A stretch of DNA of 64,000 bases from an uncultured Actinomycetes bacterium (GTDB lineage: Bacteria; Actinomycetota; Acidimicrobiia; Spongiisociales; DATADW01). Location of the stretch: NCBI GenBank assembly GCA_963824995.1, contig CAWGRK010000002.1:62001-126000 (forward strand), written 5' to 3'. Positions 1 to 64,000 of this stretch are shown here, one piece after another. Positions within the stretch are counted from its first letter, which is position 1, and every line of letters starts with the position of its first letter. Made by a program: the position numbers and the translations under genes. The notes below the pieces were generated by a model. It had not been told where the DNA came from, ran no database searches, and saw only the letters and a list, made by a program, of their open reading frames with translations.

Positions 1-5
1 CGTCT

Positions 6-413
6 TTGCTCGTCTGGTCTGGTTTGGGCGCGATTGTCGCCGGCTTGGTCACTCGGCACCGAGCCGCCATCGATGTTGGCCTCCTCCTGCTGCTCGTCCG
101 TTATGCCGCAGTGCTCGCCTTCGCCTCGGCTGTCGATCCGTGGGTTTGGGCGAGGGCGGCGGTGACGGTGGCGTTGATTGACTTGGCCCATGGCTCGCTC
201 GAGGCGGCGGAACCTGGCGACCCGCGGAGGATGCGGTGGGTGAGAACGCTGGTATTCGGTGCGATCGGCGCTGTCTCCGCCGGTGTGGTGATGCTGGCCA
301 CGGCGGCGGCACCGGGCGGCCTCGTGGTCCGGATCGTCGCCCTCGGTGCGCTGGCGACGAGCCTCTCTCTGCTGGTGGTGCTCCTCCTCCGCCGCCGTGA
401 GGAAGCTCGTTAG
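6..413 (+). CDS. Hypothetical membrane protein (probably truncated by window start)
   Basis: Several hydrophobic helices and a basic C-terminal tail (LLLRRREEAR). Confidence 0.55.
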   Translation: MLVWSGLGAIVAGLVTRHRAAIDVGLLLLLVRYAAVLAFASAVDPWVWARAAVTVALIDLAHGSLEAAEPGDPRRMRWVRTLVFGAIGAVSAGVVMLATAAAPGGLVVRIVALGALATSLSLLVVLLLRRREEAR

Positions 414-497
414 GAGAGCGAGGCGGAGTGGGAGATTGCGTCCCTACCCAGCGCCAAGCGGCCGGTCCTTTCCCTTGCGGGGGACGGTGTTGGCTCG

Positions 498-525
498 TCC
501 GCCGTCTGCCCTCCGCCGTTCGCCT
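498..525 (+). repeat. Degenerate 7-bp tandem array (TCYGCCG-like x4)
   Basis: tccgccg tctgccc tccgccg ttcgcct. Confidence 0.5.
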
Positions 526-542
526 CCGGTACCCTCCGTACG

Positions 543-1595
543 GTGACCATTGACGAAGAACGCATCGCCCTATTCCTGGACTACGAGAACCTGGCAATCG
601 GGGCCAGGGACCACCTCAAGGGCTTCGCCTTCGACTTCAGGCCGATCGCCGACGCTCTGGCCGAGCGGGGTCGAGTGGTGGTGCGACGCGCCTACGCGGA
701 CTGGTCGTCATGGGGTGAGGACCGCAGGATGCTCACCCGCAGTCACGTCGAGTTGATCGAGATCCCTCAGCGGATGGGGGCGAACAGGAAGAACGCCGCC
801 GACATAAAGATGTCGGTCGACGCTCTCGAGCTGGCGTTCGAGCGGGATTACGTCACGACATTCGTGCTCTGCACCGGCGACAGCGACTTCACCCCGCTGG
901 TGCACAAGCTGCGCGAGCTCAACAAGCGGGTCATCGGCGTCGGGATCCGGGGCTCGACCTCCGACCTGCTCCCGCCGTCCTGCGACGAGTTCCTCTTCTA
1001 CGACTCGCTCGAGGGCGTCGAGATCCGGGATCCCCAGTCGGCAACACCACGGCGGCGCCGCGCTCAGCCGGTGGAGGAGGTCGTCACCGCCGCAGACCAC
1101 GAGGTGACGACCACTGCGGATCTGAGCGCACTGGTGACCCAGACTCTCTCTGGACTGCAGCGATCGACGGGCGGGGCAGTCCTGTCCTCGTCGGTCAAGC
1201 GGGCCATCCTCCGCAAGGACCCGACCTTCTCGGAGGCGGACCATGGGTTCCGCAGCTTCGGGGAGTTGCTGCGCAACCTCGAACAGCGCGATGTCATCGA
1301 ACTGTCGGAGGGGAGTGCCAAGGGGGACCCCGAGATCAATTTTCCCAGCACGGCGGGAGGCGAGGACCAGGCGTTCGAGCTGCTGCGTACGGTCGTAGGC
1401 GAGATGGAGAGCCGAAACGGCGCGCCCATCCTGTCGGGATTGAAGAACCGCCTCCGCAAGCGAGACCCTGAATTCAGCGAGAAGACCTTCGGATACGGCG
1501 GCTTTCTCCAATTCGTCAAGGCGGCGCAGGCCCGTGGGCTGGTCGAACTGGGGTGGGACGCTGACGCCGAGGACTACGTCGTGAAGACCGTTTGA
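543..1595 (+). CDS. NYN (LabA/DUF88, PIN-like) domain protein with two C-terminal OST-HTH/LOTUS domains
   Basis: FLDYEN, KNAADIKMSVDA and TGDSDFTPLV NYN motifs; two 'LRKxDPxFSExxxG(F/Y)xxF' LOTUS-type segments; TACCCT 7 nt before the GTG. Confidence 0.9.
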   Translation: MTIDEERIALFLDYENLAIGARDHLKGFAFDFRPIADALAERGRVVVRRAYADWSSWGEDRRMLTRSHVELIEIPQRMGANRKNAADIKMSVDALELAFERDYVTTFVLCTGDSDFTPLVHKLRELNKRVIGVGIRGSTSDLLPPSCDEFLFYDSLEGVEIRDPQSATPRRRRAQPVEEVVTAADHEVTTTADLSALVTQTLSGLQRSTGGAVLSSSVKRAILRKDPTFSEADHGFRSFGELLRNLEQRDVIELSEGSAKGDPEINFPSTAGGEDQAFELLRTVVGEMESRNGAPILSGLKNRLRKRDPEFSEKTFGYGGFLQFVKAAQARGLVELGWDADAEDYVVKTV

Positions 1596-2843
1596 GGGCT
1601 GGCGGGGTGTCCGGAACAGCCGACATCGTGGTGGTCGGTGCGGGGATCATCGGGTCGTCGATCGCCTATCAGATCGCCAGACGCTCGTCGCAGCGAGTGG
1701 TCGTACTGGAGAAGGGGGCAGGTGTCGCCGAGGGCTCCACCGGAGCCTCCTCTTCGATCGTGCGCTGCAAGTACACCTACCCCGAAGTGGTTCGACTCGC
1801 CCGCAACGGTCAGGAGGCCTATCGCGATTGGGCGATCTTCACCGGGCTCGACTCGCCCCGCTCCGGGCTCGAGCAGCCGGGCGTGCTCTGGGCGATGGGG
1901 GACCCGGCGGCGAAGGTCGAGGACGACGCAGGTCGGCTCGCCGGCCAGGGCGTGGCCGTCACCGTTTTCGATGCCGAAGAGCTGACGGCCCGGTTCCCTG
2001 ATTTCTCCAACTGCGGGGTGCCTTTCGATCTGACCGGCGAGATCCCCCACACCTGTGCACCCGGTGAGGCATTCCTGTACGAGGACGGTGGCGGCTATGC
2101 CGACCCGGCCGGCGCCAACCAGGACTTGGCCGACGCGGCGAGAAGGGAGGGTGCCGAGATCAGGTTCGGGACGATGGTCACCGCGGTGCGGACGCGAGGG
2201 CGACCGGGTCACGGGTGTCACCACCGACTCGGGCGAGACCGTCGCCGCTCCCCTGGTCATCAACGCCGCCGGTCCGTGGTGCAACAAGCTCAACGAGATG
2301 GCGGGCGTCTCGCTGCGTTGGACACTGGACCCAACCAGGGTCCAGGTCCTCTATCGCGAACTGCCCGAGGGGATGGGGCCGATCCCGGTGACGGCCGACG
2401 GCTCGACCGGGATCTACTTCCGCCCCGAGGCCCGTGGTCAGCAGGTACTGGTCGGCTCGGTGCTGGCCGAGGACGAGGCCGAGGTGGTCGATCCCGATGA
2501 CTACGAGCGCGCCGCCGATGCCGCATTCCGGGATGTCAAGATCCACGGGCTCCACCATCGGCTCCCTGAACTGCCCCACCGCGGCGGGCTTTCGGGTATC
2601 GCCGGGCTGTACACGATCAACCGCCAGGATGTCCATCCCGTGCTGGGTCCCACCGAACTGGATGGCTGGTGGGTGGCCAACGGTTTCAGCGGTCACGGGT
2701 TCAAGCTGGCTCCGATGATCGGATCGATGATCGCCCAGGTGGTGACGGATACCGATGCCCCATACGACACCGACGTTCCGATGTCGTTCTTCTCGGTGGA
2801 CCGCGAACCGATGGTGCTCGCCGACAAGCACGTCCTTGCCTGA
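1592..2843 (+). CDS. FAD-dependent oxidoreductase, DAO/sarcosine-oxidase-beta family (frameshift near 2200)
   Basis: VVVGAGIIG dinucleotide motif in ORF 1592; INAAGPW and GFSGHGFKLAP in ORF 2055-2843. Confidence 0.88.
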
Positions 2844-2852
2844 GGTCAACAG

Positions 2853-3722
2853 GTGCTTTGGCTGAGCGCCACCGACCTGCGGGCGGCGCTTCCGATGGAG
2901 GAGGCGGTGATGGCGATGGAAGCCGCCTTCGGCGACGACCGGGAGACCCCGCTCCGGATCGGGCTCGGGGTGTCGCTGTTCATGGCGGGCAGGGTGGGGG
3001 AGACCACCGGAGTCAAGGTGGTGTCGTCGGTCCCCGGTGACCCGGCGGGTGTGGTTGCCGTGTTCGGCTCAGACGGCCACCCCCTGGGTCTGGTCGACGG
3101 GCCGACACTCACCGCCATCCGCACCGGAGCAGCCAGCGGCCTCGCCACCCGGCTGCTGGCGGCTCCTCGAGCTTCGGTGCTCGCCATGCTCGGAGCCGGA
3201 GCCATGGCCGCCGACCAGATATCGGCAGTCAGGTCGGTTCGCCCGATCGAGCGGGTCCTTGTTTGGAGCCGGTCTCACGAACGTGCCGCCGCATTGGTGG
3301 ATCTGGTGGGAGGCGAGGCGGTAGCCGATGCCGATGCTGCGGTAGCCGTAGCCGACGTCGTTTGCTGCGCCACTCCGTCGGAGACCCCGCTCTTCGATGA
3401 CAGATCGGTGTCCCCTGGGACCCACATCAACGCGGTCGGCGCCTTCACCCCCGACATGGCCGAGATCCCACCGGAAACCATGGAGCGTGCCTATGTAGTG
3501 GTGGATGATGTCGATGCGGCGTCGGCCGAGGCAGGCGACCTCCTCCGAGCCGGACGCGAGCCGGTCGCCACTATCGGCGACATCCTCGCCGGACGCGCAC
3601 CCGAGATCGGCGAGGACGTGACCGTGTTCAAGTCGGTCGGGATCGCCAGTCAGGACGTGGCCGCCGCCGATGCAGCGCTGCGCCGCGCTGTGCAGTTGGG
3701 CATCGGGATGATTCTGGATTGA
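2853..3722 (+). CDS. Ornithine cyclodeaminase/mu-crystallin family protein
   Basis: LTAIRTGAASG, GAGAMA, HINAVGA and FKSVGIASQD motifs. Confidence 0.9.
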   Translation: MLWLSATDLRAALPMEEAVMAMEAAFGDDRETPLRIGLGVSLFMAGRVGETTGVKVVSSVPGDPAGVVAVFGSDGHPLGLVDGPTLTAIRTGAASGLATRLLAAPRASVLAMLGAGAMAADQISAVRSVRPIERVLVWSRSHERAAALVDLVGGEAVADADAAVAVADVVCCATPSETPLFDDRSVSPGTHINAVGAFTPDMAEIPPETMERAYVVVDDVDAASAEAGDLLRAGREPVATIGDILAGRAPEIGEDVTVFKSVGIASQDVAAADAALRRAVQLGIGMILD

Positions 3723-3838
3723 ACGCCTTCCCCGATGAGCGGGACAGGCGAGCGGAGAGGGAGATTCAAATGGCCAGCGGCGCCCATCACCCTCCCCCAA
3801 CCCCTTCCCCCGTTCGGGGAACGGAAACGGACTGCCGT

Positions 3839-5302
3839 CTAGGGAACCTGCGCCAGTTCCTCGGCACCTGTGCTCGATCCGGAACGCTCCCGCCACAGCC
3901 CCCAGGCGGCCAGGAGCAGCCCCCCGACCACGATCGCTCCTGAGAGGATCAGCACCTGGTGGAGGGCGATGACCTGGACCGATGCCGTGGGATCTGCTTC
4001 CCCGGCGGCGACTTCGCTGCCTCCGATGGCGGCCACCCGCGCCGCCCAGATCGTCCCGAGAACTGCGATTCCGGTGATCTGGCCCAATACCCGGGTGAGC
4101 GAGAGGAGGCCACCAGCCACCCCCGAGTTCTCCGGCGGCACCGATCCCATGATGGCGCTGTTGTTGGGCGACTGGAAGAGCCCCATCCCGACACCGAGCG
4201 GGAGCATGGCGACGGCGAATCCGACCGCGGTCGTATCTACGTCGAGGGTCAAGAGGCCGACGAATCCGAGGGCGATCACCGCCAGCCCGGCGATGGTCAG
4301 CGGACGAACCCCGAAACGGTCGGAGAGCCAGCCGCTCACCGGCGACACCACCCCAAGGGCGATCGGCGACACCGCGAGGAGAAGACCGGTGACCTGTTGT
4401 TCCAGCCCGAGCACGTTCTCGAGATAGAAAGGTCCGAGAAAGAACACCCCCGAGACGCAGACGAAGGTGATGAACCCGGTGACGACGCTCACCGTCAACA
4501 AGGGCTGGGTGAACAGCCTGAGCTCGATCATCGGCTCCTCCCGACGTAGCTCGACCATCACGAACACCGCGAAGAGCACGGCGGAGGCAACGAAAAGTGT
4601 CGAGATGGGCAGCGAGAGGAACCCGAGTTCCTGACCGAGGGTCAAGGCCAGCATCAACGCGAGCAGGCTTCCGAAGAAGAGGATCGCACCGGCGAGGTCG
4701 AAGCCTTGGCGCCGCGCCGGGACGGTGTTCGGGACGAAGCGAAGAGCCGTCAAGGTTCCGATGATCCCGATGGGCAGGTTGACGAAGAAGATCCAGTGCC
4801 AGGAGAGGTGCTGCAGCAGGAGCCCGCCGACCGCCGGCCCGGTGACGATGCCCACCGACACCATCGTCCCGATCACCCCGAGTGCCTTACCTCTCTCGGT
4901 GACAGGGAAAGCCTCGGTCAAGATGCCGGCACCCAGGGCGAGGATCATCGCAGCACCCACTGCCTGCACGACGCGGAAGCCGATCAGCCAGCCGACGGTG
5001 GGAGACAGCCCGCACAGGACCGAGCCCACCGTGAAGACGACGTAGCCAATGGCATAGATCCGCTTCTTCCCGACGATGTCCCCCAGCCTGGCCACGCCGA
5101 GGGTGAGGGTCGCCATGGTCAGGAGATATGCCAGCGCCACCCATTGCACCAACGGAAAGCTGGTGTTGAGTTCGTCCTCCAGCGTGGGGAGGGCGACGTT
5201 GACGATGCTCCCGTCGATGGTTGCCAGCAGCACGCCCATCGCCACCGCCGCCATGACGAACCACTTGCGCGAGTAGTCGGGATGGGCGACGGGCGTTTGC
5301 AC
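3839..5302 (-). CDS. MFS transporter, DHA2/EmrB-QacA type
   Basis: DGSIVNVALP, LGDIVGKKR, WHWIFFVNLPIG and SPNNSAIM motifs; about 14 TM segments. Confidence 0.92.
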   Translation of the reverse strand: MQTPVAHPDYSRKWFVMAAVAMGVLLATIDGSIVNVALPTLEDELNTSFPLVQWVALAYLLTMATLTLGVARLGDIVGKKRIYAIGYVVFTVGSVLCGLSPTVGWLIGFRVVQAVGAAMILALGAGILTEAFPVTERGKALGVIGTMVSVGIVTGPAVGGLLLQHLSWHWIFFVNLPIGIIGTLTALRFVPNTVPARRQGFDLAGAILFFGSLLALMLALTLGQELGFLSLPISTLFVASAVLFAVFVMVELRREEPMIELRLFTQPLLTVSVVTGFITFVCVSGVFFLGPFYLENVLGLEQQVTGLLLAVSPIALGVVSPVSGWLSDRFGVRPLTIAGLAVIALGFVGLLTLDVDTTAVGFAVAMLPLGVGMGLFQSPNNSAIMGSVPPENSGVAGGLLSLTRVLGQITGIAVLGTIWAARVAAIGGSEVAAGEADPTASVQVIALHQVLILSGAIVVGGLLLAAWGLWRERSGSSTGAEELAQVP

Positions 5303-5397
5303 GTGGTCTCCAACGGGTGGCGCTGCGAGGGCCGCTCGATGGTGGCCGTCGCCTGCTCAGCAACCAAACAGCGGTGTCGAGGATTCCCGAGACCCTG

Positions 5398-6436
5398 TCA
5401 GCGTGCTGCGGGATCGGGCTCCATCGGCTTCTTGAGGTCCTTGAACATGCGGACTACTTCGTAGCCCATCGACTCATACAACTGGAAGGCGCCATTGGGG
5501 TTCTCGGTGTGTACCGACAGAGCCGCTTCCTCCATTCCCCGGTCGGCCAACTCTCGCAAGCTCGCTGCGATCAGGGCACGCGCCACCCCGCGTCTGCGCC
5601 AGGCCCTGCCGGTCGAGATCTCCTCGGTGTAGCCGCGGCGCCGACCGAATTCGGTGTTCTCGTCCGGGTCGATGTAGCTCTTCACCTGTCCGGCCACCTC
5701 GTCGCCGTCCCAGGCCACTTTCCACAGGGTTGGGTCCCGGTGGGGGAAGGCGAGGAAGCTCTCATAGTCTTCGACGGTGGGCGGGGAGGCGCCGGCGTGG
5801 TCCTTGTAGGCCTCCTGGTCCGCCTCCCAGATGGTGCGGACCTGGTCCTCGCTCACCGGGCGGATTTCGAGCCCATCAGGCAATGGGCGGTCGGGGATGT
5901 CGTCGAGGGTTGGCCGGACCATGACGGCGTCGTAGGTGAAGGGCACATACCCGTTCTGCGTCAACAGGATCTCGCCACCACGGTCGGTCTCGGGGACATA
6001 GGACTCGAGGACTCTTCGGTCCGGGGTCGTGCTCGGCTGCGATCTCGATGAGACGGTTCTCGTTGTGGGCGAGCATGACGGCGCCGATCCCACGGTTTCT
6101 CCACTCCGGCTTGATGAAGCAGATCGAGAAATAGACCGGTGGTCCCTCGTATGGCGCCCACCACGTGACCCGGCCATACCCGACGGCGGAGCCATCGATC
6201 TCGGCGATCACCACGTCCCGTTTCGGGTCGGTGTTGCTCAGGTGGGCGTAGTAGACGGCGAGGGACTCGACGGTCTCGCTCGACTCGACGCCGTCGGCAC
6301 GGCAGGCCGAGTTGTAGATGTCGACTATTGCCGGATAGTCGCCGGGGCCGGCGAAGCGGCGGAGGGCAAGACCGGGGGTGATTGCGACAGAGGTCTGTTC
6401 GTCGAGCACGATGGCGCACCATACGGCGCCGATCAA
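5398..6436 (-). CDS. Tandem-GNAT N-acetyltransferase (frameshift near 6015)
   Basis: Two acetyl-CoA motifs (PEWRNRGIG; AWRRRGVARALI) plus ENPNGAFQLYESMGY. Confidence 0.85.
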
Positions 6437-6477
6437 CCTGATCAGGATCGATTTCCAGGTCGGGTAACGTCCCAGTC

Positions 6478-7569
6478 GTGGACGGTGTCCGGCTCCGCGC
6501 CGTCACCCTGGTCCATGGTGGTGGCACGATTGCGCTCGACCGGGTTGACGTGTCGGTGGAGCATGGGGAGATCCTCGCCCTGGTAGGCCCATCCGGGAGC
6601 GGGAAAACCAGCCTGTTGCGGGTGGTCGCCGGGCTGGAGAAACCGGATTCGGGGATTGTCGAGATCGACGGACTCGACGTCACCGCCTTGCCGACCGCCA
6701 AGCGCGATGTGGCGATGATCTTCCAAGAGATCGCTCTGATACCGCAACGGACCGCTGCTTCCAACATTTCCTTCCCACTCGAGGTCAGGCGCGTTTCCGA
6801 ACCAGGACGGTCTGAGGCGGTTGAGCGCGAGCGTCGTCGCGTCGGGCTGGGGCGGGCGGCTCTCCCTCGCCTTCCCTCGCAGCTATCGGCCGGTCACCGC
6901 CAGCTCGTTGCGGCCGGACGAGCGCTGGTGCGCGATCCCAGGGTGCTGCTTGCCGACGAGCCGCTCGCCCATCTCGACGCTGAGGCACGGCGGCTTGCCC
7001 GCATCGAGTTCCTCCGAATCCAGCGTGACGCTTCACCGGCCACGCTCTACGCCACCAACGAACCGGCCGAAGCGATGACGATGGCCGACAGGGTGGCGGT
7101 GCTCAACCGGGGGGCGATCGTCCAGGTTGGGCCGCCGCTCGATATCTACAACCGACCATCCGATGTCTTCGTGGGCCGCTTCTTCGGTCTGCTGCCGATG
7201 AACATCCTTCCCGCAGTCATCGAGGGTGATTGGCGTGATCCGCATCTGCTGCTGGGCGGCGACCGCCTGTCGCTCGGCCGCCAGGCGCCGTCGGCGATCG
7301 GGGCGCCGGTCCTCGTGGGGATACGACCGGAGCACCTGACCGTGGCATTGCCGGGAACCTCCTTCGATCGTTGTCTTCACGGGATGGTCGAGTTGGTGGA
7401 AGCGACCGGACCACATGACCTGATCCGGGTACGCCATCCCGTGGGGGTCATCACGGCAAGGGCCGAATCGGGTCTGGCACCGGCGGTGGGGAGCGCCATA
7501 GAGGTGATGGTGGTTGGGCGTCGCCACATCCGGCTCTTCGACCCTGGGACCGAGCGGGCGCTGGAGTGA
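6478..7569 (+). CDS. MalK-like ABC ATP-binding protein with TOBE tail and degenerate motifs
   Basis: GPSGSGKT, LSAGHRQ, LLADEPLAHLD, GIRPEHL. Confidence 0.88.
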   Translation: MDGVRLRAVTLVHGGGTIALDRVDVSVEHGEILALVGPSGSGKTSLLRVVAGLEKPDSGIVEIDGLDVTALPTAKRDVAMIFQEIALIPQRTAASNISFPLEVRRVSEPGRSEAVERERRRVGLGRAALPRLPSQLSAGHRQLVAAGRALVRDPRVLLADEPLAHLDAEARRLARIEFLRIQRDASPATLYATNEPAEAMTMADRVAVLNRGAIVQVGPPLDIYNRPSDVFVGRFFGLLPMNILPAVIEGDWRDPHLLLGGDRLSLGRQAPSAIGAPVLVGIRPEHLTVALPGTSFDRCLHGMVELVEATGPHDLIRVRHPVGVITARAESGLAPAVGSAIEVMVVGRRHIRLFDPGTERALE

Positions 7570-7844
7570 CTGCGGGGGAGGATCCGTCTGGCACCTCGTC
7601 CCGGGATCCACTCCCGCCCGAGTTGCTCATGCCCCACCCCGACCGGCTCGCTCCGACCGCGCCCTCATTCAAGGCGATCGCCGCTGCCCACCGCGCTGCG
7701 GTTGCTGCCGGTGCTCCCGGATACATCGACCCGGCGACCGGTCTCTTCGTGCTCACCGCCGTCTATCTGTGGGACCGGGGTGCCTGCTGTGAGCAAGGAT
7801 GCAGGCATTGCCCATATGTGGCCCGGCCCGGAGGTCAGGAGTGA
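7566..7844 (+). CDS. Small Cys-rich protein (DUF5522-like)
   Basis: YIDPATG...RGACCEQGCRHCPY; GTGA overlap with the upstream stop. Confidence 0.75.
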   Translation: MTAGEDPSGTSSRDPLPPELLMPHPDRLAPTAPSFKAIAAAHRAAVAAGAPGYIDPATGLFVLTAVYLWDRGACCEQGCRHCPYVARPGGQE

Positions 7845-8305
7845 TCGCGCTGAAACGACGCCGACAGGTGGAGTTGGAGCGGTTGGCCGACTGCGGCCAT
7901 CCAGAGACGGATGCGCAGTTCCTCATCGACGAGTTCGATCACCCGCCGCACCGATTCGACAGGCTTGGCGGATGGAGTGGTCGCCACCATCAGGCTGGTG
8001 AGATCGATCTTCGTCTTCTCGATCCGCCCGGAATGGACTTCGACGATCCCGCTCGGCTGGGCGATGACCAACTCGACCCTGCCGTCGCCGAGGGATCGGA
8101 GGTATCCGCTCTCGCTATGGAGGGGGAGCCCCGTGGTGGCATGGCGGGTTCGCTGGACGTAGGAGAGGAACGGCTTGCCCACATGGCCGAAGGTGATCTC
8201 CTCGTGGTAGGCGAAGGGCTCGATCGTCGGGTAGGAGCCTTCGCCGCCGCCCGCCCAGCTTCCGACCAGGAACTGCATGGAGGCGAGGTCGGGGTGGAGG
8301 TCCAT
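7835..8305 (-). CDS. Nitrobindin/FABP-like beta-barrel protein (DUF1794)
   Basis: LVGSWAGGGEGSYPTI, GKPFLSY, PLHSESGYLR and C-terminal LQLHL. Confidence 0.88.
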   Translation of the reverse strand: MDLHPDLASMQFLVGSWAGGGEGSYPTIEPFAYHEEITFGHVGKPFLSYVQRTRHATTGLPLHSESGYLRSLGDGRVELVIAQPSGIVEVHSGRIEKTKIDLTSLMVATTPSAKPVESVRRVIELVDEELRIRLWMAAVGQPLQLHLSASFQRDHS

Positions 8306-8737
8306 GCGCCGAGGCTACCGCTGGGTCGTGCTCTCCTCGTTGGGGCGCTCATCGTGCTCCTCGCAGGGTGCGCCGAGCCGATCCCAGCCCTCCCCACGGA
8401 TTCCGCACCCGAAGGCGGACCGAGCGAAACGGTTGCCGGGGATGTCCTGTTGCGGGGGGATGGGACAACGGGGTGCGTGTGGCTGGAGATGGAGGGCGGG
8501 GGCCGGATGTGGCCGGTGTGGCCGGCGGGGTTCACCGCCAGGTGGGACCCTGAGTTGACGGTGCTCCGTCCCGGTGGCGGGGTGGTTGCGAGCGACGGCG
8601 ACCGACTCGACGTTGGCGGCGGAGGGGTTCCCGCCGGGAGGCTTGACGTATCCCGAGACGTGCATCGGAGAGGACCCCGACCCGCTCATCTGGGTGGTGA
8701 CCTCGGTGTCTCCAGCCCGGTGAACCTCCTCCACTGA
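8304..8737 (+). CDS. Hypothetical lipoprotein (frameshifted ends)
   Basis: Hydrophobic stretch plus LAGC lipobox, then GCVWL...VWPAG. Confidence 0.55.
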
Positions 8738-8800
8738 GGACGTCCGACTTCGGCCCTAACCTCGTCTCATGCCCTGTGACAGCCGGCGGAGCGCGCCCGG

Positions 8801-10568
8801 ATGACGCTGCTCGGCGACCCGGATTCTCGCCGGGGGATGAGGCTGCTGGGGAGGACCCTCCTCTCCTACCGCCGCGAGTCCACCCTGGCGATCCTCAGCG
8901 CCCTCCTCTGGATGGTCCTGGTCGTGGTCGGCCCTTACCTGGAGAAGCTGGTCATCGATCGTGCGATCCTGCCCGACCAGCCGAGCCTGTTGCTTCCGCT
9001 GGTGGGCCTTGTCGTGCTGGTCGGTCTGTTCAAGGCCGTTGGAATCGGTGGGAGGCGGTTCTTCGGATTCGTCCTGTCATACCGGGCGGAGACCGATCTC
9101 CGCAACCGGCTGTTCGAGCACGTCCAGCGGCTGGCCTTCAGTTTCCACGACCGGGTGGCGACGGGGGAACTGATGGCGCGAGCCTCGACCGACCTGTCCC
9201 AGGTCCGCCTGGTTTTCGCCATGCTCCCCATCACCGTGGCCAACATCGGCCTGGTTGCGATAACGGTCGTGGTGTTGATCCTGCTCGACCCGTTGCTTGG
9301 CGTCGTCTCCTCGCTCGCCATACCGGTGCTGTTCCTGCTGGCGGCCCGGTACGCCCGACGTGTGACCCGACTCTCGTTCGACGTCCAACAGCGACTGGCC
9401 GACCTGGCCAGCGTGGTCGAGGAAGGAATCAGCGGGATCCGGGTGGTGAAGGCCTTCGGGGCAGAGGCGGAGACCGTGCGGAGAGTGGATGGGGCCGCCG
9501 ATGGCATCTTCCGGACGGACCATGGAAATGCTCATGATCCGAGCGGCCAACGTACCCATCTTCGAGCTGGTCCCGGCGGCGGGAACCCTCGCCGTCCTCT
9601 GGCTGGGGGGATACATGGTCATCGAAGGGAGGATCACCCCCGGCGACTTCGTGGCATTCACCCAGTACCTGGTCCTCTTGGTGTTCCCGCTGCGAATGAC
9701 GGCATGGTTCTTCGCCGAGCTTCCCCGAGCATCGGCAGCCGCCTCCCGGATCCTCCAGCTCCTAGGGACGGCTCCCGACATAACCGACCCCGAGAAACCG
9801 CGCCCTCTCCCCGAGGGCAACGGGGACATCCGCTTTGCCGGCGTCGATCTTCTCGTACCCCGAGGGTCCACCGGTTCTCACCGGGCTCGACCTCCACATC
9901 CCTGCCGGCAGCGTCTCTGGCAGTGGTCGGCGGCGCCGGCTCGGGGAAGACTTCGCTCGCCTACCTAATCCCGAGGTTCTACGACGTCACCTCGGGGGCG
10001 ACACTGATCGATGGCGTGGACGTCCGACATCTGCGTCTCGACGAGCTGCGCCGCGAGGTCGCCATCGTCTTCGAAGACCCGTTTCTCTTCTCGTCGTCGA
10101 TCCGCGAGAACATCGCCTTCGGTGCACCGGACGCCACGGACGAGCAGGTGAGGCTGGCCGCTCGGCTGGCCCGCGCCCACGAGTTCATCGTGGCGCTGCC
10201 CGATGGCTACGACACGGTGGTCGGGGAGCGCGGGTACACGCTCTCCGGAGGTCAGAGACAGCGGGTGGCGCTGGCGCGAGCGGTGCTGCGCGACCCGAGA
10301 GTGTTGATCCTCGACGATGCGACTTCGTCGGTCGATGCGGTGACCGAGCGGCAGATTCGAGAGGCGCTCGAGGAGGTCATGGCGGGGCGGACCACGCTGA
10401 TCATCGCCCACCGGACGTCGACACTGGCATTGGCCGATCGGGTGGCGCTGGTGGACGAGGGGCGTGTGGTCGCCGTCGGAACTCCATCGCGAACTACTCG
10501 AGACCGAGCCCCGCTACGCGGCCGTCCTCGCCGCGACCCTCGAAGAGGAGAGCGGGGTGGCCTCGTGA
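8801..10568 (+). CDS. ABC exporter half (TMD+NBD), several frameshifts
   Basis: TGELMARASTD, GGAGSGKT, GERGYTLSGGQRQR, LILDDATS; start may be the ATG at 8769. Confidence 0.88.
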
Positions 10569-12368
10569 TGTACGCCCGCTTCGGCGGTGCCGAGAACAAG
10601 GTGGAGCGGCCTTTGGCGCTCCTGCGGAGAGCCGCCCACTATGGAAAGGACCTGGCTCGGCCGGCTCTGTTGGCCATGCTCGCCACCCTGCTGGCCACGG
10701 CGCGAGAGATCGCCGAGCCATTGGTGATCCGTCGAGGAGTGGACGACGGCGTCGTTGCCGGTGACCTCGGCGACGCTCACAATCGCCGCCGGTCGTCTAC
10801 CTGGGGCTCCTCGCCTTCCAGTACGTCTTCGGACGATGGTCGCTCAGGCGGTGGGCAGCGTGGCCGAGCGATATCTGCGGGCCTCAGGGTCAGGGTCTTC
10901 ACCCACCTCATGTCGCTCGACATCCCCTATCTTCTCACGGTCGAAGGCAGGTGTTCTCGTCTCCCGGATGACCTCGGATATCGACGCCCTCACCCAGTTC
11001 GCCGGCTGAGGGTGCATTCAACGTGGTCAGTTCGGTCCTCACCGTGGTCGGTGTGGGCGTAGCGATGTTCTTCGTCGATCCGACGCTCGCTCTGGTCGTC
11101 ATGGGGTTGCTCCCGCTTCTGGCGCGTGGCCTCGGTGGTGTTCCGCCGCTTCGCAGATCGCGCCTACCAACAGGTCCGCGAGCAGATCGGCCAAGTACTG
11201 GCCACGCTCCAGGAGGGGATCGCCGGTGTCAGGGTGGTTCAGGCCTACACCCAGGAGGAGGGGCAGGCGACCCGCTTCGGGCGGGTCAATCGGAGCTACT
11301 ACGAGGCCAACATCGCCGCCGCCCGGGCGATCTCCACCTATTTCCCGGCCATCGACTTCATAAGGACCCTCGGCATCGCCCTTGTGCTCCTGGTGGGCGG
11401 TCTGCGGGTTGCCGACGGCCAGATGAGCTTCGGGTCATTGGTGGCGTTCTTGCTCTACCTCAACTGGTTCTTCGAGCCACTGGTCCAACTCTCCAACGTG
11501 TACAACCTGTTGCAGGCGGCGCTCGCTGCCCTATCCAAGTTGTTCGGGCTTCTCGACGAGCAGCCCGAGGTGGCGGAATCGGAGAAGGCGGTGCCGCTGC
11601 CCGAATCGGGCGCTGGTGAACTCACCTTCGAAGCGGTCACCTTCGGCTACGACCCGGCGGTGCCGGTGCTCCATCGGCGTGGATCTGATCATCCCGGCGG
11701 GGACGCGGCTCGCGGTGGTGGGGGAGACCGGTGCGGGGAAGAGCACGCTGGCCAAGCTGGCGATCAGGTTCTACGACCCGGTCGCCGGGCGAGTCTGCCT
11801 CGACGGCTCGGACCTGAGGTCGGTCACCTTCGAGTCGCTGCGCAGGCGGATCGCCTTTGTTCCCCAGGAGGGGTTCATCTTCCGCGGGTCGCTCCGGGAG
11901 AACATCGCCTTTGCCCGGCCCGACATCGATGACGAACGTATCTGGGAGGTCTGTGAGACCCTTGGGATCGACGAATGGGTGCGACGGCTCCCCGAGAGGC
12001 TCGATACCGAGTTGCGCGAGCGGGGGAGCCGGCTGTCCTCGGGCGAGCGTCAACTCGTCGCCCTGGCGAGGGCTCTCGCCGAGGCACCGGTCCTGGTCGT
12101 GCTCGACGAGGCCACCTCCAACCTCGACCCGGGGACCGAGGAGCAGGTCGAGCGGGCGTTCCAAGCACTGCTTGGAGGGCCGGACATCGATGGTGATCGC
12201 CCACCGGTCTGCAGACGGCGCAGCGAGCCGATCAGGTGGTAGTGGTCGATGACGGCCGGATCGTGGAGCAGGGGTCCCCCGACGAACTGGTCGCCCAAGG
12301 GAGGCGCGTACGCCCGACTCGCCGGCGTCTGGGCCCTCGCCGAGGAACGATCGGGTAGTAGGTGGTAG
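10568..12368 (+). CDS. Second ABC exporter half (heterodimer partner), several frameshifts
   Basis: TGATG overlap; GETGAGKST, LSSGERQL, VLDEATSNLD. Confidence 0.88.
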
Positions 12369-12369
12369 G

Positions 12370-12445
12370 GCTCGCTCGCTTGCCGTCTGCCGTCTGCCGT
12401 CTGACGGCAGCCGGCGGACGGCGAGACGGAGCGAAGCGAGCGAGC
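12370..12445. repeat. 76-nt hairpin built around a (TGCCGTC)3 array; possible terminator or REP-like element
   Basis: gctcgctcgctt (12370-81) pairs with aagcgagcgagc (12434-45); tgccgtc x3 at 12381-12401 is followed by gacggc-type complements. Confidence 0.75.
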
Positions 12446-12460
12446 TAGCGTCGCCGCACC

Positions 12461-12856
12461 GTGAGGCTCATCGGGAACATCCTCTGGTTGATTTTCGGCG
12501 GGCTGGAGATGGCCCTCGGGTACGTGATCGCCGGGTTCTTCTCCATCGTCCTGATCGTCACCATCCCGCTGGTGGTGCCGGCCTTCCGGATGGCTGGATT
12601 CTGTCTTTGGCCCTTTGGTAGGGCAATGGTGCGACAGCCGGGGGCGGGTGCGGGCTCGGCGATGGCGAATGTCGTCTGGTTCATCCTCTTTGGATGGTTG
12701 CTCGCTCTTGGCCACGTCTTCTTCGGTGTCCTGCTCTGCATCACGATCATCGGCATCCCATTTGGCGTGGCCCATTTCAAGCTGGCCGGGCTGGCAGTTG
12801 CGGCCGTACGGAAAGGACATCGTCGAACCTCAGCCAGATCCGCAGCGCCGTACTGA
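12461..12856 (+). CDS. YccF-domain membrane protein
   Basis: GNILWLIFGG, LWPFGR, CITIIGIPFGVAHFKLA. Confidence 0.9.
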   Translation: MRLIGNILWLIFGGLEMALGYVIAGFFSIVLIVTIPLVVPAFRMAGFCLWPFGRAMVRQPGAGAGSAMANVVWFILFGWLLALGHVFFGVLLCITIIGIPFGVAHFKLAGLAVAAVRKGHRRTSARSAAPY

Positions 12857-12881
12857 TTCACGTCACGGTGGTGCCGCTCGG

Positions 12882-13996
12882 GTGAGCAACTTGCCATGGG
12901 CCTACTTGGCCGAGTTCTCCGAACCCGACGGGTATCTCGACTTCGCCGGGATCGGGCCGGTCTCCCGGCGGGTCGAGGAGGCCCTCAACGCCGAGACGGG
13001 AGCAATCCGCGAGGCCGCCGAACCGCTCGGTTCCCGTTTCGAGCGCACCATCGGAGAGGCAGTCGCCGGAGCAGCCCGGTTCCTCGGTGTCCAGCCCCGA
13101 AATGTGGGGATCATCGGTTCCACGGGTGTCGGCATCTTCCATGTCGCCTTTGGCCTGCCGGGGGCAACGTGGTGGTACCGGCGGGAGAGTTCCCCGCCAA
13201 CCTCTACCCCTGGTTTCGGGCGGAGCAGGCTGGGATCATCGACGAGGTCAGATCGGTCCGGTCCCTGACGGTCGGCTCGGTCGCCGATGTCCTCCGGCCG
13301 TATGTCGATCGGACACCTCGGCGCTCGCCCTCAGTTCGGTCGACTATCTGACCGGCTTCCGGGCCGACCTCGAGGCGATGCGGGAACTCGCTGGTGATGC
13401 CCTGCTCGTGGTGGACGCCATCCAGGGATTCGGAGCGTTCCCTTGGCTCTCGAGCCTGCCGACGTCGTGGTCGCAGGCGGGCAGAAGTGGCTGCGAGCGG
13501 GCATGGGGGTGGCGGTGATGGCGGTGACGAGTCGGGCGATGGAACGGCTCGAGCCGACGCTGAGTGGTTGGCTCGGGGTCGCCGAGCCGTTTGACTTTCG
13601 AACTCCCCGTGCCCACAGCCGGTCCACGCTTCCGCCCTCCGTTATCAGATGAGCGCACCGCCCTTCCCGGCCGCTGCCGGGATCACTCGCGGCATTCGAG
13701 GTACTGGATCTTGCGGGAATCGACATGATCTCCGAGGCCGTGCTCGATCGCTCGGCCGCAGTGGAGGAGTCGGGACGGAGAGCGGGCGCCGAGGTGTTGG
13801 CACCGTGGCAATCGGACAGCGAGCGTTCGGGCGTGGTCAGCCTGCGGATGCCCGACGAGCCGCCCGAGGCAACTCTGGCCCGGTTGGCCTCGGCCGAGTA
13901 CACCGCCTCGGTTCGGCGAGGCTGGCTCCGGCTGTCACCGCACGCCACCACGCCACCGCCACCATCGAGTATCTGGCACGGGTACTCGGCGGCTGA
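12882..13996 (+). CDS. Class V aminotransferase/PLP enzyme (several frameshifts)
   Basis: [33 protein letters not shown] (PLP lysine), LRLSPH. Confidence 0.85.
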
Positions 13997-14087
13997 AGGT
14001 CGACACCATCTGGGTGAGCTTGCTCACCCGGATCGATTGGGACGTTCGCCTCTTGCTCGACCACAGATCGAAGACGAGGCTTGAAGC

Positions 14088-15451
14088 ATGGGTAGGCACT
14101 GCGTGGACCGAGTGAGCCGAGCCGATGCGACCTTCCTGGGGGCCGGCAGTCTCCCTCGGCCGTGGCACATGGCTGCCGTTCTTCGCATCTCCGGCGGCGT
14201 CCTCGCCGAAGGAATGGAACTCGATCTCCTCCGGGCCGAACTCGAGGCGCGGTCCCGTCGAGTGCCGCGGCTCCGACAGGGTCTGCGATGGCCGCCCTTT
14301 GGGTTTGGCCGGCCGTACTGGGTAGATGACGACGACTTCCGCATCGAACGCCACGTCGAGGTCGTGAGCGGCGCGGGCGGCGACAGAGAACACCTCCTCG
14401 CCGTTGCCGAGGAGGTGCTGGCGTGCCGCTTCGACTACCGGCATCCCCGTGGAAGCTGGTCTTCGTCGACGGATTGGATGGCGGCGACAGCGGGTTGGTC
14501 GTGGTGCTCGACCACGCTCTCGCTGATGGGCTCGGCGGAATCGCCGTGCTGACGGCGTTGCTCGATCCCGGGCCCGCCGCAGCACTTCCATGGGAGCCGG
14601 CACCGCCGCCCAGCTTGGTCGATGTCGCCTTGGACCGGGTGACGGGGTGGTGGAGGGCGGTTCTCCGCGGTCTCCGGCTTCTCTCTCGGCCGGTGAGCAC
14701 TGTTCGATCGTGGCGGGAGGCGTGGGACGTGCTGCTCGCCGGCGGGCCCTCGGCAATGACATCGCTCAACCATCCCAACGGTGTCTCTCGCCGGTTGGTG
14801 GCGGTGAACGTCGACTTGGAGGAATTTCATGCAATGGCCCGGAGCGCCGGCGGCACCATCAACGACGCCGTCCTGGCAGCGGTTGCCACCGGGCTGGAGC
14901 GGCTGAACGCAGCTCGCGGTGAGACGCCGGAGTTGCTTTACGCCTCGATACCGGTGGCGTTGCAACAGAGAGGCTCGGCGAACGAGTTGGGCAACCGGGT
15001 GACGGGGATGCGGGTCCCGCTTCGAATGGGTCCGGGCACGTTCACATCCCGCATCAAACAGATCGCCGGATACACACGGATGCACAAGGCTTACCGGCTC
15101 GACCCGGCGGCGGTGGGACTCTTCGCCGCGGTGCGCAACCTTTTCGGCTCGTCCCTGGGGCGTTGGTACATCGCAAGGCAGCGACTGATCAACGTCTTCG
15201 TGACAAACATGGTCGGCCCGTCCGAGCCGCTCTCGATGCTTGGCGCCGAGGTGTTCGACATCGTGCCGGTTGCGCCAATCTCAGGGAACGTCCCCATCGC
15301 CATCGGCGTGCTCTCCTACGCAGGGACCCTGACCGTGTCGGTCAACGCCGATCCCGATGCGGTTCCCGACCTCGATGTCTTCTTCGACGGCCTGCGCCAG
15401 GCAATGGCCGAAACGAGGGCTGAGCAACCTGTCGGCACCCTGGCTGATTAG
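14088..15451 (+). CDS. Wax ester synthase/diacylglycerol acyltransferase family (frameshift near 14445)
   Basis: DATFL, PYWVDDDDF, DHALADG, TINDAVLA, LGNRV, VTNMVGP, VLSYAG. Confidence 0.88.
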
Positions 15452-15669
15452 GTCGACGACGACGCCTCGATCCGCCGCTTTGCCATCTCCAGGTATCCGG
15501 GGCCGGTCTCGTAAACCGTCGGCCACCACCATGTCGGTGGTGACCGCGGTCAACCTGCGGACATCGAGCCGAGGAGTCATGACCCCCGCGCTTTCCAGCG
15601 CCGAACGACGATGTGGATGTCCCCAGCCGGATCTCCTCGGACGTGAGGCGAGGTTGCCATCCGCTGGGC

Positions 15670-15749
15670 CGATTGATCTGGGTCGATTGATCTGGGTCGT
15701 TAGATCTGGGCGATTGATCTGGGCCGGATCTGGGCCGATGAATGATCTG
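15670..15749. repeat. Degenerate 14-bp tandem repeat (CGATTGATCTGGGY, about 5-6 copies)
   Basis: GATC at 15675, 15689, 15703, 15716, 15727 and 15744. Confidence 0.8.
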
Positions 15750-15869
15750 CCAGCTGGCGCAACTTCAGGACACGGTTAAGGTGCCACCGGCCCAGGCTGA
15801 CTCGCCTGGGCTGTTGCGCGGTAGGGCCGATCAGGTTGCGCAATCAAGTAGCGGAGATGGAGGTTCCCA

Positions 15870-16527
15870 ATGAGACGATCCTTGGCGCGGCGCGTCGTGG
15901 TCGCGTGCGGTCATCACGGCGGCGCTGCTGTCGCCGGGGGTGGCAGTTGCCGACGAACCGGATGAGATCAGGATCCTGTTCCCACACCGGGGACCAACCG
16001 AATTCACCGACACCTTCGGGGCGGCCCGTTCTGGGGGCAGGTCGCACCAGGGCAACGACCTCATGACCGAGAAGATGACGCCGGTGGTCGCCGTTGCCGA
16101 CGGCGTCGTGGTCGAGGTACGCATCGAGCAGCACCCCCTCGCCGGGTACTCGGTGGTGTTAGACCATGGCGACGGCCTCACCTCCCACTACCTGCACCTC
16201 AACAATGACACCCCAGGGTCGGACGACGGTGCCGCCACTTTCGAGATGACCTTCGCCGCCGGTCTTCATGTTGGACAGCGTGTGACGGCCGGCGAGCAGA
16301 TCGCCTGGTCGGGCGATAGTGGCAATGCCGAGTGGACCGGGCCCCACACGCATTTCGAACTGCGGATCAACGACAGTGCGATCAATCCCTACCCGTACCT
16401 GGTCGCCGCATGGGAGCGGTATCGCTGGGCGATCCTCATCGAGTCGGGGCGGTGCCTTTCCGCTGAGACGGCGGGCGGAAGACTGAAGGCAGAAGTCAGA
16501 GGTCGGAGGTCGGAGGTCGGAGCCTGA
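15870..16527 (+). CDS. M23-family metallopeptidase, secreted (frameshift in signal region; true stop may be near 16466)
   Basis: HQGND (HxxxD), YLHLNND, GDSGNA...PHTHFE (HxH). Confidence 0.88.
16476..16522 (-). repeat. 7-bp tandem array at a convergent gene junction
   Basis: + strand cggaaga ctgaagg cagaagt cagaggt cggaggt cggaggt cggag. Confidence 0.8.
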
Positions 16528-16977
16528 CTGCATCGTCCAGTGCTGCTACCTCGGCGGCAACGTCCATGACCGGCCTGTCGTCGGACGAACACGACCGCCT
16601 GTTCCACGCTCCGGCGCATCGGGAACGAGACCGACGGTGGCGTTGTCGACCACCCATATTCGGCGCCTCACCCGCGCCGCCGCCACGGCCGCCGCCCATC
16701 CTTCGATGACCTCCCTTGGTGACGAGGCGAATGACCTCTCCCGGTCGTCGTGAGCGGCTTCCCCTACGAGGACGGCCGAAAAGCAATGGAGCGCCGCCGC
16801 CTCGACATGGGACGGATCGGACACGTCGCCGAGCGCCACCTTGACCCGTCGCTCCTTGAGCGATACCCCGACCGCCGGGTCGGTCACGAACGCCCTGACC
16901 TCTCCCTGGCGTGCCAGGAGACCTTCGATCGACGCCAAGCCGATCTCGGTGTCGGCCCCGACGACGATGACTGGCAT
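16496..16977 (-). CDS. Short NAD(P)-binding/NmrA-like protein (frameshifted C-terminus)
   Basis: MPVIVVGADTEIG...VRAFV...VALGDVSD. Confidence 0.7.
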
Positions 16978-17006
16978 GGTCGGCTCACGGTAGGGGGTTT
17001 GGATTG

Positions 17007-17057
17007 TCTGCCGTCTGCCGTCTGCCGTCTCGCCGGCCACCACCTACCACCTACCAC
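17007..17057 (+). repeat. Two adjacent heptamer arrays, (TCTGCCG)3 and (CTACCAC)2-3
   Basis: Read directly at 17007-17027 and 17037-17057. Confidence 0.8.
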
Positions 17058-17099
17058 CGGACAGGTACACTCCCCGCCCCCCGTCTCCCCGGTTGGTTG

Positions 17100-20000
17100 A
17101 TGCACTCCACCTTGCCGGCATGGATCGATCCCAGCTTCGAACACGATGCGTGCGGCGTCGGGCTCATAGCCGCCCGCGACGGGCGGTCCTCGTTCCGGAT
17201 GCTGCGGCTGGCGGTCGAGTGCCTGGTCCGGCTCGACCACCGCGGCGCCAAGGCAGCCGACGGCACCGGTGACGGCGCCGGCCTGCTCACCGAGCTGCCT
17301 TATCAGATCATGGAGCGACACTTGGAGGTGGTCGCTCCCGAGGTGCCGGAGCGGGAGCGGCTCGGGTTGGTCATGGCGTTCCTCCCCGCCGATCGACCAG
17401 GGGACGGGCGAGCGATCGTCGACGAGGCCCTTGGCGACCGAGGAGATCGGTTTGCTCTCGTGGCGCGTGGTGCCCATCGACCCGGCGGCGCTGTCGCAAC
17501 GGGCCACTGCCTCGCTCCCTCGAATCGAGCAGGCGATCGTGGCCGCACCGCCCGGGTGGGATGAGGAGACCTTCGAGCGACGTCTCTTCCTCGCCCGGAA
17601 GGCGATGGAGCGCAAGGGTGACCCATCTCGAAGGGTTCACCATCCCGTCCGCATCGTGCCGCACCGTCGTCTACAAAGGGCTGTTCACCGCCAGCAAGAT
17701 CGACCAGTTCTACTGGGACCTGCGCGACCCGACGTTCGAGACCTCGTTCGCCATCTTCCACCAGCGTTACTCGACCAACACGTTCCCGTCGTGGTCGATC
17801 GCCCAGCCGTTCCGCAGCGTCGCCCACAACGGCGAGATCAACACCATCCGTTCCAACCGGGCGTGGATGGTGGGGCGTGAGGTGAACGCCACCTCGCAGG
17901 TTTGGGGGGAGCGGATCGGCGAGCTCCGACCGTTCCTCGAGTCGGAGCAGTCGGACTCGGGCAGCTTGGACAACGCCTTCGAGCTACTCCTCCGCACCGG
18001 TCGATCGCTTGGCCCACGTCAAGGAGATGCTGCTCCCCGCAGCCTGGGAGAACCTCCCTGATCTCGATCCAGAGCTGCGCGGCTTCTACGAGTACCACGC
18101 CTTTCTCACCGAGCCATGGGATGGGCCGGCTGCGATCGCCGCCACCGACGGCAAGATCCTGCTGGCCGCCATGGACCGCAACGGGCTGCGACCGGCCCGG
18201 TGGGCGATCACCCCCGACGTGGTGCTGGTCGCTTCTGAGGCCGGGGTGTGCCCGGTGGAGGAGGCTCAGGCCATGGCCACCGGTCAGCTCGGCCCGGGAG
18301 AGACGATCACCTTCGAGCCGGCGACGGGGCGCATCGCCTTCGCCGACGAGATCCGCGTCTGAGCTCGCCGCCCTAGCGCCGTACCGGTCGTGGGTCGATG
18401 CCGAAACGCTCTATGTGCAGGACCCATTCGACCCGCTGCAGGACGACCGTTTCGACCCGACACGGTTCAGCCGGGTCTTCGGGTACACCCCCGAGGAGCG
18501 CCGCATGGTGCTCACGGACATGGCCGAGGGGAAGACCCCGACCGGGTCGATGGGGAACGACACGCCGCTGGCCGTCCTCTCGACGACACCTCGGCGGATC
18601 ACCCACTACTTCCACGAGTTGTTCGCCCAGGTGACCAACCCGCCGATGGATCACATCCGCGAGGAACTGGTCATGTCGCTGCGCACCTACCTCGGAGCGG
18701 CGCGGCTCTCTGCTCGAAGAGACCGCCCAGCAGGCTCATCTCATCGAATTGGCGTCGCCGGTCTTGTCGGATGCCGAGTTGGAGCGAATCGTGCGTGCCG
18801 CCGACCCACGCTTCTTCTCCTACTGGATCGGCGCCGTGTTCCCCGCCGCAGAGGGCGGCGACGGGCTGCGGCGCCGGGTGATCGAGGTGTGCGACGAGGC
18901 GGAGGAGGCGGTCCGGGGCGGGGCCAGCATCGTGGTGCTCTCCGACCGCGAGGTCGACGGGGACAACGCTCCCATCCCGATGCTGCTGGCGGTAGGAGCG
19001 GTTCATCACCGACTGATCGAGACCGGGCATCCGCATGGAGCGCCTCGATCGTCGTTGTGTCGGCGGAACCCCGTGACTCCCACGACCTGGCCTGTCTGAT
19101 CGCGTTCGGCGCCTCGGCGGTGAACCCCTATCTCGCCATCGAGCAGTGCTCGGGCGCTGGCCGAGGCAGACGAGATCGCGGTCGACCCGGTCGTGGCACA
19201 GGAGAACTACCGGGCGGCGCTCAACGGCGGGCTGCTCAAGGTCATGTCGAAGATGGGGATCTGCACGGTCTCTGCCTATCGCGGGAGCGAGTTGTTCGAG
19301 GTCATCGGGCTCGATGACGAGGTGGCGGAACTGGCATTCCGTTTCGCACCGAGGAGGATGCCCGGGGCTGGCTTCGACCGGCTAGCCGCTCATGCTCTCG
19401 AATGGCACAAGCGGTTCGCTGACGGCGAGGAGGACCCCGGCGGGTTCTACAAGCACCGGGGTGGCGGCGGTGCTCCACGTCACCGGTCCGGCTGTGGTCC
19501 TCGCCGCGCAGAGGGCGGCGCGTTCGGGCGATCCGGCCGACTGGCAGTCCTACCTCGACAAGATCAACGACCGGCCGCCCATCACTGGTGCGCGACCTGC
19601 TCGAGTTCACCGACCGGCGACCGGTCCCGGTCGACGAGGTGGAGCCTGCCGAGTTCATCATGCGCCGCTTCGTCGGAGCTGCCATGTCTCATGGCGCCCT
19701 TCCAAAGGAGGCGCACGAAGCCTCGCCGAGGCGATGAATGTCATCGGCGCCCTCTCCAACTCCGGGGAGGGCGGCGAGGCGCCGGAGCGGTACGGCTCAT
19801 CACGCAACTCGGGGATCAAGCAGGTGGCATCGGGGCGGTTCGGGGTCACTCCCGTCTACCTGGCTTCGGCCGAGGAACTCCAGATCAAGATGGCTCAAGG
19901 GTCGAAGCCGGGGGAGGGAGGCCAGCTCCCCGGGCACAAGGTCTCGCTTGGAGATCGCCCGATTGCGCCACACCGACCCGGGCATCACCCTGATCTCCCC

Positions 20001-21525
20001 GCCGCCCGCATCACGACATCTACTCGATCGAGGACCTCGCCCAACTCATCTACGACCTCAAGGCATTCAGCCCGATGACCCGGGTCTCGGTGAAGCTGGT
20101 GTCGGAGCCTGGCGTGGGCACGGTGGCGGTCGGGTGTGGCCAAGGCGCAGGCCGACGCCATTCTCATCTCGGGGGCCGAGGGTGGCACCGGGGCATCGCC
20201 GCTGATCTCGATCAAGCACGCCGGGTCTCCATGGGAGTTCGGGCTGGCGGAGGCCCACCAGGTGCTGGTGGCCAACGGCCTCCGCTCCCGGGTTGCCCTG
20301 GAGACCGACGGCGGTCTCAGGACCGGGCGTGACGTGGTGATCGCCGCCCTGCTCGGCGCCGAGCGGTTCGGCTTCGGCACGCTCCCACTGCTGGCTCTGG
20401 GCTGCAAGATGGTGAGGCAGTGCCACCTCAACACCTGCCCGGTCGGGATCGCAACCCAGCAGGAGGATCTCAGGGCCAAGTTCACCGGGGCGCCCGAGCA
20501 GGTGGTCAGCCATCTTCCGATTGCTCGCCGAGGAGATGCGGCTCTACCTGGCGGCTCTCGGCGCCCGCACCGTCGGCGAGGTCATCGGCCGGGCCGACCT
20601 CCTCCGACCGGCCGATGGGGCCCCTCCGGTTGCAGCCACCCTCAAGCCGATGCTGATACGTGCCGAGGGCCGGCGCCGCCATCCCGGCTATCTCCCCATC
20701 GAGCGTCCGGTCCTGGTGCAGAGGATCCTCGAGGATGTCAAGCCGGCGCTGGAGGGCGGCGAGCCGGTAGATCTCTCATACCCGATAGCCAACGTAGACC
20801 GGACTGTGGGCGCCACTGTCTCCGGTGAGGTGACCAAGCGGTACGGCGCCGATGGGCTCCCCGACGGGACGATCACGGTGAGGCTCTCGGGAACCGCCGG
20901 CCAGAGCTTCGGCGCCTGGCTCGCCCCGGGGATCACCCTTCGCCTCGACGGCCCAGCAAACGACTACGTCGGCAAGGGGTTGGGCGGTGGCCGGATCGTG
21001 GTGGCACCCCGCCTGGCGGCGGGAGATGGGACCGAACTCCGGCGGAGGGTTCCCCAGGCGGCCGGTAACGCCGTCCTCTATGGGGCAACCGCCGGCGAGC
21101 TCTTCATGGCGGGACATGCTGGGCAGCGGTTTGCGGTGCGCAACAGCGGCGCCACCGCAGTGGTCGAGGGCGCATCCGACCATTGTTGCGAGTACATGAC
21201 CGGCGGTGTGGTGGTCGTTCTGGGGAGGGTCGGCCGCAACCTCGCCGCCGGGATGACCGGTGGGGTCGCCTATGTATGGGACCCCAACCTCGAGGTCAAC
21301 CGGGTGCTCGCCGACACGGCACCCGCCATGCGACGCCTCCTCGAGTCGGAGGCCGCCGAGCTGCGCTTCCTGGTCGAGCGCCACCTCATGGAGACATCCA
21401 GCGCCACGGCCCGATCGATCCTCGACGACTGGCCCCGCGAGGTCGGCCGCTTCTGGGTTCTCCGTGCCAAGGACCCCGATATTCCCTCCCGTCCCGTAGG
21501 GGAGCGACTGACGGTTAATGCATAA
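17100..21525 (+). CDS. gltB: Glutamate synthase large subunit (many frameshifts)
   Basis: HDACGVG N-terminal Cys, [48 protein letters not shown], [24 protein letters not shown]. Confidence 0.95.
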
Positions 21526-21552
21526 AGGCTGGACGCCGTCTGCCCTCAGCTA

Positions 21553-21580
21553 CTTCCGTCTTCCGCCTTCCGTCTTCCGA
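21553..21580 (+). repeat. (CTTCCGH)4 heptamer array downstream of gltB
   Basis: cttccgt cttccgc cttccgt cttccga. Confidence 0.85.
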
Positions 21581-21602
21581 CCGGTCCCAGGGAACATACG
21601 TT

Positions 21603-21698
21603 CCCCCTCCAGCGTTGAAATGAGCACACGGCCGGGGGGCCGAAGGTTTCCCCTCCCCACCCTTCGGAACTGCCCCCCGGCCGTTCTCTTGGAGGGGG
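21603..21698. other. Large GC-rich stem-loop between gltB and sufB
   Basis: ccccctcca/tggaggggg; acggccggggggc/gccccccggccgt (13 bp perfect); cgaagg/ccttcg. Confidence 0.7.
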
Positions 21699-21713
21699 GC
21701 GCTGGTAGGATCC

Positions 21714-21729
21714 CACTACGGCGATAGTG
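21714..21729. promoter_or_regulatory. Candidate Suf operator palindrome, copy 1
   Basis: CACTAC-ggcg-ATAGTG just after a TAGGAT -10-like hexamer. Confidence 0.6.
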
Positions 21730-21758
21730 GAAAATCTCATTGAGGGAGTTGGTCTGAT

Positions 21759-23168
21759 ATGGCGACCGTCGACATCGATCTCGGCGCCTACAAGCTGGGA
21801 TGGCACGACGAGGACAATTACGCCTTCAAGGCGAAGAAGGGCCTCAGCGAGGACGTGATCCGGGACATGTCCCAGATGAAGGGCGAGCCGCAGTGGATGC
21901 TCGATTTTCGGCTCAAGGCCTACCAGCGGTTCCTCCGGCGCCCCATTCCAACCTGGGGTGGGGGCGGCCTGCTCGACGACATCGACTTCGACAACATCTA
22001 CTACTACGTCAAGCCCGAAGGCGCCCAGGCCAAGGACTGGGACATGGTTCCCGAGTCGATCAAGCAGACGTACGAGAAGTTGGGCATCCCCCAGGCGGAG
22101 CGGAAGTATCTCGCCGGGGTTAGCGCCATGTACGACTCGGAGACGGTCTACCACCGCAATCGAGAGGACCTAGAGAAGCTGGGTGTCCTCTTCTGCGACA
22201 TGGACACCGCGCTCCGCGAGTACCCCGACATCGTCAAGCAGTACTTCGGGACGGTGATCCCGCCGAACGACAACAAGTTTGCCGCTCTCAACTCGGCAGT
22301 GTGGTCGGGCGGGAGCTTCATTTACGTGCCGCCCGGGGTCCATGTGGACCAGCCGCTCCAGGCCTACTTCCGGATCAACTCGGAGAACATGGGCCAGTTC
22401 GAGCGAACCCTCATCATCATCGACGAGGGTGCCTTCGCCCACTACATCGAGGGCTGCTCGGCGCCTATCTACACGACCGATTCGCTCCATGCCGCCGTGG
22501 TCGAGATCGTGGTCAAGCGGGGTGGTCGTTGCCGGTACACCACCATCCAGAACTGGTCGAACGACGTCTACAACCTGGTGACCAAGCGGGCGGCCGCCTA
22601 CGCCGACGCCACCATGGAATGGGTGGACGCCAACCTGGGGTCGAAGCTGACGATGAAGTACCCCGCGGTGTGGTTGATGGAGGAGGGCGCTCACGGCGAG
22701 GTTCTCTCCATCGCCTTCGCCGGCGAGGGGCAGCTTCTCGACGCCGGGGCCAAGATGGTGCACGTGGCGCCGGATACGACCTCGACCATTATCTCCAAGT
22801 CGATCTCCAAGGGTGGCGGACGCACCTCCTACCGTGGGCTCGTCCGTGTCGAACCAGGTGCTGAGAAGGCGCGGTCGTTCGTGCGGTGTGACGCCCTCAT
22901 CCTCGATGAGGCGTCGCGCTCCGACACCTATCCATACATGGAGATCGAGGAGAACGACACCCAGATCGGCCACGAGGCGACCGTCTCCAAAGTGGGGGAG
23001 GACCAGCTCTTCTATCTGATGAGCCGTGGCCTCTCCGAGGAGGAGGCGACCTCGATGATCGTGGCCGGCTTCATCGAGCCGATCGTGCGCGAACTGCCCA
23101 TGGAGTACGCCGTCGAAATGAACCGATTGATCGAGCTCAATATGGTGGAAGCCGGTGCCGTTGGCTAG
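21759..23168 (+). CDS. sufB: Fe-S cluster assembly protein SufB
   Basis: Intact [53 protein letters not shown]. Confidence 0.97.
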
Positions 23169-23183
23169 GGCGCTGCGCCTCTT

Positions 23184-23214
23184 AGTACTTAGTACTTAGT
23201 ACCTAGTACTTAGA
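23184..23214 (+). repeat. (AGTACTT)4-AGA array, left arm of the inverted repeat
   Basis: agtactt agtactt agtacct agtactt aga. Confidence 0.92.
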
Positions 23215-23259
23215 CCGGAAGGGTGGTCGGGGCTGGATGCATGTGGTACATCGGCACCG

Positions 23260-23616
23260 ATGCATGACTATCAGCGACTTGAGGTGTGGCAGCGGGCCCG
23301 GTCGGTAACCACGGACGTGTATCGAGTGACGGCGACGTTTCCCAGAGCGGAGCTGTTCGGTCTCACGGCGCAGATGCGTCGAGCTGCGATCTCGGTCAGC
23401 GCAAACCTCGCCGAGGGCTCAGGGCGAGCGACCAACCAGGACTTCGCAAGATTCCTGTCGATGGCGATCGGATCTGCAAGCGAGCTCGAGGCGGAGACGA
23501 TCCTCGCCAGCGATCTGGGCATGATCGACGACGACACCGCTGTGGGTCTTGGGCGAAGCATCGACGAGGTCCGACGGATGCTCAACGCCTTGCAGCGCTC
23601 TCTTTCTAAGTACTAA
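23260..23616 (+). CDS. Four-helix-bundle protein (23S rRNA IVS protein/Avd-like family)
   Basis: YQRLEVWQRA, FPRAELFGLTAQMRRAAISVSANLAEGSGR, FARFLSMAIGSASELE; 118 aa. Confidence 0.92.
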   Translation: MHDYQRLEVWQRARSVTTDVYRVTATFPRAELFGLTAQMRRAAISVSANLAEGSGRATNQDFARFLSMAIGSASELEAETILASDLGMIDDDTAVGLGRSIDEVRRMLNALQRSLSKY

Positions 23617-23635
23617 GTACTGAGTACTAAGTACT
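23605..23635 (-). repeat. (AGTACTT)4-AGA array, right arm; supplies the TAA of the four-helix gene
   Basis: Reverse complement reads agtactt agtactc agtactt agtactt aga. Confidence 0.92.
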
Positions 23636-23642
23636 TGTCTGA

Positions 23643-24575
23643 TCAGACCAGCGCCTCCAGGTCAATGGAGCATGACGGGTGGCGCAGCTTTGCCAGTCCT
23701 CTGCCCTCGATCTGGCGGACGCGCTCTCTGGTCAGGTTGAAGACCTTTCCAACCTCGGACAGCGTGCGCGGCTCGCCGCCGTCCAGGCCGAAGCGAAGCA
23801 GGATCACCTGCTGCTCGTCCTCGTCGAGCACCGAGAGAGCCCGCACCAGGTGCTGGCGTCGCAGGACGTCAACGGTGTGGATGAACGGGTCGGGGGTCCG
23901 CTCGTCCTCGACGAAGTCCTGCAACTCAGCGTCACCGTCTTCGCCCACCGGCCGGTCGAGGGAGACGGTGTCGCCCGGCGCCTCGAGCGCAGCCTGGACC
24001 CGCTCCAGATCTAGCCCGCTGGCCTCGGCGATCTCCTCCAGGGTCGGTGGCCGGCGCAGATCCTCGATCAGGGCTTGCTCGGTGTCCTGGACTGTGCGGA
24101 CCACATCCACCATGTGCACCGGCAGGCGGATGGTCCGCGCCTGGTTCCCCAGCCCCCGCGTGATCGCCTGACGGATCCACCAGGTTGCGTAGGTGGAGAA
24201 CTTGAATCCCTTGCGCCAGTCGAACTTCTCCACGGCGCGGATCAAACCGAGGTTGCCCTCCTGGATGAGATCGAGCAGATCGAGACCACGGCCGTTGTAT
24301 CGCTTGGCGATGCTGATCACGAGCCGGAGATTGGCCCGAATGAAGTTCATCTTGGCCTCATCGCCCTCGTGGATGAGGCGGAAGAGCTTGGCCCGGTCTG
24401 TCGGGGTCAGTTCTTCGCTCGTGTCCAGCTTGTGCGAAGCCCGGCGTCCGGACTCCATCGAGCGGGCGAGCCTGACCTCGTCTTCGGCGGTGAGGAGCAG
24501 ATGGGCGGAGACCTCTTCGAGGTAGATCCCAACGGTGTCGGCGACCGACACCGCCTCCCGCCCGTTCTTTGACAT
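23643..24575 (-). CDS. RNA polymerase sigma-70 factor, RpoD-like without region 1.1 (group 2 type)
   Basis: ANLRLVISIAKRY, DLIQEGNLGLIRAVEKFD, KFSTYATWWIRQAI, TRERVRQIE. Confidence 0.92.
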   Translation of the reverse strand: MSKNGREAVSVADTVGIYLEEVSAHLLLTAEDEVRLARSMESGRRASHKLDTSEELTPTDRAKLFRLIHEGDEAKMNFIRANLRLVISIAKRYNGRGLDLLDLIQEGNLGLIRAVEKFDWRKGFKFSTYATWWIRQAITRGLGNQARTIRLPVHMVDVVRTVQDTEQALIEDLRRPPTLEEIAEASGLDLERVQAALEAPGDTVSLDRPVGEDGDAELQDFVEDERTPDPFIHTVDVLRRQHLVRALSVLDEDEQQVILLRFGLDGGEPRTLSEVGKVFNLTRERVRQIEGRGLAKLRHPSCSIDLEALV

Positions 24576-24763
24576 CCCCCTGCGACCTTCCCGGCGGGGA
24601 CCGTGAGGGTTGCCCCTGATGCCCGCCTGCGCACGTTCGCGGTTTATTTTGACCCGCTGACCAGGCACAACGTAACACGGAAAATGCTGGGATGCAATCG
24701 GCCGCATCGCCGAGAACGCGAAGAACCAATCAACATTCGAGGCGCCGCTACCCTTCCAGGCCC

Positions 24764-26314
24764 ATGTTCGAGCGCACGGCGCGGCGCACTCTCCCCATGG
24801 CACTACCGCTGTTGTGCCTGATCGTTCTACCGGCCTGTGTCGCCGGGCCAATCGCCGTGCTCGGCGAGACGGGACCCCCGCCTCCAGGTTTGGCCGGTCC
24901 GTTGCCCCAGGTGCAGGTGATGGTGGTCGACGACGAGGGCAACCCGGTGGCGGACGCAGCAGTTCGCTTCGACGGGACGACTCCTGTCGTGACCGGGAGT
25001 GATGGTCTTGCCGCTGCGGATTGGCCGGGTCGACCGATAGAGGTGAGTGCGAGGGGACCCGGGCTGCGGCCCGCCTCGGCGCAGATCGAGTCGCTGATCG
25101 AGGAACCGCTCCAGGTCATTCTCGAGCCGGTGGTGCTCAACGGCAGGGTGGTGACGAATTCGGGCGAGGCCATACCCGGGGTCGAAGTGACCCTCGGCGA
25201 GCAAAAGGCGGTGAGCGACGATTCCGGGAGGTTCACCCTCCGCAGGGCGACAAAGGGTGAGATCACGGCATGGATGCCTGCGTGGGAGCAGGCGCGGGTT
25301 CCCTGGGACGGACGAAGCAGGCGGGTCACCGTCGAAATGAACCCCCTGATGGTCCGAGGTCTCCACGTGGCTGGATGGCTCCCCGCCAACGAAGAGGTTT
25401 GGCCCGAACTCTTGGGTCTCGTCGAGCGCACCGAGCTCAACGCAATGGTGGTGGACATCAAGGACGAGTCGGGTTCGATCTTCCACGACAGCAAGGTGGA
25501 GGTGGCTACCAGCGCCGGTGCGCTCAAACCGGAATACGACATCGAGGAGCTTGCCGCCGAACTTCACGAGAGGGGCTTGTATCTCGTTGGTCGGATCGTT
25601 GTATTCCAGGACCCGATCTCGGCCCGCGCCATTCCCGCGATGGCCATCCGCGACACCTCGACCCATGAGCCCTTCAACAAGAACGGCCAGTGGTTTCTCG
25701 ACCCCACCGATGCCCGCGCCCGGCAATACGCCTTGGACCTGGCGGTGGAAGCGTGCGAAAGCGGGTTTGACGAGATCCAGTTCGACTATGTCCGCTTCCC
25801 CGACGGCTATCCGGTAACTGCCCGCTTCGACGGGCCGGCCGACGAATCGGCAAGGGTCGAGACGATCACCGGTTTCCTAGAGACCGCCGAACAGCTGCTC
25901 AACCCGAAGGGTTGCGCAGTCGCCGCCGACATCTTCGGCTTCATAATCTCGATCGAGAGCGACGGTGGGATCGGCCAGCGTCTTGAGGAGCTGTCTCATG
26001 CGGTGGATGTGGTGTCGCCCATGGTTTATCCCAGCCATTACTCGACGGGATGGTTCGACAAGGACTGCCCCAACGACCACCCGCATGACACGGTCGCGGG
26101 TGCTCTCGACGACGGGCTGCCCCGCCTCCCGGCGACGGCTGTGCTTCGGCCCTGGATCCAGGACTTCGATGGGAGCTACGCCTGCGGTTCGACGGGCAAG
26201 ACGGTCACCCAGGTGCAGTCCCAGATCGAAGCGGCCACCGAGCGCGGGCTGGGATACATGGTGTGGAACGCCGCCAGTTCGTTCACCGAGGATGCCTTCC
26301 GCCTCGACGAGTGA
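24764..26314 (+). CDS. Putative glycoside hydrolase (DUF4015-like TIM barrel) with N-terminal carboxypeptidase-regulatory-like domains; probable lipoprotein
   Basis: LPAC; NAMVVDIKDESG, RIVVFQD, GFDEIQFDYVRFP, SPMVYPSHY, RPWIQDF. Confidence 0.82.
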   Translation: MFERTARRTLPMALPLLCLIVLPACVAGPIAVLGETGPPPPGLAGPLPQVQVMVVDDEGNPVADAAVRFDGTTPVVTGSDGLAAADWPGRPIEVSARGPGLRPASAQIESLIEEPLQVILEPVVLNGRVVTNSGEAIPGVEVTLGEQKAVSDDSGRFTLRRATKGEITAWMPAWEQARVPWDGRSRRVTVEMNPLMVRGLHVAGWLPANEEVWPELLGLVERTELNAMVVDIKDESGSIFHDSKVEVATSAGALKPEYDIEELAAELHERGLYLVGRIVVFQDPISARAIPAMAIRDTSTHEPFNKNGQWFLDPTDARARQYALDLAVEACESGFDEIQFDYVRFPDGYPVTARFDGPADESARVETITGFLETAEQLLNPKGCAVAADIFGFIISIESDGGIGQRLEELSHAVDVVSPMVYPSHYSTGWFDKDCPNDHPHDTVAGALDDGLPRLPATAVLRPWIQDFDGSYACGSTGKTVTQVQSQIEAATERGLGYMVWNAASSFTEDAFRLDE

Positions 26315-27008
26315 TCGATCGGCGCTGACCGAGTTCAACGATCAACTGATCGAGTGTCGCCGCTGCCCGAGGCTCGTCGCCTGGAGGGAGCAGGTCGCCC
26401 GGGATCGCCGTCGGGCCTTTGCAACCGAGGAGTACTGGGGGCGACCGGTTCCAGGCTACGGCGACTCGGAGGCGCCCATACTGATCGTTGGTCTAGCTCC
26501 CGCCGCCCATGGGGGTAACCGCACCGGCCGGGTCTTCACCGGAGATCGCTCCGGGGACTTCCTATTCGGGTCGCTGTATCGCGTCGGACTGGCCAACCAA
26601 CCGACATCAACACACCGTGGCGACGGGTTGCGACTGAACGACGTCTACATCACGGCGATGGTGCGCTGTGCCCCTCCCGGGAATCATCCTGACCGCTCCG
26701 AGCAGGAGGCGTGCCAGTCCTGGCTGCTGGCGGAGTGGCGGCTTCTGGTCCGGGTGCAAGTGGTGGTGGCGCTCGGTCAGATGGCCCACGACGGCGTGCT
26801 GTCGGCTCTGACATCGTTGGGCGTGGAATTGCGGTCGCCCCGTGCTCGCTTCGCCCACGGAGCGCGGTTCGACCTCGGGCCGGAGAGCCCTCTTCTCCTC
26901 GACAGCTACCACCCCAGCCAGCAGAACACCTTCACCGGCAGGCTGACGGAGGAGATGTTGGATGAGGTCTTCAAGCGAGCTAGAGAGGAACTCAGGCGAA
27001 GTACTTAG
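26311..27008 (+). CDS. Uracil-DNA glycosylase family 5 (UdgB type); start uncertain
   Basis: CRRCPRL Fe-S motif, GLAPAAHGGNRTGRVFTGD, RCAPP, YHPSQQNTFTG. Confidence 0.9.
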
Positions 27009-27030
27009 TACTTGGTACTTGGTACTTAGA
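27000..27030 (+). repeat. (RGTACTT)4-AGA array overlapping the UDG stop
   Basis: agtactt agtactt ggtactt ggtactt aga. Confidence 0.9.
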
Positions 27031-27122
27031 CAGAACAGCCAGCCTGTCGGTTGCGAGCCGTCCCTTTTACGCCCAGTTGACCGCCGACCTCGTACGGTCG
27101 GGCCATCGGTACCGTTTCGGAC

Positions 27123-27815
27123 ATGCGGATCCTCGTGGTGGAGGATGAGCCAGATCTGGCGGCGGCCGTCGCCAAGGGGCTGAGGCGCGACGGGTACGCG
27201 GTCGACACTGCCAGCGACGGCGATGGCGCTCTTTATCGGCTTGCCTCGGCCGAGTACGACCTGGTTTGTCTCGACCTCAACCTGCCCGACATCGACGGTC
27301 GCCAGATCTGCAGAGCGATACGCACCGATCCTGACGCCACCTTCGGCGACGCCCCGCCACGGGTGCTCATGCTCACCGCACGTGATGCGCTCGACGATCG
27401 TGTCGGAGGGTTGGACGATGGGGCTGACGACTACCTGGTCAAGCCGTTCGACTTCCCCGAGCTCCAGGCACGGGTTAGGGCGCTCCTCAGGCGTGACCGC
27501 CCACACCGTGGTTCCCTTCTCCGTCATGGCCCGGTCGAGCTCGACGAAGCCGGGCACACCGCCACCGTTGGCCGTGTTCCCATCGAGTTGACCGCCAAGG
27601 AATTCGCCCTCCTCCGCTACTTCCTCCTCCACCCCGCCGAGGTGATCTCCGCCGAGCAGTTGCTCGAGCACGTCTGGGACGAACACGCCGATCCTTTCAC
27701 CAACACCGTGCGGGTGACGCTCTCCAATCTCAGGCGGAAACTGACTACCGCCGGGTCGGGCGAGTTGATCGACACCATGGTCGGGGCGGGATACCGATTG
27801 GCTCCGGATGGTTGA
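27123..27815 (+). CDS. OmpR-family response regulator
   Basis: VVEDE, LDLNLP, GADDYLVKPF, winged-helix GAGY; TACCGT 7 nt upstream. Confidence 0.93.
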   Translation: MRILVVEDEPDLAAAVAKGLRRDGYAVDTASDGDGALYRLASAEYDLVCLDLNLPDIDGRQICRAIRTDPDATFGDAPPRVLMLTARDALDDRVGGLDDGADDYLVKPFDFPELQARVRALLRRDRPHRGSLLRHGPVELDEAGHTATVGRVPIELTAKEFALLRYFLLHPAEVISAEQLLEHVWDEHADPFTNTVRVTLSNLRRKLTTAGSGELIDTMVGAGYRLAPDG

Positions 27816-29089
27816 GAGGCTGCCCGAGTGGATGCGTTCGGTCCGGTTCCGATTGGCCATCACCTACTCGGTGTTGGTCTTCGCCTTGGCCCTGGTTGTG
27901 CTGGGAGCGGTGAACCTCGGTCTGAGCAGGGCGTTGAGCGGTCAGCCGGTGGTGCAGGAGGTGGTGTTCCCCAGTCTGAGCCGCACGCTGGGCGGGTTCG
28001 AGCTGCAGCTCACCAGGGCGCGCATGGTTGATCTGGAACGGCTGGTCAACGAGCGTGCGCTCGACAACCTGCGGCGCTACTCGCTCTACACGGTGGCGTT
28101 TCTCTTCCCACTGAGCGTGGTGATCGGGTGGCTGGTGGCCGGCCGAGCACTCCGTCCGGTGGAGAGGATCGGCGGGGTTGCCCGCGAGATCCAGTCGACC
28201 GACCTCAGCAGACGAATTCGGCTGGGCGGGACCGACGACGAGTTCAAGCGGCTCGCCGACACGTTCGACGCCATGCTCGACCGGTTGGAGAAGGGGCAAC
28301 CGGGACCAGCGGGCGTTCGTCGAGGACACCACCCACGAGCTGCGCAACCCGCTGGCGGTGATGGCGACCACTCTCGACGTCGCCCTATCCGACCCCGACG
28401 CCGACGTCGAGTCGCTCCGTCACGCCGGCGAGGTTGTCCGCCGCACCATCGACCGCACCTCGCGGACGGTGGACGAGTTGGTGACGTTCGCCCGCCAGGA
28501 CCAACGCGCCTCTCGCTGGCTCCCGTTCCCGCTGGTCCCGCTGCTGGAGGAGTCGGTCGGGGACTATCGGGTGGCAGCGGCGGCGAGAGGTGTCGACCTC
28601 CGGACGGGGAGCGCGGCCGAGACCACGGTCGAGGGTGATCGCGACGTCTCTGAAACGCGCCCTGGGCAACCTTCTCGACAACGCGGTGCGACTCGCCCCC
28701 GAAGAATCGGAGATCGTGGCAGCTGTGGGTCGACCGGCTCGTGGGCGTGGATGTCGGTGACCGACCAAGGCCCGGGGATCTCCGAAGAGGTCCACGAGCG
28801 GATCTTCGAGCGCTCTTGGGGAGCAGCCGACCAGCACGACCGGACCCGTCGCCGCTCCGGCCTCGGATTGGCCATCGTCCGCCAGGTGATGGCGGGTCAC
28901 GGCGGGCTGGTCACGATCAGGTCTTCAGCCGCGATCGGGCTCGACGTTCTGCGCTGTGGTTGCCTCTCGACCGGAGCGCCCGGCCGAGGATGTCACCGCC
29001 GACGGGGTGCACCCGCTCGAGGATGCAGTCAATCGGTCGTAGCGGTTACCACTGCGGGCGGCCACTCTTTCGCTCACGTTCTGCCGTGA
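27808..29089 (+). CDS. HAMP sensor histidine kinase (frameshifts; 3' end approximate)
   Basis: 2 TM, HAMP, THELRNPL H-box, NLLDNA, DQGPGI, GLGLAI. Confidence 0.88.
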
Positions 29090-29147
29090 CTGGGGTACCG
29101 ATGCGGAACTTGTGTCACGCACGAACGGGGGAGCCAGTCCAGGTGAC

Positions 29148-29173
29148 ATTCGCACTACAGCCGTAGTGCCAAT
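29148..29173. promoter_or_regulatory. Candidate Suf operator palindrome, copy 2
   Basis: ATTcg-CACTAC-agcc-GTAGTG-ccAAT. Confidence 0.6.
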
Positions 29174-30476
29174 ACCATCGAATCGTCTGATGCGTCGCTC
29201 GACCGATCCACTCTCGACGGCTTGATCGCACGCGACCCCGACTGGGTCGGGGAGCTCCGGCGCGCCGGTTTCGAGTGGCTCGAGAAGCTCGACGTACCGA
29301 CAGGCGCCGAAGAGGAATGGCGCTATGTCGAAGTTCCCGGGGACCCGGCATCGCTTCCGGTTGGCCGACCGGGCGGGGGATCCGATGGAGAGCGATGACG
29401 TCGATAGAGCCTTCGTTCGGGTAGCCGGGCGAGCCCAGGTGGTGGATGGCACCACCGTGGACATCGAGTCGGATGAGAGCACCGGCGTCCTGTTCGCCCC
29501 GATTGCCGCGGCATACACGGCTAATGAGGCCGAACTTCGCGGTGCGTATATGCAGGCGGTCGATCCCGGTCTAGACCGGTTCGCCGCCGCTCATGCCGCA
29601 TTCAGCACGGACGGGGTCTTCGTCTACCTGCCGCCTGGGGTCGCCGTGGCCGATCCGTTCGTCATAGACATCCAGGGCGTTAGCACCGATTCGGTGAGTT
29701 TTCCGCATGTGACCGTGGTGGCGGAGAGGAACTCCGAGGCGTCCATCGTGATCCGCTACCGCTCCGCCCCGGGGGTGGAGTTGGCGATGGTGCCGCAGGT
29801 GGAGGCATCGGTACGCGACGGTGCGAGGTTGCGGCTCACCACCGTCCAGCAACTCGATGAGGCGGCGACCACCATCGCCCATCAGCGTCTCGACCTGGGG
29901 CGCGACGCCACCGCGCTGCTCGGCGAGGTCGGTTTGGGCGGGCGTTTTGGCCGGCTCGATCTCGGGATCGACCTGTTGGGGAGCGGGGGCACCGCCGACG
30001 TGGTGGGGATCTACTACGGCGAGCATGAGCAGGTGCTCGACTACCGGCTTCTCATCGACCACTTCGGGCCGAGCACCTCGTCCAAGGTCTTCCTCAAGGG
30101 TGCGGTGGAGGACACCGCCAACTCGGTGTTCACCGGGATGGTGAAGATCGAACCAGACGCCGCCAAGACCTCGGCCTTCGAGACCAACCGCAACCTGGTG
30201 CTCTCCGATGGAGCGAAGGCGAACTCCGTCCCCAACCTCGAGATCCTGTGCAATGACGTGATCTGCGGCCACGCATCGTCCGTAGGACCGCTCGACGAGG
30301 ACCAGATCTACTACCTCGAGAGCCGCGGATTGCCGTCGGACCGAGCGGCCCGACTGCTCGTCCGCGGCTTCTTCGAGGAGGTAATAGCCCGCCTTCCCCA
30401 TCCGCAATTGGCCGGCCCGGTACGGAGTGCAGTCAACCGAAAGTTCGTCACCGCACAGGAAGAGGGCCGGGTATGA
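29166..30476 (+). CDS. sufD: Fe-S cluster assembly protein SufD (frameshift near 29340; start approximate)
   Basis: N-terminal EEWRY; NRNLVLS, PNLEI, CGHASSVG, YLESRG. Confidence 0.9.
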
Positions 30477-30807
30477 GCGAGGAGTGGGTCCGGATCGGAC
30501 CGCTCGACGACCTGCCCGATGGGAGGGGAGTGCCGCGTGGAGGCGGGAGACCAGCGGATCGCAGTGTTCCGGGTCGGCAGCGAGGTGTTCGCCGTGGGCG
30601 ACCGGTGCAGCCATGCCGAGGCGTCTCTGGCCGAGGGCGAGGTCTTCGACACCGAGGTCGAGTGCCCCCGGCATGGTTCGGCATTCGATCTGCGAACCGG
30701 CGCCCCGCTTGCCCTGCCCGCCACCCGGCCGGTTCCCGACCTACCAGGTGAGGGTGGAAGGCGGGATCGTCCTTCTCTCGCTCCATCCCGTGGAGGTCGA
30801 GGTATGA
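30473..30807 (+). CDS. Rieske-type ferredoxin (frameshifts)
   Basis: DRCSHAEASL...ECPRHGSAFD (CxH/CxxH). Confidence 0.9.
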
Positions 30808-31611
30808 CGGCTGGACTTGCCGTCGAGCAACTCACCGCCGGCGGTCCACGACCGGCAGATACTCACCGGGGTGGACCTCGAGATCCCATTCGGCGAGGTC
30901 CACGCGATCATGGGCCCCAACGGATCGGGCAAGTCGACCCTGTGCCACGTCCTCACTGGCAAGGAGGGCTACGAGGTGTCGGGGACCGCCTCGCTCGATG
31001 GCGAGGATCTGCTCGGATTGACGGTTCCCGAGCGGGCCGAGTTGGGGCTACTCCAGGCGTTCCAATACCCGGTCGAGGTGCCCGGGGTCTCGCTCAGCGA
31101 GTTTCTGCACGAGATAGGCGATGCCCGGGGCATCGACCCCGCCGAGATGGACGGACGCATGGAGCGGGAAGCGACGCGTTTCGAGATGGATCGCTTTCTC
31201 AACCGGGCACTCAACGACGAGCTCTCGGGCGGTGAGAAGAAGCGCTCCGAGATCTTCCAGCTAGCCGTTCTCGAGCCGCGGGTGGCGGTGCTCGACGAGA
31301 TCGACTCCGGGCTCGACATCGATGCGGTGCGCGAGGTGGCGGCGGCGGTCGAGCAGATGCGCGGGCCCGATCTCGGCGTAGTCATGATCACCCACTACAA
31401 CCGGATCCTCCGCTACATCACCCCCGACCGAGTCCATGTGATGGTCGACGGCCGGATCGTCGAATCCGGAGGACCCGAGTTGGCCGAGCAACTCGAGAAA
31501 GAGGGGTACGAGGGCGTTCGCCGCCGCCTCGGCATCCCCGCTCCATCGACCACACCCGAGGTCAGACCCGCCGACCTGCTCACCGACACGCCGTTTGATC
31601 TGAGTACTTAG
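30804..31611 (+). CDS. sufC: Fe-S assembly ATPase SufC, paralog 1 (frameshift near 30840)
   Basis: MGPNGSGKSTL, AFQYPVEVPGV, LSGGEKKR, LDEIDSGLDIDA, ITHY. Confidence 0.9.
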
Positions 31612-31626
31612 TACTTAGTACTCAGA
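31603..31626 (+). repeat. (AGTACTY)3-AGA array supplying the sufC1 stop
   Basis: agtactt agtactt agtactc aga. Confidence 0.9.
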
Positions 31627-31821
31627 CAGGAGCGTGGCCCTCCGCAACGATTCTCTCCCCCCGAACGGGAGGACCCGACGCCGGAGGCGGCGGGGTGGGG
31701 GGCTGGTCCATTCCCAGAGGTGCGAAGCCCGCGTGTCGGGCACCGTTGTGAGTTCGGCAGCCCCCTACCCGCTGCTCTGCAGAATGCGCGGCTGGGCCTT
31801 CCCCCGCGGAACAATCGTCTT

Positions 31822-31842
31822 CTTCCGTCTTCCGTCTTCCGT
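31822..31842 (+). repeat. (CTTCCGT)3 array
   Basis: Read directly. Confidence 0.85.
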
Positions 31843-31852
31843 CTACCTGGGC

Positions 31853-32900
31853 TCAGCCTCCCAGTAGGCCAGATAGGTCGGGGACTTCCTCGATCACTTC
31901 GTACTGGACCATGAGGTCGGCGGTGTTGGTGATCGAATCGGTGTCGAGGGTGCCGGTGAAGGGACCGAACAGGATCTCGGCGGCGAGCTCGGGTGTGAGG
32001 CTGGTGTAGGTGGTGACGGCGTCGCGCGGCCACCTGCTCGTCGGCGGTGATCATCTCCTCGGCTGCGGTGATCGCACCTACGAAGGCCTCGATCACGTCG
32101 GGGTTCGCCTCGGCGTACTCGGTGGTGGTGAAGTAGGCGGCGATCTCCATCCCCGGCTCGGTGCCGAGGTAGTTGTAATCCACCACCTGTGCACCCTCGG
32201 CGGAGGCGATGGTGACGAATGGTTCGACTACCCAGATCGCCTCGACTTGTCCTTCGGCGAGGGCAGCGGGCATGTCGGGGAACCCGAGTTCGATGAACTG
32301 AAGACCCGATGTGTCCACGTCCTGGCCGTCGAGCGAGGCGCGGATGGTGACCTCGCCGATGTTGGCCAGCGTGTTGACCGCGATGGTCTGCCCGGCGAGA
32401 CCGGAGGCGTCCGATATGTCGGAGTCCGCACCGACGAGGACGGCGCTCCAGTCGGGCTCCTCCTCATTGGCCTTCATCCCACCGGTCAGACGCCTGGAAT
32501 TGGATGCCGGCAGCGGTGGCGTTCACCAGCGACACGACGTTGGAGAATCCGATCTGGAACTCGCCGGCCTCGACACCGGGGATGATGGCGGCACCGCCTT
32601 CGGCGAGCGTCGGGGTGACCTCGAGGCCGGCCTCTTCGAACAGGCCCTGCTCGATGGCGACGTACAGCGGGACCACGTCGGTGATCGGGATGACGCCGAC
32701 GGCGAGAGGTGTCAGATCACCACCGGCCCCGGCGGTGGTGTCGCGCCCCGGCGGTGGTGTCACTGGCCGCCCCAGTGGTCTCGGTTCCGGCTGCGCTGGT
32801 CGCTGTGCCGCCGTCGCCACCACATGCGGCAACGAGCGAGACCGACCATCAGGGCCATGATCACTCTGATCTGCCAGGATCCGGTGCGGATGCTCGTCAT
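31853..32900 (-). CDS. ABC substrate-binding lipoprotein, SsuA/NMT1-like (frameshifts)
   Basis: AAC lipobox; PLYVAIEQGLFEEAGLEV; FPDMPAAL..GQVEA. Confidence 0.85.
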
Positions 32901-32986
32901 GATCCCCCTCCCTCTTCGGGTCGTTTCAGGGTGCAACCTAATGGGCACCGCGGTGGGAGTCGCGGGACTCACGGAGAGCGGATCGG

Positions 32987-33775
32987 ATGATCGCCGCCGA
33001 CAGGCCGATGACGCGGGTCCCGGGGTGGGCACTCGGGGACCGCCGGTGTGGTTGTCGTTTGGTGGTGTTCGAGGTCGCCGCCAGGTTGGAGTGGCTGCCC
33101 CCGCGCTGGTTTCCACCTCCGACCGAGATACTCGAGGCACTGGCCGACGAGGCGGTCACGGCCGAGTTCTGGGCAACGGTGTGGGCCACGCTTCGGGGCT
33201 GGGCGATGGGTCTCGGCATCGCCGCGATCTGGTGGCGATACCGGTGGGGATGCTGATAGGCGCCATTCCCTTCCTCTACCGCCAGGTGCGGGTCGTGATC
33301 GAGTTCCTCCGGCCGATACCATCGGTGGCGCTCATCCCGGTCGCCGTTCTGCTCTTTGGCACCGGATTCGGCGGGAAGGTCTTTCCTCGCCTCGTTCGCC
33401 GCCACCTGGCCGCTGCTGTTCCAATCGATGTACGGGGTCCAGGACGTCGACCCGGTGGCTCGTGATACGGCCCGCGCCTACCGGCTCGGCCGGGTGCGTC
33501 AGGCTCTGTTGGTCACCCTGCCCAGCGCCGCCCCATACATCGCAACCGGGCTGCGCGTGTCCTCGGCGGTCGCCCTCATCCTGGTGGTGACCGGTGAGTT
33601 GGTCATCGGCTCCGCCGGTGTCGGCAATGCAATCGCGGTGGCGAGGAGCGGCGGCGACGTGGCGGTGGCGTACGCGTACATCGCCGTCGCCGGATTGATG
33701 GGGCTTGGGCTCAATACGCTCTTCAAGATCGTGGAGCGCCCCGTGCTCCACTGGCACCCGGGGCAGCGCCGATGA
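32987..33775 (+). CDS. ABC permease, SsuC/TauC-like (frameshifts)
   Basis: FPPPTEI, EFLRPIPSVALIP, LPSAAPYIATGLR. Confidence 0.85.
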
Positions 33776-34578
33776 AGTGGAGGAGCGTGCTGGCCGACGT
33801 GGCGAGGTTCGGGGTCTTTCTCCTGCTGTGGCAGTTGGTGGCTCTGGCGCTCGACTCGGCATTCCTTCCGCCGCTCGGGGAGGTCTTCACCGCGTTTGCG
33901 GACAGCTTCATCTTCGAGCGCATTTGGAGTGACGTGGTGCCGAGCATCGGCCGAATGGCTGCGGGATACACCATCGCAGCGGTGGTGGGTATCGGCGCCG
34001 GGTTGTTGATCGGGTCCAACTGGGTGGTACGCCGCACCACCGGACCCGTCACCGAGTTCCTCCGCGCCATCCCGCCGCCGGCACTCCTCCCCTTTGCCAT
34101 GCTCGTGTTCGGGTTCGGGTTGTCGATGAAGGTGTTCGTGATCGCGATCGGATGTGTGTGGCCGATCCTGCTCAACACCGTGGACGGGGTTCGCGGTGCC
34201 GATCCCATGTTCAACGAGGTGGCCCGTGTCTACAGGCTCGACGAGCCGTTCCCGGCTGCGCCGGGTGGTGATCCCGGCGGCGGCACCCCAGATCGCCGTC
34301 GGGCTCAGGGCGAGCCTGTCCATCGCGTTGATCCTCATGGTGATCAGCGAGATGGTGGCCAGCACCAACGGACTCGGCTACTTCGTTCTGCAGGCACAGC
34401 GGACTTTCCGTTGGATGACATGTGGGCTGGGATTCTGATGCTCGGCATCGTCGGGTTCTCCCTCAATGCGCTCTTTGTCGCAGCGGAGAGACGAGTCCTC
34501 GCTTGGCACCGCGGGATGCGCGCCGCAAGTGATGCGAGCGCCGAGCCGGTCGAGGCCGTTTCCGAGGTGGCGGCCTGA
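33772..34578 (+). CDS. ABC permease, SsuC/TauC-like (frameshifts)
   Basis: EFLRAIPPPALLP, WPILLNTVDG, MVISEM. Confidence 0.85.
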   Translation: MKWRSVLADVARFGVFLLLWQLVALALDSAFLPPLGEVFTAFADSFIFERIWSDVVPSIGRMAAGYTIAAVVGIGAGLLIGSNWVVRRTTGPVTEFLRAIPPPALLPFAMLVFGFGLSMKVFVIAIGCVWPILLNTVDGVRGADPMFNEVARVYRLDEPFPAAPGGDPGGGTPDRRRAQGEPVHRVDPHGDQRDGGQHQRTRLLRSAGTADFPLDDMWAGILMLGIVGFSLNALFVAAERRVLAWHRGMRAASDASAEPVEAVSEVAA

Positions 34579-35370
34579 TGCTCGAGGTGAGTCATCTCCG
34601 GGTCGTGTACGGGTCGGGCAGCGATGCGGTGGAGGCGATCGGTGATCTCTCACTCACGGTGGGCGAAGGGGAGTTGGTCTGCGTCGTCGGCCCATCAGGA
34701 TGCGGCAAGAGCACCCTGCTGCGCTGCCTCTCCGGACTGATGGCCCCGACTTCCGGAGAGGCCAGCCTCGACGGTGAGCGGATCACCGGTCCTCCGGAGC
34801 GGATGGCTCTCGTCTTCCAGCAGTACGGCCGGTCTCTTGTTCCCGTGGATGACGGTCCGGGCCAACGTGGATATCCCGCTTCGCGCCAAGGCGTTGTCAT
34901 CTTCCGACCGGAGGGGTCTGGTGGAGGAGATGGTCGGCGCAGTCGGGTTGTCGGATTCGCTCGATCGGTATCCGTGGCAATTGTCCGGAGGGATGCAGCA
35001 GAGGGTGGCGATCGCGCGTGCCCTCGCCTACCAGCCGGAAGTCCTGATGATGGATGAACCGTTCGCATCGGTTGACGCCCAGACCCGGGCAGAGTTGGAG
35101 GACCTGCTGCTCCGGATCTGGGGTGAGTTCGGTGTCACCGTCCTCTTCGTCACGCACGACGTGGACGAGTCGGTCTACCTGGGCGACCGGGTGGCGGTGC
35201 TCTCCAAGTCGCCGAGCCGGGTGAGCGAAGAGGTGGTTGTGGACCTGCCGCGCCCCCGCGACCAGTTGACCACCAAAGCCGACCCTCTTTTCAGCGACCT
35301 GCGCACCAGGGTGCTCCGCTCGATTCGCCAGGGGGGGCCTCTGAGCGGGGAACCGCTGGTCGAACGATGA
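34578..35370 (+). CDS. ABC ATP-binding protein, SsuB/TauB-like (frameshift)
   Basis: GPSGCGKST, LSGGMQQR, MDEPFASVDAQTR, VTHD. Confidence 0.9.
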
Positions 35371-36092
35371 GACTGGCGACCGTCCACTGGGGCGATGGCC
35401 CGCGCCGCGCCCTCCTGATCCACGGGATCCAGTCCAATGCGGCCGGATGGTGGCGGGTCGGCCCCGCACTGGCGGAAAAGGGCTTTGCGGTGACTGCCCC
35501 CGATCTCAGAGGTCACGGCACCAGCCCCAATCCTGCCGACCACACCTTCGACTCCCATGCCACCGACCTGATCGAGTTGGGAAGTGGCTGGGATCTCGTG
35601 CTGGGCCACTCGCTCGGGGGTGCCCTGGCGCTGGTTGCGATCCGACTCGATCCGGGTTTTGCCACCCGGCTGGTGTTGGAGGACCCGGCGCTCGCCGTCT
35701 TCGACCCCGACCAGGCTCTCCATCAGCTCAGTCAACCGTTCGGCGTCGAGGTGACCCCGGAGTGGGTGGCACACCACAACCCGACCTGGCACCCCGAGGA
35801 TGTCCGGATCAAAGTCGAGTCACTGAGCGAGACATCGCAACAGGTCAGCGAGGCGATCGTCCGGCAGAACGAGTACTGGAATGTCTTGGCCGAATTGGCC
35901 GCGCTCACCATCCCCACGCTCGTGTTGGGCGCCGATCCCGAGTTGGGGGCCCTCGTTCCGCCTGCCCTCGGCGAGGGCCTTCCCGGGTTGAACGAGAACG
36001 TCCGGTTTGTCTCGGTTCCCGGTGCTAGTCACTCGATGCACCGTGATGAGTTCGCCGCATTCATGGGCGAGATCTACCGGTTCCTCGGCTAA
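35367..36092 (+). CDS. Alpha/beta hydrolase
   Basis: HG, DLRGHG, GHSLGG nucleophile, C-terminal His. Confidence 0.9.
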
Positions 36093-36131
36093 CCATGCCG
36101 CGCGTACCCTGGAACGGCCAGAAGGAGGAGC

Positions 36132-37526
36132 ATGGAACAGTCCCGGGTTGAGCGCGATTCGATGGGCGAGGTGGAGGTGCCGGCCGGTGCCTACTACGGG
36201 GCGTCCACCCGTCGCGCCGTGGACAACTTCCCCGATCTCCGGGATCCGCTTCGGTCGGCGGTTCATTTGGGCTTGGGGCTCATCAAGGGATCGGCCGCCA
36301 CTGTCGCCGCGGAACATGGCATTTCTCGCCACCGAAGAGGCCGAGGCGATCCGCGCTGCTGCCGACGAAGTTATGGAGGGGGCGCTCGACGACCACTTCC
36401 CCATTGACGTTTTTCAGACCGGGTCTGGCACGTCCACCAACACCAACGCCAACGAGGTGATCGCCAGACGTGCCCGGGAGCTGCTCGGCGAGATCGACGG
36501 CCGCCGGGTTCACCCCAACGACCACGTCAACTACGGGCAGTCTTCCAACGACGTCATCCCAACGGCCATCCATGTCGCAGCCGCCGCGGCGGTTTCCGAG
36601 GATCTCATGCCGGAATTGGAAGCGTTGGCCGGTGCTCTGCGGTCCAAGGCCGAGGAGTTCCGCAACGTGGTCAAGTCGGGGCGGACACACCTGATGGACG
36701 CCACCCCGGTCACCCTCGGCCAGGAGTTCAGCGGCTACGCAACTCAGATAGCGAAGGGTTCGGAACGTCTCCGCAAGGTCCTTCCCGAGTTGGAGGAGCT
36801 TCCCCTTGGCGGCACGGCCGTGGGTACCGGAATCAACGCTCCCGATGGCTTCGCCGCAGCAGTGATCGAGCTGTTGGCGGAGCGAACCGGGTTGTCATTC
36901 CGCGAGGCAGAAGACCACTTCGAGGCGCAAGCGGCGAAGGACGCCACGGTGATGTCTTCCGGAGCCATAAAGACGGTTGCCGTGTCGATGTTCAAGATCG
37001 CCAACGACCTGCGGTGGCTCGGCTCGGGCCCGACCTCGGGTCTGGCCGAGATCCGGATCCCCGACCTCCAACCCGGCTCTTCGATCATGCCGGGCAAGGT
37101 CAACCCGGTGATTCCCGAGATGGTGATGCAGGTGGCCGCGCAGGTGGTGGGGAACGACGCCACGGTCACCTGGGCGGCGGCCAACGGCAACTTCGAATTG
37201 AACGTGATGATGCCGGTCCTGGCTCACAATCTGCTCCAGTCGATTGGATTGCTGACCGTCGGCAGCCTCAGGGCTGCGTCGACGGTGCGTGGCGGGGATC
37301 ACAGCCGACGAGGACCGTGCCACCGAGTTGGTCGAGCGGAACGTGATCGTCGTCACTGCGCTCAATCCCCACATCGGATACGACAACGGTGCGATGGTGG
37401 CGAAGGAGGCGCTGGCCACGGGTCGCAGCGTCCGCGAGGTGGTGCTGGAAAAGGGTCTCTTGTCCGAGGATGAGCTCGACGCCGTTCTCGATCTGAGGAA
37501 GAATGACCGAAGGTGGGGTTCTCTGA
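36132..37526 (+). CDS. fumC: Class II fumarate hydratase (frameshifts)
   Basis: [51 protein letters not shown]. Confidence 0.92.
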
Positions 37527-37533
37527 GAGGACC

Positions 37534-38135
37534 TCAGTCCTCGCGCTCCTCGATGTCCCAGCCGTCATTCCAGCGGACCCTCACCTCGGACTTGGAGTCG
37601 TCGCTCTCGAATTCGACCCGCACCTCGTCGGGACCCGCCGTCGTCCACCTCGACCGTCGTAGCCGGGGTTGGGGACCGCCGAGACCAGCGACACCGACGC
37701 CTCCCGACGCCTCGACGACCACGGTTCCCCCCGACACCGACACCGTGCGCCGCTCGGTTGTGGCCGGGGGAGTGGTATCGGGAGTCGATGTCGAGGTGGT
37801 CGAGGTCGATGTCGAGGGGGACGACGTCGAGGTCGTCGAGGTTGAGGAAGTCGAGGAGGAGCCCGAGGTCGATGGGGTCGAGGACGAGGAGCCCGAGCTG
37901 CATCGGTGGTGGTCGTCTGGCGTGGCCGGTTTGCCGAGGTGTTGGTGGTGCTGGTGCGGCGTGGCCGCTCGGTCGAGCTGCTGGTCACCGACTCCGAGTC
38001 ATCGGCCACGGCCTCCACCGGGAACACCGGCTGCTCGGAGACGTCGTTGTCGGCGGCGTCCACGGCGCGCCATGCCACGAAGGTGGCGGCGGCTGTCACG
38101 ACCAACCACAACAGGACGAGACCGAGGCGGCGCAT
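37534..38135 (-). CDS. Membrane-anchored or secreted protein with S/T-rich linker and C-terminal 'VRVEF' domain (frameshifts)
   Basis: MRRLGLVLLWLVV anchor; S/T tract; GGTVVV...PNPGY...DEVRVEFES. Confidence 0.72.
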
Positions 38136-38169
38136 CGCGTCAGTGTCCCAGCTGGCGGTGGCAACATAC

Positions 38170-38198
38170 GTCAAGGAACGGTCAAGGTCTCGTCAACC
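38170..38198. promoter_or_regulatory. Three direct repeats with 11-bp period; candidate OmpR-type site
   Basis: GTCAAGG (38170), GTCAAGG (38181), GTCAACC (38192). Confidence 0.55.
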
Positions 38199-38237
38199 GG
38201 GCCCAGCAAAGCGGAACCCCACCTATAACCTGATGAC

Positions 38238-38918
38238 ATGGCCGCCGTGGTGTTGGTCGAGGACGACCTGGAGATACGCAATCTGGTGGCCCGCGTGCTC
38301 GCCGGTCATGGCCACGACGTGGTCTCGGCGGCAACCGCCATGGAGGGTCTCGAAGCGGCGGTAAAGGGTGCTCCCGACCTGGTGATCCTCGACCTCGGGC
38401 TTCCCGACCTCGACGGTTTCGAGCTGCTCAAGATGATCCGTGCGGTCAGCGCGGTGCCGGTGATCGTGGCCACCGCCCGTGGTGTCGAGGACGAGATCAT
38501 CCGGACTCTCGATGCGGGTGCCGACGACTATCTGGTCAAGCCATTCGGCGCCCGTCAACTGGAAGCCCGGGTCAGAGCGGTACTCCGTCGCCGTGGCGAG
38601 GATGCCGAGCCGGTGACGATCGTTGGTGGGCTGACCATCGATCCTCGTTCCCGTCAGGCTCGGCTCGATGACCAGGAACTCGAGCTCACTCCGAAGGAGT
38701 TCGATTTGCTGCTCTTCCTGGCGGAGCGCGCCGGCGAGGTGGTGACCAAACGGGAGATCCTGGCCGAGGTGTGGCGCGAGCCGTACGGCGGCGCCGATCG
38801 CACCATCGACGTGCATCTCTCCTGGCTTCGCAAGAAGTTGGGGGAGAGCGCCGCCGACCCCCGCTACCTGCGCACCGTCCACGGCGTGGGCATCAAGCTG
38901 GTCGACCCGGGCGGCTGA
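38238..38918 (+). CDS. OmpR-family response regulator
   Basis: VEDD, LDLGLPD, GADDYLVKPF, RTIDVHLSWLRKK; TAACCT 6 nt upstream. Confidence 0.93.
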   Translation: MAAVVLVEDDLEIRNLVARVLAGHGHDVVSAATAMEGLEAAVKGAPDLVILDLGLPDLDGFELLKMIRAVSAVPVIVATARGVEDEIIRTLDAGADDYLVKPFGARQLEARVRAVLRRRGEDAEPVTIVGGLTIDPRSRQARLDDQELELTPKEFDLLLFLAERAGEVVTKREILAEVWREPYGGADRTIDVHLSWLRKKLGESAADPRYLRTVHGVGIKLVDPGG

Positions 38919-40233
38919 ATGCGCAAGCAGCTGGCGTTGGTGAGTCTCGCCGTGACCTCGTTGGTCGTCGTAGCAATCACCTTGCCGTTGGCGTTGCTCT
39001 ACAAGCGCCAAGCCGAAGATCGGGCTGTGGTTGCCGCCGAGCGGCGGGCACAAGCGGTGGCGGCCGACGTCGCGGTTGCCGCAGGACCCGAGCTGGATCG
39101 CGGTGCCATCGACGAGGTGGTGCTCTCGTCCGACGGCATAGGGGAGTTGTCGGTGATCTTGCCCGACGACGAGGTCGTCGGAGTGCCCGTCCCGGTCACG
39201 GCCGCCGTTGCCCGGGCCCGCCAGGGTCTGGCTTTCCGAGCGGACACGGGAGAGGTGGTCGTACCCGTGGTGACCGCCGCGGGGACCGCGGTGGTGCGGG
39301 TGGCCCTGCTTCCCGACGACCTGACGCAAGGGGTACGAGGAGCCTGGCTGGTCCTCGGGCTCCTCGGTTTGGGGATGATCGCACTGGCAGTGGTCGTGGC
39401 CGACCGGTTGGGCCGCTCGTTCGTCCGTCCAGTGGGGGAACTGGCGGTCACCGCCGAACGGCTCGGCGCCGGCGAGATGGAAGCGCGGGTCCGACCAGAA
39501 GGTCCACCCGAGGTGGTCGAGGTGGGCGAGGCTCTCAATCAACTTGCGGGCAGGGTGGAGATGCTGCTCGCCGCCGAGCGGGAGTCGGTCGCCGACCTGT
39601 CACACCGGTTGCGCACCCCGCTCACTGCATTGCGGCTCCGCGCCGAGGCGATCGACGACCCGGAGACAGCCACTGCCCTGCTCGCCCAGGTGGATCGGTT
39701 GCAGTGGGCGGTGGACGAACTGATCAACACGGCCAGGCGCGGCAGCAGAGCCGTCACCGGCGTCGATCTGGGTCTGGTGGCGCGCAATCAGTCGGACTTC
39801 TGGCTGGTCCTCGCCGACGAGCAGAGTCGCAACTTCCGCATCGACCTGCCGGCGTCACCGGTGGTCGTGGAGGCCGATGCGTCCGAGGTTGCAGCCGTAA
39901 TAGACGCCTTGGTGGGGAACGTCTTTGCCCACACCCCTCCGGGGACCGATTTCGAACTCGAGGTGCGGGACGAGGACGACATGGCCGTCCTCTCGATCGA
40001 TGACGCCGGTCCCGGGTTTCCGGACCAGGCGGTGATCGGGCGCGGTGAGAGCAGAGCTGGCTCCACCGGTCTCGGCCTGGACATAGCCCGCCGGTTCGCC
40101 GAGGAGAGCGACGGGGAGCCTCGCCGTGGGAAGGTCGCCCCTCGGCGGGGCCAGGGTCGAGGTCCGACTCGTCAGTCGGTTGCCGACACCGTCTCCCAGC
40201 GTGACCGCATCGCCTCGATCTCCAGCGGCGTGA
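38919..40233 (+). CDS. HAMP sensor histidine kinase (C-terminal frameshift; end approximate)
   Basis: 2 TM, HAMP, DLSHRLRTPL, DDAGPG, STGLGLDI. Confidence 0.9.
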
Positions 40234-41120
40234 AGAGGTGCTTCACCAGGCGCGATCCGTAAACCGCGTTCGAGTTGCTCGGGGGCAAGATGGAGCTTCT
40301 CCCGGAATAGGGCGTAGATCGAGGCATGCTCCCTACGGTCGGCGACGTTCCCCGAGACGAGCTTGATCCCCGGCAGCGCCCAGGAACTCCTCGAGTGCCT
40401 CCTGCCCGACCCGGTCGAGGTCGGCGGTCCGGATCAGCAGGAGTCGGGCCCGTTCGCCCTCGTAGATCTGCCATCCCCGCTCGGGAGAGAAGGGGGTGGC
40501 GAAGATGTCGACACCGAACACGGGCGCCATCTCCAGGTCGAACCAGTGGAGAGGATCGACATCGAGCCGGGCCAGACCACCCGGGTCGAGCACATGTTGC
40601 TCGAATAGGGGACCCAACTCGGCGAGTAGCTCGTCGTCGGAGAGCTGCTTGTCGTCGCTCGAACCAGTCGTAGCCGATCGGCACTTCCAGCTTCTCGAAG
40701 AACAACGAGACATTGCGCGCCACTGGGTCGCGCACCAGGGTGATGACATCCCACCGCTTGCTCCGGTTTCGGGTCACCGCGGCCCCGACGATCTGACCGT
40801 CCCAGATGAACGGGGGATGCCACCAGATCTCGGGGAGTGGGGTTCCCTGGTAGGCAGCCTGGGAGGCTGCCAGCAGCCTCGTCTCCCTCTCCAATTGGTT
40901 GCGGGTCAGGAAATGGGTGTGGATGACCGAGCGCTCGTCCGAGATGCGCGGATCGGCGGCGAGAGAACGCAGCACGGTCTGCGACCCAACCTTCCCCATC
41001 TGGTGGACGATGATCGGGTTTCGCCGCAGCCCCCGTCGGGTGTTGACCTGGCGCCGCATCCATCGCACCGGGGTGCTGTGGGCGATACCACTGGGACCTT
41101 GGGGGGCGGAAATCGGTCAT
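40172..41120 (-). CDS. Sulfotransferase-like putative capsular polysaccharide synthesis protein (frameshifts)
   Basis: HQMGKVGS (5'-PSB-like) and ITLVRDPVARNVS (3'-PB-like) motifs. Confidence 0.7.
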
Positions 41121-41135
41121 CCGGTGACGGTAGAA

Positions 41136-41170
41136 CGGAAGTCGGAAGTCGGAAGTCGGAAGTCGGAAGG
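41136..41170 (-). repeat. (ACTTCCG)5 heptamer array
   Basis: + strand cggaagt x4, then cggaagg. Confidence 0.88.
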
Positions 41171-41256
41171 GAAGGAATCCCTCAGCTGATGGTGGTCGGT
41201 GGTGGCTGCCGGTTGGGCGGAAGGAGAGCCGACAACCACCACCTAACCAATGCGTG

Positions 41257-42160
41257 CTATCCGATCTCGAGCCGCAGTTCGGAACCGTGGAACTGGAGCC
41301 GGAACTCGATGTCGTCGTCGCCCCGCTCGAACTCGACCCGCACCCGGTCGCCGCCGGCGTCCTCGACTTCGAAATCCCAACCAGAGTTGGCGCTTACGTC
41401 GAGCAGCATCGAACTGACCATCGGAGATCCTCACGGTGACACTCCCGGCGCTCTCGACCTGATAGGTCACCGAGCGATCGGTCGGAGGGGTCTCTTCGCG
41501 CACCGTCGTGCTCGTCGTGTCGTCGTCGATCGTCGTCGAGGTGTCGTCGTCGGAGGTGGTCGAAGTGACGTCATCGTCGAGGGTGGTGCTGGTCGCATCG
41601 TCATCGTCGATGGTGGTCGACGTGTTGTCATCGTCGTCGAACGTCGTGCTCGTCACGTCGTCATCGATGGTGGTTGATGTGTTGTCGTCCAACGTCGTCG
41701 ACGTGTTGTCATCGAACGTCGTCGAGGTGGCGTCATCGTCCACGGTGGACGACGTGGCCCCTGTCGACGATGTCACCGAGGATGAAGTGACCGAGGAGAC
41801 CGACGATGACGTCGTCGATCCGTTGATGCGCCGTACCCGGGTGACCAGATCACCGTTGGCGAATTGGGCGACGAACACCCGGCGAGCCGGTCCCTTGACG
41901 AACTCCACCCGGACCTTGGGACCGGATTGGCGGACGACCTTCGGCGTCCAACCCTCGACGCGCTGGATCGAGACGACCGTGATGCGTCCGCTCTGCACGG
42001 TGACGGTGACGGCGCCTGCCTCGGCAACCGAGAAGCTCCGCTCAGCGGCGTCGGTCGCGGTGGCAGCGTTCCCGTTGTCTTGGAGCGCCTGGCTGATGCC
42101 GACGCCGAGAATCGCAAGCACGGCGGCTGCCGCCAATGCGATCAATCCAACTCTCTTCAC
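41257..42160 (-). CDS. Secreted protein with two 'VRVEF' domains separated by STTxDD repeats (frameshift near 41415)
   Basis: Signal peptide, GGAGG RBS, about 9 STT(I/L/F/S/V)DD(D/N) repeats. Confidence 0.78.
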
Positions 42161-42243
42161 GCTGTCCTCCTGATCTGGGACCACCACCGTCCCATACGGC
42201 CCGTTGCGGGCGCATCAGAGAGAAATCAACGTGATGTCATGTC

Positions 42244-42679
42244 TCAGCCCCCGTTGACCGAGGAGAGGGCCTGTTCGAGCGTCGCCCAGGGGAGCCCGGC
42301 GCACTTGATGCGGACCGGGAACTTGCGTACTCCCTGGAGTGCGCTCAGGTCACCAAGATCGGGGTCCGGTTCTCCATCGTCCGTCGATCGACATCATCTG
42401 GTGGAAGCGCTCGGCCAGGGATTCGATCTGGTCAACCGACTTACCGATGATGGCATCGCCCATCATCGAGGCCGACGACTGGCTGATCGAGCAGCCCTGG
42501 CTGCGCACCGACACGTCGGACACCACCCCGTCGGCTATCTGCAGGTCCACCTGAACCTCGTCCCCGCAAAGTGGATTCACCCCTTCGGCGTGCGCGTCGG
42601 GGTCCTCTATCTCACCCCGATGCCTCGGATTGCGGTAGTGGTCCAGGATCACCTGTCGATAGAGCTCGTCCAGCGCCAT
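42244..42679 (-). CDS. sufU: SufU/NifU-like protein (frameshift near 42375)
   Basis: [37 protein letters not shown]. Confidence 0.92.
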
Positions 42680-42807
42680 GCGGACAACAAGGTAACCGGG
42701 GCATGCTTAACGCTCGCTCTGGGAACCGCTCCGCCTCCCGGTGAGGGACGGCTGTACGGGGGAGGGTGATTGCCGTCGGGGCCAGTCACCCCTCCGCTCG
42801 GGCTTCG

Positions 42808-44083
42808 CTACGCAGCCTCCCCCTCGCCGGGGTTGGCGACTGCATCCGTGCGGTTCTCAACTCCGAAAAGCTCGGCGGCGGTGCCGAGACCGGCGATCAG
42901 GGCGTCGATGTCGTCGGTGCCGTTGTAGACCGAGAAGGAGGCGCGGGCGGTTGCGGGGACACCGAGGGCGCGCATCAGGGGTTTGGCGCAGTGGTGTCCG
43001 GCGCGGATCGCCACGCCGTGCTCGTCGAGGATCGTCGCCAGGTCGTGGGGGTGGATGTCGCCCATGGTGAAGCTCACCGCTCCTCCGCGCTGGTCGGGGT
43101 CGGTTGGTCCCTGTATCGCCACGCCCTGGGTGGCGCACAGTTGTTCCACGGCGTATGCGGTGAGGTCCCGGTCGTGGGCGGCGACGACGTCCATTCCGAT
43201 CTCGTCGAGGTACTCGATCGCCGCCACCATGCCGACAGCCTCGGTGATCGGTGGTGTGCCCGCCTCGAAGCGGTGGGGGATGGGCGCCCAAGTCGCTCCT
43301 TCGAGGGTGACGTCGCTGATCATCTCGCCACCGCCCTCGAAGGGCTCGAGTTCCTCGAGCGCCTCCTGACGACCCCAGAGAACGCCTATGCCGGTCGGAC
43401 CGAGCATCTTGTGCGACGAGAAGGCGAAGAAGTCAGCCCCCATTGACTCCACGGAAACCGGGCGATGGGCGACCAGTTGTGCGCCATCGACGACGACCCG
43501 GGCGCCGATCGTGTGAGCCGCATCGGCGATGGTTCGAACGTCGGGGATCGTCCCCAGCACGTTGGACATGCCGGTCACTCCTACCACCTTCACCCTCTCG
43601 TCGATGAGATCGAGGGTTGCGCCGAGATCGAGAAGCCCATTCGGGTCCAGCGGGGCCCAGACGACCTCGGCGCCGGTGAGGCCGGCGATCATGTGCCAGG
43701 GGACGATGTTGGCGTGGTGCTCCATCAGGGTCAGCAGCACCCGGTCGCCAGGCCGTAGACGACGCAACCCCCACCCGAACGCCACCGAGTTGAGCGCCGT
43801 CGTTGTTCCCCGGGTGAAGATGACCTGGCCAGAGGATGCTGCTCCCGATGAAGCCCGCCACCGTGTCTCGGGCGTGCTCGTAGGCCTCGGTGGCACCGAG
43901 CGAGAGCCGGTAGGCCCCGCGGTGCACGTTGGAGTATTTGGTGCGGAGGAACTCATCCATCGCCTCGATGACCACGGCGGGCTTCTGCGCCGATGCAGCC
44001 GAGTCGAGGTAGACGAGGCGATGCCCGTTGCTCGGCTGCGCCAGAAGCGGGAAGTCGGCGCGCCGGGCGGAGAGATCGCTCAT
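42808..44083 (-). CDS. sufS: Cysteine desulfurase SufS (frameshift near 43840)
   Basis: VYLDSAAS, NVHRG, MEHHANIVPW, SSHKMLGPTG, RAGHHCA. Confidence 0.94.
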
Positions 44084-44850
44084 GCCGTGGCGGTCACCCC
44101 ATTGCGGAACGACTCGTAGCCCTCGATCCTCGAGGTGCTTGGCCAGATCCGGCCCGCCGCTCTCCACTACGCCCCGTCGTACGAAGATGTGGACGTGGTC
44201 GGGAGTGATGTGCTCGAGCAGTCGCTGGTAGTGCGTGATGATGAGGAAGGCCCGGTCGGGGCCGGTGAGCCCTTTCACCCCTTCGGCAACGGTGCGCAGG
44301 GCATCGATGTCGAGTCCTGAGTCGGTCTCGTCCATCACCGCCAGTTCCGGTTGAAGCACTGCGAGTTGAAGTACCTCATTGCGCTTCCTCTCACCACCGG
44401 AGAAGCCTTCGTTGAGGTACCGGTCGGCAAAGGTGGCGTCCATGCCCGAGGCTGCGCATCGCATCCATGACACGCAGCCGGAGTTCGAGCACCGTGTAGT
44501 CCACCCCGTCGCGGTTCTTCAGTGCGGTGCGGAGGAACTGGACGACCGAGACCCCTGGGACCTCCTCGGGGTACTGGAAGGCGAGGAAGAGGCCGCGGGT
44601 CGCCCTGTTGTTGGAGCGGCATGGCGGTGATGTCCTCGCCCTTGAAGGTGATCGAGCCGTCGGTCACGTTGAATCCGGGGTGGCCCATCAGCACGTTGGC
44701 CAGCGTGGACTTGCCCGAGCCGTTCGGTCCCATCAGCGCATGGACCTCGCCACGTTCGACGGTGAGGTCAACTCCCTTGAGGATCTCGTGGTCGCCGACT
44801 CTGGCGCGCAGGCCTTCGATGCGGAGAAGGGGGGCATCCATTTCCACCAT
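44080..44850 (-). CDS. sufC: Fe-S assembly ATPase SufC, paralog 2 (frameshifts)
   Basis: MGPNGSGKSTLA, LNEGFSGGERKRNE, DETDSGLDIDAL, ITHYQRLL. Confidence 0.92.
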
Positions 44851-44865
44851 CAGGGTAGTGCAAAT
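44840..44865. promoter_or_regulatory. Candidate Suf operator palindrome, copy 3
   Basis: Minus strand ATTtg-CACTAC-cctg-ATGGTG-gaAAT. Confidence 0.6.
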
Positions 44866-44871
44866 CCGGAT

Positions 44872-45920
44872 TCAACTGCCGGCGGTGGTGGAGGCAGGTG
44901 ACTCACCAGGCTCCACCAGGGTCACCTCGTATTCGCTGGTGACCGACGCATCGGCGTCGAAGCCCGACCATTTCGGTTCCGCCCTCGTCGGGGAGCCGGA
45001 CGACGATCGTGGCCGCCACGGTGCCGTCGCTCTCCGAGTGCGGTGATCAGTCCCCGTTCGGGGTCGAACCGGTTCGTGGTGCCGAGGTCGGCTGGTCACC
45101 GCTCACGGTGAACTCCAGTTGCTCGAGCATCTCCTCGGCCTCGGCGTCACTGCCCGCTGCCGCCCCGAACAGCTCGGCGAGCATGTCGGTGAGCGAGACT
45201 GTCGAACGCCGAAACGGTGGTGGTCGAGTCGATCACCACCAACGTCTCCTCCATCCCCGTGATCTGATTGGCGGTGGTGTACGCCACCTCCTCACCGAGG
45301 AGGTCGAGCGTCTGCTCGTTGCTCCACTCGTCGCCCACGGCCAACTCGGTGTCGGGGAAGGTCGGGTCCAAGCGGCCCTCGAAGGGGATCACCGGGGATG
45401 AGTCCCTCGAGCGAGGCGAGCGGATTGGCCAGTCCCTTCCAACCCGCCCACATCCGGCGCAGCCTCGACCACGTTGCCCTGAAGGTCCATGACCACGGTG
45501 ACGGGCGGAAGCTCGCCCTCCGACATCTGCAGTTCCGGGGGTATGTCCTCGCCGAGGTCCTCGCCGTCGAGGGTCCCGCTGACATCCACGGTCTCCATCG
45601 AGCTGGTGATGGTGAGTTCGATGGTCCCCTCCTCCTCGCCCGCCGCCACCTCGTACACCACGGTTCCCTCTCGGGTGGTGGTGACGTCAGCGTTCTCCGG
45701 GATGGGGGAATCCTCGGCCGGGAGGTCGCCGGCGACGGTCCCATCAGAGTGACACCGACTGGGTGGAGATCACGTCGTATGTGTACGTCGAGCCCGGGTT
45801 CGTAGCCGTAGCTGAGCTCACCGAGCGAGGCGGGGATGGTGGTCGCCGATTCGCCGCCGGCAGAGCCGCCGCAAGCGGCCACGACCACGAGACAACGACC
45901 ATGAGGAAGAGCTTGCGCAT
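44872..45920 (-). CDS. Acidic hypothetical lipoprotein (several frameshifts)
   Basis: MRKLFLMVVV...VAACGG lipobox; GGAGG RBS. Confidence 0.65.
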
Positions 45921-45981
45921 GCGAAGACCTCGGAGGAGGAGGGAGGCCCGAGTGTAGGACCGATCGGTAGGTTCGCCAGCC

Positions 45982-46460
45982 GTGGCCGAACCATTACCTG
46001 CCGCCAGCCGCCGCGTCCTCGACCGGGCCCGAGAGCTCGGATCGAGATCGAGAATCGAGCGGTTTCCGCAGGGCACCCGTACGGCTGCCGACGCCGCTGC
46101 CGCCGTCGGCTGCGAGGTGAGCGCCATCGTGAAGTCGCTGGTGTTCATGGTGGACGACCGACCGGTGGTGGCCCTGGTCCCCGGCGACCGGCGGCTCGAC
46201 CCGACCGCCCTGGCCAAGGTGGTGTCGGGGAGCGACGTCCGCAGGGCATCACTCGACGAGGCGCGAGCCGCCACGGGCTACGCCGCTGGGGGGACGCCTC
46301 CTTTCGGTTACCCGGGGCCGGTCCAGGTGCGTCGCCGACCTCGGGCTACAGCGGCACGACGATGGTGTGGGCGGCGGGTGGGACGCCCGACACGGTCTTC
46401 CCGATCGACCCCACGGTACTGGTCGAGGCGGCCGGTGCCATCTGGGCACCGGTGACTTGA
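45982..46460 (+). CDS. YbaK/EbsC aminoacyl-tRNA editing family protein
   Basis: TRTAADAAAAVGC, IVKSLVF, TGYAAGGTPPFG. Confidence 0.9.
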
Positions 46461-46464
46461 GGTC

Positions 46465-47384
46465 TCAGCTCTCGAGCACGGCGACGACAGCCTCTAGCGG
46501 CGCCAGGTCGGTTAGGTCGAGGTGCTGCAGGTAGAGCTTTTCGACTCCGACCCTCTCGAGAGATGAGATCGTCTCCCGCACCTCGTCGGGAGTTCCGATC
46601 GGTAGCCCCGCCGCCTTCCATCTCTCCTCGATCCGCTCAGGTGGCCTCCCCACCGCCTTTGCCGTCGCCTCGAGCACCACCCGGTAGGCACCGGGTCGGC
46701 ACCGGTGACGACCGGCCCCATGACCGAGACGGTGATCGACCGCGGGATCCCGCCCCGCTTCCTCAGCAGCGGCACGCATCGTGGCGATCTTCGGTCCGAT
46801 CTCGTCTGCCGGTGCCAGCCCGTGGTTGAACTCGTCGGCGTATCGACCGGCGAGCGACGGGGTCCGGCGAGGACCGCCACCGCCGACCATGAGCCTGACG
46901 CCACCTGGCCGGGGCTCGGCATCACCGGAGAAGCTGTAGTGCTCGCCTTGGAACGACCCGCCATCGAAGGCGGCCCTCACATAGCCGAGCGCCTCTTCCA
47001 GCACGGTCGAACCGTTCGCCGGTCGATGGGAAGTCGAGCCCGAACGCGGAGTGCTCATGCTCCTGCCATCCGGTCCCGATCCCGAGGTCGAGCACGGCCG
47101 CCGGACATCTCATCGATCGTCGCCGCGCTCTTGGCGATCACCGCAGGGTGCCGGAACGTGATCGGGCTCACCAGGATCCCGAGCCTGATCCGGTCCGTCT
47201 CCCGGGCCAGCCCTCCGAGCGACACGAAGGCGTCGGTGGTCGGTGCCGACCGCCCGTCGGCGTTGCCGTAGTGGTCCGAGCGGGCGAACGAGCGCATTCC
47301 AGCCGCTTCCGCCCATCGCACCGCGGCCAGCAACTGCTCGTAGCTACCGCCGATCTGCGGCTCGGTCATCAGCGCGAGCTCCAT
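46465..47384 (-). CDS. LLM-class (luciferase-like, possibly F420-dependent) oxidoreductase (frameshifts)
   Basis: MTEPQIG, FARSDHY, LVSPITFRHP, DEMSGGR. Confidence 0.88.
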
Positions 47385-47405
47385 GGGGGCCTCCTCGTTT
47401 TACGT

Positions 47406-47453
47406 GGGGAGGGTATTCCCTGGACGGCAAAGACGGAAGGCGGAAGACGGAAG
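47406..47453 (-). repeat. CTTCCGH array plus flank homologous to 21553-21607
   Basis: First 24 nt identical to 21553-21576, then shared ccagggaa...tcccc. Confidence 0.75.
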
Positions 47454-47496
47454 GAAAGGCGAATCGGTCAAGGCGCTCCGATTGGTTCGACCCCAA

Positions 47497-48109
47497 TCAC
47501 CAGCCGCGGTGGCGCCATTCTTCGATGTGGGGGCGCTCGGTGCCGATGCTGGTGCCTTCTCCATGGCCGGGAAAGACCAGGGTCTCGTCGGGGAGGACGA
47601 ACAGCCGCCGATCGAGGCTGTCCATGATCTGGGGGAAGCTCGAGTAGTCCCACCGGGTCGCACCTGGACCTCCCGGGAACAGTGTGTCGCCCGAGAAGAG
47701 TTGCGGGGGCATCACAAAGCAGCATGACCCGGGCGTGTGGCCCGGGGTGTGCTCGACCCGCAACCGGAGGCGACCCACGCGTCATCTCCTCGCCGTCGGT
47801 CAGGGGGACATCGGGCGCCATCTCGGCGATCTCGGTGTCGGCGGGGTGCATCCGGAAAGGGATGCCGAGCGCTTCTCTCACTTCGTCCACCGCACCGACA
47901 TGGTCAAGGTGACCGTGCGTGGTGAGGATGGCGCCCACCGTCCAGCCGGCGGCAGCCTCGAGGATCGCCGGCGCCTCGGCTGCGGCGTCGATGATCACCA
48001 TGTCACCTGTCTCTGGGTCGCCCACCAGGTAGACCCTGTTGTCGTACGGGCCGAGGGCCAGCCGCACCACGTACCTGTCCGGTTCATCGAGTATCACGAC
48101 AGAAGACAT
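47497..48109 (-). CDS. MBL-fold metallo-hydrolase (frameshift)
   Basis: THGHLDH, HTPGHTPG, SGDTLF, PGHG. Confidence 0.9.
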
Positions 48110-48170
48110 GGTCGGGCACCGTAATGCCCGGGCACCGGGTGCGGTCGCCCGGCATTACCTTGGAACACTC

Positions 48171-48728
48171 ATGGCCAGGTACCGCGTCGGTCTCGAGACC
48201 CGGGATCGGATACTCGCCGCCACTCGTGACCTGCTGGCCGAGGGCGGGCTCGAGGGGGCGACGCTGAAGGCGATCTGTCAGCGGGCGGGTATCCAGCCCG
48301 GGAGCTTCTACAACCTCTTCGGCTCCAAGGACGAGGTGGTCCTCACCGTGGTCCGCCAGGCGATAACCGCGGTAGACCCCGACCCGAGTGGCACCGGGAC
48401 CGATTCCGTGTCAGACCTCGTCGCCGCCTACGTCCGCTTCATCACCGAGGAGGAGCCGCTGGCAAGGGTGTACCTGCGGATGGCAGTCGGCGGTGCGCTC
48501 ACCGACGGTGCGATGGCCGGACGGGTCCTGCGACACCACCAGGCGCGAGTGGCGCGTTTCGCCGATGCGATGGACCGTGCCTCGCTTGGTGAGGGCAACA
48601 CGCTGCGAGCCGAAGCGGTGGTAGCCGCACTCAATGGATACGCCCTCCAGTCACTGCTCGACCCAGGCTTCGATTTCGCGGTACATGCCGAGCGCCTGGT
48701 TACGGAGGACGCAGGGTCGTCTCGCTGA
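48171..48728 (+). CDS. TetR-family transcriptional regulator
   Basis: RILAATRDLL...ATLKAICQRAGIQPGSFYNLFGSK HTH. Confidence 0.9.
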   Translation: MARYRVGLETRDRILAATRDLLAEGGLEGATLKAICQRAGIQPGSFYNLFGSKDEVVLTVVRQAITAVDPDPSGTGTDSVSDLVAAYVRFITEEEPLARVYLRMAVGGALTDGAMAGRVLRHHQARVARFADAMDRASLGEGNTLRAEAVVAALNGYALQSLLDPGFDFAVHAERLVTEDAGSSR

Positions 48729-48798
48729 TCGGTAACCCTTGAGTGAGTGCTCAAACTTTGACGCTATGCTCAACCTTTCAGCCAGGGAGACGGAGCGG

Positions 48799-50602
48799 AT
48801 GGGGCACTATCGATCGAACCTGCGGGATATCGAGTTCAACCTGTTCGAGGTCCTCCGGATCCAGGACCAACTCGGCCGGCCCCCCGTTCACCGAACTCGA
48901 CGAGGGGACGGTGCGTGCCGCTCTTGCCGAGATAGAGCGCCTCGCACGGAACGAGTGGGCCGCCAGCTTCGTAAGTGGCCGACCGGAACGAGTTGGTGCT
49001 CGACGACGGGGAGGTCGTCCTCCCCGACGAGATGAAGGCCAGCCTGGCGGCATTGCGTGATGGGGGTTGGGACCGCTTCGGGCTCCCCGAGGAACTTGGC
49101 GGCCACCGGGTCCCCCGGGCCGTGTTCTGGGCCACCCAGGAGCTCTTGCTCGGCGCCAACCCCACCGCCGTCTTCTATGCCTCGGGACCGCTTTTCGCCC
49201 GGCTGCTCAACGACGAGGGAACTCCGGAGCAGCGTCGGATCGCCGCACTGATGATGGAGCGGGGCTGGGCGGGGAGCATGTTGCTCACCGAGCCCGACGC
49301 CGGCTCCGACGTCGGCGCCGGGACAACCCGCGCCATTCACGTCGGGGGTGACCTGTGGCACCTGGAGGGGGTGAAGCGCTTCATCACCGGGGGCGAACAC
49401 GACGGGGCTGAGAACATCATCCACTTGGTGCTCGCTCGCCCGGTCGGCGCCGGCCCCGGCACCAAGGGTCTGTCGCTGTTCATGGTCCCGAAGTGGCTTG
49501 TCGAGCCGGACGAGTCGCTGGGGGAGCGCAACGGGATCGTTGCCACCCGACTCGAGCACAAGATGGGTCTAAGGGGGTCAACCACCTGTGAGCTCACCCT
49601 CGGCGCCGATCGTACGTGTGCAGGCTTCCTCGTGGGAGGGGTCCACGACGGGATAAGACAGATGTTCCGGGTGGTCGAGCACGCCCGGATGACCATCGGG
49701 ACCAAGTCGGCGGCCACCATGTCGACGGGGTATCTCAACGCCCTCGCTTATGCCGGCGAGCGGATCCAGGGCGCCGATCTCACAGAAGCGACCGACAAGT
49801 CGGCGGCGCGGGTCCCCATCATCCGGCACCCCGACGTGCGGCGCATGCTCATGGAGCAGAAAGCGACAGCCGAAGGGCTTCGTGCGCTGGTGCTCTACGC
49901 CGCTGCGGTGCAAGGGGAGGTGGAGACCGCGCCCGACGACTTGTCGCTCGCGGCCCGGCGTGACCTGTTGCTCCCGCTGGTCAAGGGCTATGCCTCCGAG
50001 AAGGCCTACGACGTTCTGTCCGGTTCGCTACAGGTTCTCGGGGGCTCGGGCTACACCCAGGACTACCCGCTCGAGCAGTACATCCGCGACTCGAAGATCG
50101 ACACGGTTTACGAGGGCACGACGGGGATCCAGGCCCTGGATCTCTTCTTCCGCAAGATCGCCCGTGACCAGGGGAAGGCGATCCAGGAACTGCTCGGAGA
50201 GATCAGAGCCTTCGCAAAGGGTGGGCCTGAGGACGACCTGAGCGCAGAACGGGACCTTCTGGGAGGCATCCTCGACGATCTCGAAGCACAGCTTGGAGTG
50301 ATGGTGGACCACCTCATGGCCTCGCTGGGTGGCGACCCCACCCGCATCTACTCGGTGGGGCTTCACACCAACGCCCTGCTCGCCTCGATGTCCGAGGCCG
50401 TGATCTCCTGGCAGCTGCTCCGGCATGCCGAAGTCGCCATGGCGGCGCTGCCCACGGCCACCGACGAGCGCCGTTCTACGAGGGCAAGCTCGCCGCGGCA
50501 AGGTGGTTCGTGCGCCACAGCGCCCCCCAGGTCACGGCCCGCCGCGTCGACGCTGAGTCCGAGGACGGATCGCTCATGCTGTTGGAGGACGGGGCCTTCT
50601 GA
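48799..50602 (+). CDS. Large acyl-CoA dehydrogenase, FadE5-like (frameshifts)
   Basis: MGHYRSNLRDIEFNLFEV, LTEPDAGSDVG, EHKMG, YEGTTGIQALD. Confidence 0.9.
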
Positions 50603-50626
50603 GTACTTAGTACTTAGTACTTAGTA
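50602..50626 (+). repeat. (AGTACTT)3.5 array starting at the ACAD stop
   Basis: agtactt agtactt agtactt agta. Confidence 0.9.
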
Positions 50627-50648
50627 GGAAACCCATACCTATCACCCA

Positions 50649-51044
50649 CTACCCCCGTTCCTGAAGCACCCACGTGTTGCCGTCGGGATCGGTGAGGAAG
50701 ACGAAGGAGTTCCAGCGGCCGCCGGGTCCGTCCACCCAGCCGGCGGCGTCGAAATGGCGGATTGGGCTGACCTCGACTCCCCGGCCGACCAATTCGGCTC
50801 TGGCGGCGGCGATGTCGTCAACCACGAGCTGCAGCCCGCGGAGCGAACCTGGTGGCATGTCGGCCGTGGTCAGATGGATCGAGCACCCCGATCCCGGTGG
50901 GGTCAGCTGTACCAACCGCACCTCGTCGGACACCTGGTCGTCGAGATCCACGGTGAACCCGAACTGGTCGCGATAGAAGTCGAGCGCCCTGTCGATGTCG
51001 GCGACGGGGACGGGAACGACCTCGAGCTTCCAGTCCATTGGCAC
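50649..51044 (-). CDS. VOC/glyoxalase family protein
   Basis: VPVADIDRALDFY, QLTPPGSGCSI, DPDGNTWVLQE. Confidence 0.9.
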   Translation of the reverse strand: MPMDWKLEVVPVPVADIDRALDFYRDQFGFTVDLDDQVSDEVRLVQLTPPGSGCSIHLTTADMPPGSLRGLQLVVDDIAAARAELVGRGVEVSPIRHFDAAGWVDGPGGRWNSFVFLTDPDGNTWVLQERG

Positions 51045-51132
51045 CTCCTCATTTGACGGACCGAGGACATTGTGCCCCTCGGTGCGCGGGCACCGGGTCG
51101 CCTAGCATCCCGGCGCCCATGATGATCCAGCC

Positions 51133-52259
51133 GTGAACTTCGCTTTCAGCGACGAGCAGGAGGAGTTGCGGGCCACGGCGCGCCGCTTCCTCGAGCAGAA
51201 GGCGCCCTCGGAGGTCGTACGCCGGCTCATGGACACCGAGGAGGGGTTCGACGGATCGTTGTGGGAGGAGAACGCCGCCATGGGGTGGCAGGCGATGGCC
51301 ATCCCCGAGCAATACGGCGGCGCCGGGTTCGGATTCATCGAGTTGGTGGTGCTGTCTCCAAGAGATGGGGAGGGCGCTCTACCCGTCCCCGTTCTTCTCG
51401 TCGGTGATCCTGGGTGCCTACACATTGCTCGAATCGGGTGACGAAGCACACAAGGAGAAGCTGCTCCCCGGGATCGCATCGGGGGAGCAACGGGTGGCAC
51501 TCGCCATCACCGAGCCGGCGGGCCGGTGGGACGATCAGGGTATCGAACTCGAGGCATTGCCCGATTCAGGGGAATGGGTGCTGAAGGGCACCAAGTCGTT
51601 CGTGATCGACGGGCACACCGCCGACACGCTCATCGTCGCCGCCCGTACCTCGTCTGGCCCGGGTGGCCTCAGCCTGTTCGTCGTGCCCGGCGAGGATGTG
51701 GCCCGGCGTCCTCTCGACACGATGGACACCACGCGCAAGCAGGCCGAGATCACATTCGACTCGCTGCGGATCGGTGGTGATTCCCTGCTCGGTGCTGGAG
51801 GGCGAGGGATGGCCGGTGCTCACCAGGGTCCTCGATCTCGCATCGGTGGCGCTGGCCGCCGAGGCGGTGGGAGGGGCGGAACGCTGTTTGGAGATGTCGG
51901 TGGAGTACGCCAAGACACGGGTCCAGTTCGGCCGTCCAATCGGGTCGTTCCAGGCGATCAAGCACAAGTGCGCCGACATGCTTCTCGAGGTGGAGTCCGC
52001 CAAGTCGGCATCCGCCTACGCCGGTTGGGCCGCCCAGGAGGATCCGGACGAACTGGCGCTGGTGGCTCCTCTCGCCAAGTCGTACTGCACCGAGGCCTTC
52101 TTCCACTGCGCCGCCGAGAACATCCAGATCCACGGTGGGATCGGGTTCACGTGGGAGCACGACGCCCACCTCTACTTCAAGCGGGCCAAGAGCTCCGAGC
52201 TCCTCTTCGGCGATCCCGTCCACCATCGCGAGATCCTCGCCGGCCGCCTCGGGCTCTGA
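51133..52259 (+). CDS. Acyl-CoA dehydrogenase family protein (frameshifts)
   Basis: MNFAFSDEQEEL, RVQFGRPIGSFQAIKH, QIHGGIGFTWEH. Confidence 0.9.
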
Positions 52260-52293
52260 TCGTGGCGTCGCCACGGCGCCGACCGTCTAGCGT

Positions 52294-52728
52294 TTGCTCG
52301 CTGTGATCCGGACGACCGAAGTGCTCGCATACGTCCTCAGTGGCGAGCATCTGCTCGTCATGGAGCAGCCGGATGGGCCGATACGCGGACTGCACGTCCC
52401 GTATGGCCCGATCGGAGAGGATGGGGACATTCGGGAAGCCGTGGTGCGCGAGGTGACGGAGCAGACAGGGCTCTTTGCCAGCATCAACGGCTATCTGGGT
52501 GTTGCCGAGTACGACATGAGCAACTACGGGCCAGCCGAGGTTCGAGAACGCCACATCTTCCAGATGGAGGCGACGCTGGACTCTCCCACCGAGCCATGGG
52601 ACCACCTCGCCGGCGATGCGGCGGGTGGTGTCCGCCGGTTCTCCTGGGTCCATCTCGATGACCCCGGTCTGGAGTTGGAAGCCGGCCACGGCGCGCTGCT
52701 GGGCCGGGTGCGCCGCCCCGCCGCCTGA
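52294..52728 (+). CDS. NUDIX-family hydrolase
   Basis: Nudix-like box ..E....EAVVREVTEQTG. Confidence 0.75.
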   Translation: MLAVIRTTEVLAYVLSGEHLLVMEQPDGPIRGLHVPYGPIGEDGDIREAVVREVTEQTGLFASINGYLGVAEYDMSNYGPAEVRERHIFQMEATLDSPTEPWDHLAGDAAGGVRRFSWVHLDDPGLELEAGHGALLGRVRRPAA

Positions 52729-52746
52729 GCCCTAGCGTGGCGGTTC

Positions 52747-53203
52747 ATGGCTGCTGAGGTGGTCGTCGCATGCCCTGCTGGCCGCCGTCCTCCTGGTGAT
52801 GGTGGCGGCTTTGGTATGGCAGGAGGCGAAGAGGCGGGCACGGAGCGAACCCAGGGTCTATGTGATCAGTGAGGCAGTCTCATTCGTTCGCCGGCGTCTC
52901 CCCGATGAAATCGCCGCCCGACTGGACGACGCAAAGGTGCAACGGATTCTCGAGTGGGAGGTGTACTACCTACAGGGTCTGGCGGGGCCACAGGACACCG
53001 TCGCCGGGGGGGCCGACGTAGCCATCGACTTCGTGGTGACGGGAATACGGGAGCGGAACCGGGTGGAACACCGCCGCGAGGATGTCGCCGCGGTCCTGCA
53101 TCTCGAAGCGGAGTACCTGCTCGCCATCGGGGCGGTGGGCTCTCCGGTGACCGATGCGCGTCACCCTTGCCGGACGGCCCCGATACCATCTCCGGAGATC
53201 TGA
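52747..53203 (+). CDS. Hypothetical protein with N-terminal TM helix
   Basis: ORF 52796-53203 plus frameshifted hydrophobic start; TAGCGT 8 nt before the ATG at 52747. Confidence 0.6.
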
Positions 53204-53219
53204 GTGGAGGTGAGCAGAG

Positions 53220-53498
53220 TTGAGGGTGCGATGCGGCGCCTGCCGCACCGAGTTCGACGTGACAGGTCCCGGCCGCTACCGGTGCGCCCGGTGCGGATCG
53301 GTCAACGAGGTCCGGGATGGCGGCGGGGCCCCTGGGCCACCAGAGGTCCCGGAGCGTCCCACGCCCCCACCGCCGGATCCACCATCACCTCGCGCTGGTT
53401 TGTCCCGACTGCTCCTTCAATTTCATAGTCGGTCAGATCGAGGTGGCGACCTGCCCCAACTGTGGCACCTCGGTGACGACTGGCGCCGGAACAGGTGA
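53220..53498 (+). CDS. Small double zinc-ribbon protein (frameshift near 53395; ends approximate)
   Basis: CGAC, CARC, Pro-rich linker, CPDC, CPNC. Confidence 0.65.
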   Translation: MRVRCGACRTEFDVTGPGRYRCARCGSVNEVRDGGGAPGPPEVPERPTPPPPDPPSPRAGLSRLLLQFHSRSDRGGDLPQLWHLGDDWRRNR

Positions 53499-53706
53499 GG
53501 ACGGATACAGCCGAGGAGAGACTCGGATGGCGCGTGATCGCCCGTCGCTGGGGGTTTGCCGCCTTCATGGCGGTCGCACCGAGCAGCGGTGCCGATTCGG
53601 CCGTCTCGACCCGGCGTTCACCGCCGGCGCTGATGCTCGTGGTCGGCGATCCCGTGGTGTCGCTCGCTGCATTTCGCATCTCGGGGCGCCACTGCCCGCT
53701 GACCGG

Positions 53707-54616
53707 ATGGACCTCGGGGTATCGCTGGTAGAACCCGAAGCTGGCCTCGAGCGAGCTGAACAGGCTCGCTGTCGAGGCCGAGAGGCTCGGCTTCACCTCT
53801 CTGTGGACCAACGAGTCGACCGCGCGGGATGCGTTCGTCACTCTGACGGGGTGGGGGCACGCCACGTCGAGGGCGCGGCTCGGCACCGGGGTTTGCCCGA
53901 TCTACAACCGCCCCCCACTGACTGCGGCCATGGCAGCGGCGACGCTCGCCGACTCGGTCGGGGCAGGGCGGGTGGTGCTCGGAATCGGTGCCGGGCACTC
54001 GGCTCTCGGACGGCAGTTCGGAAACGATCGGGTAATGGGTGTCGCCGGAGTCGAGGAGTACCTCACCGTGGTCAGGGAGTCTGCTCTGACGGGGAAGACG
54101 GTGGAACATCACGGAGAGCACATCCACCTCGAAGACGCCCGGCTGGGCCTTTCAATCAGCGGTGCCATCCCCGTGGTGCTGGCGGCCCTCGGTCCTCGGA
54201 TGGCCGGCTTGGCAGCCCGTTCCGCCGACGGTGTGCTCCTCAATTGGTCGGGTCCCGAATGGCTCACCACTACGGCCCGGGAGCTGAGGGCATCGGCGGG
54301 CGAGCGGTCCTTTCGCATCGCCGCCTACGTACGTGTCGCCTGCCATCCCGACGGCGCCAAGGCGAGATCTGCTCTGGCCGGCGAACTGGCTTCCTATCTG
54401 CGGCTACCTGACTACCGGGCGCATATGGAGAGGCAGGGGTTCGACCCCTCGGCGGTGGACCCAGACGCCGTCGGGATCGCCGGCGACCCGGAAACGGTGG
54501 GGCAACGGCTCGAGGAGTATCGTCACCTCCCCATCGACGAGTTGGTGGTGCGTCCGGTCCCGGTGGGCGAAGCCGGCGTTGCGGCGGCTGTGGCGGCGAC
54601 GGCACCACTTGGTTGA
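53707..54616 (+). CDS. LLM-class oxidoreductase (frameshift near 53735)
   Basis: AERLGFTSLWTNE, RLGTGV, GRVVLGIGAG, AALGPRM, ADGVLLN. Confidence 0.85.
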
Positions 54617-54891
54617 GGACGGAGTTCGGTTTGGCCAGGCTTCGCAGGTTCGAACAGCATCGGTTCGTGGGCGCCAGGGACACGATGCTGGTCTACGACT
54701 GCGACGACGACGATGACGCCTCGATCCTCGAAGGCTCGGGTGGTCGAGGACGATCTGCTGAGGACGGTGTCTGCTCTCCTCCTTCGCCCCCGACACGCTG
54801 GTCGAAGCGGAGAACCGCGGGTTCCGGCCCACGCCCCGCCCCGCCACGGTCGAACCCGACCTCTCCTGAGCCTCTATCCGGTCCCGCTTAG
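54613..54891 (+). CDS. Small hypothetical protein (frameshifted)
   Basis: RFEQHRFVG...VYDCD, then PDTLVEAENRGF in the adjacent frame. Confidence 0.5.
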   Translation: MRTEFGLARLRRFEQHRFVGARDTMLVYDCDDDDDASILEGSGGRGRSAEDGVCSPPSPPTRWSKRRTAGSGPRPAPPRSNPTSPEPLSGPA

Positions 54892-54900
54892 GCTCAGTAC

Positions 54901-55775
54901 GTGACCCGGTTCATCGACGTCCACGTCCACCCGCCGGTGCCCGCCTTTCTCGAAGGCGCCTTTGCGCCGTTTCGCGACCAATTGGAAGGCTATTTCGGTC
55001 GTCCTTTCCCGGTCATGAGCGGCGACGAGGTGGCGGCGTACTACAGGGAAAGGGACGGGCGAGCGGTCCTGCTCGGATGGGACGCCCAGACTGCAACGCG
55101 GCGCCCCCCTTTCAGAAACACCGAGGTGGCGGAGTTGGTGGATGCCAACCCAGACGTGTTCCTCGGGTTTGGCAGCGTCGATCCCCACAAGGGATCGGCA
55201 GCGCTGGCGACGGTGCACGAAGCGGCCCGGCTCGGTCTCCTGGGACTCAAACTGCACCCACCCGCGCAGCGCTTCAATCCGACTGAACGCCGCTTCTTCC
55301 CGGTTTGGGAGGCGGCGCAGGGCCACGGGCTCGTCGTGCTGTTCCACACCGGGACCACGGGTCTCGGGGCCGGCGTCCCCGGCGGATCGGGAATCAGATT
55401 GGGGAACGCCAATCCGATGTACCTCGACGAGATCGCCGCCGAATTCCCCGGTCTGACCATCATCATGGCCCATCCCTCGTGGCCCTGGCAGGACGAGGCG
55501 CTCGCAGTCGCCCGTCACAAGACAAACGTCTTTCTCGAGTTGTCAGGGTGGTCGCCCCGGCTCTTCCCGCCGCAACTCGTCGAGGCGGTGCGCGGTCCTC
55601 TTGCAGATCGGACGCTGTTCGGGAGCGACTACCCGTTCCTCACTCCGGACAAGTGGCTGGGTGACTGGGAGCAACTCGAGATGCCCGACGATGTGACACG
55701 GGCCGTGCTCCACGACAACGCCGCCCGGATCTTCGGATTGGATGCGGTCACCTCGCGGGAGCGCCGAGACGATGC
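54901..55775 (+). CDS. Amidohydrolase family 2 protein (stop obscured by indel)
   Basis: IDVHVH, GLKLHP, FHTG, MAHPSWPW, FGSDYP. Confidence 0.9.
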
Positions 55776-56142
55776 CCACGCTGTTCTCGGTCGAGGAGGC
55801 TCGGACACTGCTACCCGAGGCACGTACGCGAGAGCCGGTCGCATAGCCGCCGGCCTGGCCGAGGTGCGGGCGGGCACGACCTCCTGGCCGAGGTGGCCGG
55901 GGGAAATGGACACGACCCGGCGACGCTCGAGGACACACTCTCGGTCAGGGCGGATCTCGAGTGGTTCCGCCGCCAGGGGATCGAGATCAAAGGATTCGAG
56001 CCGCTTGCTGATCGACTTCCCTCACCGGGCCGGCGATCGTGTGGTGCTCCTCTGCTGGCAGTAGGGCGAGGACGACATCGAGTGGTGGCATGACGTCGAC
56101 ACGGGCTATGCCGGCCGCCGTCCTCTGAACGAACTCGGCTGA
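55772..56142 (+). CDS. DUF2203-like protein (frameshifts and an in-frame TAG at 56062)
   Basis: FSVEEARTLLP; LIDFP; LCWQ*GE..IEWWH...GYAGRRPL. Confidence 0.75.
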
Positions 56143-56145
56143 ATC

Positions 56146-57263
56146 ATGCCGCATCGGGTGCTGGTGCTCATCACCTCCGATCAGCGGCGCGGGGCCGAGG
56201 TCTTCGGTAGCCAACTCGCCGGCGGTCTCGGGGCGCGGGGTTGGGAGACCGATCTGGTGGCGCTTTCATCGGCGCCGGCATCTTCTGGAGACGGGGCCAC
56301 GGTGGATGCGGAGGTCGTGGGCGACCGGGAGCGTGCCCGATTGGGTCGACTCAGCCGAGACGTGGTGATGCCGCTGCGTCGCCGGATCGATCGAGTTCCG
56401 ACCCGACATCGTATTCGCCAACGGCGGCGCCACGTTGCGCTACGCCATCGCCGCCACCCGTTTGCGCCGTCGTCGCCCACTTCTCGTCTACGGGAGCATC
56501 GGGGAGCCGGCGCACTGGGCCCGCACGCCGCTATCGCGCCGTCTCCTCTCCGTCCAGCTCCGCATGACGGATTTCGTCACCGCCGTCTCCGCCGCCACCC
56601 GCGACCAGTTGCTGGGACTCGGTGTGCCTCCGGAGCGAATCGAGGTGTCACCCATCGGTGCCACGCCGATCACCACCCGAGGTCAGCCAGGACGATGACC
56701 ACCCCGAGCTTCGGGTGCTGTTTCTGGGGAGCCTCACGCACCGAGAAGGACCCACTGGCGGCCCTGGAGACAGTGGAGCGGGCGGGTCGTTCTGTCCCGG
56801 TCCGGATGCGTGTGGTCGGGGGCGGCGCCCAGGAGAGGATACTCGGCGAGGAGGTGGAGCGGCGCGGTCTCGGGGCCGGAACGGTCGAGTTGGTCGGCGT
56901 TGTTGCCGATGTTCTCCCGCACCTGGAGTGGGCCGACGTGCTGATACTCACCTCGGCCACCGAGGGACTACCCGGGGCGGTACTCGAGGCGGCCTTCGCC
57001 GGGGTGCCGACCGTCGGGTTCGATGTCGGAGGAGTGAGCGAGGCCGTGATCGACGGAAGCACCGGGCGACTGGTTACCAGGGGCGACATCGATGCACTTT
57101 CGGCGGTCCTGGTCGAGATGGCCACCGACCGGACCGGACCCGGTCCATGGGCGAGGAGGCGCGCCGGGTTGCACTCGCCCGGTTCACCCTCGACGCGGCG
57201 GTCGATCGCTTCGCCACCGTCTTCAACCGTTTGCTGACACCGGACCAGGATGGTCCGGCATGA
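56146..57263 (+). CDS. GT-B glycosyltransferase, family 4 (frameshifts)
   Basis: RGAEV; SATEGLPGAVLEA; DVGGVSE. Confidence 0.88.
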
Positions 57264-59025
57264 GGGTGGCTCACCTCACGACGGTGGACATGAGCCTCCG
57301 CTTCCTGGTGCTTCCCCAACTCCGGTCAGTCGTGGATCTCGGGGGCGAGGCATACGGGATCTCGGCCGAGGGGCCGTTCGTCGACGAGATAGTCGCCGCC
57401 GGTGTCCGTTTCGTCCCTTTGGAGGGCTCGACGAGGGGGTGGAGCCTTGGCGACGATCTGCGCGCCGCCAGGGCGCTGTGGGCCATCCTCCGCAGGATCC
57501 GCTCCCGACGTGCTCCACACGCACAATCCAAAACCGGGGGTGTACGGGCGGATCGTCGGGCGGCTCGCCGGCGTACCGCTCGTGGTCAACACCGTCCACG
57601 GCCTGTACGCCACCGAGGAGGACCGGCCCAGCAAGCGGCTCGTGGTCTACCTGTTGGAAGCCATCGCCTCGCGTTGCTCCGACGCCGAGTTGGTCCAGAA
57701 CCCCGAGGATCTCGCCCTGCTCACCAAGTGGCACATCTCGGCCCCGAAGAAGACCGGCCTTCTCGGCAACGGAGTGGATCTGGAGCGGTTCAACCCGGAG
57801 AGGTTCGACTCCGAGGAGCGAGCCCGGATCAGGAGCGAGATCGGTGCCGGTCCCAGACGACGTCGTCGTTGGTGTCGTGGGGAGGCTGGTGGCAGAGAAG
57901 GGTTACCCCGAGCTGTTCGAGGCAGCCGAGGGGCTTGGGTGACGGATACCTGGTGCTCGCTATCGGCCCCGACGAACCGGACAAGCCCGATGCGCTCCCC
58001 CGTGAGATGGTTGCCGCCGCCGAGGCGACCGGGCGTCCGTTTCCTCGGGATGCGCGACGACGTCGATCGGCTCTACGCCGCTATGGACATCTTCGTGCTC
58101 CCGTCGCACCGCGAGGGCTTCCCCCGCTCGGCCATGGAGGCGGCGGCGACCGGGCTCCCCGTGGTGGCCACCGACATCAGAGGGTGCCGCCAGGTGGTGG
58201 CCGACGGTGAGACCGGTCTCCTCGTTCCGGTCGAGGATCCGGAGGCACTTCGCGCAGCCATCATCGCCATCGGCGAGAGCGGCGACCGGCGGCGACGAGA
58301 TGGGTGTCGAGGCGCGCCGCAAGGCAGAGGCCGAGTTCGACGAGCGGCGGGTCGTCCAGATCGTCCTCGACACCTACCGGCGCGCCGGGCGAAGCAAGGG
58401 TCTGGCCCGGTTGCTCCCCGAGGCGACGCCCGGTTCACCTCCGCCGATCCGCCCGGCCACGGCCCGAGGACGCTCCGGTTGTCGCCGGTCTCCATGCCGA
58501 GATAGCCACCGGGTTCCTTACCCACGCTCGGGCGAGGATTCCTGCGCCGCCTCTACAGGGCGCTGATCGAATGGCCCGGCGCCGACGTGCTCGTGGCCGA
58601 GGACCAAGCAGGACCCGTGGGTTTCGTCGCCGCCACGGTGACACGCTCGGCCTTCTACCGGTTACTTCCTCAGACGTCATGGTCTGTTCGCCGCGTTCGC
58701 CGCTCTGCCCCGGCTGGTGCGGCCATCGGTGATGCGGCGGGCGCTGGAGACTCTCCGCTATGGGGGTGGAGACTCGAGCACCGTCCCCGCCGAGCTTCTC
58801 GCCGTGGCGGTGAGCGCCGAGGTCAGGGGGAGGGGGGTCGGCGGCCGGCTGCTCGCCGAGATGGAGTCGTGCTACCGCCGCCGCCGGCTCCCATCGGTCC
58901 GCGTCGTGGTCGGTGCCGACAACACGGCGTCGCTCGCCCTGTTCCGCTCGGCCGGGTTCGTGGACGCAGACGAGGTGGCGGTCCATGCCGGGGAACCGTC
59001 GGTGGAACTGGTGTGGTCGGAGTAG
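57260..59025 (+). CDS. GT4 glycosyltransferase apparently fused to a C-terminal GNAT domain (frameshifts)
   Basis: HTHNPKPG, GNGVD, PSHREGFPRSAMEA; then IRPAT, ELLAVAVSAEVRGRGVG, NTASLALFRSAGF. Confidence 0.8.
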
Positions 59026-60091
59026 TCATTGCCTTTGCGGTGGCCCTGGCCTGGTGCGTCCTCTCGCTCTGGCTAGGACCGGCGCTCGGTTTCGTAGACC
59101 GGCCGGACGACGTTCTCAAGACGCATCGCACACCGGCAGTGCCTCTCGGCGGAGTGGGTGTCTTTCTAGGGGTGCTGGCCGGCTCGGTGGTGGAAGGGTT
59201 CATCTCGCCGTGGCTGGCGGTGGCGATGGCGATCCTGCTGGTACTCGGGTTGGTCGACGACCGGGCCGGGCTCGACCCACGTGTTCGGCTCCTGGTGGAG
59301 GCGGTGGCAGGCGTGGTGCTGGCGCTCGGCGCCGTCCCCGGCGGCTTTGGGCCCGTCGAGCGGGTGGTGGTGGTGATCCTGGTGGTGGCGGCGGTGAATG
59401 CGGTCAACCTGTTCGACGGGCTCGACGGGTTGCTCGGCTCGGTCGCATTGGTGACCGGGGTGGCGCTCTTCGTGCATGGGATCGATGCGGGAGGTTGGTG
59501 CCGTCGTACCGCTGTTGCTTGCAGCTACCTGCGCCGGGGTGCTCGTTCTCAATTGGCACCCGGCACGTGTCTTCTTCGGCGACAACGGCGCCTACGTCGT
59601 TGGCCTCGTCCTCGTATACGGGATGGCGACGGTTTCCGCAGGTGACGAGAGCGCACCTCGGCTGACGGTGGCGGCGTTCCTCCTCGGGGTCCCCGCCTTC
59701 GACCTCATCGTGGCCTTGCTGCGGCGACGGCTGTCGGGAGCACGGTTGTTCATCGGCGACCGCAGCCACCTCTACGACCAACTCCACGATCGAGGGATGA
59801 CCATCCGCAGGGTGGCGCTGCTCGCCGCAGCCGCCCAGGTGGTGTGGGCCGGCGATGGTCATCGGTGTGGACGCCACGATGGAGGGCTGGTCGGCGGTGG
59901 CGGTGCTCGCCGTCCTAGCCGTCGGTGTGCTGGCCGGGCTGGCAGCTCTCGGCTTTGTCCGCCCCCGGCTCGTCGGCTGGCAGAAAACGGATTCTCAGAC
60001 CGGGGCGGGCAGCGACTCGGGCCGGGCTCGCCCGACATCGGGCAACTCTGGCATTACGGCACGTCGGTTTGTTCCTCACCGGGCGCGGTGA
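59013..60091 (+). CDS. MraY/WecA-family polyprenyl-phosphate sugar-1-phosphate transferase (frameshifts; end approximate)
   Basis: GLVDD, NAVNLFDGLDG, FFGDNG, DRSHLY. Confidence 0.88.
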
Positions 60092-61357
60092 TCTCGCCCC
60101 AGCCGGCGCCGATCAGCCATGCGATGAGGAACGGCATCAGCTGGCTGCGCTGCCGGGCGAGGATGCCCAGGTTGAGGAACGGGCTGAACACGATGATGAA
60201 CCCAAAGGTGTATGCGGCCGACATGAGCAGGATCGGTTTGTGTCGCATCCGGAAGAGGTTGCGCCCCAGCGTCGGAAGTCGCCAGATGAACACCAGCAGC
60301 AGGATGGTGCCCTCGACTCCGCTGGCGAGCTGGGCGCCCGACGCCTCGTAGATCAGGGGCCGGAAGAGGACCCGCAGGGTCGCCTCGGGGAGGTCTTGAG
60401 GCCCACGCACCGCAGAACCCTCGACCGAGGAGCCTCCGGTGTCGGTCTGGGACTCGGCGGTCGAGGCGAGCTCCTCGAGACCCTCCTCGGACAGGTCGAG
60501 CCGGAGGGTCGTGGTGAGCGCCCAGGCGGCGCCACCCATCAACCCGATGGCGAGCACCAGCGACACCGTCGCCCTCCCCAGCGAGAGCTTCTTGCCGGAG
60601 CGTCGGTTGAAGAGGAGACCGACCACGAAGGCACCGACGATGAGGGCGGCGACGTGCGCCCTGATCAAAGCCAGCATCGTGAGGGCGGTCAGCGCCAGCA
60701 CCATCGGCCCCAGAGTCAGTCGTCGGTAGAGCTTGCTCAGACCGAAGGTCGCCAGCCCGATCCCGAACACCATGAGGGCGTCCTTACCGACGCTCGACGG
60801 CCAGAAGACCATCGTGGGAAGGAAGAAGATGCCGAGTCCGAGCCAGAAACGTCGCTGGCGGGGGACCACGTCGCGCACCGCCAGTAGAAGAGCAGCTGTC
60901 CGGCGAAGCAGATGATCGAGAAGATGATGAACCCGCCCAGCAGCGTCTCGGGGCTGTACATGGTGTACACCCCGGCGGTGATCAGCCTGGTGACGATTGT
61001 CCCGAAACCGACCCGGACACCCGAGGTGTCGGGATCGCCAGGGACCGGAGAGTGGCGGCGTAGTCGAGCCCGGCGTTGTGGTAGCCGACCGAGTCGCCGA
61101 CCCCACCGTAGAGCAACTGGCAGCACCAGATAGCGGGCCCCGGCACCGACGATCTTGGCCAGATAGGCGGCGGGCAGCAGCAGGGGGAGCACGTGGGCAT
61201 CGTCATCGTCGGCCAGCTTCTGACCCATCCAGGCGAAGAGCGGGAGGAAGAGGATGCTGATGATCAGGACCTCGGCGGCAACGCCGAAGCCGAGCGCTAC
61301 GCCGACGGCAGCGGCCAGCACCGCAGCGAAACCGATCCAGAGCCATTCCTGCTTCAT
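60054..61357 (-). CDS. Polytopic membrane protein, possible Wzy-like polymerase (frameshifts)
   Basis: Many TM segments; FWPSSVGKDA, FRPL, NLGILARQR; polysaccharide context. Confidence 0.65.
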
Positions 61358-62336
61358 CGCCCGTGGCTCACAGTAACTCCAGGTCGCCCATAGCCAGGTC
61401 CCAGGTATGCGGGAGCGGTGACGTCCACGGACAAGGCGCGCAGCGGGCGGGCGACAAGCGTCAGCGCGGTGATCCTGGGCACCGGGATCAACCCGGCTGC
61501 GATTGCGGCGGAGCGCTCGGGGCTTCCTTTGGAGAACCAGCCCACCATGTAATCGGCTCGGGATCGGCGGGTCGTCTCCCGGGCGGCGGCGCCGGATCCG
61601 GGTCCGATCAACTCGGAGAGCACCAGCTCGCGGCGACCACGTCTCAGGTTGGGTCGCACCACCGGCGAGCCCTCCGGCCGATGTCACGAGGGCATACCGG
61701 GCCGTGGGGTGGGCGGTGAAGCGCCACCGCAGGTACTCGGCGGTGCGCGGGGTTCGCAGCCCGCGGGGCGGGCGGAGGGTGACCGGTGGGAATTCCTCGA
61801 GCGGCTCGCTCCCGGGTACCAGGTCTTGGGTCTCGGGGATGCCACCGGCTTGGCGTTCGCAGCATCCCGATCCCGGGGCGGACCATCACACCGATCGGCC
61901 CGACCTCCTGCCAACCCATCTTCAGGTAGCCGGCGCCTGACTTCTCGTTTGGGGTGTTGAAGACGAGGTCAACGCCATCGTCCCTCGCCGCCTCGACCGC
62001 GGCCTCGGTGAGCCTGCTGAAGATGCCGCGCCGCTGGAAGTCGGGGTGGGTGGCGGTGTCCACCGCCCGAACACAGCGGAGCGATCTCCCCTCCCGGCGT
62101 GGTCAGCTCCCAGCGCATGAAGGCACGAAGCCCGGCGATGGTTCCCTCCGCCTCGGCAACGAGGATGATGGATCGGCCGAACGGGTTGTCGATGTGCTTC
62201 CAGGCAAACAACTCGGGTGTCCGTCTGGAGGAGAGAGGTCTCGCCGAGAGACGAGCGAAGCAGATCCGAGGACCTCGTCGAGATCGTCGTCCTGGAACGG
62301 GCGGATGGTGATGGTCTCGTTCACCTCGCTCACCAC
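61354..62336 (-). CDS. GNAT-family acetyltransferase (frameshifts)
   Basis: WKHIDNPFG; VDTATHPDFQRRGIF; NTPNEKSGAGYLKMGW. Confidence 0.85.
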
Positions 62337-63434
62337 CCGAGTACCCGGCGGTAGACGTCTTCCACTTCGTTGACCATGGTGGCGAGGCCGTGGTTCGCTC
62401 GACGAGGGCGCGCCCCGCCTTACCCATGGAAGCGGCCGTCTCGCGGATCATCGAGCAGCTGGCTGACCGCGTCCGCCAGCGCCGCGGGATCGCCGGCGGG
62501 CACCAGCAAACCCGGTCTCGCCGGGCCGGACCACGGAGGGAACCCCGCCAACGTATGTGGCAGCCACCGGCCGAGCGAGGGCGAGCGCCTCGAGTAGCTG
62601 CGACTGGGAGACCCTCTTGATCCGAGGGGTTGACCACGACGTCTGCGGCCGCGATGAAGGACGAGCGCATCGCCACGACGTCCCAGGAAGCGCACCCGAT
62701 CGACAAGGTCCGCACTCGACGGCGGCCGCCTCGAGGGCAGCCAGGTCGCCGGGGTACTTCTCACCGCCGACCGAGACGATCGTGGCGTTCGGGTGGCGGG
62801 CGAAGCACCGGCCCCGGCCGCTGCGAGCAGGTTGCGGTGTCCTTTGTGCGGTCTGATGTTCCCGACGTGGACGACCAACGGGTCAGCGCGGCTCAACCCG
62901 AGCTCGGAGCGAACCGCATCGGTTTCCGACTCCGACACGGCCACCGACACACCGTTGGGGATGACCTGAACCTCCGTCCCGTATCCGGCCAGGCTCTCGG
63001 CTACGGCATCGGAGACGGCGATCGTCGCCCGATTGCGCCGGTAGGTGAGCCGGTTGAGTGTGCGGGTGGGCTCACGGTAGGAGTGGGCAACGTTGTGCTC
63101 GGTGTACACGACGGGGACCGGAGACACCGCTCGTCGCCATGATCCCCGTGCTGGGAAGGTGGGCATGGACCAGGTCGATCCCACCGTCCCTGATCAGCCG
63201 GCGCAGCCGAGCCGGAGTGGTGGGGGACGTTCCCCGCGACCCACCGATGCAGGTCACGTCGACGTCGTGAGCCCGCAGCGCCGGGACCAACTGGTCCTTC
63301 CACGGGAGCACGTAGGCCACCGAATAGTGAAAGGACCGGCGGTCCCAGAACCCGGCGGACTCGGCGATCAGTCTCTCGGCGCCACCAATCCCCAGGCCCT
63401 TGATGAGAACGAGGACCCGGGCCCGGGCGGTCAT
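62330..63434 (-). CDS. GT4 glycosyltransferase (frameshifts)
   Basis: GIGGAERL, VHAH, YTEHN, IPNGV, PSDQEGLP. Confidence 0.88.
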
Positions 63435-63468
63435 CGGGCCCTCCGGCCCGCCCGGGGGGTCGGCATCC

Positions 63469-64000
63469 TCAGCCCTCGTCGATCAGATGGCGCAGGCCCT
63501 CCTCGAACGGCATCTCGGCGCGCCATCCGAGGACGTCGGCGATCCTCTGCGACGAGACCAGGGCGGATGGCACGTCGCCCGGCCGCGGCTCACCAAAGGT
63601 GAGCTCGGTGGGGATGCGCTCCACCACCATCTCTGCAAGCTGCTTGATCGACACCGTCTCGTCGGCGACCGTGTTGAACACTTGGCCGCTCACATCGGAC
63701 CGCGCCGCCGTCTCGAAGGCGCGTGCGATGTCAGAGGAGTGGGTGAATTGGCGACCCTGCGATCCACCACCCTGGATGGTGATGGGCTCACCGCGCCGCG
63801 CCCGGTCGATGAAGATACGGAACACCGAGTTGGGACGCAGCCCAGGCCCGTATGCGGTCCCCAGTCGCAGGGCGACCGTTGACAAACCCCGCAGATGGGC
63901 GGCGGAGATCAGGATCCTCTCCCCGCCCAGCTTGGTGATGCTGTAGGGATGGTCCGGCTCGGTGGGGTGGTTCTCGTCGACCGGCTCGTACTGGGGCTCC
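63469..64000 (-). CDS. NAD-dependent epimerase/dehydratase (C-terminal part; runs off the window)
   Basis: HPYSITK (YxxxK), LRLGTAYGP, GSQGRQF, RPGDV. Confidence 0.85.
   Translation of the reverse strand, partial: EPQYEPVDENHPTEPDHPYSITKLGGERILISAAHLRGLSTVALRLGTAYGPGLRPNSVFRIFIDRARRGEPITIQGGGSQGRQFTHSSDIARAFETAARSDVSGQVFNTVADETVSIKQLAEMVVERIPTELTFGEPRPGDVPSALVSSQRIADVLGWRAEMPFEEGLRHLIDEG

Follow-up and report, generated by a model that had tools for sequence, protein, structure and literature searches.

In REP/RAYT systems, a single gene lies between inverted copies of a repeat, and variants of this repeat that differ between lineages are scattered over the genome. Invertible switches such as fim, hin and the Bacteroides invertons are segments bounded by inverted repeats that occur in both orientations, and cyanobacterial STRR are intergenic heptamer repeats. 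Intergenic heptamers have also been described as TAACTGA in Beggiatoaceae (PMC4679880) and as GGGAATC in Xanthomonas and Nostoc (PMC4692102). The main text of the former raises the speculation that the mobile part is a protein that binds the repeat, and the words 'helix bundle', 'intervening' and 'S23' are absent from the main texts of both. The S23p intervening sequences (IVSs) of 23S rRNA in Coxiella burnetii and Leptospira carry an ORF in a stem loop, with tandem heptamers upstream of the ORF and a copy number that varies among strains, according to the main text of PMC4990558. The same text documents heptamer repeats and RNase III cleavage for the Coxiella IVS, describes its ORF as unexpressed and decaying, and describes the family member Xcc0516 as a homopentameric ring. 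This four-helix-bundle family has otherwise been noted in cas loci or as Avd-like, as far as the main texts of PMC3936711 and PMC10053308 go.

We analysed a stretch of 64,000 nucleotides (the window) from an uncultured Acidimicrobiia bacterium, in which a gene of the S23p family is enclosed by inverted heptamer arms. Its protein family, its ORF in a predicted stem loop and its tandem heptamers are those of the 23S rRNA IVSs (PMC4990558). Unlike them, it lies between two convergent protein genes, sufB and a sigma factor gene, at a site with no rRNA match; it inverts, about 170 dispersed arrays match it, and its gene, unlike the Coxiella ORF, is under purifying selection and has a predicted promoter of its own. 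It shares with REP/RAYT a gene between inverted copies of a genome-wide dispersed repeat. However, the enclosed gene is a PF05635 gene for an all-helical bundle protein, not an HUH/Y1 transposase (PF01797 had 0 matches in the assembly, which is 85% complete), and the repeats are tandem heptamers, not palindromic REPs. As in invertible switches, both orientations occur between the same inverted repeats, here across species; in contrast to them, the arms are tandem arrays, there is no tyrosine recombinase on the contig (the three PF00589 matches are all on other contigs), and gene and predicted promoter flip together, so that inversion should not turn the gene on or off. The Beggiatoaceae, Xanthomonas and Nostoc heptamers, as their main texts present them, also have a period of 7, typically 2-6 copies, an intergenic position, an orientation related to gene ends and a partial arrangement in inverted pairs; what differs here is a candidate protein gene between the arrays, whose word tracks them. 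An insertion sequence or MITE is expected in several near-identical copies at different places, and the genus has two unrelated cassettes per genome at two fixed junctions.

In open-access main texts we found no paper in which this gene, outside rRNA, is connected with heptamer arrays on either side of it; subscription papers and supplements may differ. In layout, the cassette resembles the known S23p IVS, but it lies outside rRNA and does not belong to that class. It brings together two loose ends. One is the function of the S23p/TIGR02436 proteins, which occur in many phyla and have solved structures but for which no ligand is known; the other is why intergenic heptamers are in excess. We lean, somewhat beyond an even chance, to the reading that the cassette is inherited, that its protein reads its own heptamer word in the arms and in the dispersed arrays, and that the cassette is flipped by host recombination.

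Anatomy of the cassette and fold of its protein

The genome that holds the window is referred to as G000, and its congeners as G001-G005 (six genomes with G000). The locus consists of the following features.

21759..23168, + strand: sufB, left host flank (TIGR01980, 726.9 bits)
23184..23214, + strand: left arm, four AGTACTT-type heptamers with AGA facing inward; begins 15 nt past the sufB stop
23215..23259, + strand: spacer of 45 nt in which a leaderless promoter is predicted; TG-n-TA at 23244-23252 resembles an extended -10, and there is no Shine-Dalgarno sequence
23260..23616, + strand: four-helix-bundle gene (TIGR02436 / PF05635), 118 aa; residue 103 is Glu
23605..23635, - strand: right arm, reverse complement of the left arm (29/31); codes the last three residues and the stop
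23643..24575, - strand: sigma-70 family gene, right host flank, convergent with sufB; start codon uncertain
29325..31611, + strand: sufD (29325-30476) and sufC with a short ORF between them, some 6 kb downstream of sufB

The arms, each of four units and an inward AGA, match at 29 of 31 reverse-complement positions, and the match ends there both outward and inward. The stop codon of the ORF, TAA, lies within the right arm. Owing to the palindromic AGTACT core, the arms double as direct repeats (right versus left, 23/27 identical). The sequence-only reading of this DNA had described a four-helix-bundle gene inside a 31-bp heptamer inverted repeat whose right arm supplies the stop, and this description stands. 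Its assignment to an IVS/Avd-like family and fold was also supported: the 118-aa ORF reaches 115.4 bits against TIGR02436 (cut-off 24), and 119.4 bits against PF05635 (cut-off 33.8). The predicted model has four helices (pLDDT 96.6) and shares its fold with Xcc0516 (PDB 2GSC; TM 0.93, 40% identity), BT_0352 (2RLD; TM 0.80-0.84) and Avd (4DWL; TM 0.82), the accessory protein of diversity-generating retroelements (DGRs). The texts consulted assign neither a function nor a DNA context to these structures. By homology to Xcc0516 and Avd, the protein may form a pentameric ring; it is not net basic (14 K+R, 15 D+E). It is unlike DGR Avd in scoring 20.6 on the Avd profile NF033474, below the cut-off of 80, and the PF00078 reverse transcriptase had 0 matches in the 85% complete G000 assembly; on these two measures the cassette is not a DGR.

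The site of the cassette is a convergent gene end. The sequence-only reading had placed the cassette where sufD would normally follow sufB. This argument falls for the present lineage, since sufD follows within about 1.5 kb of sufB in 0/29 order-level loci (the flank is shorter than 1.2 kb in four of these, and the count leaves out one unpublished genome). Without a cassette, sufB meets the convergent sigma gene directly in G028, G015 and G004. The suf genes of the window are split (21759-31611); between sufB and sufD lie the sigma factor, a DUF4015 protein, a uracil-DNA glycosylase family gene, a response regulator and kinase-like ORFs. The 51-nt sufB/sigma junction of G015, which belongs to another family (L369), has a small degenerate inverted heptamer run and no gene.

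The arms pair in a predicted RNA fold (-220.9 kcal/mol, z -3.5, 0/100 shuffles), which leaves the S23p ORF in a loop closed by a terminal stem of heptamer repeats. One could thus think of an mRNA intervening sequence, in which read-through RNA folds on the arms and RNase III excises the gene, as in the S23p-bearing 23S rRNA IVSs; the heptamer-bearing Coxiella IVS is cut by this enzyme, as its main text reports (PMC4990558), and an RNase III gene is encoded in the genome. A second cassette of G000, treated below, also speaks for this, as it lies antisense within a co-directional carboxylase operon in 6/6 genomes. We nevertheless consider an mRNA IVS improbable. The sequence-only reading had proposed an IVS-like stem in an mRNA context. 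At the window's junction, however, sufB and the sigma gene point toward each other, which leaves no cistron downstream, and excision from an operon mRNA is therefore unsupported; the predicted internal promoter would yield a transcript with a single arm, and solitary arrays, which are the majority, cannot form a stem. Rfam gave no family above threshold at the window locus, nor any rRNA match there, and 0 rRNA matches in the 20 homologue loci that were scanned.

A promoter of the gene's own is predicted within the cassette. In 91 loci, the start codon is preceded at constant spacing by a TT that resembles a -35 and by a TGnTA that resembles an extended -10 (at -35, T in 70%; at -14, G in 67%; at -12, T in 53%; at -11, A in 57%), but the -10 lacks a conserved last T. 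A Shine-Dalgarno sequence is found in 6/91 loci, and the distance from arm to start has a median of 49 nt (n=71). This suggests a leaderless promoter inside the cassette, judged from sequence conservation. A scanner for consensus promoters and terminators found none in the window's copy. A contig from an RNA run among the public runs covers part of the cassette and was rejected as evidence of transcription.

Inversion and loss at the sufB/sigma junction

The cassette in the window is co-directional with sufB. In G001, G002 and G005, the orthologous gene lies at the same junction between the same arms in the opposite orientation, and the switch occurs exactly at the inner arm boundaries. This inversion was absent from the sequence-only reading and came out of the comparison with relatives. 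At the same junction, G004 has one array and no gene, and G003 has only a relic; G006 has a different neighbour. The genus is an unusually clean natural experiment, in which one junction is seen forward, inverted and lost.

Trees of sufB + sigma and of rpoB group G004 with G001, and G003 with G002/G005. Since the empty alleles are nested among full genomes, two losses are the simplest reading. The empty sufB/sigma junctions that the sequence-only reading had expected in relatives were thus found, but they are most simply explained as losses of an inherited gene, not as pre-insertion targets. The empty alleles retain an array or a relic, and a duplicated flank is not evident by eye. The arms, read as direct repeats, would offer a deletion route that leaves one array. 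The gene is 86-89% identical to those of G001 and G005, as its flanks are (87-92%), and its dN/dS against congeners is 0.09-0.25. On these comparisons, the gene is vertically inherited and under purifying selection, and a fresh insertion is disfavoured. Recent transposition in the genus was not found, and only two junctions carry the gene across the six congeners. The assembly of G000 (85% complete) has no transposase.

Inversion within a population is indicated indirectly. Over 265 nt, 14 gaps interrupt the G002 copy, against 0 in its flanks. The final 50 nt of this copy match the reverse-complemented 5' end of the cassette with a local-alignment score of 54 (shuffles: mean 13.7, 0/1000 reaching 54; clean copies: 11-12). 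This local-alignment test was picked after an exact-word test had proved borderline (10 bases versus a 95th percentile of 9). From this indirect evidence, we read the G002 assembly as probably a consensus that blends both orientations; it could also be a fixed template-switch scar or a library artefact. Small indels also fill the cassette interiors at L006 and L010 (G002), L007 (G004) and L005 (G003), with clean flanking genes in G002 and G004. Those of L006 (G002) fit a blend of both orientations, and the other indel-ridden copies, including those at the second junction, gave no clear blend in the same alignment test. An independent soil-metagenome contig joins the gene end, the arm and the sigma gene in the window's orientation. 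Public runs contained at most 21% of the sequence words; in four of them, with low depth over the cassette, no strand-switch joint was seen.

The cassette class in the order and beyond

The sequence-only reading had proposed that homologues would be enriched in flanking inverted arrays, and this was borne out. Among 96 order-level loci, 8 were too close to a contig end; of the 88 with full flanks, 66 are flanked by period-7 inverted arms, compared with 0/175 shifted controls. Beyond the order, 80 cross-phylum loci were fetched and 3 were too short; an inverted repeat with a score of at least 12 flanks 57 of the remaining 77 (two of the set being close relatives of the window) and 3/136 controls. 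At the same threshold, it is found in 31/41 viral-contig loci and 47/64 metagenome loci, two sets that have no controls of their own. Homologues also occur on 34 plasmids. Arm words vary by locus within a loose common frame (G at position 2 in 86%), and paired arms have a median of 3.6 units. Arms built of 6 or 8 bases instead of heptamers are seen at L036, L049, L070, L071, L177, L250 and L251, and period 8 occurs in 7/50 cross-phylum loci.

Fifteen junctions in the order are common to at least two cassettes, and 7/15 have both orientations. Most inverted pairs outside the genus of the window share 37-68% protein identity, so some of them may be separate insertions. Different cassettes can also occupy the same junction, as seen at the second junction and at shared junctions in the order. 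PF05635 matches are found in 80/201 genomes of the order. In a sample of the class, strong matches occur in 17/251 genomes, all in the window's order; the other families sampled had 0 matches at E<=1e-25 and added no new loci.

This patchy spread, the armed copies on viral contigs, the plasmid homologues and the junctions that host different cassettes are all what one would expect of a selfish mobile cassette that inserts just past stop codons and then decays, leaving solitary arrays and gene-less pairs as roleless footprints. We consider this account unlikely, because across six congeners the gene sits at only two junctions, is vertical and is under purifying selection, and because transposase, RAYT and reverse transcriptase are all absent from the 85% complete assembly. 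The dispersed arrays, treated next, also bear on it.

Dispersed arrays, the second cassette and residue 103

G000 has 171 arrays of period 7, against no more than 13 for each of the other periods between 4 and 12. Together with the flanking counts above, this shows that the inverted repeat is no product of chance. The AGTACTT and GACGG word families make up most of them. The genome has exactly two PF05635 genes, and their arms are these two dominant word families. Thus, the link between gene and dispersed arrays that the sequence-only reading had suspected is supported at the level of words: cassette words match genome-wide array words. The window contains the following arrays.

27000..27029, + strand: solitary AGTACTT-type array, overlaps the stop of the uracil-DNA glycosylase family gene
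31603..31622, + strand: solitary AGTACTT array, overlaps the sufC stop
50602..50626, + strand: solitary AGTACTT array, overlaps a stop at a convergent junction
12381..12403, - strand: GACGG-family array, second word family
17006-17035, 21553-21579, 31821-31844 and 47430-47453: other GACGG-family arrays

By a rough gene call, 114/123 arrays of at least three units are intergenic, and convergent junctions are enriched (32/114 versus 237/1793). Arrays follow a strand rule, with one strand at stops (49 versus 20) and the other at starts (37 versus 8). Most are solitary. Forward-reverse pairs within 700 bp mostly have one polarity: AGTACT 6, including the cassette, versus 1, and GACGG 6 versus 0. 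Gene-less inverted pairs, all with the cassette's polarity and enclosing 46-121 nt, lie at G000:C1:82628-82715, C1:282673-282822, C11:3269-3383, C9:88246-88433, C14:19493-19625 and C8:19624-19758. At G000:C15:1261-2146 and C2:241068-241841, inverted GACGG arrays surround ordinary host-type genes. The polarity of the gene-less pairs fits a selfish cassette, and the strand rule would follow if left or right arms had been retained; against this, no gene remnants were found in the gene-less pairs of G000 or at its other arrays.

Words and genes also go together across the order. At least three (AGTACTY)3 matches are present in 11/201 genomes, all 11 with a PF05635 match, and in 0/121 of the genomes that lack one; the five of these 11 that lie outside the genus each have a GTAC-armed cassette. 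(CCCGATG)3 occurs in 5/201 genomes, including 3/3 with that cassette word. Because the genomes are kin, association tests on these tallies, in which the unpublished G021 enters only as a non-matching row, overstate the link. There are exceptions: G004 (78% complete) has 33 AGTACT and 80 GACGG matches and no intact matching cassette, G036 has 6 CCCGATG matches and different cassette words, and in G001 and G003 the cassette's exact word variant is only the second commonest.

The second cassette, outside the window at G000:C2:238807-239432 (L002:1296-1921), has GACGGCG arms and lies antisense between the carboxyltransferase and biotin carboxylase genes of an operon that is co-directional in all six genomes. 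It is unrelated to the first cassette. Its orientation is the same in the six congeners, and its type and arm word differ between sister species. At L007:1357-1376 and 1890-1921 (G004), its two arm words differ and are non-complementary. G005 is sister to G002 (rpoB 97.8%; junction flanks 96-97%), and its second cassette is of the G000 type (80% over 523 nt); typing in G002-G004 relies on indel-ridden copies. The spelling of repeats differs genome-wide to match: (GACGGCG)3 counts are 77 in G000, 61 in G005, 11 in G002, 4 in G001, 3 in G003 and 0 in G004, and A-type variants dominate in G001, G002, G003 and G004. We examined 20 G005 arrays, with units counted by hand; at 9 orthologous arrays, G-type units were 19/36 in G005 and 1/28 in G002. 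This suggests that dispersed arrays change in place, parallel to the resident cassette, although the cassette swap amounts to one or two events. Such a shift toward the resident word, rather than decay, is a further point against roleless footprints of a selfish cassette.

The arrays might instead be ordinary slippage microsatellites made uniform by array-to-array conversion, with the gene as a passenger and the inversion as a passive by-product or an assembly artefact. Host recombination alone suffices to invert DNA between inverted repeats, and whole-protein and word similarity show no correlation across families (rho -0.004). Heptamer arrays without a named gene have been described, at least in the main texts of PMC4679880 and PMC4692102. 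We regard this explanation as very improbable, since 66/88 loci are armed, each with its own word, against none of the controls, the array-rich genomes are the gene-bearing ones, and both orientations occur in clean assemblies and, for one of them, on the independent contig.

Residue 103 may be one link between protein and word. It is Glu in A-type proteins, and the G-type cassettes, those of G000 and G005, encode Ser there. Eight residue-base rules were set in advance, and only the rule that pairs Glu103 with A at word position 1 passed a hold-out of 19 (10/13 versus 1/6; p 0.024 uncorrected, about 0.19 corrected for 8 tests). Its pooled z was 9.7, compared with a null maximum of 6.5, and a tree-aware test, with 5 independent pairs only, gave a median p of 0.125. 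Rules for residue 2 (His-A, Gln-T) were good in training and failed the hold-out; an Asn74-C rule also looked good in training and is not among the rules that passed.

The preferred reading, that of an inherited cassette, can be put as a sequence of steps. Recognition of the heptamer arrays by the protein is likely. The protein would read runs of 3-5 heptamers, in which Glu103 would help to specify the first base, and the leaderless promoter inside the left arm would make expression independent of orientation. As the protein has no recombinase fold, flips would stem either from recombination by the host or from template switching, in each case across the arms; losses would arise from the same arms acting as direct repeats. 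Selection or conversion might keep the arrays, which follow the strand rule at stops and starts, in step with the resident protein, and they would then be candidate binding sites at transcript ends, not dead scars. If binding is true, the family would provide a small scaffold that reads repeats and can be retargeted, and rRNA intervening sequences might have originated from it; the idea can be tested with named ligands and a named residue (Glu103). A broader and tentative extension, which we think has a small chance of being right, is that four-helix-bundle (S23p/Avd-like) proteins in general read, and possibly rewrite, tandem heptamers with sequence specificity, that each gene moves between its own sites as a cassette that can flip, that a cassette swap re-spells dozens of gene-end arrays in place, and that bacterial heptamer repeats, 23S rRNA IVSs and DGR Avd are branches of one system with a residue-to-base code.

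Two minor features of the window may be added. At 17004-21525, a region like the glutamate synthase large subunit, recognised by eye, is split into many overlapping ORFs, which suggests assembly frameshift errors or a pseudogene. At 37690-37890 and 41500-41740, there are low-complexity acidic codon repeats with periods of 15-30, which are probably coding sequence.
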